64,000 bases of DNA from Malacoraja senta (Eukaryota), in contig CM075989.1 in assembly GCA_038087875.1 (NCBI GenBank), positions 8,682,001 through 8,746,000 on the forward strand. Reading direction: 5' to 3'. Shown here piece after piece: positions 1 through 64,000 of the stretch; the stretch's first letter is position 1, and every line of letters starts with the position of its first letter. The notes under the pieces are model-generated. The model ran no database searches. It saw nothing but the letters and a program-made list of their open reading frames with translations, and had not been told where the DNA came from. The translations under genes and the position numbers were made by a program.

Positions 1-268
1 GGTGCACGACCTTGCATCGCCTGGCGTGGCTTTAATGGCCGCGGGACAATCACCATCGCCCGCCGGGGGCTTTGACTTTGACTGACATCGGGGGGGGGGG
101 GGTGCAGTGGAGAGATACGTTTTTTTTGCCTTCCATCACAGCGCTGTGATGGATGTATGTGTAAATTGTGTTGTGTCTCGGGTCTTCTTCGTTTTGTATG
201 GCTGCAGAAACGATATTTCGTTTGGACCTCAACGGGGTCCAAATTACAAATATATTGTATTGTATTGT
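1..268 (+). mobile_element. 3' end of an unclassified retroposon with (TTGTA)n tail
   Basis: Terminal hairpin TTTGGACC..GGTCCAAA and tandem tail; shares TTGCCTTCCATCACAG with 42578-42970. Confidence 0.55.
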
Positions 269-294
269 CCTGATATACAAGTTTTAATACATGT

Positions 295-545
295 GAAGGA
301 ACTGCAGATGCTGGTTTAAAACAAAATGCTGGAGTAACTCAGCGGGATAGGCAGCATCTCTGGAGAGAAAGAATATGTGACGTTCCGGGTTGGTTCTTCA
401 GACTTTAAGAATACATGGTCTGTTCAGACCCAGGTCTGAATCATAGATGCTCTCAAAATGCTGGAGTTGCTGCCTGGCCCAGTGAGTTACTCCATTTTGT
501 GTCTATCTTTGGTGTGAACCAGCATCTACAGTTCTTTCCAACACA
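295..545. mobile_element. Inverted pair of Penelope-terminal repeats
   Basis: GAAGGAACTGCAGATGCTGG...TTCTTCAGACT followed by a reverse-oriented copy ending CCAGCATCTACAGTTCTTTC. Confidence 0.65.
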
Positions 546-1106
546 TTTTGTCTCAAATCTTAGGCTGGAATCTAACAAAACATTCCAAATTCTTGATAAT
601 GTTGAATACCTATAGTTGGTACAACTTGGCATTTTGAGTCTACTGACTGCTTTTTAGAATAATGAAAGGCAAAGTGACAATGGGAAAATGCTGGGAATTC
701 GTTGCCTATTAGTCAGTGTCGGTGCAAAGAGAGGCAGCACTAATCCTAAGTGTTCATGATTTTCTTCACTGGGCAGTGAGAAATCCGATATTTTCAGTTA
801 CAGTGGGAGAGGTGGTGAAAATGAAGTCAATATCTCCCATTAGGCTGGAGACCAAGAGACCTAATGGCACAAGCATTGGTGGTGTCTGCTGAGAGAGGAG
901 GCTGGCGTGTGGAACCACAGCTACCTGAAGGAGATGTCAATAAAGGCACTAGACTACCTCTGGAATATGGAGCAAAATAAACTGGTGGAGGAACTTGGTG
1001 GGTTAGGCCATATCTGTGGGAGCGATTAGCAGTTTCCCGTCAAACCTGTGTGTGTATATATATATATGTGTATGTATATATGTATATGTGTGTGTGTATA
1101 TATATA

Positions 1107-1401
1107 CGGTTCGAATCCCGCTTGGAGTGCATACTGTCGTTGTGTCCTTGGGCAAGACACTTCACCCACCTTTGCCTGCGTGTGAATGTGTGTGAGTGAT
1201 TGGTGATGGTCGGAGGGGCCGTAGGCGCAGATTAGCAGCCACGCTTCCGTCAGTCTGCCCCAGGGCAGCTGTGGCTACAGAAGTAGCTCACCACCACCGA
1301 GTGTGACTGAGGAGTGAATGAATAATGTGATGTAAAGCGCCTTGAGTATTAGAAAGGCGCTATATAAATCCCATCCATTATTATTATTATTATTATTATT
1401 A
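1107..1401 (+). mobile_element. 5'-truncated tRNA-derived SINE resembling teleost AFC/CORE-type SINEs, (TTA)n tail
   Basis: B-box GGTTCGAATCC, CORE-like GTGTCCTTGGGCAAGACACTTCACC, CAGGGCAGCTGTGGCTAC body, L2-type 3' stem TGTAAAGCGCCTTGAG...AAAGGCGCTATATAAAT; inserted in a (TG/TA)n tract. Confidence 0.75.
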
Positions 1402-2173
1402 TGTGTGTGTGTGTGTGTATATATATGTGTGTGTATATATATAAACCTGCATCGAGAGGGAGAGTTCTCATTGAAACCTGCGGAGAGTGAGTTCTTAAAC
1501 CGAGATAGATTCTCATTGAAACCTAGAGAGAGGTTCTCGTTGAAACCTGCACCGAGAGAGTAGTCATTGGGGTCGATGGTGGCGCTGCGAGTGGCTGCCC
1601 TGCCAGCAGCGTGTTTGTTATTTTGATAGAACCCAGGTCTCTGGTGCTGTAATGCAGCAACTCCACTGCTGCGCACTGTGCCACTCTAATTGGTGGAAAT
1701 AAAATAGTTTCAGCAATGTAATTTTGAGTTTATTTACACCACACTTCGCACAGCATTATTTTCCGTGCCTTGACCCTTGCGCCCCGCATGATAGTCAACT
1801 TTCTGCTTGAAAGATCGTTTCTCGCAATCCGAGCTGTAAAATATTTTGCCTTCATTTCACAAACTCATTTCAAAATATTTTCCACGACCAAGTGTTACTT
1901 TGTGGAGAATTTGGAACGGGGAGTTCTGGAAATGGTTGAAGAAATGCTTACTATTTGTTCATAGGTTGAGATCACTCTCTGGTTGATGAATGTAAGCAGT
2001 ACTTTCCCTGAAGTATCGTGAAAGTTTTGTTTCTACATTGTCATTCAGCCCAAATCTTAAGGACAATATCCACCCAGTGGCTTGCTTCAGCCCATTGTGC
2101 ATAGTATTTGGGAGTGGACCAGAAACCTGGTTGGATCAGAAGTCCTGCTGAGCATTTCAAGCACTCAAATTTT

Positions 2174-2849
2174 ACTAGGCCGAGGGGGGCCCTGTTGGGG
2201 CGGCCTGCGGCATCTCACACACACACAGACACACCACACCACCCCCCCCCCCTGCCATTGGTATATTAATATTATTCATTTACTCCTTTTACCCCATCCC
2301 CAGCCCTATCCACTCACGCATAGCCCCCAACTGTGCAGGCGCGGCTAGTGAGGGGGGTAGGGAGAGGGAGGGGGGTAGAGTTTGGGGGGTGGGGCGCGCG
2401 ACGTCACAGGTGAGGGCTGCTTCCCGAACGCAATACTCCACCACTCAACCATAGGTCCCAATACTCACCACTCCCTAGGGAGGGGGGGGGTAGAGAGGGA
2501 GGAGCGAGGCGGCGGGTGGGCGGTGAGCCGGGCGAGGCCGTGGGCGGCTGTGAATAACCTGGTGGGGGTGACATCCCTCGAAGCGCATGGATGATTCTGT
2601 GTGTGAGGCAGCGTCGAGCAGACCCATTATGACGTCATCAGCGAGAGCTGCTCGTTTAAATTCAAAGTCTTTTGATATTTTTTTAACATTTTCAGTAATG
2701 TCGAGAAATAAAGCATAAAATTTTCAGATAAGGTGGTTTTGGACTCGGCGGGAAAAATGCCAACCGGAATATGTAAATATTTTATCGTTACCGTGTACTT
2801 TTTTCACGAAGATGTAAATACATACATACAAGATCAGAGTTTTAATAGT
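2174..2849 (-). mobile_element. Unclassified GC-rich interspersed repeat, possibly a non-autonomous Helitron
   Basis: Minus strand ends with a short GC hairpin then CTAG|T; (TATG)n near the other end; no coding capacity seen. Confidence 0.35.
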
Positions 2850-3145
2850 GTCCATTGTCTTCTCCTTCAAAGTCCCGTTGGGATATCCTGCTGCTACGTA
2901 CCCTTGAGTAACTAACCCATAAACAGCCCTCAATCCCCTCCCCTGATACCTGTCTGACCTTGCATCAGTTTTCCACCATCCCCTCCATCTGGATTTTTTT
3001 CCTGGCCTCACAATTTGCAACTTTTCTATCTACGAGCTTCACAATTCGCAACTCTTTATACTTGGGCTTGCACCTGTCTTCATCTCTGGCCTTTCTCCAA
3101 TGATCTACCTATCAGAAAACTCTTGCCTGTGTTCATCTATAAACC

Positions 3146-3291
3146 GGGGTGGGAGATTGCAACCTTCACGTGGTCCGCCCTGTTTCGATGAATGCAATCA
3201 ACCCGGCGTGCACAATCAAATAAGATCAAATAGAACGAGTTGTCCTACAACTTTAGGCTGTGCACGCCATACGCAAGAAGAAGAGGAAGAC
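3146..3291 (+). mobile_element. Short non-LTR retroposon 3' fragment with (GAA)n tail (RTE-like, tentative)
   Basis: Ends ...CCATACGCAAGAAGAAGAGGAAGA; TSD CTATAAACC at 3137-3145 / 3292-3300; a second copy lies at 34914-34998 + 40942-40985. Confidence 0.7.
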
Positions 3292-6200
3292 CTATAAACC
3301 AGCCATGATCTGTCATGCCTCCCCTTCCAGCTTTCTTTCCCGCACCTCTCTCCTCCCCCCTCCCCCAATGCGATGGGTCTGAAGAACGGACTAGAAACAT
3401 CACCTATCCATGTTCCCCAAGGATGCTGCCTGACCCGCTGAGTTACTCCAGCAATTATGGTGTCTTGACTTTGTCAACCTTTATTTTGGACTAGACAGTA
3501 AGGGAGGCAGATGGGTTAACAGGGCCAGGCATCTATTTTGACTACTGTGTCCAGTGTGCACGGATGCTAGGATTTCCAGCACCATCGACTTGCTTGTAGT
3601 TGAACCACCTTCAGTCACTTGATTGTGTGTGAGATAGTAGTGCTCCTTGGCTTGGGCGTTGGATGGAGGCTTCCTGTATACTGCAGGAGAGGAAGGCAGA
3701 AGCTTGAATTGTGAATATTTGTGTTAGGGTTGGAAGGGCTTGTATCCCTGCTTGGTCAAGAAGAGTTTTGGCCAATTTGAAATCACTATAACAATTTGTG
3801 GGCTGCATTTGCAGAAATGGGTGGGACTTCCTCCAAAAACTTTGATGGATGTAAATATGATTTGGTAATGCCACATGGAAACCTTTTTCCTTCAATGGGT
3901 CTGAAGAACGGACTAGAAACATCACCTATCCATGTTTCCATAATCACAGATGACCCCAACAGCGGGAGCATTTTGTGAAAATTAGAATTTAAAATGATTT
4001 TGCTTGAGTATTTTGAGTTTGAAAGTGTTTTTGGCCTGGTGTACTGTAAATTTTACTTTCCACACTTGTGAACTGCATCAGGTGCAAAGTTCTTTCAGGT
4101 AATCTGCGATTGAATGTAAGTCCTTTTCAATGGTTTAAGTACAAATGTCCCTCCTGCAACACCACGCTCTCTCTGCAATGCCATCTCTCTAAGGGTAGTC
4201 TTATAGTGTGGAAACAACTTGCCCACACCGACCAACATGTCCCATCTATACTAGTCCCACCTGCCTGCATTTGGCCCATATCCCTCGAAGCCTATCCTAT
4301 CCATGAACCTGTTTAAATGTTTCTTAAACGTTGCGATAGTTCCTGCCTCAACTACCTCCACCGGCAGCTCGTTCCATACACCCACCACCCTTTTGTGTGA
4401 GGTTCACCTTTAGGAGGTTCAAATCCAGCTGTTGCTGATGTAACGTTTTCTGTTGACTGCAAGGATCTGGAACGAAGCTTCTGAATTGTCATGTTGCTTG
4501 ATCAACAGGACCCACCGTGGGGTTTGTGTTGTCTGTTTATTGGCCTTCTGGCCAGTTTGGTATGTTAGGGAAGTGTAACACCATGGGAGCGTTTTGTAGG
4601 CCTCTTAACTTTTGTCTCCTCGTCTGAATATTTTGTTCCAGTGGAGCCCCAGAGGTTTGCCGGGTTTTAAGTAAATGTTCCTGTTCGTTTGTTGATCTCG
4701 CATTGCTGATGTTAATAAACCGTGGTACTCTTGTTAAAATGTCAATACTGGTTACCCAATAGTTACAGAGCTCTCAACTAAAGAAACGTGACAGGATTAA
4801 TGAATAATTTCAGAAAAGCAAAAGTTTTAAGTGCATTTCTAACCTATTGAAACTATTCAAAGGTATATGTTGGATTGGAAAGGCTTGGAGGGATCTGGAT
4901 CTCAGCCAAGTGGGACATGCTTAGATGGGGTATCTTGGTTGGCATGGACAATTTTGGTTGATAGACCTGTTTCCATGCTCTGACTCCATGACACACCTTT
5001 AGAATAAGTCAAATAAATTTAGTGCTAAGCCTCTATAAAGGTCGGATGTCTAATAGTTTAGATACAGGTGGTCTGCAAAGCATAAGCGCAACAGAGAGTC
5101 TTTGGAAAGATATTCCCAGAAGTCATAACTGCTCAATGGTGGATGAGTGAAAGAAAACATAGCGGAATTACAAGAACACTTAAGTTATTGAAGGGTGACA
5201 CCGGGAACTCCAGATGCTGGAATCGTCAGCAAAACGCAGTGTTTGAGACTGAAAGGGGGTCCTGACCCGAAATGTCACCCGTCCATTTCCTCCACAGATG
5301 CTGCCTGGCCCGCTGAGTTCCTCCTGCTCTTTGTGTTTCACTTAAATTATTGAAGGTTGTTAGGGTTCGAGATGAGAGACAAACATTTGAATACATGGGC
5401 AATGACTTTGAGGTATTTTTCAGAGCCATTGGAATTCCGACTCCTAGCTGACCTTTGCTTGTTGATTTGGATGCTGGCGGTAATGTCTTTTGGGAAGAGT
5501 TAAAATTGTGTATAGAAATTACACCAGTTTTATTAGAAGAGGATGTATGTATTTGGTGCAGTTGATCACTGCATGGCACAGAGCCACATCAAGTTTGAGA
5601 TCCAAGTCCCACATCTCCTGGTGGTCAGATCTGTATTTGACATGGTTGGGAATGGGAGACCCGCCATGGCCAGTCACTTCACTACATATGTTGGATAAGG
5701 TTCAGCTTGGTTGAATATCCTGCCAATTCTTATACTCTTGGAGATATGGCTCACAAATATCCAAGCCCAGTAGAATTCCTAATGAGGATTTTGATCTTTT
5801 TAATTTTTACCTCGCATTGCTAGAGCAGATTAGGAGTTGTAAGGTGCGAATATGGGCTATTCGGCCCACTATGACCATGCTTATCATCCAAGTATCCGTC
5901 AATACTAATCCCATTTACTGGCACTTTGTCCGTAATAAGTGTTACCTATGTACCTGCCTCTTCTCATCCCCACACTTCATAAACTCTAGGAGCAGAATTA
6001 GGCCATTCTGCCCATCATGTCTACTCCGCTGTTCAATCATAGCTGATCTATCTTTCCCTCTCATCCCCATTCTCCTGCCTTCTCCCCATAACCTTTGACA
6101 CCCTTACTAATCAAGTACCCATCAATCTCTGCGTAAAAACATCTATTGACGGCCTCCACAGCCGTCTGTGGCTCCACTGATCTTATCCTGCCATGGCTGT

Positions 6201-8619
6201 ATACAAGCTGGTTGCCGTGCCTACTTCAAAGGTGTTATGTGTTACTCATGGTGTGTCCTGAAAGCAAAGGGAAGGGCACCATAAAACACAGCCCTGGCTT
6301 CCAAAACTTCGATAGAAAAGGATGTGGGTTGTATTGACATTTAAAAAAGAACAAAGTACAATTGTTGCTTTAAAAATTATGGCCTCGTTTTTGAAGACAT
6401 TGCCAGTTTGGCCAGAAATCCCACCTCGATGAGCAAGACTTTCTCCTGGGTACACAAAAGTGCTGGAGAAACTCGGCGGGTGCAGCAGCATCTATGGAGC
6501 GAAGGAAACATGCAACGTTTCGGGCCGATACACTTCACAACAGTGGAGTAGACAAAATTAAAAAAGATCAAAATCCTCATTAGGAATTCTACTGGGCTTG
6601 GATATTTGTGAGCCATATCTCCAAGAGTATAAGAATTGGCAGGATATTCAACCAAGACTTTCTCCTGCATGCCCTGGCATTGAAGTTTAGCTTCCTCCTG
6701 GTCTGACCTGACGCTGAACTTGTCTAGGGGGCTGGGTGATGAACTTCCAACGTTTCTAGGAAGGAACTGCAGGTGCTGGTTTACGCCAAAGATAGATACA
6801 AAATGCTGGAGTAATGCAGCAGGTCAGGAGCAAAGGAACAGGCAACGTTTTGGATCAAGACCCAGCTAGAGGTGTGAAGAGGTCCAGAACAAATCGGAGC
6901 CGACACCAATGATCCATTGTTAGCTGTGGAAGAGGTGATAACGAAGGGATATGAACAGTGAAACTAGCATGATGACAAGGGGGGGGTGGGGTGGAGGGGG
7001 TGGAGAGAGAGGTTACTTGAAATTAGAGAAATCAATATTCATACTGAAGATAGACACAATCTGGAGTAACTCAGCGGGACAGGCAGCATCTCTGGAGAGA
7101 AGGAATGGGTAACGTTTCGGGTCAAGAACCTTCTTCACATTCATACCGTTGAAGTCTCTGGCTTGAAATCTAGTTAATGCCTTCAGGGTGAAAATAAGTA
7201 TTGTGGGTTTTCTCATTTTAAAATACAAAGGAGTAGAGAGAATGGAAACCCTGATTAGGGTCATTAGCTCTTTTATAGACTGTTTAAAGTGGAGTAAGGA
7301 TTTTTATGTACAAAACCTGTTTGCAACAAGAAGTGACCAAATAAAATGCGATTGTTTATGGTTGTGTGCCTGTAGTTTATTCCATGAACAGTCAACACGT
7401 CACAGAGACAGTACAACACAAAACTCAGCTACGAAACACAAAAAAGATAATTGGTCCCAGCCTTGTGCTTTTCCTAATTCTTGCCGGGCTGTTCTTGTGT
7501 GCATTCTATCCCTTCTCTACCCTCTCCCTCCCCTGCCAAAGAGATCTCCCCTCTCTTTACACCACTTCTTTTAGCTTCCACTCCAGTTTTGGCACCAAAC
7601 TGTATGGATTGGTTGCAAGAACCCATGCAAACATGGGCACTTGACCCCAGCATATCTTGTGATGCTCTTCATTTTTTTAACGTCAATAACCAATATTTTC
7701 GATGCTGCTTTTTGCCTTCTCTCCCACGCAACATTACTAAGTTTCCCATTCTCCACGCAGCTTTGCTTATTGCAAAGTCCTCCTCTCTCCCTCTGGACTC
7801 TCTTTGACCAGTCCTTGTGCTCTTGCCAATTCTCTCAATGGCCACACTGTTCTGTGCTTTCGGCTACTTCTCTTCCCCACTCCCGCTTCCCCTGTATTGC
7901 GATCTCTCCACACCAGTTTCTCTTTTCCCCATATACAGGTCTAGACTGGTGTCCCAGTGCAGCTAGGTTGGATATTGGAGTAACACGGCATGGAAACTGT
8001 CCCGTTGTTCCGTCCATTCCATGCCAACCATCCAGAACCCATGTATACAATCCCATTTTACTTCGGCACTTGTTCCACTGTCTTCGATGACTTAAATTCC
8101 AGTGCTTATCTGATGCTTTAATTATTGAGATGACCTCCCTTCACCACCCCTTGGACAGTGCATATCACATCAAACAAATATTGAGCAAATCATCAGTGTC
8201 CCTTCAACTGCAACTTGTTATTGATCTGTGGACTGAGTGAATGGATTATTTATTGATGAACTGGATTTTGGAGAGCTTAACATCTGTAGGTTTAGATGCC
8301 ATTGTTGTGGCTACTTTTGATGCGAAAAATAACACTGAAGTTTAGAAATTACCTAGGTTTGCAGTTGTTGGTATTCAAAGGGTTTCTGTGGGTGTAAATC
8401 TGAGCTTAATCTGTACTAGAGCTTAAATAATAAATACCTTCTGTATCAAAACCTGGAAATCTGGAGAAAGAAATGCTGTAAGTACAGGTTTCTTCAATCT
8501 CAGTTCCAGTTCGCCAGATGCTGCCTGACATGCGGTGTATTTCCAGCACTTGTTTTTGGGTTCAGTCTGGTTAAGAGTGATCCTCTGGTCATGTAAAAGT
8601 GTGGTTGCTGCTCTCTTGA

Positions 8620-9075
<456 letters not shown>

Positions 9076-9734
9076 TAACCCCCGGTTGTTTCATCCTTGA
9101 AGCTCTCTTCACACGCAGACTTTAATTCTTCAGAAGTGATTCTTTAGCTTTAAATTTTCACTTGCCGAAATAATGATGGTGACCAATGTTGGTCTGTGCC
9201 CATTAAAGAACTGCATTGTCTTATTGGTGCAGGAGACAGATGGCCTGAAGTTCTTACTGGCTCTTTACAGATGAATCAGCCACTGTGCATCTCAACTATT
9301 GTTTTCCATTAGGTAGAAACTGTCCACTTCCTACAGTGTAACCTGGTTTCATTTTTCACTTATCTCAAAGCTCCCAAGTTCCCCGAACACATGGATAGAC
9401 ACAAAACCCTGCAGTAACTTCACGGGCGGGACACACAGCATCCCTGGATAGAAGGAATAGGTGGCGTTTTGGGTCGAGTCCCTCCTTCGAATGCATTGTA
9501 TTTCTTTAAATACCGCAGGTGTCATCATTGTCTTCTTGTCTATCTCCACCTCCATTTAGTCTCTGTAATACTGAATTGGACTTTGTTTTGACTGAATGGT
9601 CTGATCTGTCTCTCAAGCATGGAGCGATGCAATAGAGAGATCGCTTTGAATTCTTGAACATACATTGTCCCTCAAGTGAGATCCATGGGCTGCATTCCCC
9701 TTACTCCAGGCACTCAACTTTGCTTCATTAAATT

Positions 9735-10102
9735 AGACAATCGACAATAGGTGCAGGAGTAGGCCATTCGGCCCTTCGAGCCAGCACCGTGATCATTCAT
9801 TGTGATCATAAATGATCATCTACAATCAGTACCCCGTTCCTGCCTTCTCCCCATATCCCCTGACTCCGCTATCTTTAAGAGCCCTATCTAGCTCTTTCTT
9901 GAAAGTATCCAGAGAACCGGCCTCCAGTGCCCTCTGAGGCAGAGAATTCCACAGACTCACAACTCTCTGTGAGAAAGTTTTTCCTCATCTCCGTTCTAAA
10001 TGGCTTACCCCTTATTCTTAAACGGTGGCCCCTGGTTCTGGACTCCCCCAACATCGGGAACATGTTTCTTGCCTCTAGCGTGTCCAAACCCTTAATAATC
10101 TT
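9735..10102 (-). mobile_element. CR1/HER1-type LINE 3' fragment
   Basis: Minus-strand MFPMLGESRTRGHRLRIRGKPFRTEMRKNF (CR1 ORF2 C-terminus); highly similar to 11897-12240 and 53727-54131. Confidence 0.85.
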
Positions 10103-10149
10103 AAATTTTGGTTTGAATTAATGGTTCGCTGTTCCTGTTCTGTGCCTAG

Positions 10150-10317
<168 letters not shown>

Positions 10318-11451
10318 TAGGTGGACATGTGTGGACACTCCTTCACAATAACTCTCACCTGGTGAAGACTGAGGTTCTGCTTCCAGTCTCTTCATCCTTA
10401 CTGGTTGCTTCTCTTAGGAGAACGTGGTGTTGTGTAAAGTTCCACCTTTTTAATGGTTTATTTAAAATTATTGGGCAAGTTTTTAATCAAATGGACAAGT
10501 TTTTGCCAACCCTAAGAGGGAAAGGAGGAAACTTAAACACCTTTGATTGGAGTCTTAAAGAATGCTTGCTTTGGAAAGTTAAAAGAACATTTCCCAGAGG
10601 TATTCGATGTTTAAAAAATGTCCTTTTCATGAAAATCAAATAAACCTGCTAAAATGTCATTATCAATTTTCTTTATTTATATACAGACATTTTTGCATTT
10701 ATCTTTTTGTCTTATGTCACTGTATTGTTGATCTATTATGCCAAAATTGAGAGGCAGATGTGCGATCTTTGTGTAGTCCAGAGGTTCCACTCTTGTTGAC
10801 AGGCTAACTTGTGCCATGGTAGTGCTTGGGATCTCATGGCACTGGAGAAACCTCCACGACAAAGTTAACAGATTGATCCTATAATAAATCTCCTAATGCT
10901 TCCAACTATATTTCCATTTCAAAAAACTGCAGATACTGGAATCTTAGAGTGGAAATAGGTCCTTCGGCCTAACTTGTTCACACCGGCCAACATGTCCCAT
11001 TTACACTAGTCCCACTAGCCTGCATTTGGCCCATAACTCTTTACCCCTGTCCTATCCATGTACCTGTCTAACTGTTTCTTAAATGTTGCAATAGTACCAG
11101 CCTCAACTACCTCCTCTGGCAGCTCGTTCCATACACCCACCACCCTTTGTGTGAAAAGGGGAAAAAACTGCTGGAGGTACTTTGTTGGGTTAGGCAACAT
11201 CTATGAAGAGAGAGGGACAAGACTGAAGAAAGGTCCTGACCCAAAATGTCATCTGGCCATTTCCTTCCACAGATGCTGCTTGATCTGCTGAGTTCCTCCA
11301 GCAGTTTTTTTTTTTAATCGATTTCCCTTGCATAGATTGAGATAATGGAACATAAAAATAAGGAGGTTTATGAGGTGCATCAAAAAAATGTTGACAGCTG
11401 CTTCCAATGCTGATTGTGGAGTGAGTTTTGGAACATTTGTATTGCCTCTGA

Positions 11452-11757
<306 letters not shown>

Positions 11758-11896
11758 TAAATTTCCCTCAGGTTTATTCCTGACCGTGTAGACTTGCTCT
11801 TTGATTTGCCTTTGGCAACGTTTTAGTGGGACGGATACCTGCTCAGTGCACCTGAAACCTTCTCTGACCAACGGCAGTTGCACCTCCAGAGAAAGA

Positions 11897-12462
11897 CAGA
11901 CTACAGGTGCAGGAGTAAGGCATTCGGGCCTTCAAGCCAGCACCGCCATTGAACGTGATCATGGCTGATCATCCACAATCAGTACCCCGTTCCTGCCTTC
12001 TCCCCATATCCCCTGACTCCGCTATCTTTAAGAGCCTTATCTAGCTCTCTCTTAAAAGTATCCAGAGAACCAGCCTCCACCGCCCTCATGAGGCAGAGAA
12101 TTCCACAGACTCACAACTCTGTGTGAAAAAGTGTTTCCTCATCTCCGTTCTAAATTCTTAAACTGTGGCCCCAGGTTCTGGACTCCCCCAACATCGGGAA
12201 CATGTTTCCTGCCTCTAGCGTCTCCAAACCCTTAATAATCTTATATTTCAATAAGATCCCCTCTCATCCTTCTTAATTCCAAAGTATACAAGCCCAGCTG
12301 CTCCATTCTCTTAGCATTTGACAGTCCTGCCATCCCGGGAATTAACCTTGTGAACCTACGCTGCACTCCCTCAATAGCAAGGATGTCCTTCCTCAAATTA
12401 GGGGACCAAAACGGCACACAATACTCCAGGTGTGGTCTCACTAGGGCCATATACAACTGCAG
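11897..12462 (-). mobile_element. CR1/HER1-type LINE 3' fragment
   Basis: LYMALVRPHLEYCVPFWSPNLRKDILAIEGVQRRFTRLIPGM is a typical CR1 ORF2 C-terminal region. Confidence 0.9.
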
Positions 12463-12910
12463 AAAGGTGGAAAGAAACCTTTGGGCGGGCATCATGTTCG
12501 GCACAGACACTGTGGACAGATGGGCCTGTTCCTGTGTTGCTCTGTTCTATGTTGAAATTCTTTTTCGGGAAATACTGGACAATCGTGCTTTGGTGTTAAA
12601 GCAGCACAAACGGTCAGAGTAACCGTCCACGTAACTCAACGGCCTTCATGCTATATTATGAGGCCAGTCAGTACTTGTGTGGGACAGTTTACTGCAGCCT
12701 GTTTGTCTGCACCTTGTCCTTCCCATTCGTTGATGCAACAGAGCATGTTAGCTTTGTAGCTACGTAGAACTGACTTTTATATGTATTCACCCCTAGGCCA
12801 GTTGGTTAAGTTAGTATTTAGGATGCTTGCCTGCCCCTTCTATAATGTGTTCACCGCATATACAAGTTTGCATCTGTAATGTTCAATTTTGTAAAGCAAG
12901 AATATTGCTG

Positions 12911-13183
12911 TTTAGAGATACAGCGTGGAAACGGGGCCGATGGCTCACCGGGTCCATGCCGACCAACGATCCCGGCACAGTAACACTATCCTACACACAC
13001 TAGGGACAATTTTTACATTTACCAAGCCAATTTACCTACATACCTGTACGTCTTTGGGGTATGGGAGGAAACCGAATATCTCTGAGAAAACTCAAGCAGT
13101 CACGGAGAGAATGTACACACTCCATACAGCCAGCACCCGTAGTCGGGATCGAACCCGGGTCTCTGGTGCTGCCAGCGCTGTAG
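12911..13183 (-). mobile_element. HE1-like tRNA-derived SINE
   Basis: B-box GGTTCGATCC on the minus strand, V-SINE-type core, CR1-shared 3' tail. Confidence 0.8.
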
Positions 13184-15832
13184 GTCTTATTCATAAAAAT
13201 GTCATTGTCCTGGGTTTATAGTATCGAGGATTATGTGTGTGTTCTGGCATGTAACCACATCAGAACCACCTGATCAAAGTACTCTGTGTTGCTTTTTAAA
13301 AAAGGGTTTTGGTTTCTAGGTGTTTGTGGTGCTTATTTCTACAAGCAAATTTTGTGCATTTCCAAACTTTGAAGAAAGAATGAGCACATGACTTTTTAAA
13401 TATTTCCAGATCAGATGTGTGTTTTCATCACTTGTTTTATTGTGATCTTAGTAACCTAGAAAAACATACACAAAACTAGGTGATCGTTAAGTTTACGGTT
13501 GTTGAGATGCAGTGGGTGTGTCATGCTCTTGCACAGTTGATCGCTGGACCACTGGCAAGCCTGTGGGTGTCTACATTCTGCTCTGCAAGCTCTTAAGATA
13601 TCTTTTGAATTGGTTGATGGCTGTGAGGATGGTAGCAGTGTAGCTATGGAAACTGGGTAAATCTTTCCCAAACTAATAAGCACTAATTAGTTTGACTGTC
13701 AGAAAATTCTAGCTTTTTTTTGTACCTAAAATATTAGGTGCAAGACCAGTCATTGTACAATATTGGCAACGCCCTGCTCATGTTTTTCAGAGATTACAAA
13801 TGCATTTTACAATTATTCTGCATTTGTTGTTAATACATGCTATTTATTTTTATTACTATTTTGTTTTCTTTGCTTCTATTCATTCATCCACGGGAAAGAG
13901 GCCACTATTGGCAGCAGCAGCATTTATTTCCTTAAATGTAGTTGAGGGCTTGAACTGGTGTAAAGCCTTTTTGTGTACCATTGAGTCAGGCTGCATGAAG
14001 ATGGCTTTTCAGTCAATTGAGCCCCTGCTGAGAATCATTTACCTTAATGTTGCACTCTCCCCACTTTATTCTCTCTATATTCACCTCAACTCCGTCCAGA
14101 CACACGAGAAGCAATTTCCAATGAACCTACAAACCCGCACATCCCTTGAGATGTCGGGGGAAACCAGGCCAGAGCACCCGTAAGAAACAGCAGGAGGAGT
14201 CCCATACAAACTCCACACAGGTCGGGATTGAACCCAGGTCACGGGAGCTGTGAGGCAGCGGCACTATGAACTCTGCTGTGTTTGCCCATCCGGATGGAGA
14301 TGTCCAGGACATTGATCTAGCAAGACTATTAGTTCAGTTACAGTGGGAACACCAGTCCAGGGCTGTCTTGTACAGTGTGGAAACAGGCCTTCGGCCCAAC
14401 TCACCCATGGCAACCAACCTGACCCCTGCGTTTGGCCCCTGTCCTTCTGAACATTTCATGTCCGCGAACCTGCCCAAATTGTTTTTTAAACACTGATGGT
14501 CCCTGCCTCAACTACCTCCTCTGGCAGCTTGTTCCATACACCCATCACCCATTGTGTAAACAATAAGTTGCCCCTCAGTTTCCCCCGCTCGCCTTCAATC
14601 CATGACCTCTGGTTCTTGATTTCCCCCACTGGGCAAAAGACTCCGCATTCATTCTATCTAATCCTCCCATGATCTTAGACACCTCTATAAGGTCATCGGT
14701 AGACACAAAAAGCTGGAGTAATTCAGTGGGATAGGCAGCATCTCTGGAGCGAAGGAATGAAGGGTGATCTACTGTAACTCCTCACAGAAAGTTAAACCCT
14801 TCGTTATCTCCTGTACTATTTCATGTACCCTTCAACACATTCCCCGACAAGAGGTAATACGTCTAATCTTACTTTGTTGATTCCCATGAACTACTACTGC
14901 ACCTGGTCAAGCCAGAGCTGCCAATTGTCACATCCAAAACACCCTTTTGTTACCTTGTTCAATTCATACAAAATTAAATAAGGAAGGATATTAATTTTTC
15001 TGTGTTGGTGTGTGAGATGCCAGTTAAGTGGAAGTCTCTTACCGGTAACCACCCTGTAGAGGGGTTGGGTGTACAACACTTTTAGATTCTTCAGCTCAAT
15101 AGCAAGGATTTCTTGCCTCTTTAATTTTAATATTAGATTATGTGTCCACCTGGTTGCAAACTGCCCAGAAGAGGCTTGATTGCAGGATGCAGCTTCATAC
15201 ACAAGTTCATCCTTCGGTCTTCAGTCATATTGCGACTTGTAGCTAATAATACCAACGGAAGCAAACAAACCCACAAACTGCAGTCTTTAACAATGGTTCG
15301 TACCAGTACATTGATGTAACGGGTGGGTTTGTGGTTGGGTAGGGGGGAGGTGCTGCAGAAAGCTCCAGATCGTTAATTAAAATTTCACGAGGAATTGCAC
15401 GGGCCTCTGGACATTTGTTGCAAATATATTCCTACTGCATTTGTCTTTTGTGGGATTTGTAATTTACCTCAAATGTTGCTTAATGGAGGGGGGGGGGGGG
15501 TGGGGTGTGTACAAGCTTGCTCTGCCTTCTGTACTGTCACATTGACTAAGTGTTTCAGTTGCATTCTGATGCCCGTGTGGTTTAAGTGATGGTGACATTT
15601 TGGGGGAGGGGAGATGGGAAAGAGAACCGCCACATAATAAGGAATGAGTTCACGGGTGGTTTTAGTTTGCCTGCCTTCTATCCTACCTCTTTTCAGCCAT
15701 TTTCTTTAGGGCCTTTATCCATAATTCATTCTGACATTACAGAGTCTGGAGAGGCAGCTGTTTGACCTAGATTTAAGAATGTACTGCACCCCAGTGCCTT
15801 AAGATCACTGAATGGTTCATCTGTCTGATTTA

Positions 15833-16136
15833 CATTTAGTTTGGTTGAGAGACACCGTGTGGAAACGGGCACTTTGGCTCGTTGAGTCCATGCTGTCTAT
15901 TCATCACCTGTACACTAGTTCCATGTTATCCCACTTCCACATAATGCATGCTAGGGGTAATTTACAGAGTCCAATTAACCTACAAAAACCCTATGAATCT
16001 TTGGGATGTGGGAGGAAACTGGAGAAAACCCATGTGGTATCAGGGAGAACGTACAAATTCCACACTGAAAGCACTCGCAGTCAAGAATAAGCCCGGGTCT
16101 CTGGCACTGATAGGCAGCAGTTCTACCGCAGCACCA
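15833..16136 (-). mobile_element. HE1-like SINE
   Basis: Same family, diverged. Confidence 0.75.
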
Positions 16137-16288
16137 CTCAGCCCCCTTGTCCACATGGGCATGAGCTCTCGGGGCATTTGGATGCCATTGTAACCATTTC
16201 ATCAACGTAATAATTTCAAAGCCATCGGTTTCCTTTTCTTGCATTGCATTAATTTAATTTTGTTTTGTGTTTTACTTTTGCTGTGCAG

Positions 16289-16434
16289 AAGTTGACGAGG
16301 AAGAGTATGAAGAGGCAGCTCGGTGTGAAGAGGAAGAAGATGAAGAAGGGGAGGAGGAGGAAGAGGAGGATGAGGAGGAAGAGGAAGAGGAAGAGGAGGA
16401 GGAGGAGGAGGAAGTTGTCAGCGTAGAGGATGAG
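16289..16434 (+). CDS. ANP32A: ANP32A coding exon 5 (Glu/Asp-rich low-complexity acidic region)
   Basis: T-rich tract + CAG acceptor, GTATGG donor; 146 bp, phase 1 to 0 compatible with flanking exons; encodes EVDEEEYEEAARCEEEEDEEGE...VVSVEDE. Confidence 0.9.
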
Positions 16435-16544
16435 GTATGGTTTACAGCCAGAGCCACTACTACCTGCCCCAAGACCTTGGTTCCAAAGTACAGCACAGGA
16501 ACACTATATTTGTGCCCAACGTGATGCCAAGTTAAATCTCATCT

Positions 16545-17180
16545 CATAGAGTCATAGAATTATAGTGATAGTGTGGAAACAGGCCTAACTTGCCCACACC
16601 GGCCAACATATCCCAGCTACACTAGTCCCACCTGCCTGCATTTGGTCCATATCCCTCCAAACCTGCCCTATCCATATACCTATCGAACTGTTTCTTAAAT
16701 GTTGGGATAGTCCCAGCCTCAACTACCTCCTCTGGCAGCTTATTCCATACACCCATCACCCTTTGTGTGAAAACGTTACCCCCTCAGATTCCTATTAAAT
16801 CTTTTCCCTTTTCACCTTAAACCTGCGTCCTCTGGCCCTCGATTCGCCTACTCTGGGCAGGAGACTCTGTGCATCTATCTGTTTATGATTCATATCCTTC
16901 TATTCCCAGTACTTTCATGTGCTATCTAAAAGCCTCTTAAACGCCCACTATCCTATCTGCCTCCACCACCACCTGGCTCCTATCTGCCTCCACTACCACC
17001 CTTTGCAGTTTGTTCCAGGCACCCACCACTCTCTGTAAAAATAAAAGCCCCGCACATCTCCATTACCCCTGCCCTTTCACCTTTTATCTATGCCTTGTAG
17101 TGTTGAATATTTCCACCCTTGAGGGGGGGGGGGGGGAAGGTTCTGACTGTCTACCCTATCTATCCCCTTATAATTTTATG
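16545..17180 (-). mobile_element. Two adjacent CR1-type LINE 3' fragments
   Basis: CATAGAGT-type tail and GCCTCAACTACCTCCTCTGGCAGC body shared with 4205-4400, 10955-11155, 14365-14700 and 50845-51280. Confidence 0.7.
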
Positions 17181-17787
17181 TAAAGGGCAGTACTGAGTGC
17201 ATGCTGCCTGTTTAGATAAGGCATTTAATCTGGGATCTTGCCTGCCTGCTTGATCGACTGATAGAAATTCCTCGGCACCATATCATCGAATATCCTTGGT
17301 GGCCTCTTTATTTTAAATTAAATTTTAAAAAACCCCGTCTGTTGCTGGGATCTTGCTCAATGCAAAATGTTTGTGACATGACAGCAGTTCAGTGGTAATT
17401 GTTGACCAGAAATGGTTTTCAAGATCTGACCCTGTGAAACGATGCACATAAAATGGCAGTGCATTTCTCTGCACAGACTATGAGCAGGTTAGGAAGGCAA
17501 AACATTTTTCAGCAAACTTTTTACTTGAAAGGCTTTTACCGCATTAAAGCTGCAATTTTTCACTGCTACCTGTCCCATTCAAATTCAGTTGTGTTTATGA
17601 CCCAAACCAAGTCTTTTCAACTAGGCTGTATTTGCTCATTCATCCCAGCCTTTGTCTTTTTCTCTCATGTTCTCTTTGTGAAGTAGCTTGTGCTTTGTCA
17701 CACTGTTAAAGAAGCACTCAGTTGCTCAACCCCATTTGGAGAGGCTGCAAAAAAGACCAAACGTCACACCCTAAAGCTGCGACATTT

Positions 17788-18077
17788 TGGTTTAGTTCAG
17801 AGATACAGCGTGGAAACAGGCCCACTGACCCACCAAGTCCGTGCCGACCGGTGATCACCCCTACACTAGTTCTATCCTGCATGCTAGGGACAATTTGCAG
17901 AAGCCAATTAACCTACAAAGCTGCACGTCTTTGGAGTGTGAACGGAAACAGGAGCACCTGGAGAAAACCCACTCAGTCACAGGGAGAACGCACAAACTCC
18001 ACACAGACGCCATCCGTAGTCAGGATCAAACCCAGATTTCTAGCTGTGTGAGACAGCAACTCCTCCACTGTGCCACA
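17788..18077 (-). mobile_element. HE1-like SINE
   Basis: Same family, near full length. Confidence 0.8.
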
Positions 18078-18837
18078 GTATGTCAAATACATTTGTTTGA
18101 TGGTTTCTTCCAAATGCATACCGCTCATCAGATTATCTCTTTGGACAGTGTGAATCTTGGACTAGCAATGCAGGTCTGCTTCAGACTATACTTCAGCACC
18201 AGCGGAGAGATGAATTACTTTTCTCTATACGTGGGCATTTAATTTAATGAAAGTGGTGGAATGAGACGTTAACTTTTCAATCCTAGCGGGGCTGATGAGG
18301 TTTTGCCATTCTCCATGTTATGAGCTTTGTTATGAAGCACTTTAATCACAAGATACACCAAGGATCTTCAGAGGAACATTATCAAATAAATTGAATGCTG
18401 AACTACAAGGAAACTTTGGGGATAATAATACAAGGAGATGCAAGATTGAAGAGGGAAGTTCAGTGGAGACATTGCTAAAGTGCAGGGCACACCGAAGGTG
18501 CAGCCACCAATGCAGGAGTAGTTTCTACTGGGGGTGTACAAGTCGTCAAAGTAAAATTCCTGGCCAGATTGGGTACAACTGCAAAGCAACTCCATTATGA
18601 TTAGGAATATGCCCTGTAGGGTTCTCTGTGATTTATCAGCATTGGGTTCCTTCAAATGATTTCTTTGAACAGTTGAATGGTTCTCGGGAGTCCCATGGAA
18701 AAGTGCTAGTATTTATATTTTCTTAATATATCTTTCAAACATCACAAAATTGCTTGGGTGCAATGAACTAATTCAGCACCTTCCATCGTCATTGCAAGTG
18801 GTTGACATTTTGTATGTAGGAAGGAGTGTCCATGACG

Positions 18838-19135
18838 CATAGACGCAGAATTAGGCCTTTTCGGCTCATCGAGTCTGCTCTGACATTCAATCATGGCTGA
18901 TTTATTTTCCCTCTCAACCCCGTTCTCCTTCCTTCTCCCCATAACCTTTGACACCCCTACTAATGAAGAACCCATCAATCTTCACTTTAAAAATACCCAA
19001 TGACTTGGCCTCCGCAGCCGTCAGTGGCAATGATTCACTCCCCTCAGGCTAAATAAATTTGTCGTCAACTCCGCCCTCCTTTTATTCTCAGGCAGTACTG
19101 GAAACATCCTCTCCACATCCACTCTATCTAGGCCT
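18838..19135 (-). mobile_element. CR1-type LINE 3' fragment
   Basis: AGAATTAGGCC..TTCAATCATGGCTGAT family shared with 5985-6170, 32268-32621, 46094-46613 and 61640-61790. Confidence 0.7.
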
Positions 19136-19565
19136 GCCGTGTGTGGGAGAGTTTGCTGTTTTAACTGGTGCACTAGATATGTTGGCGTCTGCCTGAACTA
19201 TTGAAGCAGACAGATGAATTCCTAATAGAGAGCAGTTCCTTTTGCCAAGGTCGGCATTGTTGGATATGTGCTTGGATGTTGGGTACTGGAGGTTCTCAGT
19301 ACACCTCCAGTCTGAGTCCCCCCCCTTTAAAATGGTCATTTATAACCCTGCCTCTGACCAACCTTTTTTTGCCTCTCCCAAGCAATGGTAAATTTTGTTT
19401 TGCAACACTCCTGTGAATCACCTTGGGATATTTGCTTTTATTGGGTAGTGGCCAGAAATTTAGTGTCTTAAAGCTGTGTCTTGAAGATGAGAAATTTCAC
19501 TTAACATTGATTCCTGTTGAGATTTATTTGGTGCTAACAGGTAAGCTTTCTTCTGACATTTGCAG

Positions 19566-19629
19566 GATGAGGATGAAATAGATGACGATGGTGAAATAGA
19601 TGAAGAGGAGGAAGAGGAAGAACAAACAG
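19566..19629 (+). CDS. ANP32A: ANP32A coding exon 6 (DEDEIDDDGEIDEEEEEEEQT)
   Basis: TGCAG acceptor, GTGCGT donor; 64 bp, phase 0 to 1; acidic peptide. Confidence 0.88.
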
Positions 19630-20286
19630 GTGCGTACAGGGCCTCTATCTGGGTTTCCCGACGGCAGCATCTCTAGGCTATTTATGAATTGACGTAGTCA
19701 TGAATAAAACAAAGAAGCGGACACTTCGGCAAACCAAGTGTAACATCAACCCTCAAACATCCCAAAAATCCCGTTTGGTTAAGTCGTCCAAATGGCTGTT
19801 CCCACTGCAGTTTCGACAAAAGCTTGGCAGAATAGAATAGAGGGCAAAGGGGTTGAGGTTAACGGTGCTTCAGGTGATATATACATAGGAAATACAGAAC
19901 ATGGTAGTTAACAACTGAAGGAATCCACAGTTTTCCTCTCTTTACAAGCATTCCAATTTATCAAATATTCGAACCTTTAGTTTTACACCATGTGCTCTTG
20001 ATTAAGAATCTGTGTTTGCTTTACGAATAGTACACGCTCTCTACCTGTAAAAATTCACTGTCAGAATACAATGAGTTGCACACAACAATCTTTTTGCCAA
20101 TTGAAATTTTGCTTAACCAAAGGCAACCCATTTGCGTATCCTTTTTACAGTATATTTGACGAGCGCTTACAAGAATTCCGAGGGGATGCAGTAGCCCACA
20201 AATTGTTCTGCATGTTGGAAAAGGTTTCTACTCTATGAAAGATGATGATTGTTGGGTTGGTCTAACTCAAGCCTTTAATGTGATGA

Positions 20287-20440
20287 GAGATAGATAGGGC
20301 TCTTAAAATAGCGGAGTCAGGGGATATGGGGAGAAGGCAGGAACGGGGTACTGATTGAGGATGATCAGCCATGATCACATTGAATGGCGGTGCTGGCTCG
20401 AAGGGCTGAATGGCCTACTCCTGCACCTATTGTCTATTGA
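20287..20440 (+). mobile_element. CR1-type LINE 3' end
   Basis: Reverse complement of the 9735-9900 family end. Confidence 0.75.
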
Positions 20441-21079
20441 TAACTGCAGGCAGAAAGAACTGTTCTTTGGTAGGGTGTTGAGAACATGGAGGAATATTGG
20501 AACATATTAGATTTGAGGAAAGCAAACCCAGATAAGGAACCCAAGTTTAAACACATTGCCCCACCTTTAATAGCCTTACAAAAGAACTAAACAGTATTTG
20601 TCATGGAGCCAAACAGGCACAAATAATAAAGCTAAGTCAAAACCATATTGGGAGATAATATGCAGAGGTTGGTGGAAATTTGGTGTGTTCCTCTCCCAGG
20701 AGATGGAAGATGGTTAGAGTTTGGGGAGGGGAAGTGTCAAATAAAATTTTTAGCTGAGAGCTGGTAGCGCAGTCTTGGTGCAGAATGGGATCAATCTGGT
20801 AGTGTTTTGTTTGTATGCGGAAGCAGGGGCTTGGCATGATAGTGAGTATTTGAATGGTAGCTTCCTATTCTGTACCTTCCATAGATTTTTTTTTTTAAAT
20901 CCTCGGGGGAAACACATGACTGAGAATTGCTTTTAAGAAACCAACACGCTGCTCAGTAGATCAGATGGATCCCCGTCCCACGTTATAGCAATTCTGGGCT
21001 GTTTTTAATGTGTGACCTTTGCCGTTCTTTACTCTAATGTTTATTTTCCCTTTGAATCCCTCCCTCCTCCCCCCCAAAG

Positions 21080-21138
21080 AAGTCAAAGGCCAGAAGAGGA
21101 AACGAGAGCCTGAAGATGAAGGCGAGGAAGAGGATTAA
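21080..21138 (+). CDS. ANP32A: ANP32A last coding exon (EVKGQKRKREPEDEGEEED*; KRKR nuclear localisation signal)
   Basis: Long pyrimidine tract + AAG acceptor; GQKRKREPEDEGE is the ANP32A C-terminal signature; TAA at 21136-21138. Exons 2-7 total 741 bp in one open frame. Confidence 0.93.
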
Positions 21139-22190
21139 ATTTCCAACGTTAACTTTCGTGACTGGTTGTTTTTACCTGTTTTCGCCTTTCCGAACCCCAT
21201 CCTATTGTTGCTGTGGGAATGATGATTGTGAGAGGAAAGCTCCCATTCCTTCTGCTCTGAAATGTCCTGTTCTGGTTCTCCACTGGGTGTTGTGAATTTG
21301 GTCGATATGCCCCTCTAGCAAATATGGGTAAGGCCCAAATCTAAATAATATTGTCTCTTTTTTTTTTGTTATGTTCGGTTCAAGCAGCCGTTTTAAACTA
21401 TCACGAATCATATCCACAGCAAACAAATACCAAGTGGCATATTCTAAACAAAAAAAAGTTTGTATTGTGCAGAAAATGGTTGCCAATTTTGGAAAGTGAT
21501 GCTCACTTTTAAAAAACTATCCCCATTGTCCTTCCCCACCCGTCATTTCCCCCCTGGCTCTTGTAGCTGTGAGACAAGTTTTCTGTAAATAGTGACCAAA
21601 GCTCACTCGCTCATTTCCCCGACGTCCTCCTCCGCTTACAGCCCGCACTTCTGAAAATGGCACCCATTTAACTTGTAGTCCTAATTGATCGGTTGGTAGT
21701 GTAATACACGTTGTAATAAAACAAAACTACGTTTGAACCCTGGTTTGCCAGCACCCTGTGCTACTTTTTGGTCTGTAATATATAATCTGAATTCCATAGA
21801 GAGGAAACGCTGCAATTTATTTTCCCCCTTGTGATGTACACTTTGATGAATTTTTTTACAAGCATCCTTATGCAGAATAATAACTAAAGCATGTAGTGTT
21901 GAATGGGCATGTTTTCATACATTTGAGGGCATAATATTAATGCAGAATTGTATTTTCTTAACTTGGAGAAGTCAGTGAAGTTGACTAGGGCTGGGAAAAA
22001 GAAATGCCAGTGAATGTACAGACTTTTACTTTCATATCTGGGGTGACTATATTCCTAGTCAATATTTCATCTGTACAAAAGATTGCCGCAGTTTTTTTGT
22101 TTTTTTTCCTCAGCGAAGCCAAACTTAGTTTTGTGTCTGTTTTTTGTCATTCAACAGTTTCAATAAATCCTTTTTTTATATACAATTTGT
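21139..22190 (+). other. ANP32A: ANP32A 3' UTR (approximate end)
   Basis: Repeat-free, U-rich sequence after the stop; AATAAA at 21715-21720 and 22162-22167, the latter followed by a GT-rich downstream element. Confidence 0.65.
22162..22167 (+). terminator. Probable distal polyadenylation signal
   Basis: AATAAA with upstream U-rich/TGTA motifs and a downstream TGTGTG/GT-rich tract. Confidence 0.6.
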
Positions 22191-22318
22191 GTGACTGGTT
22201 TTGAGTGTTAGGACCACCAGTAGCTGGGATTGGTGTTTGTGGGGTGTGGTTTTAAACGTTTTGTGGGGTTGTTTGTTTCTACTTAAACTGCGCAATTGAG
22301 ACATAGGTGAAGGCACCA

Positions 22319-22607
22319 GGCAGCATGGTGGCCAAGCTAGTAGAGCCGTTGCCTCTCGGCGGCAGAAACCTGGGTTCGATCCACACCCCGGGTACTGTCT
22401 GCGTGGAGTTTGCACGTTCTTCCTGTGACTGTATGTTTCATCCTACAGCCCAAAGAAGTGCAGGTTTGTAGTTTAATTGGCCTCTGTAAATTGACCCTGA
22501 TGTGATCCTAATGTGGATGAGAAAGTGGGATAGCAGAACAAGGGTGGTCGATGGTCGGCATGACCCCGGTTGGCCGAAGGGCCTCTTTCCATGTTGTATC
22601 TCTAAAC
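22319..22607 (+). mobile_element. HE1-like SINE
   Basis: A/B boxes and GCCGAAGGGCCT...GTATCTCTAAAC tail. Confidence 0.8.
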
Positions 22608-23089
22608 TGTTTGCACTGAAGGGGAGCAGTGTTATAGTGCTGGGGGATTGAGCCCATTCCCTTGCTATCACTAACTGGTGTTCCAACTGCAAATAGACGT
22701 TCCTTGGGTTGAATGTGGGGTTATCATAAGAAACATTGGACCTACTACATTCAAAGGCCTTTCAAAGAATGATTATGTTACAACCGAAACGATTCTGACT
22801 GATCTTGACAGTGGTGAATGATTGACGGGTGTTTTCCCCTGTTTAGGTGAGGAGGGGGTCTAGTACTTGGCTGGGACATAGTTTCAGAATGAGAAATTGC
22901 TTATTTAAAATACAGATGAGGACTTTGGAAGGTGGTGTATTTTTTTGCTTGACTGCCCCAGAGGGTTGTGGAGGGAAGAATCATTAAACAATTTAAGAGG
23001 CTTTTGGGTGGAAGTGCAGGGAATAGAGAGATATGGATCATATGCAGGCTGATGAGATCAGTTTAACTTGAGATGAGATGGTTTAACAG

Positions 23090-23377
23090 GGTGGCATGGA
23101 GGTGCAGTGGTTGAGTTGCGGCCTAACGGCATCAGAGACCCGGGTTCGATCCTGACCATGGGTGTTCTCTGCGTGGAGTTTGTACGTTCTTCCCGTGACC
23201 CAATAGGTTTTCCCGGGTGCTGCAGTTTTGTCCCACACTCCAAAGACGTACCAGATTTGTAGGTTAATTTGCTTTGGCAAAGATTGTAAATTGCCCCTAG
23301 TGCGTAGGGTAGTCCGAGTGTACGGGGAACCTGCATAGACTGATGGGCCTGTTTCCCCGCTGTATCTCTGAACTAAA
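23090..23377 (+). mobile_element. HE1-like SINE
   Basis: GGTGCAGTGGTTGAG..GGGTTCGATCC head, family core and tail. Confidence 0.8.
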
Positions 23378-23862
23378 AAGCGTGGCATCATATTTGACAC
23401 CGACATTGTGGCCGAAGGGCCCGTTCCTGTGCTGTATTGTTCTATGTTCTATGATTTAAATGGATGAATTGGAAGATCTGGACGGAGACAACATACAGAC
23501 AATTAATTTCAGTTGGCTACCTGGTGCGTTGAGTATAAAAAGGAAGTAGAGAAGCTACAGCATGGTTTATGACTGAATCTTGGCATGTAGCCACCTCCAA
23601 GTGCATGCTTTGATGAGCGAGAGGACATTGCCGAGAAGGTCCGTGGGATCTTCTCAACGCTGGCCTTCGGTTGGAGGGACTGTCACCAGGTGTGTGGTTG
23701 GTGAGTATTTCCTGTTTTTTTTTTTTTAACTCTCTAATAAAATGTGCAGAGATTAGATTAAATGTTAAAGGGGCTCTTTTTAAGCTTGGCTGAGGATCTC
23801 AGTCCTGTGGCTTGTTGCGTGTGGGGATTCCCAGATGTTTTTGTGGTCTGGGTGATTACATC

Positions 23863-24151
23863 TTAGTTTAGTTTCAAGATACAGCACGGAAACAGGCTCT
23901 TCGGCCCACCGAGTCCGTGCCGACCAGCAATCCCCGAGTATTAACACTATCCTACACACACTAGGGACAATTCACACATACACCAAGCCAATTACCCTAC
24001 ATACCTGCACATCTTTGGAGTGTGGGAGGAAACCGAAGATCTCAGAAGACCCACAGGGAGAACGTACAAACTCCGTTCAGACAACACCCGTAGTCGGAAT
24101 CGAACCCAGGTCTCCAGCGCTGTAAGGCAGTAACTCTACTGCTGTGCCGCC
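23863..24151 (-). mobile_element. HE1-like SINE
   Basis: Same family; inverted relative to 23090-23377. Confidence 0.8.
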
Positions 24152-24838
24152 CATCTGTGGGAGGTGCCTCCAATTTGGAGGCACGAACAACTGCAGACCG
24201 ACAAGGTGCTGGAGTAACTCAGCGGGTCAGGCTGCATCTCAAGAAAATGGATGGGTGATGTTTCTGGTTGGGACCTTCAGTTTGAGTGGCAGGATTTGGA
24301 GCTTGGATGCTGACAGGCGTGCCACAACAACTCCAGGCTAAGAGATACATGGATTGCACATTTTAAGAGGTGGTCACCACCTTAACTCAAAGAAGAGGGC
24401 ACGTGGTCACAGAACATCTTGCTCTAACCCTTCATGGTTAGGGGGAATGTATCTCAAAGGATACCAGCCACAGACAAAATCACAACACTGGATGGCTCGG
24501 CTATATGGGGTAGGGGGTTGGGGGGGGGGGGGAGAGGGACATAGGGTTGGTAGTGAATGATTTAAAAAAAAAGCATGGTCAATTAATCAAGACAGGAGTG
24601 AAGAGGGCACAGTGTTGTCGCTTTTCAGGTTCGGACAAGTCTTGGAAAATAGGCTTTCAGTAGCTTTGCCCAAGTGCAGGAATGAATGAGAGCAGCAAAG
24701 GTTAGTTACAGATGAGTAAATTAAGAGAATCTAAGGGAATGGGAGAAGGCAAAAGTTAGAAATTCAGAGCCAACTCTAGGCAAGGATATAAGAGTAAAAT
24801 GTGTGGAGATATAAATTCAGCTTCTGAATTAGTTGATT

Positions 24839-25100
24839 TTGTTTAGTTTAGAGATACAGCGCAGATACAGGCTCTTTGGCCCACTGAGTTAGCACCAACC
24901 AGCAATCCCCACACACTAGCACTATCCCACAAACCAGGGACAGTTTTACAATTTTCACCTAAGCTGCAAACCTGTACGTATTTGGAATGTGGTTGGAAAT
25001 TGGAGCACCCGGAGAAAACGTACAAACTCCATACAGACAGCACCCGCAGTCAGGGTGGAACCGGGGTCTCTGGCGCTGTAAGGCAGCAACTCTACCGCCA
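24839..25100 (-). mobile_element. HE1-like SINE
   Basis: Same family, (TTTAG)n tail on the + strand. Confidence 0.78.
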
Positions 25101-27659
25101 CAACACTGCGCCGCCGCCTGTGTTGGTGCGTAAACACTACCAGTGATGGGTGTAGGCGAATGAGAGAGAATCGCTTCATTACGATGGTCATCGAGGGAAC
25201 ATTTGGCAGCCCAGAATGGGTTGTGACCTCCAGCGCTCACTACTGACCAACACAACACACCCTCCCACCGACTAATGGAGAACATTTAATTGCAGCCAAA
25301 GAACCTGAGGCTCATTTGAATTATGCTGCTCATACTGAAATGACATTGTATAAACATCTCACAAACATTTAACGTAATTATAGGTATTAGAAGTAAATTA
25401 TATCATGCCATCTGTTTTAAATTGCCTATTGACAATTCTGAATGATTGGTATTGACTGTGGTTTAAATATGCACTTGGTGTCATTGTAAAATGCAGAGGG
25501 CAAAACCTAATGCAAGTTTCACATTGCCCTACAAGCTGAATGACCCCTAGAGTAATACGACTCGGCCTAAAGAATAATTAGTGACATACAAGGTCTCTCA
25601 GTCTTGCTTTAGGCCCCTACAGTTATTGATGGGTTGGATTAGGTTTCTAATTGAAAACTTAACTTTGAGTGCCAAGAAATAATGTAGAACTGTGAGTGGC
25701 ATATTAAATGTTAATATTATTATTATATTGTAGTTCAGTTAAGGTAAAGCTGCCTGTGCCTAGCAATCCACTTAGTCAATGGTTTTCCTTACAAGTGAGA
25801 TTCCTACAAAAATGATTTTAAATTATTTTTCCCCATATTGTATCAAAATGCATTGTATTACTGATGTATCTTTGGAGTTAATATTTGGTTTTTAATCCTT
25901 GGTGTGAGATTTCAGAGTTGCTTTAATCCAGGCTAACATTTGATACTTGCTTCACAATCGTGCATCTGAACCAAGTTTGGATGATGCTTCCTGTTTGTTT
26001 AATCTTATATAGTACAGCCAGCTTCAATTTTATTTTTCTTTAACTCCTCGCACTTTAAGATCAGTTTGAACATCAGGTAAAAATCAATTGTACGAAGGGG
26101 AATAAAAATTTAAATCGTGCTGTTACCTCCACTGACCCAACTTTTATTATAAACTTCATTCAAATTTTAAACCTGAAAATGTATGCTTGTTAAATTTCCA
26201 ACAATAATGCTAGTAAATTGTTAAACGGAAAAAAATAATGTTGGAAATGCTCAATAGTTTGGACAGCATCTGTGGAGAAAGGAGCAACGTTCATATTTCA
26301 GATCATCAATATAAAATGTTAACTTTCTCGTGCCACAGGTGTTGTCTGACTTGACTTTAGATTTCCAGCATCTGCTGTATTTTGCTATTATTGGTGAATG
26401 ATTTGGGACTTAAAAAAAAAAAGCAGGTGTAGGTGATGTCAACCCTTGTGCTTATTCCATTCAATCAGTTTGTGGCTGAATTTTTTTCTAGTGCAGCACC
26501 TTTTTCCTGCACTTATCCCTTGGCAGCCTTAATATCTAATATCTTTATAATATACTATCTAATATCTAATACTGTCGCAATATTTACACATTTGAGAAAC
26601 ACGGGTACATGAATAGGACGGGGTTGGAGGGATGTGGGTCAAATGCAGTCAGGTGGGACTAGTGTAGATGGGACATGTTGGTCGGTGTGAGCAGGTTGGG
26701 CCGAAGGGCTTGTTTCCACGCTGTAAGACTCTATGACTATCTTGAATATGCTCAACAAGTCCCACAGTTCCAAACAGCCACTAACCTGTGGGTGAGGAAG
26801 TGTCTTGTCATCTCCTTGAATAATCTGCTTACTTTGATACTGTGATTCTTGGTTCTGACACTCCAAACAAGGGAAAACATCAACCCTGCATCTACCCAGC
26901 CAAGGCCTGAAAGAATTTAGCAATTTCTGTTTAAATTAGATCATCTCCCATTCTTAACTCAAGGTTGTGACTTCTGCAATATACTCTGCAGTCTGTGGGA
27001 ATGATACAAGAATCTATGGAAGGTGACAACACATGTATCCACCACATCCTTAACTCCATCTAAGATTCAGAGCATCATGTCCTGGGTATTAACTCTCAAT
27101 TGAATTTCTCCAATTCGTTAATTTCTCCAATCCTCTTTGATAATTATTGCAAGCTGACGAAAGTGGTGAGGGTGTAGGAAGGAACTGCAGATGCTGGTTT
27201 ATACCAAAGATAGACTCAGTGGCTCAGGCAGCATCTCTGTAGAAAAAGAATAGGTGACGCTTCAAGTCTGCAGATGTGATGATCCCTTCAGTCTGAAGAA
27301 GGGTTCCAACCCAAAAGATGCAAGGGTGTTTTGTTTGAAGATAGGTGACACTTGATTGTATAGACACTGAGAGTGCCTGAACAGTTTTTGGTTTGTATAT
27401 TTTTATTCTGAATTAATGTGTTTTTTTTTTGGGGGGGGGGGGAATGCAAACTGCTGAACCAATCATTGGTCAAGCTAGTGAGCTTGAAAGTTGATTTTAA
27501 AAAACCCATAGATCTAATTATCTACATTCCAAAGTTTTTAAGTTGATGGATTTAAAGACATTGGATGCTCTGTCGATGAGAGTAGCAAAATGTAGCCCCT
27601 CTATTTAATTAACAAAGGTGAAATACGGCAGCAACTACCAAACTTGGTCTCATGTCTGA

Positions 27660-29200
27660 GGTAGTGAAAATACTGGGATATATAATAGAAATTGTAATAA
27701 CAAGATATCTTAAAGAAAAATAGGATTGAGCAGGATGATCATGGATTTACGAGATGGAAATAGTGTTGGACTAATCTACAGGAGGTCTTGGAGGATGTGA
27801 TCGAAGCAACTGATTAGGGGGAACCAGTCAATGTGATGTATTTGGACTTGTAGAAACATTTTGATCAAGTCCAACACAGGAAAATGGTCAGCGACACATG
27901 GAATTAGGCGTAGAAGGAGAATTGGTTACTGGACAAAAGGATAAGAGTGGGAATAAATAGACCATGTCCAGCTTGTCAGGCTGTAAGGTGGGGATACAGT
28001 AGGATTGGTGGCTAGGGCCCAGCTATTCATAATCAACATCAGTGATTTGGCTAAGGGGACCAAGTTTAATATATCTAATTATGGTAACAAATTACAAAAC
28101 AGGAATATGGACAAGCTGAGTATATTGAAGAGAATGGGGCTGATGGAATATAATATAGAAAAATGTGAGGACATCTTCTTTGAAAACTAAAAAAGCAGAG
28201 TAATTGTTATATTAATCCTATGATTAATAGGGCAGCACAGTGGCAAAGCAGTAGAGTTGCTGCCTTACAGTGCCAGAGAACCGGGTTCGATCCTGACTAT
28301 GGGTGCTGTCGTACGGAGTTTGTACATTCTCCCTGTGACCGTGTGGGATTTCTCCAGGTGCTCCAGTTTCCTCCCACACTCCAAAGGCATACAGGTTTGT
28401 AGGTTAGTTGGCTTCGGTAAAATTGTCCCTTGAGTGTAGGACCGTGCTAGTGTATGGGGATCATTGGTCAGCATGCACTCGGTGGGCCGAAGGGCCTGTT
28501 TCTGCGTTGTATCTCTAACGTCTAAAGATAAGAGATTGGGTTGCGATGTTGATCAAAATGAACTGCATGTGCTTGTGAGCCAGTGACTGAATGCCAACTT
28601 GCAGGCACAGCAGACAGTGAGAAGGTTAAATGGTATATTAGCTTTCCATAACGAGGGCTTGATTACAAGAGTCAGGAAGTCTTACTGCAATAATGTAAGC
28701 TCTAGGTAAGACGGCACCTAAGGTGGTATTGTGTGCAGTTTTGGTGTCCTTACCCAAGCAAGGATGTACTTGCCGGAGATGGAGTGCAGGAGAGATATAT
28801 AGACTGGTTCCAGGGGTGGCACGTTTTGCTGGATTAGGCGAGAGTGATGAATCTGGACTGTACACTTGGGTTTGAAGAATGTGAGAAGATCTCATTGAAA
28901 CTCGGGAATTTTGAGAGGTTGACAGGCTGGATACTGAGAGAATGTTTCCCATACTGAGGAGTCTAGAAGCAGGAGGTATGATTTGACAATAAGGGAGAGG
29001 TCCTTTAGGAAGGTTATAGAGAAATAGAGTATTTAACATTTGGTGAACATTCGGTATTGTCTATTCTAAGGGTCTCTGGAGACTTGTTTGCTGTCTTCAT
29101 TAAAAACAAGATCAATAGATTTCTGCATATCGAGAGGTGAAAAAGATCGGGATAATGCTGGGAAATAGAGCAAAGTAAGATCAGCCATGATCTTGCTAGA
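27660..29200 (+). mobile_element. Old, degenerate CR1 ORF2 (RT region), interrupted by a SINE at 28229-28527
   Basis: Decayed motifs resembling QHGF...CLTNL, VDVxYLDFxKAFD, LFxIxIxDL and RxHLEYCVQFW across shifting frames. Confidence 0.7.
28229..28527 (+). mobile_element. HE1-like SINE inserted into an old CR1
   Basis: Full head, core and tail. Confidence 0.82.
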
Positions 29201-29226
29201 TAGCAGAGCAAGCTGGAAGAAGCAAC

Positions 29227-29415
29227 AGAAGACACAAAGTGCTGGAGTAACTCAGCAGGCCGGGCAGCATCTTTGGAGAACATGCATAGGTGATGTTTCA
29301 TAAGAGTCTTGACCCGAAAGGTCACCTATCCATGTTCTCCAGCTGCCTGACCTGCTGAGTTACTCCAGCACTTTGTCGATTTTTGTAAACCAGCAGCTGC
29401 AGTTCCTTGTTTCTA
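29227..29415. mobile_element. Inverted pair of Penelope-terminal repeats
   Basis: Imperfect palindrome; degenerate TSD CAAGCTGGAAGAAGCAAC / CAAGCCGGAAGAACAAC. Confidence 0.72.
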
Positions 29416-29788
29416 CAAGCCGGAAGAACAACATGGCTTGTGTTCTCATTTCTTTGAGCTCATTCACTCCAGACTAGTGGATCTCGACATTTTGTGGGAG
29501 GTCTTTTGTAATGTATGGGAAGACTGACACCAATTATGTGTTTAATTTCTCTGCTGTTTGTTTGCTCCTCATTATAACTTCTCCCCTGTGTGTCAACCAT
29601 TGTCGATAAGGTGAGCCTAGAAAACATAATTTCAGAATGGGTTTCAGTTGCTAAAGTATAAATAAAGTCTGTGACAAAATTTACTTGGACAAATAATCCA
29701 TTGCAGGATCAGCACCAACTAACCAGCAGAGTAATTTTCAGTTTGATGTCTGCTGTGCTGAGACTGGTAATATGAGCGACTGCAGATC

Positions 29789-30192
29789 GGGTGGCACAGC
29801 TGGTAAGAGTTGCTGCCTCCCAGTGCCAGAGACCCAGGTTTGATCCTGACTTCAGGAGCTGTCTCTGTGGAGTTTGCACGTTCTCCGAGTGGTTTTCCTC
29901 CGTGGGCTCCGGCTTCCTCCCACATCCCAAATACGAGTGGGTTTCCAGGTTAATTGCCCCGAGTGCATAGGGAGTAGGTGAGAAAGTAGGACAACAATCA
30001 TCCTTGTTGTGCAGAAAGCAAATGTAGATGCTGGTTTACACCGAAGATAGACATAAAATGCTGGAGTCACTCGGCGGGACAGGCAGCATCTCTGGAGAAA
30101 AGGAATAGGTGATGTTGCGGGTGATGGGACTCGTGGACTTGGTAGGCCAAAGGGCCAGTTTCCAAGCTGTATCCCCCGAAAAACTATAACTA
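29789..30192 (+). mobile_element. HE1-like SINE interrupted by a Penelope-terminal repeat (~30005-30122)
   Basis: SINE head/core to ~29995; tail resumes at ~30123. Confidence 0.72.
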
Positions 30193-30699
30193 AGATGCTG
30201 AAATGTTGATCAAAACACAAATTACTGGAGGAACTCGGTGGGTCAGGCAACATCTGGTGGAAGGAATGGACAGAGGACGGTTCGGTTGGCAGAAGGGTCC
30301 CAACCAAAAGCGTCATCTGTTCGTTCCCTCCCCAGATGCTGCTTGACCCACTTTGTGTGTGCTCCTAGTGTCAGGAACTCTTCCGTGGCACTTACTGCAT
30401 TCAGCCAGCAGAGGGGACAGCAGCCTGCCTGTGCTTGGAAAACCTTTGCATTGCAACCAGAAGAGGGCAGTGTGATCCTTCAGTCTCGTTGAACTCTCCA
30501 ATTGCAACCTCACCCATGTTGACAATTACATTCTGATGAACTCTCTATTTCTGCTTATGGGTGGGTACCTTATATAGAACTTGGCGATCTTAACCTGCTT
30601 TACGATCAGAATCAAATGTGTGTTTTGCAATGAATTGTAGAATGGCCATGGTCTGAATTGATGCCATTTGAGTTCCTACCAGCTCTAAAGAAGAACAAT

Positions 30700-31545
30700 C
30701 CACAAAGTCACCTTCCACCCCACCAGCCGTTGCATACAGCACATAATCCTCTGACATTATCGCCACCCCCACCACCACTAGTTACATCCTCCCATCTCCA
30801 CCCCTTTCCGCAGGGGCCGTTCCCTCCGCAACTCCCAGGTCAACTCATCCCTTCCCGCCCTTGTACCCCCTCCCACGACTCCGTCCAGGGACACAGACAG
30901 TCCTTCCAGGTGAGACAGAGGTTCACTTGCACCTTCTCTAACCTCATCCACTGCATCCGGTATTCCCGACATGGGCTCCTGTACATCGGCAATACCAAGC
31001 GTAGACTCGATGACCGTTTCACTGGACGTGCACGCTCGGTCTGCCATGGACTACGTGATCTCCCGGTTGGTGACCATTTTAACTCCACTTTCCATTCCCA
31101 CGCTGACCATTTTGTCCTGGGCTTCCCCCATTGCCAGACTGAGGCCACACGCAAATTGGGGGAACAGTGTTCGCTTGTGCAGCTTACAACCCAGCAGTAT
31201 GACCACTGAATTCTCTAATTTTAAGTAACTTCCCTCCCCCCTCGTTTGCACTCTTCTCTCCACCCCCCCCCCCCCTCCTCCACTAAAGGTTGGTTAACCA
31301 GTTCCACAGTTGGCAACCATGTATCCCTCTTGGGATCACACCTTCCCAAGCCAACAATTGGCCTGTCAGGGAACCACCTTGCCTGAGATTATCTGTTGCC
31401 ATCCCAGATTTGTCCTGGTCTTTTCTTATTCCCAGTCTCCCCCTCCCCCCTCCAATCAGTCTGAAGAAGGGTCCCAACCTGAAACCTCACCTATCCATTT
31501 TCTCCAGAGATGCTGCTTGGACCCGTTAAGTTACTTTGTGTCCGC
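30700..31545 (+). mobile_element. Penelope-like element 3' fragment: GIY-YIG endonuclease remnant + 3' UTR + terminal repeat with hammerhead-like core
   Basis: ORF 30658-31209 contains FQVRQRFTCTFSNLIHCIRYSRHGLLYIGNTKRRLDDRF...VGDHFNS; CTGAAGAAGGGTCCCAACCTGAAAC at ~31461-31485. Confidence 0.85.
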
Positions 31546-32267
31546 GTTGAAAAGTGTTTCCATCTGCACTAAATTCTGCTTCTGGTTCTGTGCTCTTTCC
31601 TTCCTGATTTATGCCTCCCAAGATCACAATGTTGAAACCGTTTCATGAAGCCAGCAGTGGACAGTAGAATTTCAATGCCTCTTGTTCCATCTTCAGAATT
31701 CTGAATCCAAATCTGTCGAGACGGTTTCTTGGTTCTAAATCCACTTGGCTATCATTGATGTATATAAATAATGGAAAAGCTGTCTCGGTCATACATGCAG
31801 CCAACAATATCTTTCTATTTGCAATTTCTTGCTCTCTACAAGTGGCACAGTGGAGCGGCTAGTAGAGTTGTTGCCTCACAGCGCCGGGGACGGAGTTCAA
31901 TGTCTGTGTCTCTGTCTCTGTGTGTGTCTCTGTCAGCCAGCAGCTGGACACACTTCCCATGGGCGTAGTCATCAGGAACACTGGAGGATTCCCTGCTCTC
32001 CCACACCCTGCAAGGGGAGCAGACCACTGCCATCATGACTGAACTAAGCCAAAATAAGCGAGGGTAACAAGACCTTACTTTATCTGAGAAACATAGAACT
32101 GCAGATGCTAGTTTACAAAAAATGACACAAAGTACTGGAGTAACCCAAAGCGGGTCAGGCAGCATCCCTGGAGAACATGGCAAGGTAACATGTTGGTACG
32201 GAACCCTTCTTCAGACTGATTCTAGGTGGGAAGCCTGACCTAAAGAACATGGTTGGGTCCACTCCTA

Positions 32268-32621
32268 TAAGGTATAGGAGTAGAATTAGGTCATTTGGTC
32301 CATCAAGTCTACTCTGCCATTCAATCATGGCTGATCTATCTCTCCCTCCTATTCCTATTCTCCTGCCTTCTCCCCATAACATCTGACACCTGTTCTAATC
32401 CAAAATCTATCTATCTCTGCCTTAAATCTATCCACTGACTTGGCCTCTACAGCCTTCTGTGGCAAAGAATTTCAGATTCACAACCCTCTGACTAAAGAAA
32501 TTTCTCATCTCCTTCCTAAAAGAACGTCCTTTAATTCTAAGGCTATGACCTCTAGTCCTAGACTCTCCCACTAGTTGAAACGTCCTCTGCACATCCACTC
32601 TATCCAAGCCTTTCACTATTC
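32268..32621 (-). mobile_element. CR1-type LINE 3' fragment
   Basis: IVKGLDRVDVQRTFQLVGESRTRGHSLRIKGRSFRKEMRNFFSQRVVNL. Confidence 0.85.
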
Positions 32622-33571
32622 TGTGTTCAGCCTCCTCGTTGAAGCCTCTTAAGCCCAAGCCCCGGCACTTGCCCTCAATCACAGCCCTTCACCCCCGGTA
32701 CAGTAACTCCCACTAACGGCCTCTCCACAGTGGCCGCTCCCCCAATACCTGCCTTCCTTTCACGCACCGCCTTTCACTCCTGGAAACTAACGACTGTTTT
32801 CAAATCTCCTACGCCCATCCCTACTTTCAGCTCCACCTTCACTGCTGAGTGAGACTTGCCCGTCCTCATTCCAACAGCTGTTTACAGGATTCTCGAGGCC
32901 ATTCATCCTCTCAGCCATAATAACATTCCCAAATCCCATCCCACACTCTCAACCATCTTGGGCTCTGCGGGTTTTTTCAGCGTGGTGAACGTGTGTGTCT
33001 TGCACGACTCTGTAACTGTGATTATGCTTCACGTTAATTCATTATATATGAGGTGCTCTGACACGATGAGGCTCTAATTGACTGGGCCTTCCTTTGCCTG
33101 CTGATGAACTTGGCGTTAATGAGTTCCATTAGGAAACCTTCCTGTGCATCACATCGAGCAGTAAATGGAATGTAAACAAGATGGATCACAAATGGGGTGT
33201 GTTAAAAATGGGTTGTGTAAAATGCAATACGTTGTTGCCCGTTGCCTGTTATGTGGCGATTCTGCATTCCTTGGCTATGTAAAACAAGGAATATCACCGT
33301 ACCTTGTCACATGTGACAAGAAAGTATCATTCATTCATAAAGACACGGCACACACAGACACCTCCCATCGTTCACTGTGATTGTGATTTAACAGCCCCGG
33401 GCAGTGGCCACCTCATTATGGGGGCGGGCAGTGTTAGGATGGCCAATGGTTTAGGATTTGGGCTTCGAGGTCAAGGTCGGGGAGACTCGACTCAGAGAGC
33501 CCCTGAAGCTGTTATAAACCAGCGACATCACAGTCACTGCTGGAACTCAGCAATAAAAGCACAAACACTGG

Positions 33572-33811
33572 CCCTTTGGTGAGTCCGCACACTAACACTA
33601 TCCTACACGCTAGGGACAATTTACAATTATACCAAGCCAATTAACCTACAAACCCGTACGTCCTTGGAGTGTGGGAGGAAAACGAAGATCTCGGAAAAAA
33701 CCCAAGCGGTCGCGGGGAGAAGGTACAAACTCCGTACAGACAGCACCCGAGTCAGGATTGAACCCGGGTCTCTGGCGCTGTGAGGCAGCAACTCTACCGC
33801 TGCGCCACCGT
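33572..33811 (-). mobile_element. HE1-like SINE
   Basis: Same family, CpG-rich. Confidence 0.8.
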
Positions 33812-34159
33812 GTGAAATGAAAAGTCATCTCAACACCAAGGGAGACCGTTAATTCAACAATAAATTATTCAGCTTGGTATAAATGACTCATTCCATAGTT
33901 TAAGTTATATCTGTATGGCAGACTTTTCTATTAAAACTGGCATGAACCAAGTTGGCAACCACTAAAATCTAACATGTCAGGATTTGTAGTACAGGATTTG
34001 CAGAATTTGATTTTCATGTCAAGCATAACTTCCTCCTGTTTTGTTGACAAATGCTAATCATATAGTGTTAGAGTCATACAGCGTGGAAACAGGCCCTTCG
34101 GCCCAACTTGCCCACGCCGCCCGACATGCCCCATCTTCACTAGTCTTCACGCTGCCTCG

Positions 34160-34620
34160 GGATGACCACCAGCATAATTAAGGACGAGTCGCACCCTGGC
34201 CCCTCCCTCTTCTCCCCACTCCCATCAGGCAACAGGTATAGAAGTGTGAAAACGCACACCTCCAGATTCAGGGACAGTTTTTATCAGGGAACTGACCCAC
34301 CCTACCAACAACTAGAGAGGACTCCTGAACTATTTATTATCTACCTCATTGGAGACCCTCGGATTATCTTTGATCGGGCTTTACAAGTTTTAATTTGCAC
34401 TAAACATTATTCACGTTATTCCATTGATCATGTATCTGTACACTGTGGATGGCTCAATTGTAATCATGTAATTGTCTTTCCGCTGACTGCTTAGTTCATA
34501 GATTCTAGGAGCAGAATTAGGCCATTCGGCCCATCAGGTTTACTCCGCCACTCCACTTCGCACGCAACAAAAGCTTTTCACTGTACCTTGGTACACATGA
34601 CAGTAAACTAAACTCAAACT
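34160..34620 (+). mobile_element. Rex1/Babar-like LINE 3' fragment (with a small CR1 tail inserted)
   Basis: SIIKDESHPG..LFSPLPSGNRYRSVKTHTSRFRDSF resembles the Rex1-type ORF2 C-terminus; TAAAC/TCAAAC tail; related copy on the minus strand at 54377-55105. Confidence 0.7.
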
Positions 34621-34998
34621 AGTCCCACCTGCCTGTATTTGGCACATATCTCTCTAAACCTTTCCTATCCATGTACCTGTCTAAATGCTTCTTAAACGAC
34701 ACAATATAAGATCCATTTTCTCTTCCAACCACAACAACATTGGGACAGTTCCACAGGTGCTGATGGTGCCCCAGGTCTTCACCCAGTGGCTGGTTGGGCT
34801 TGCTCGGTGAGAGTTGGTCAACCTTTGGCACCCTGAGTGGGTCGGAGTCAGTTCTTGCCCAACATCTATCTCCTCATCGGCATTGTCTGAGGCAGATGGT
34901 GTTCGGGTCTGTTCTTCTTCTTGCGTATGGCGTGTACAGCCTAAAGTTGTAGGACAACTTGTTCTATTTGATTTTATTTGATTTTATTTGATTGTGCA

Positions 34999-35574
34999 TG
35001 TTAGGCGCTTTCCCCCCCTGGTGAATGCTATGTACTTACCTTTCTCTGTTTCTTTCCCGAGTGCAGGCCTTGTGGCTGTGAGTCTGGAATCAAGGGGTTA
35101 AAAGGCTCCTGTACCCGATTGGCCAAGCTGCGTCAGGTGACGGGTGACTCATCTGAAGCTTAAATAACAGAACTTCCCAGGATTCTCTCTTCGTCGACCC
35201 TGACTTGTGAGCTGACTGCTGGAGTGAGCTGCGGAAGGCCTGGCCACATGGCATAGAACTTTGTGTACTTTCACAATTAATTAGTAACAAATATTGAATT
35301 GGGACGGATAAGGGCTGACCTTAGTGTTTTCGTGTATTTTGTTTCAGGGTTATATCTTTTTAGGCAGGTTTTAGAGTCTAGTTCGACGGTCCATCACGTG
35401 GCTGGCTGGAGCACCGTTAAATCTTTTGTCAGTCCATCCATATCCCTGACTGGGTTGTTTGAATCAGGTTTGGGTTTTGTGTTCCATTGAGTAATTAAAC
35501 TATTTTTGAACTTGAACCTGGTTCTTGAGTTATGTTACGCGGCTCTGAAGTACCTGCATTCGAGAGTCGTAACA
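34999..35574 (+). repeat. 5' LTR (576 bp)
   Basis: Begins TGTTAGGCGC, ends GTCGTAACA; direct repeat of 40353-40936. Confidence 0.96.
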
Positions 35575-35577
35575 AAA

Positions 35578-35590
35578 TGGGGGCTCGTCC
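35578..35590 (+). promoter_or_regulatory. Primer binding site complementary to the 3' end of tRNA-Pro
   Basis: TGGGGGCTCGTCC 3 nt after the LTR; equals the first 13 nt of the classical tRNA-Pro PBS (TGGGGGCTCGTCCGGGAT). Confidence 0.9.
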
Positions 35591-35739
35591 TAAGTTTTGA
35601 GGACCCTAGATGTTTTTGGTTTATTTTTGGTAGGCTTCTGGTGACTGAGGAAGTCTGTGTTGTGAGGGAAATTTTTCTTCCCTGTTTGTGGTAGCATTGG
35701 TGCCATGGGTTTATCTGGTGGTTTGATGCTACATTTGAT

Positions 35740-37417
35740 ATGGAGTTTAAAGGGAAGGACTTTATTGAGGCTCCTAGTCGGGAGTTGTTTGATAAATGTA
35801 CGAAGGAGCATTTGATTTTTCTGGCAGAGAACTATGAAGTGCCTATTAACCCACATTCAAAGAAACAGTCCATTAAATCGGTGTTGTGGGCTGTGTTGGT
35901 GGAGGGTGGGGTTTTGCCTGGCTGTGCAGATAGTCCCACACCTTCTGTTCAGCCTGGTCAGGACATGGAGGCAGTCATTAGGTTGAAGGAGTTAGAGCTG
36001 GCTAGAGCAGAGATTCAGCTGCGTGAGGCAGGGATTAGGCTGCGGGAGAAGGAATTGGATGCCTCCCGGGTTTCTTCTAGGGAACGGGAGTTTGATATGA
36101 GCAAGAACATCCGCCTGGTTCCCCCCTTTAGTGAGAAGGATGTGGATAAGTTTTTCACAGTGTTTGAACGGGTGGCTGTGTCCTTGAAGTGGCCTAGGGA
36201 CGTGTGGACCTTGCTATTGCAGTGTGTCCTTGTGGGTAAGGCACGGGATGTGTACTCGTCTTTGTCTGTTGAAAGCAGCCTGGACTATGAGAGTGTGAAG
36301 TCTACAGTATTAAGGGCTTATGAATTAGTTCCAGAGGCGTACCGGCAGAAATTCTGGCGCTTTAGGAAGTTTGATAGTCAGACTTATGTGGAGTTTGCTA
36401 GGGAGAAGGAGGCAGTTTTTGACAGGTGGTGCGCTTCTCAAGGAGTGAAGGATGAAAGGCAACTGCGGGCCTTGATGATTATGGAAGACTTTAAGAACTG
36501 TCTGCCTGAGAGGGTTGCTACTTACCTTAATGAGCAGAAGGTGAATGAGGTGTCTAAGGCCGCGGTGTTGGCAGATGAGTATGTATTGACTCATAAAACT
36601 GATTTTGTTGGGCGCTCCTATAGTTTTGGTGCACGGCCGGTTGATCGTGGTGGTGTCGCCGGTGGCAGTGTCAAAGGTGTTTCTGTGCCTGCAAGTGGCA
36701 GCATGTTGATACAGGGGGAGGTCCGAGCTGATAAGGTTGACGGAAATTTGAGGACTAACGAAGGTCCTGTGTGCTACTATTGTGGAGGGAGAGGGCACAT
36801 GTTAAAGGCGTGTCCCGTTCTGAAGCAGAAAAATGCAAAGCCTGTGGCTTTGGTGGGTACGCAGAGGGCACCTGTGGTACCTGAGGTGCCTGAGTCTGAT
36901 GAGTGTAGGAATTATTCTGCGTTCATCATGAATGGTTTTGTTGCTCTGGAGGATGGGGGTGAGAGAGTTCCAGTATCCATCTTGCGTGATACTGGTGCTA
37001 CTCAGTCCTTTATATTGGAGAGTGTACTGCCGATTTCTGGGGAATCATCGGTTGGGTCAAGTGTTCCCTGTGGTAGGATTCGGGATGGATGACATGGTAG
37101 TGCCTTTGCATACCGTGAGTCTCGAGTCCGAGTTGGTTTCAGGCCGGGTAACTGTTGGGTTACGGACATGTTTTCCCGTTGGGGGAGTTTCTGTAATTTT
37201 GGGGAATGACTTGGCAGGAGGTAGAGTTTTAGTTACTCCTGAGGTGACGGCTGTTCCGATGGTGCAGAGTCCTGATAGATTGGCTATGCAGCATCCGAGG
37301 GTCTTCGCAGCTTGTGCTGTCACGAGGGCTATGGCTAAGAGCCAGGCGAAGTTTGAGGATGTAGTGGACATGAGTGAGAGCATTTTGGGGCTCAGGATGA
37401 GGGATCCTGTGTTGTGA
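35740..37417 (+). pseudogene. gag-pro: Gag (SCAN-like capsid CTD, CCHC knuckle CYYCGGRGHMLKAC) + aspartic protease (LRDTGA), with a frameshift at ~37067
   Basis: ORF 35740-37092 plus continuation in the 36932-37417 frame (VVGFGMDDMVVPLH...ILGNDLAG). Confidence 0.9.
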
Positions 37418-40270
37418 AGGGTGTTTCTACATCTCAAGATGGGATAGTGTCTGGAAATGTGCCGGTGTCGCTGTCACGTGACCGGCAGGTTGAGGAGCAA
37501 AAGAGTGATCCAGGTTTATCTGAGCTGTTCGACTGCGCGGTGCCTGAGGGGGATATGGATTCCACAGAAAAGGGGTATTTTCTAAGGGAGGGCTTACTGA
37601 TGCGAAAGTGGTCTCCCTTGGATATATCTGGGCATGATGATTGGAGCGTGGTTGATCAGATTGTGATACCTCGTCGGTATAGGGACGAGATACTCTGTTT
37701 GGCTCATGATGGTCCTCTGGGTGGACATTTGGGAGTCAATGAGACATATGACCTTATCTTATGGAATTTTTTTTGGCCAGGTTTGAAAAAGGACGTGAAA
37801 CAGCAGTGCAGGTGTTGTCACATTTGCCAGGTGGCAGGAAAGCCGAACCAATCGATTGTTCCTGTGCCTTTATATCCAATCCCAGTGGTCGGTGAGCCGT
37901 TTGAGCGGATTTTTGTTGATTGTGTGGGTCCTCTACCTCGGACAAAGGTGGGCAACAAGTTTTTATTGACAATTATGTGTGCGTCTACCCGCTTTCAGGA
38001 GGTGGTCCCTTTGCGTAGAATTACTGCCCCTACCATTGTGAAGTCACTCGCTAAGTTTTTTTCGTTGTTCGCTTTGCCCAAGGTTGTGCAGAGTGACCAA
38101 GGTTCCAACTTCATGTCGAAGGTTTTTGGTCAGGTAATGAAGTTGTTAGATATTAAGCATTGTTACTCCAGTGCGTATCACCCTGAGAGCCAGGGAGCTC
38201 TCGAGAGGTTTCACCAGACTTTGAAATCTATGTTGAGGACTTACTGCCTGGAGTTTGAAAAAGACTGGGATGAGGGGGTTCATCTAGTTATGTTTGGGGT
38301 GCGTGAGGTCATGCAGGAGTCTTTAGGGTTCAGTCCTGCTGACCTGGTGTTCGCGCATACTGTACGTGGTCCGTTGAGGGTCCTAAAGGAGAAATGGTTG
38401 AAGGAGGATACAAAACGTAGTATTTTAGACCACGTCTGTACCTTTCAGTCTAGACTGAAGAGGGCATGCGAACTGGCAATGGGTAATCTTGCTTCTGCTC
38501 AGTCTAGGATGAAGGGGTGGTTCGACAGGAAGGCTTCTAGTAGGAATTTTTCTCCAGGTGACAAGGTCCTGGTGTTGTTGCCTATTCCTGGTTCCAGTCT
38601 GCAGGCTCGGTATCAGATGGTTAAGAAGGTTGGTGAAAGGGATTATGTTATTGGTACCCCTGATCGAAGGCGTAAGACTCAGCTCTGTCATGTCAACATG
38701 ATGAAGCAGTACCATGAGCAGGAGCCTGTGGAGGTTGATGGGGAGGTGCTGTGTCCTTCGGTTTTGTCTAAGCCTGTTTTGGCTGCAGTGGTGCTGCCCC
38801 CTGACACGGGTGGTGATGTGGGTGAGGCACGGCTGTCGGTGGCAGTGACGCAGGGAAGGCTGTGTAACTCTGAGGCTTTGGAGTCGCTTCCCTTGCAGTT
38901 GTCTCATTTGACTGAAAGTCAGCGGGGTGATCTGCTTGCTTTGGTGGAGTCAAATGGGTCACTGTTCTCGGATGTGCCTTCTCAGACGTCTGTGCTGCAG
39001 CATGACATTGACGTGGCCGGTGCTGCGCCAATTAAACAGCATCCGTATTGGGTCAACCCTGACAGGCATCATCGTCTAGGGAGTCAGGTTGACTATATGC
39101 TGCGGCATGGCATTGCTGAATCTAGTTGTAGTCCGTGGAGTTCTCCGTGTCTACTGGCTACGAAGGCTAATGGGGAGGACAGGTTTTGCACGGACTTTCG
39201 GAAAGTGAATGGTGTAACTAAGCCGGATTGCTATCCTCTCCCACGAATGGAGGATTGCGTGGATCGTGTGGGAAGTGCATCTTTTGTGTCTAAGTTGGAC
39301 TTGTTAAAAGGGTATTGGCAAGTTTCTTTGACTAGGCGGGCGAGGGCGTTCGTTACGCCTGATAACTTTCTTCAGTATACAGTAATGGCATTTGGGATGC
39401 GCAATGCGCCGGCAACCTTCCAACGGTTGGTGAACATTGTATTGTCTGGTTTGTCCTTCTGTGAGGCATACCTTGATGATTTGGTTGTGTGCTCCAGGTC
39501 GTGGATCGAACACATCGGTCATCTGAAGGAGGTATTTCATCGTCTAGCAGAGGCAAAACTAACAATCAATCTGGGGAAGTGTGAGTTTGGCCAGGCCACG
39601 GTAACGTATCTGGGTAAGGTGGTGGGCCGGGGTCAGGTTCGCACTCTCAAGGAAAAGGTGGGGCATATTGTCGCATTTCCTGCTCCAACCTCGAGGACTG
39701 AACTCCGTAGGTATCTGGCTATGGTTGGGTACTATAGAGGATTCTGTCCAAACTTCTCTGCGGTGGCTGCCCCTTTGACGGATTTGCTGAGTCCGAAGGT
39801 AGCTTTTGTGTGGTCCGCAGAGTGTCAACAAGCCTTTGATCATACTAAAAGTCTTCTGGTGCGCGCACCTGTGCTGGCGGCACCTGATTTTGAGCGTCCA
39901 TTTAAGCTGGCAGTGGATGCCAGTGATCGTGGGGTTGGGGGAGTTCTTCTACAGGATGATTCAGATGGGGTGGAGCATCCAGTTTCGTACTTCTCTAAGA
40001 AGTTTAATCGTCATCAGAAGTGGTACTCCACCATTGAGAAAGAAGCCCTTGCTATTTTAATGTCTGAATCATTTTGAGGTTTATGTTGGCTCCTCGAATG
40101 TCCCTGTCATCGTACTCACGGATCATAATCCGTTGGTATTTTTGCATAATATGAAGAATAAGAACCGGCGGTTAATGAGCTGGAGTTTGCAGCTGCAAGA
40201 CTACAACCTGGAGGTCAGGCATATCCGTGGCAACGATAATGTCTTGGCTGACGCCTTGTCGCGCCAGTAG
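37414..40270 (+). pseudogene. pol: Pol: integrase (HHCC; DDE at VDCVGP, SDQGSNF, LERFH), then RT (YLDD at 39469-39480), then RNase H (DAS...E...TDH...ADALSR), with a frameshift at ~40065
   Basis: ORF 37414-40077; the RNase H C-terminus HFEVYV...LTDHNPL...NVLADALSRQ* continues in another frame to TAG at 40268-40270. Confidence 0.93.
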
Positions 40271-40343
40271 AGTTTTAGCTCCTGAATAGTTTCTGGGATT
40301 TGGTGGTGTTTTTTCTCTCTTCCAAAACTTATTCAGTATCTTT

Positions 40344-40352
40344 GGGTGGGGG
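40344..40352 (+). promoter_or_regulatory. Polypurine-tract-like G run
   Basis: GGGTGGGGG immediately before the 3' LTR. Confidence 0.75.
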
Positions 40353-40936
40353 TGTTAGGCGCTTTCCCCCCCCTGGTGAATGCTATGTACTTACCTTTCT
40401 CTGTTTCTTTCCCGAGTGCAGGCCTCGTGGCTGTGAGTCGGGAATCAAGGGGTTAAAAGGCTCCTGTACCCGATTGGCCAAGCTGCGTCAGGTGATGGGT
40501 GACTCATCTGAATCTTAAATAACAGAACTTCCCAGGATTCTCTCTCTTCTTCGTTGACCCTGACTTGTGAGCTGTCTGCTGGAGTGAGCTGCGGAAGGCC
40601 TGGCCACATGGCATAGAACTTTGTGTACTTTCACAATTAATTAGTAACAAATATTGAATTGGGACGGATAAGGGCTGACCTTAGTGTTTTCGTGTATTTT
40701 GTTTCAGGGTTATATCTTTTTAGGCAGGTTTTACAGTCTCTGGTTCGACGGTCCATCACGTGGCTGGCTGGAGCACCGTTAAATTGTTTGTCAGTCCATC
40801 CATATCCCTGACTGGGTTGTTTGAATCGGGTTTGGGTTTTGTGTTCCATTGAGTAATTAAACTATTTTTGAACTTGAACCTGGTTCTTGAGTTATGTTGC
40901 GCGGCTCTGAAGTACCTGCATTCGGGAGTCGTAACA
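40353..40936 (+). repeat. 3' LTR (584 bp)
   Basis: Direct repeat of 34999-35574; by eye about 13 substitutions and 3 small indels. Confidence 0.96.
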
Positions 40937-41789
40937 GTGCACGCCGGGTTGATTGCATTCGTCGAAACAGGGCGGACCATGTGAAGGTCTGTTAACTTCA
41001 TGCGACTTATGATCTGAATGCCAAAGCAAAAGGGAAAGTTTGGCAAGCGGTGTGGGGTCATGTGGGTGGCTTAATTAGCAGCTTGTTAACTGAGTAATCA
41101 AAAACTGACAGCAGTTTACAGCAGCAACAATCATGTTCTCAGCCAATTCCTGCCATCCAGCTGTTTCGGGTGATTATCTGTCCTTTGAATTAGAATCAAT
41201 TTCTTTTTTGCAGTTTACGGATGTGATTCAGCCTCCTAATGAAGCCGGGTTCAATTCAAAGCATTTACTACGCTGATGTATACTGTAAAATTAACGGATT
41301 GACAATCGCTACCATCTTCACAAAGAAATGCGTGGATTAAATTGTGTGGTTTTAAAGATATATTACACTCATATAAATTGTCCAATGATTTGAATGAAGA
41401 CTTCCCCTTTCTCAGTTATATAAAACACATGGAGAGTCTAATCCAAATTTCAACAATATCTTACATCATTGGTATTTGTCACCTACATGGGAGCAAGTGA
41501 ACAAGAGGCTTGACATGAAAATCTAATTCTGCAAATCCTCTACTACAAATCCTAGCATGTTAGATTATGACCGTTTGCCAACTAGGTTATACTTAAACAG
41601 AAAAGTCTGCCATATGGGTATAACAATATTTGGTATTATTCGTTTATACCATGCTGAATAATTAATAAGCAGCTTGTCTCCCCCCCCCCCCCCCCCCCCC
41701 CCCACAGCACTGGGCTCTATCATCAGCAAGGTGCAGATGCTGAAAATCTGAAACTATCCTATAAAACACTCCACAGGTCAGGCAGCATC

Positions 41790-42020
41790 TTTAGACTTTT
41801 AGACTTTAAAGATACAGTGCGGAAACAGGCCCTTCGGCCCACCAAGTCTGCGTTGACTAGCGATCGCCCCATACACTAGCACTAGACTACACACGAGCGA
41901 CAATTATGTTTACCAAAACTAATTAACCTACAAGCCTCTACGTCTTTGGAGTGTGGGAGGAATCCGGAGCACCCGGAGAAAACCCATGCGGTCACAGGGA
42001 GAACATACAAGCTCTGTAAG
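41790..42020 (-). mobile_element. HE1-like SINE, 3' part
   Basis: (TTTAGAC)n tail and family core. Confidence 0.75.
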
Positions 42021-42577
42021 GTTGGGACCCTTCTTTAGATTGATTGGGGGGGGGGAGGGGAAACAAAGCTGGAAGAGAGGAGGGGCATGACAAAGCCTGG
42101 CTGGTAATAGGGTGATACAGGCAAGGAGGGTTTTTTGGTAGGCAGATGGTTGGACTAAGGCCAGAGATAAAAAGACAGAAGATGTGAGACAAAAGGATTG
42201 AAAAGTTGTGAAGTGTGAAGCCGGAGGAAGGATCCAACATTTCTATCCCTTCATTGGTGGAAATAACCTTCTTATTTTGGATTGTTGTTTATTTAAAGTT
42301 AATTGTCTTCATCAATTTGAAATTATATACATGGTTTATTTCTATGCAGAGCTCAACATTAGTCCACCCCTGCCTCCATTCCACAATATTCTGATCCTCC
42401 TTCAATAATTCCCATCCCTATCCCTGTGCTATTTTCAATCTCCAGCTGCATTCCTACACAATTCAACGTTGTGCGTTGTTCTGATCTTTCGTTTTGCCCT
42501 GGCTTTATCCACCCCATCTTCTCCCCTCGCCACTCCGCTGTGCTGAGCCCCTGTACTGCACTATTCTTGCCCCAAAC

Positions 42578-42970
42578 CGTGGGGCCTGTGGACTTTAACA
42601 CCGTGAAGCCTGCGGTCTCCGGTAAGAAGCGGCCGACTCGGGAGCTCCAAGTGTTCCGATCCGTCCCGACGCCGGAGTTTCGATCATCCCGACGAGAGGG
42701 TTAGAACAGCGGACCGTCGGGAACGGCAAGTGCGGAGGGTTCAAGGCCCTGACCACAGGTGAACGAAGGAGGAAGATGACTAAACTTTATTGCCTTCCAT
42801 CACAGTGAGGAATGTTGATTCCACTGTGGTGGATGTGTATGTTAACCTTCATTTTATGTGCTGTGTGTATTTTTGCTTTTTTACTTAGTATGGCTGAATG
42901 GTAACTCACATTTCCCTGTACCTTAATTGGTACATGTGGCAATTAAATTGATTCTTGAATCTTGAATCTT
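42578..42970 (+). mobile_element. Unclassified CpG-rich retroposon 3' part with (TCTTGAA)n tail
   Basis: Terminal hairpin TGTACC..GGTACA like the Rex1-type ends at 34580 and 54410; tandem tail. Confidence 0.55.
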
Positions 42971-43081
42971 AACAATCTTCAGCGTAAATGCTGCAAGATA
43001 TGACAACTGTGATTTTTAAACATGGAACTGCTCCAAACTGAACCAGGTATATAATTTCACATTGATAGACAATTATTATTA

Positions 43082-45335
43082 TTTTTTTAATTTAAATTTT
43101 TATTAGAGGTATCTGCATATCATAGTCCAAACCAATACAAACTTTGTTTAACGATTACATATTAAGTATCCAGGGTTCCGGGGATCCAGTTACCAAAGTA
43201 GCTGGGATCCTCCTTTATCGGTTACATATTAACATTACCTCTAATTATTTATTTATGTTTATAGATAAGAAATAAAGAGAAGAAATTAGAAAAAAAATAA
43301 GATAAACTATCAATAATACAACTTAGGAGATAGGTCTGTAGGTCAGAAAACATAACTAATCATCTAGTCCTGGGTTCAGGTTTCAGTCAGGCCTTGCACC
43401 GGCCCAGTTTACCCCTTCATATAATCTATAAATGGAGACCATATTTTAGTAAATAATTCTGGTTTGTCAATTAAGACATATCTAATTTTTTTCCAAATGT
43501 AAGGTCTCCGACATCTCCATAATCCACATCTTAAATGTGGGGGTTGCAGTATTTTTCCAAAATTTTAATATGAATTTTTTCCCAATTATTATACTGTAAT
43601 CAAGGAAATTTCTTTGGTTTGTTGTAAATTTTAGGTATTGTTCTGATATGCCCAATATTATTAATTTAGGATCGGGATCCAGTTGAGTATTAACAACTAC
43701 AGAGATTATTTTAAAAATATCCATCCAGTAATTTTTAATTTTTATACAATTTACAAAAGTATGGGTTAAATTAGCCGCCGAGTATTGGCATTTATCACAG
43801 ATAGGAGAGATATTAGGAAAGATTCTATTTAATTTTGTTTTTGAATAATGCAGTCTATAGTCTATGTAGTACTTTAAATTGTATTAAAAAATGTCTGGTA
43901 TTTAATGAACATTGATGTATATGTTGTAGACTTTCTTCCCAAATATCTTTTGTTATAGGTTGGGCTAATTCCTTTTCCCATGCTAGTCTATATAATTCCG
44001 TCGACGGAATCTCACTGTCTAAAAGAGTATTACAAATGTAAGATATTAATTTATCTGTATTAGGGTGTTTATTCAAACGTTCATCTAGAATCTCTGGTTC
44101 TCTAGTTCTGTATTCTTGTGTATGTGATTTAACATCATCTTTAAGTTGTAAGAATCTAAAAAAAATATTTGAATGTAATCCATAATTCAGTTGTAGTTCC
44201 TGAAACGAGAGAAAAATACAATTTCTATAAAGATGTCCCATCTTTTTAATTCCATGATTTTTCCATTGTACAAAACCTTTATCCAACACTGAGGGTTTAA
44301 ATGAAGGATTATTTGCAATGGGGAGAGAAAGTGATAAATTATCCAATTTTTTAGGTGTCTCCAAATTCGAATACCACTATATATTATAGGGTTTTCACTA
44401 TAGATTTTTAAATTCAATTTTGTAGGAGCTAACCGGATCGGCCCAATTTCAAAAGGCAAACAATCTTCCTTTTCCATCTTTAACCAGTCTGGTTGTTGAT
44501 CCATATCTTCCAACCAAACATTCGTATTTTTGACATTAACTGCCCAAAAATAAAATAAACAATTTGGTAAAACTAATCCTCCTTTGGTCTTGGGTTTGCA
44601 TAGGTGTTTTTTGCTTATTCTGTGGTTCTTATAATCCCAAATAAAACTTGTCACTATAGAGTCAACTTTAAAAAAAACATTTTTTGGGAGATATATCGGA
44701 ATTGATTGAAAAAGTTATAGCAATTGCGGAAGGAAAATCATTTTTATAGCATTAACTCTACCGAGCATTGAAATGAGAAGTGTTTTCCAGTATTGGATAT
44801 TCTTATGCAATTTATTAAGTAAAGGCATGAAATTTGATTTTAATAAAGAAGTATATTTCTTTGTCACATAAATTCCAAGGTATTTAAATTTTTCATTGAC
44901 TATTCTAAAAGGTGAGTGTTGCAATATATATGAGTTGGGTTCCGTTATTGACATAATCTCACTTTTATTCCAATTAATTCTATATCCCGAAAATAAACCA
45001 AATTGAGTTATAAGATGTAACAAGTTTGGGATGCTGACTTCTGGATTTGTAATATATAATAATACATCGTCTGCATATAGAGAGATTTTATTAACTGTAT
45101 TTTTAGTTTTATACCCATATATTTCTGGATGTACTCTAACTCTTTCTGCTAGTGGTTCAATAGCGAGGGCAAATAGTAACGGGCATCCTTGTCTGCAACC
45201 TTTAGATAAATCACATTTTGTTGATAACATTTAATTTGTCATTATTCTAGCTGTTGGGTTAGTGTATAACAGCTTAACCCATGTGCAAAACCTCTCACCC
45301 AATTGAAAATTTTCCATCACCGAAAATAAATAGGG
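43082..45335 (-). mobile_element. 5'-truncated, degenerate L1-clade LINE (ORF2 RT domain to C-terminal Cys knuckle, 3' UTR, A-tail)
   Basis: Minus-strand fragments CRQGCPL..LFALAIEPLA, KISLYADDVLLY, KYLGI, KGGLVLP, CDKCQYSAANLTHTFVNC; several stops and frameshifts; AATAAA + A-rich tail near 43082-43104. Confidence 0.9.
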
Positions 45336-46093
45336 CCTGTTTAAGATGAAGACAATTGACTTTAAATAAACAACAATTGAAAATAAGAAGTTGAACTGCA
45401 GCTGTCGTGAGTTATAATCGAGGAATCAAGTGTTACTCAGGAGTATATAAACAAAAAAACTAGAAATAAACGCTAGGTCAGGCATTATTGGCAGAGAATG
45501 AAACGGAGTAAACATTTAGACACAAGGAACTGCAGATGCTGGTTTAGAAAAAAAAGACACAAAGTGCTGGACTAACTCGGCATCTCAGGCAGCATCTTTG
45601 GACAACACGGATAGTCAATGTTTCAGGTTAGGACCCTTCTTCAGTGATTGTGGTGGGTTGTGGGGGGGGGGGGGGGGAAAGCTAGAAGAGAGGCAGGTGC
45701 TGGACAGAGTCTGGCAAGTGATAGGTTGAAGGTAGACACAAAAAGCTGGAGTAACTCAGCGGGACAGGCAGTATCTCTGGAGAGAAGGAATAGGGTTGTT
45801 TCGGGTCGAGACCCTTCTTCAGATAGGTAGGTACAGGTGAGGGATGGGGGGGGGGGAGTTGGATTGCCAGATGGTTGGACAAAGGCCAGAGATAAAAAGA
45901 CAAAGAATGTGAAATGAGGAGACAAGAATAGAAGAGGCATGAAATGTGAAGCCAGAGGAAGGAATAGAGGGAAAAGGAGAAATGGGTACGCATCCAGGTG
46001 GAGTACAAAGAGAGGGGGGGAGGTGGAAGTGGTGGCTGGTTTCAGGTATGTTAACATTGGTATGGCCTTTTGTCTTTTGAATGGGCTCTTTAT

Positions 46094-46613
46094 TCATAAG
46101 TTCATAAGTAATAGTAGAATTAGGCCATTCGGCCCATCAAGCCCATCCAATCATGACTGATCTATCTTTCCCTCTCAACCCCATTCTTCTGCCTTCTGCC
46201 CATAAGCCCTGACACTCTTACTAATCAATAATCTGTCAATCTATGCCTTAAAAATACCCAATGACTTGGCATCCACAGCCGTCTGTAGCAGTGAATTCTC
46301 CAGATTCACCACCCTCTGACTAAAGAAATTCCACCTCATCTTTCTAAATATATCTCCTTTTATTCTGAGGCTTTAGCCTCCGGTTCTAGACTCTGGCACT
46401 AGTGGAAACATTCTCTCCACATCCACTCTATCCAGGCCTTTCACTATTTGGCAAGGTTCATTGAGGTTCCCCCTCATCCTTCTAAACTCCAGCGAGTACA
46501 GGCCCAGAGCCATCAAACGCCCATCGTATGTTAACCCAATCATTCCGGGGATCATTCTCGTAAACCTCCTCTGGATTCTCTCCAATGCCAGCACATGCTC
46601 AGATATGGAGCCC
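46094..46613 (-). mobile_element. CR1-type LINE 3' fragment
   Basis: VLALERIQRRFTRMIPGMIGLTYDGRLMALGLYSLEFRRMRG. Confidence 0.85.
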
Positions 46614-46852
46614 ATTAAATGTATCAATTAAATTAATTTGTATTAAAAGGTTGGTTAAATCATTCATTGCTCTGGAGAAATGGTGGAAAAAGGGTTAGAG
46701 TTTCTTCAGCTCCATTCTCAGTCTCACTTCCAGAGACACTTTAGAATGAAATACTTTTGGCTTGTGTGAAAAATAATAAGTTAGATTGTAAACTACTTGA
46801 GTGGAACATGGATCCATTCTTCCTTCCTCTCTTGTCTCCGTCTTTACCCTAA

Positions 46853-47347
46853 AGGGCCTGTCCCACGGGCATGCGACTGCATGCGGCAAGCACGACCTAA
46901 CGTGGTCGCTTGAGCCGTACGGCCTCGCGGGGCCGGTCCCACTTCGATTGCCGGAGCCGTATGGAGTTGTGCGGAGCTGGTCCCGACATCGCGCGGGGCT
47001 CCGAAAAACTGACACTGTTCAAAATTCCGTGCGGCAACGGCCTGCCGGCCCGCAGCCGCCTCGACGCCGTACGCACCGCCTCGACGGGCGTGCGCGCCAT
47101 CTTGACGCCGTACGCAGCGTCTTGACGCCGTACGTCACGCGCGAACTTCCCGCGGACTTCGCTCGAACTTCACGTCACTCACTCGACCTCCGCGCGGCCC
47201 CCGTTTCCGGTTTGGTCGCGCTCACCCCATGCAGTCGCACGCTGATGGGACCGTCTCTGTACGGGGATCACTCGACCTCCGCGCGGCCCCCACTTCTGGT
47301 TTGGTCGCGCTTGCCGCATGCAGTCGCATGCTCGTGGGACAGGCCCT
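46853..47347. mobile_element. Non-autonomous DNA transposon (MITE), PIF/Harbinger-like
   Basis: About 45-bp TIRs (AGGGCCTGTCCCACGGGCATGCGACTGCATGCGGCAAGC / GCTTGCCGCATGCAGTCGCATGCTCGTGGGACAGGCCCT) and TAA TSD at 46850-46852 / 47348-47350; CpG-rich. Confidence 0.85.
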
Positions 47348-47847
47348 TAACACTTCGTTTTTCCTCACTCATCCTGTGTTTCACACTAATTGACCTGATC
47401 AACAATGAGAACAATTCCATTAGCAGCTGTAGAAACACTGGTGCATACAGTTATTGTTTGCATAAATCACAGCTACTTAATTATGCTAAACATCACCACT
47501 TTGTTCACTGCATAAATTAATTTGAAATTGTTCTATATTTCCTATTTTGTGCTTGTGCACGTTAGTTCATTTATGTTATTTATCACTCAAATCATTGTTC
47601 TTTCATCAGGGCATCCTTCACAATATAATCACCTCCTGCACCTCATCCATTCAATTATGTTATAGTAGCCCTGTAAGAACTTGGAAGAGAAGATTGATAC
47701 ATTAGCTTCCATTTACATAGCTCCTTTAACATCCCAAAGTGCTTCACAGAATACAATCTGGCTCCACGCAACCTAAAGAGATATTAGGGCAGATGACCTC
47801 CTTGTCTAAAAGACATTGAGATAATTTATTCTAAACACTTTTCTAAA

Positions 47848-48320
47848 CACTTGAACTCCCACCTTCCCCTTCCCGTACTGACCTTTCTGTCCTGGGCCTC
47901 CTCTGCTGTCAGAGTGAGGCCCAGCGCAAATTGGAGGAACAGCACCTCATATTTTGCTTGGGCAGCTTACAACCCAGGGGTATGAGTGTTGACTTCTCTA
48001 ACTTTTTCTCTCTCTCAATCCCTCCCCAATCCTAGTTCTCTGACTAATTTCACTGTCCTCCTCATTAAATATTACTGATTGGACGCCTTGTTGTCACCTT
48101 CCCCCCCCCAGCTAACAATGATCCATTCTACATTCTCCATGAACTTTGTCCCCTTTGATCTTTCATTTTCACACCTTACCCTTCCATATCTCTAGTCTCC
48201 CTCTCCCCTGACTCTCAGTGTGAAGAAGGGCCTTGATGCGGAAAAAGTCACGCATTCCTTCATCTCCAAAGATGCTACCTGTCCCGCTAAGTTACGCCAG
48301 CATTATGTGTCCATCTTTGG
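47848..48320 (+). mobile_element. Penelope-like 3' fragment with degenerate terminal repeat
   Basis: Clearly similar to 31080-31230 (GAGGCCCAGCGCAAATTGGAGGAACAGCACCTCATA...) and followed by the same terminal-repeat family. Confidence 0.75.
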
Positions 48321-48357
48321 AAAATATGGATTGAGTGGAACATTTTAAAAGTGAGCG

Positions 48358-48650
48358 TCACAGTGGTAGAGTTGCTGCATTACAGTGCCAGACACCCACG
48401 TTCAATCATGACTCTGGATGCTGTCTGTACAGAGTTTGTACGTTCTCCCTGTGACCATGTGGGTTTTCTCCAGATGTTCCGGTTTCCTCCCACACTCCAA
48501 AGACGTACAGGATAATTGGCATTGGTAAAATTGTAAATTGTCCCTAGTTTGTAGAATAGTGTTAGCGTACAGGGTGATCGCTGGTCAGCGCGGACTCAGT
48601 GGGCCGAAGGGCCTGTTTCCGTGCAGTATCTTTAAAGTCTAAAGTCTAAA
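48358..48650 (+). mobile_element. HE1-like SINE
   Basis: Family head and core, (TCTAAAG)n tail. Confidence 0.8.
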
Positions 48651-49299
48651 GACAGTATGCTTGATGAAGGAGGTGGATTCTTAAATGAAGAAAAAGAGAT
48701 TTACAGAGGAAATTAGGAACTGGTGCATGACCATTGATGGAAAGATTATACTTGGGGTTAACGAAGAGGCCAGAATTATATTGGCATCGGGATCTAGTAG
48801 GGCAGGAGAGGTTGGGGAGAGTGAGGAAGGGTTTAGAACACATTGATGAGAATGAGGTACTGCTTTATCGGTAGGTCAGGATATTGAAGTTAGAAAATAT
48901 GTCAGGAATGTTCAAACCTAGCAGTTCTCTGGCTCCATGTGAGGTGACTGCAGATTTCTCAAAAATAAACATAAACCATGCACGCCAAAGTCTGACAACT
49001 ATTAGCGCATTTCTTTGTCCTTAGTACAACATTCGCAGTGAAGTGTTATACCCACTATCAACGAAATATTAGATAAAGACACAAAATGCTGGAGTAACTC
49101 AGCAGGTCAGGCAGCATCTCTGGTGAACGTGGATAGGTAACGATTCAAGTCGGGACCCTTCTTCAGACAAAATATCAGATCCCCAGCTATGATCACACCC
49201 CTGAGCTATTTTGTCTTTTTCTTCTTATTTAGTTGCCTCTTCATGGTGGTTCTAATGCAGCATGTACATTTTTTGCATGTACTAGTTTAAAAAAAAAAA

Positions 49300-49590
49300 C
49301 CAGCATGGAATCATGACCCTTCGGCCCATCGAGTCCACGCCGGCCCTCGACCGCTTGTTCACACTAGTTGTATGTTCCCCCACTTTCGCATCCATTCCCT
49401 ACACACTAGCGGCAATTTACTGAAGCCAATTAAACTACAAACTCGCACGTCTTTGGGATGCGGGAGGAAAATGGAGCACCCGGAGGAACCCTACGCGGTC
49501 ACAGGAGAACATGCAAACTCCACACTGACAGCACCCGAGGTCAGGATCGAACCTCGGTCTCTGGCACTGTGAGGCAGCGACTCTACCAGC
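49300..49590 (-). mobile_element. HE1-like SINE
   Basis: Same family. Confidence 0.78.
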
Positions 49591-49802
49591 TGTTGCAATC
49601 TGCCACTCCCCCCCCCCCCCCACCCGCCTACAGTCAAAGATATTCTTCACAATAATATATATTTTTGACAAAGTTTGTCTAATTTCAACAAAGCAGTCTG
49701 ATAATATGATAGGATGATAAATTAAAATATGTTATCTAGATATGATATTTGAGTATCATAACTGACAATGACAAATGTTCCTAAACATTAACTCTCTTTC
49801 CC

Positions 49803-63631: not shown

Positions 63632-64000
63632 AAACATTCTTGACTCTATTGACTTGACTATGATATTCGGCCAATCTAGGATGGTGGCGAGGGGTTTGGT
63701 GTAGTTTGCTGCTTGTCAAGATGCCAGGTGAAAGGAAGGTGAGGACAATCATGCTGTGGGGACTTGAGGTGAGACTTGCTGTAACGTTGACCCTTTCTGC
63801 CCCAACCCACGCGCCCCTGTCGACCCTCAGCCGGAGTCTGCCATCACTTCCATTACCCACACCTGGAGTCACCGGGAGTCATAGAGTTACACAGCGTGGG
63901 AACAGGCTCTTCGGCCCATCTTGCCCACACCGACCAACGTTCCAGCTACACTAATCGCACCTACCTGCCTTTGGCCCATACCCTCCAAACCTGTCCCATC

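What the first reader, a model, noticed from the sequence alone, without database searches (positions are those of the whole stretch)
5706..6667. Template-switch insertion: Penelope-terminal cDNA joined to an inverted copy of nearby ANP32A intron
Seen: a 15-bp TSD CAAGACTTTCTCCTG (6434-6448 / 6653-6667) encloses three parts. First, an antisense Penelope-terminal unit (6449-~6529) stopping in the hammerhead stem II. Second, a ~25-nt linker. Third, a ~100-bp inverted copy (6554-6656) of unique intron sequence 5706-5807, identical except for one homopolymer indel and joined to the second TSD through CAAG microhomology. Inference: RT primed at 6448, stalled at the ribozyme hairpin and jumped to a plus-sense template ~650-750 nt upstream, an orientation consistent with nascent ANP32A pre-mRNA or the + DNA strand. 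The result is a ~100-bp stem that can form in the pre-mRNA.
Basis: partly seen in the sequence, partly recalled or inferred. Interest (0 to 1): 0.7.

Follow-up and report, generated by a model that had tools for sequence, protein, structure and literature searches.

The report
Penelope insertion with copied neighbouring DNA
A short piece of a jumping gene (likely Penelope-type) sits in what is likely the first intron of ANP32A next to two backwards copies of nearby host DNA, all absent in two related species, and it most likely arose when the newly made DNA strand folded back and copied its own flank, a junction error already described for other retrotransposons.

Summary
The structure is real. 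An exact 15-bp target-site duplication encloses an 88-nt hammerhead-bearing repeat end (6449-6536) and a 103-nt inverted copy of single-copy sequence 5706-5807 (102/103). Two corrections. The repeat runs through stem II into the ribozyme core. The 'linker' is a second inverted local copy (6539-6554 = 6018-6033, 15/16). Two related species, 5-6% diverged, have the empty site without any of the insert, so neither refutation condition was met. Both copied pieces come from the + strand on the cDNA side, nearer piece first. That is what a cDNA 3' end snapping back on its own resected flank would give, so orientation cannot favour pre-mRNA. Three of four other TSD-bounded family insertions in the window carry an inverted arm made of element sequence; here the arm is host DNA. 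R2 (snap-back onto nearby target DNA) and L1 (inverted duplications and locally templated pieces) have published equivalents. I found none for Penelope-like elements in three searches. Verdict: a new variant of a known junction class, one event, template probably DNA. Nascent-RNA templating is not excluded (about 15%).

The parts
6434..6448 (+). First copy of the 15-bp target-site duplication; its 3' end is the inferred primer of cDNA synthesis
   Evidence: D9; single copy in organisms B and C (C inferred from depth arithmetic)
6449..6536 (-). Short hammerhead-bearing repeat end, likely Penelope-type, RNA sense on the - strand. Starts at the family's tail-less start, includes stem II, ends inside the CUGAAGA core, so the ribozyme core is incomplete
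   Evidence: 83/88 identical to 59664-59751; alignments
6537..6538 (.). One or two bases not assigned to any template
   Evidence: in-register comparison
6539..6554 (-). Short inverted copy of 6018-6033 (15/16), the supposed linker
   Evidence: (I5)
6554..6656 (-). Long inverted copy of 5706-5807 (102/103, one extra A); 1-nt overlap with the short copy, 4-nt overlap (CAAG) with the second TSD
   Evidence: (I1)
6653..6667 (+). Second copy of the target-site duplication
   Evidence: D9; junction present in organism A contigs (records 8 and 16)
5706..5807 (+). Single-copy source of the long inverted copy; present once in organisms B and C
6018..6033 (+). Source of the short inverted copy, inside an old high-copy repeat fragment; carries three bases that the other aligned window copies do not share as a set
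   Evidence: repeat depth
8755..8904 (+). ANP32A coding exon (LRR region, from about residue 19), fixing the direction of transcription
   Evidence: E 3.8e-23 to 2jqd_A; acceptor context
54879..55093 (.). Comparator: same young subfamily, 15-bp TSD, 35-nt tail, perfect fold-back centred on stem II; second arm ends at the same start position as 6449
59664..59753 (+). Comparator: simple copy with the full minimal hammerhead core and a 13-bp TSD (1 mismatch)

Best explanation
This is likely a single insertion of a Penelope-type repeat end in which the free 3' end of the new cDNA likely folded back onto its own single-stranded left flank and copied two pieces of host DNA backwards before joining the other broken end. 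Steps: (1) a staggered cut leaves 15-nt 3' overhangs (TSD shown; cut inferred). (2) The + strand 3' end at 6448 primes reverse transcription at the family's tail-less start and makes 88 nt, ending in the hammerhead core (sequence shown; enzyme inferred). (3) The - strand left of the cut is resected or displaced for at least 730 nt, exposing the + strand (inferred). (4) The cDNA end primes at 6033, copies 16 nt, jumps 210 nt further along the same strand and copies 5807 to 5706 (pieces, side, orientation and order shown; direction of synthesis inferred). (5) The new end CAAG pairs with the last four bases of the other overhang, and fill-in completes the TSD (overlap shown; annealing inferred). 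Whether the element's own reverse transcriptase or a host repair polymerase did step 4 is open.
For: Empty site without any part of the insert in organisms B and C (records 23 and 31). All parts lie inside one exact TSD and the long copy abuts it through CAAG. Both templates are on the cDNA-bearing side, inverted and nested, nearer piece first. That is the geometry of cis snap-back (PMC5728401 and PMC5068794, passages). In complex polymerase-theta inserts one flank supplied the template in 16 of 17 cases, and one base pair sufficed to prime. R2 insertions have a snap-back class in which the cDNA 3' end primes on cDNA or, less often, nearby rDNA (PMC11371274, passages). L1 insertions with an inverted duplication or several local pieces are described (PMC11702581, section 7 and Fig. 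S9C/S10B legends). Of 5 TSD-bounded family insertions found in the window, 4 have an inverted arm: 3 of element sequence, this one of host sequence.
Against: The sequence cannot tell single-stranded + DNA from + sense RNA. The two inner junctions have only 0-1 nt of in-register homology. Synthesis passed a 5-nt match to the TSD end at 5736-5740 before using the 4-nt one at 5706. Distances (415 and 641 nt) and length (102 nt) far exceed typical worm polymerase-theta inserts (about 85% prime within 10 bp, mean insert about 10 bp). The repeat part has 5 substitutions in 88 nt against 0 in the two 102-nt arms (Fisher p 0.002, or 0.010 counting the indel), so one event needs a diverged template or error-prone copying. 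At 55 kb the second arm ends at a standard start position, which points to priming from the other end in that case. In the L1 cases the authors assign the local rearrangement to the reciprocal end, not the cDNA end. The inner junctions were not among the contig rows shown, and X1 contig 2 runs unbroken through 5807.
Confidence: 0.55

Rival explanations
1. One reading: the element's reverse transcriptase left its own RNA and jumped, twice, onto nascent ANP32A pre-mRNA lying upstream of the break.
For: Both templates are + sense, upstream, and in 3'-to-5' order along the would-be transcript. A Penelope-like RT starts internally on RNA without homology to the primer (PMC11167929, parts 1-2 of 4), which fits 0-1-nt junctions. 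Template switches between RNAs occur for L1.
Against: DNA snap-back predicts the same geometry and has direct precedent. No splice junction or other RNA-only mark is in the copied pieces. Intronic position is inferred only, since exon 1 is not in the window.
Confidence: 0.15
2. Twin priming: the other 3' end (- strand, ending in CTTG) primed at 5706-5709 on the - strand of the left flank or its sister chromatid, copied 5710-5807 and then 6018-6033 towards the break, and was joined to the cDNA. Pre-mRNA could not be the template in this case.
For: The only substantial microhomology (4 nt) is at the 3' terminus of that end. PAc cuts and extends both strands in vitro. In the 55-kb copy the second arm ends at a standard start position at the TSD edge. 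L1 local rearrangements are assigned to the reciprocal end.
Against: It needs the - strand of the left flank as an exposed template, which is the strand that resection removes. Cis snap-back of the right end would copy the right flank, and trans annealing to the left overhang would give a direct, not inverted, copy (inference from strand geometry). A longer 5-nt site at 5736 was not used.
Confidence: 0.17
3. Two events: an older plain insertion with TSD, then a later break at its far edge repaired with locally templated filler.
For: 5/88 substitutions in the repeat part against 0/204 in the arms.
Against: The filler ends exactly at the TSD edge with the TSD intact. The lineage branch since the split from B and C (at least 1.4% from rows shown, at most about 2.75%) gives only 1.2-2.4 expected changes in 88 nt (P of 5 or more 0.009-0.10), so age alone explains the excess poorly and a diverged template is needed anyway. 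Some variant bases occur in other window copies.
Confidence: 0.1
4. Assembly artefact or chance.
For: No contig shown spans the whole insert; inner junctions are not in the rows shown; run X1 may be the assembly's own sample.
Against: Both outer junctions lie in error-free contigs of organism A, the right one in two samples. Contigs break 30 nt inside the repeat at 5735 and 6627, as a real two-copy repeat would cause. X1 holds 0.83 of the sampled words.
Confidence: 0.03

Closest known systems
R2 'snap-back' 5' junctions (Zhang et al. 2024, PMC11371274; passages seen)
   Same: After target-primed cDNA synthesis the cDNA 3' end primes more DNA synthesis on the cDNA or, less often, nearby target DNA before the far junction forms.
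   Different: R2 protein, engineered transgenes in human cells, fixed rDNA site. Here a natural germline event of a Penelope-type repeat, two serial jumps 415-740 nt away, inside a 15-bp TSD.
L1 insertions with local inverted duplication or templated genomic pieces (Mendez-Dorantes et al. 2024, PMC11702581; section 7 and legends of Figs S9C, S10B seen)
   Same: TSD-bounded insertion holding reverse-transcribed sequence plus one or several pieces copied from DNA near the site, including an inverted duplication of about 100-130 nt.
   Different: L1 ORF2p with poly-A priming; authors assign the copying to the reciprocal end. Here no poly-A, and the template lies on the cDNA side.
Inverted 5'-truncated arm, tail and host-DNA capture of endonuclease-bearing Penelope-like elements (PMC8557442 and PMC3846280, passages; PMC11167929)
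   Same: Short TSD, two start positions about 35 nt apart (tail), hammerhead in the terminal repeat, inverted second arm at the far junction.
   Different: The described inverted arm is element sequence, and the described captured host DNA lies between terminal repeats. An arm copied from the target's own flank was not found in the passages or searches.
Polymerase-theta / SD-MMEJ templated insertions by snap-back (PMC5068794, PMC5728401; passages)
   Same: Reverse-complement copy of the same-side flank, 1-nt priming, repeated primer-template switches, slippage in a base run, final microhomology.
   Different: Typical inserts are about 10 nt and primed within 10 bp of the break; here 16 and 102 nt from 415 and 641 nt away.

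Membership tests
Penelope-like element (EN+) terminal fragment | Linked ORF with telomerase-like RT and GIY-YIG endonuclease | not testable with these tools
   No genome is held. 13 window ORFs scanned, none PLE-type; the RT near 45 kb is L1-like. Family assignment rests on the features below and on recall.
Penelope-like element (EN+) terminal fragment | Minimal hammerhead (CUGANGA, unpaired base, stem II, GAAA, minimal helix III, NUH) | tested here: met
   Descriptor matches the sister copy at 59659 and two others, as in PMC4209133 (part 1 of 4). Stem II is 88.6% paired in 12 copies, with no two-sided covariation. Rfam finds nothing. The focal copy itself lacks most of the core.
Penelope-like element (EN+) terminal fragment | Two RT start positions 30-40 nt apart (tail) | tested here: met
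   Starts lie about 85 and 119-120 nt from the start of stem II; PAc starts at 111-118. Joints from other loci land on 6449 and 6757-6759 in all four runs (table 5).
Penelope-like element (EN+) terminal fragment | Short TSD and frequent inverted 5'-truncated partner | tested here: met
   5 TSD-bounded insertions (13-21 nt) from 30 intervals searched; 3 with an element-derived inverted arm.
Penelope-like element (EN+) terminal fragment | Self-cleavage or mobilisation by a PLE protein | not testable with these tools
   Needs in vitro assay.
cDNA snap-back junction (R2 class) | [quoted passage not shown] | tested here: met
   6539-6554 and 6554-6656 are reverse complements of 6018-6033 and 5706-5807.
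cDNA snap-back junction (R2 class) | The cDNA end, not the other end, was the primer, and the template was DNA | tested here: inconclusive
   Side and order fit; direction of synthesis and template chemistry cannot be read from one locus.
Polymerase-theta templated insertion | Templates within tens of bases of the break, short inserts | tested here: not met
   415 and 641 nt away, 102 nt long, against about 85% within 10 bp in worms.
Polymerase-theta templated insertion | One-flank, repeated switches with at least 1-nt homology; final microhomology | tested here: inconclusive
   One flank, 1 nt at the second switch, 4 nt at the end, none assignable at the first switch.
RT template switch to host RNA | Copied piece carries an RNA-only mark (splice junction, RNA end, editing) or shows sense-strand bias across loci | not testable with these tools
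   No such mark in the two pieces; only one locus, no genome.

The most novel reading that the evidence does not exclude
The Penelope-type reverse transcriptase hops serially, with almost no homology, onto the nascent host transcript at the insertion site and writes pieces of it back as local inverted duplications. A family with very many copies would then be an RNA-templated source of new long intronic hairpins in this lineage.
Probability: 0.15. Interest if true: 0.7.

Novelty: new variant of a known kind. Interest (0 to 1): 0.33.

Why it matters
How Penelope-like elements finish an insertion and build their inverted arms is still open (PMC8557442, PMC11167929). This locus is a clean natural case, with empty sites in two relatives, where the inverted arm is host flank rather than element. 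It shows that the arm is made at the target and that at least 730 nt of flank, or its transcript, is accessible during integration. It also defines a simple genome-wide strand test that separates DNA snap-back, twin priming and nascent-RNA templating. As a single event with published R2 and L1 equivalents and no sign of function, it is of modest interest by itself.

Tried and rejected
No genome is held for this window, so the genome-wide strand test could not be run. No RNA holder was listed; this says nothing about expression or editing of the stem. Zero depth at 6580-6627 in organisms B and C was not used as evidence, because X1, which has the insert, also shows 0.92 there; the contig joins were used instead. 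Rfam found no family in the window at gathering score and only two chance-level hits at 59550-59850. Single-strand folds of the hammerhead copies were no better than shuffles (z 0.57 and 0.90). Pattern scans for more family loci gave 0 and then 1 hit in metagenome contigs (L001, a 20-nt match, not examined) and 0 in viral contigs. The RT fragment at 44718-45230 was checked as a possible Penelope ORF and is L1-like. A local template for 6529-6538 was sought; only 7-8-nt chance-level matches appeared, so this stretch is read as diverged element (6 of 8 bases match). Reading 6548-6557 as a restart of the element (it resembles the unit's start over 10 nt) was considered; it leaves the rest of the 16-nt match unexplained and was ranked lower. 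The inverted pair at 46852-47348 is the terminal repeat of a DNA-transposon-like element, not a similar event. ANP32A exon 1 was not found in 1-8755. Look-ups of earlier findings by place, by sequence and by two word sets were empty. Paper searches for a Penelope case with flank-derived inverted copies found none, and one for nascent-RNA templating returned 0; the library lacks most subscription papers.
Full report
Observation. The 15-nt direct repeat at 6434-6448 and 6653-6667 is exact. 6554-6656 is the reverse complement of 5706-5807 at 102 of 103 columns; the one gap is an extra A in an A run. The last four bases of this copy, CAAG, are also the first four of the second TSD. 5706-5807 occurs nowhere else in the window. 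A + strand exon at 8755-8904 encodes ANP32A (E 3.8e-23 to PDB 2jqd_A; acceptor). No first exon was found in 1-8755, so 'intron 1' is inferred.

Two corrections. First, the repeat part matches the copy at 59664-59751 over 6449-6536 (83 of 88). It covers both strands of hammerhead stem II and stops inside the CUGAAGA core, not at about 6529; the end is uncertain by 1-2 nt. Second, the linker is templated: 6539-6554 is the reverse complement of 6018-6033 at 15 of 16, the mismatch being a CpG transition. It is the only window match with fewer than 4 mismatches. The source lies in an old high-copy repeat, but the linker carries three bases of the local copy (6018, 6030, 6031) that none of the other aligned window copies shows as a set (11 hits including the local copy; 8 others span all three columns). 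Analytical chance within 1 kb is 5e-5; the empirical rate is 7 of about 1,500 random 16-mers.

Empty site. A search of public runs listed 24; I laid 4. In organism B one 441-nt contig lies on 6151-6440 and continues at 6659-6781 with one letter between. The whole insert is absent and the site differs by about 2 nt from a single TSD copy. In organism C a 470-nt contig ends at 6434. Its second piece was not among the rows shown, but the depth bins (31.4, and 14.4 = 31.4 x 22/48) imply that it resumes at 6654, which is exactly one TSD copy. B and C are 5.3% and 5.8% diverged from the window here and hold the source region once, in unbroken contigs. In organism A, X1 contigs cover the left junction (6144-6473) and the right junction (6627-6784) without differences, and X2 covers the right one. 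No empty allele appeared in the rows shown. Limits: X1 may be the assembly's own sample, the inner junctions were not displayed, X1 contig 2 runs unbroken through 5807 (its depth 49.3 against 33-44 for its neighbours fits partial doubling), and most table rows were cut.

The family. 31 merged hits of the unit lie in the window. A minimal hammerhead descriptor matches three copies, including 59659. Stem II is 88.6% paired across 12 copies but shows no two-sided covariation, and Rfam has no match. Copies begin at two positions about 35 nt apart, 85 and about 119 nt from the start of stem II. Joints from other loci land on the same two positions in all four runs (table 5). This matches the two RT start sites and tail of the anole element PAc (111-118 nt; PMC11167929, parts 1-2 of 4 read). 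No linked RT-GIY-YIG ORF could be tested. Of 30 intervals searched for TSDs, 9 gave a repeat. These make 5 insertions (5.2 kb, this one, 29.3 kb, 55 kb, 59.7 kb) plus one repeat at 61.4 kb that I dropped as too far from the ends. One is simple, three have an inverted second arm of element sequence, and this one has an inverted arm of host sequence.

Mechanism. 6449 is a standard start, so the + strand end at 6448 is the likely primer. Both host pieces are copies of the + strand on the primer's side, nested and nearer piece first, so on one strand they form two stacked stems. A cDNA end that snaps back on its own resected flank gives exactly this. Snap-back of the other end would copy the right flank, and trans annealing would give a direct copy (inference from strand geometry; definitions in PMC5728401 and PMC5068794, passages). 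Nascent pre-mRNA gives the same geometry, so orientation does not decide between RNA and DNA. I put DNA snap-back of the cDNA end at 0.55, priming by the other end on the - strand at 0.17, pre-mRNA at 0.15, two events at 0.10 and artefact at 0.03. The polymerase is open. Junction homology of 0-1 nt fits either a Penelope-like RT or polymerase theta, but distance and length are far outside typical worm polymerase-theta inserts.

Results against this reading. The repeat part has 5 substitutions in 88 nt while the arms have none in 204 (Fisher p 0.002; 0.010 with the indel). The lineage branch gives only 1.2-2.4 expected changes (the lower figure comes from the 12 shared differences in the rows shown), so age alone explains this poorly; a diverged template or error-prone copying is assumed, not shown. 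Four of the five changes lie in the last 28 nt. A 5-nt match to the TSD end at 5736 was bypassed. At 55 kb the second arm ends at the standard start, which suggests priming from both ends in that copy.

Comparison with what is known. R2 insertions have a snap-back class, priming on cDNA or less often on nearby rDNA (PMC11371274, passages). L1 insertions with an inverted duplication, or with up to four local pieces, are described (PMC11702581: abstract, passages, section 7, and part 3 of 4 of a cut supplementary file). Penelope-like elements are known for inverted truncated arms, tails, short TSDs and capture of host DNA (PMC8557442 and PMC3846280, passages) and for minimal hammerheads (PMC4209133, part 1 of 4; no mention of sharks or skates in its main text). 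Searches for a Penelope case with a flank-derived inverted arm found none; unread supplements of these papers and papers outside the library may hold one. All other papers were seen as listings only. Earlier AI notes on shark Penelope mini-insertions agree that the inverted arm is built at insertion; they are leads, not support.

Function and verdict. The RNA is predicted to fold into a 103-bp stem plus a 16-bp stem. The ribozyme core in this copy is incomplete. Similar stems from the same family are common in the window, and there is no evidence of selection, so a neutral insertion scar is the likely status. Real feature; new variant of a known junction class; interest 0.33. The boldest reading not excluded is serial jumping of the RT onto nascent host RNA (probability 0.15, interest 0.7 if true).

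Noticed in passing
window 54879-55093: Young family copy that is a near-perfect palindrome (arms differ at 1 of 75) centred on hammerhead stem II, inside a 15-bp TSD; one arm has the 35-nt tail, the other ends at the tail-less start.
   Followed up: yes
window 5177-5359 and 29209-29429: Older TSD-bounded head-to-head pairs of the same family (TSD about 20 nt and 13 nt or more); the first lies 350 nt from the source of the long inverted copy.
   Followed up: partly
window 62358-62555, 52311-52666, 295-539: Further inverted pairs of family units, at least the first two meeting at or near the hammerhead; no TSD recovered by the script.
   Followed up: partly
window 34999-40936: LTR retroelement with 96% identical terminal repeats, a 465-aa ORF (SCAN, zinc knuckle) and an 899-aa ORF with integrase before RT, an order recalled as Gmr1-like; looks young.
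   Followed up: partly
window 46852-47348: GC-rich element with 50-nt terminal inverted repeats (94%) flanked by TA, likely a small non-autonomous DNA transposon.
   Followed up: no
window 3373-3417 and 3895-3939: A 45-nt direct repeat (97.8%) 520 nt apart holding the same short-stem hammerhead variant; possibly another local copy event.
   Followed up: no
window 5988-6115 (table 5): Contigs from other loci join this high-copy repeat near 6091-6126 to the family's start positions in all four runs, which suggests a preferred insertion zone within that repeat.
   Followed up: no
window 44718-45230 (-): L1-like reverse transcriptase fragment (E about 1e-33 to L1 ORF2p), unrelated to the nearby hammerhead units.
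   Followed up: yes
window 63432-63631: 200-nt assembly gap (N run).
   Followed up: no
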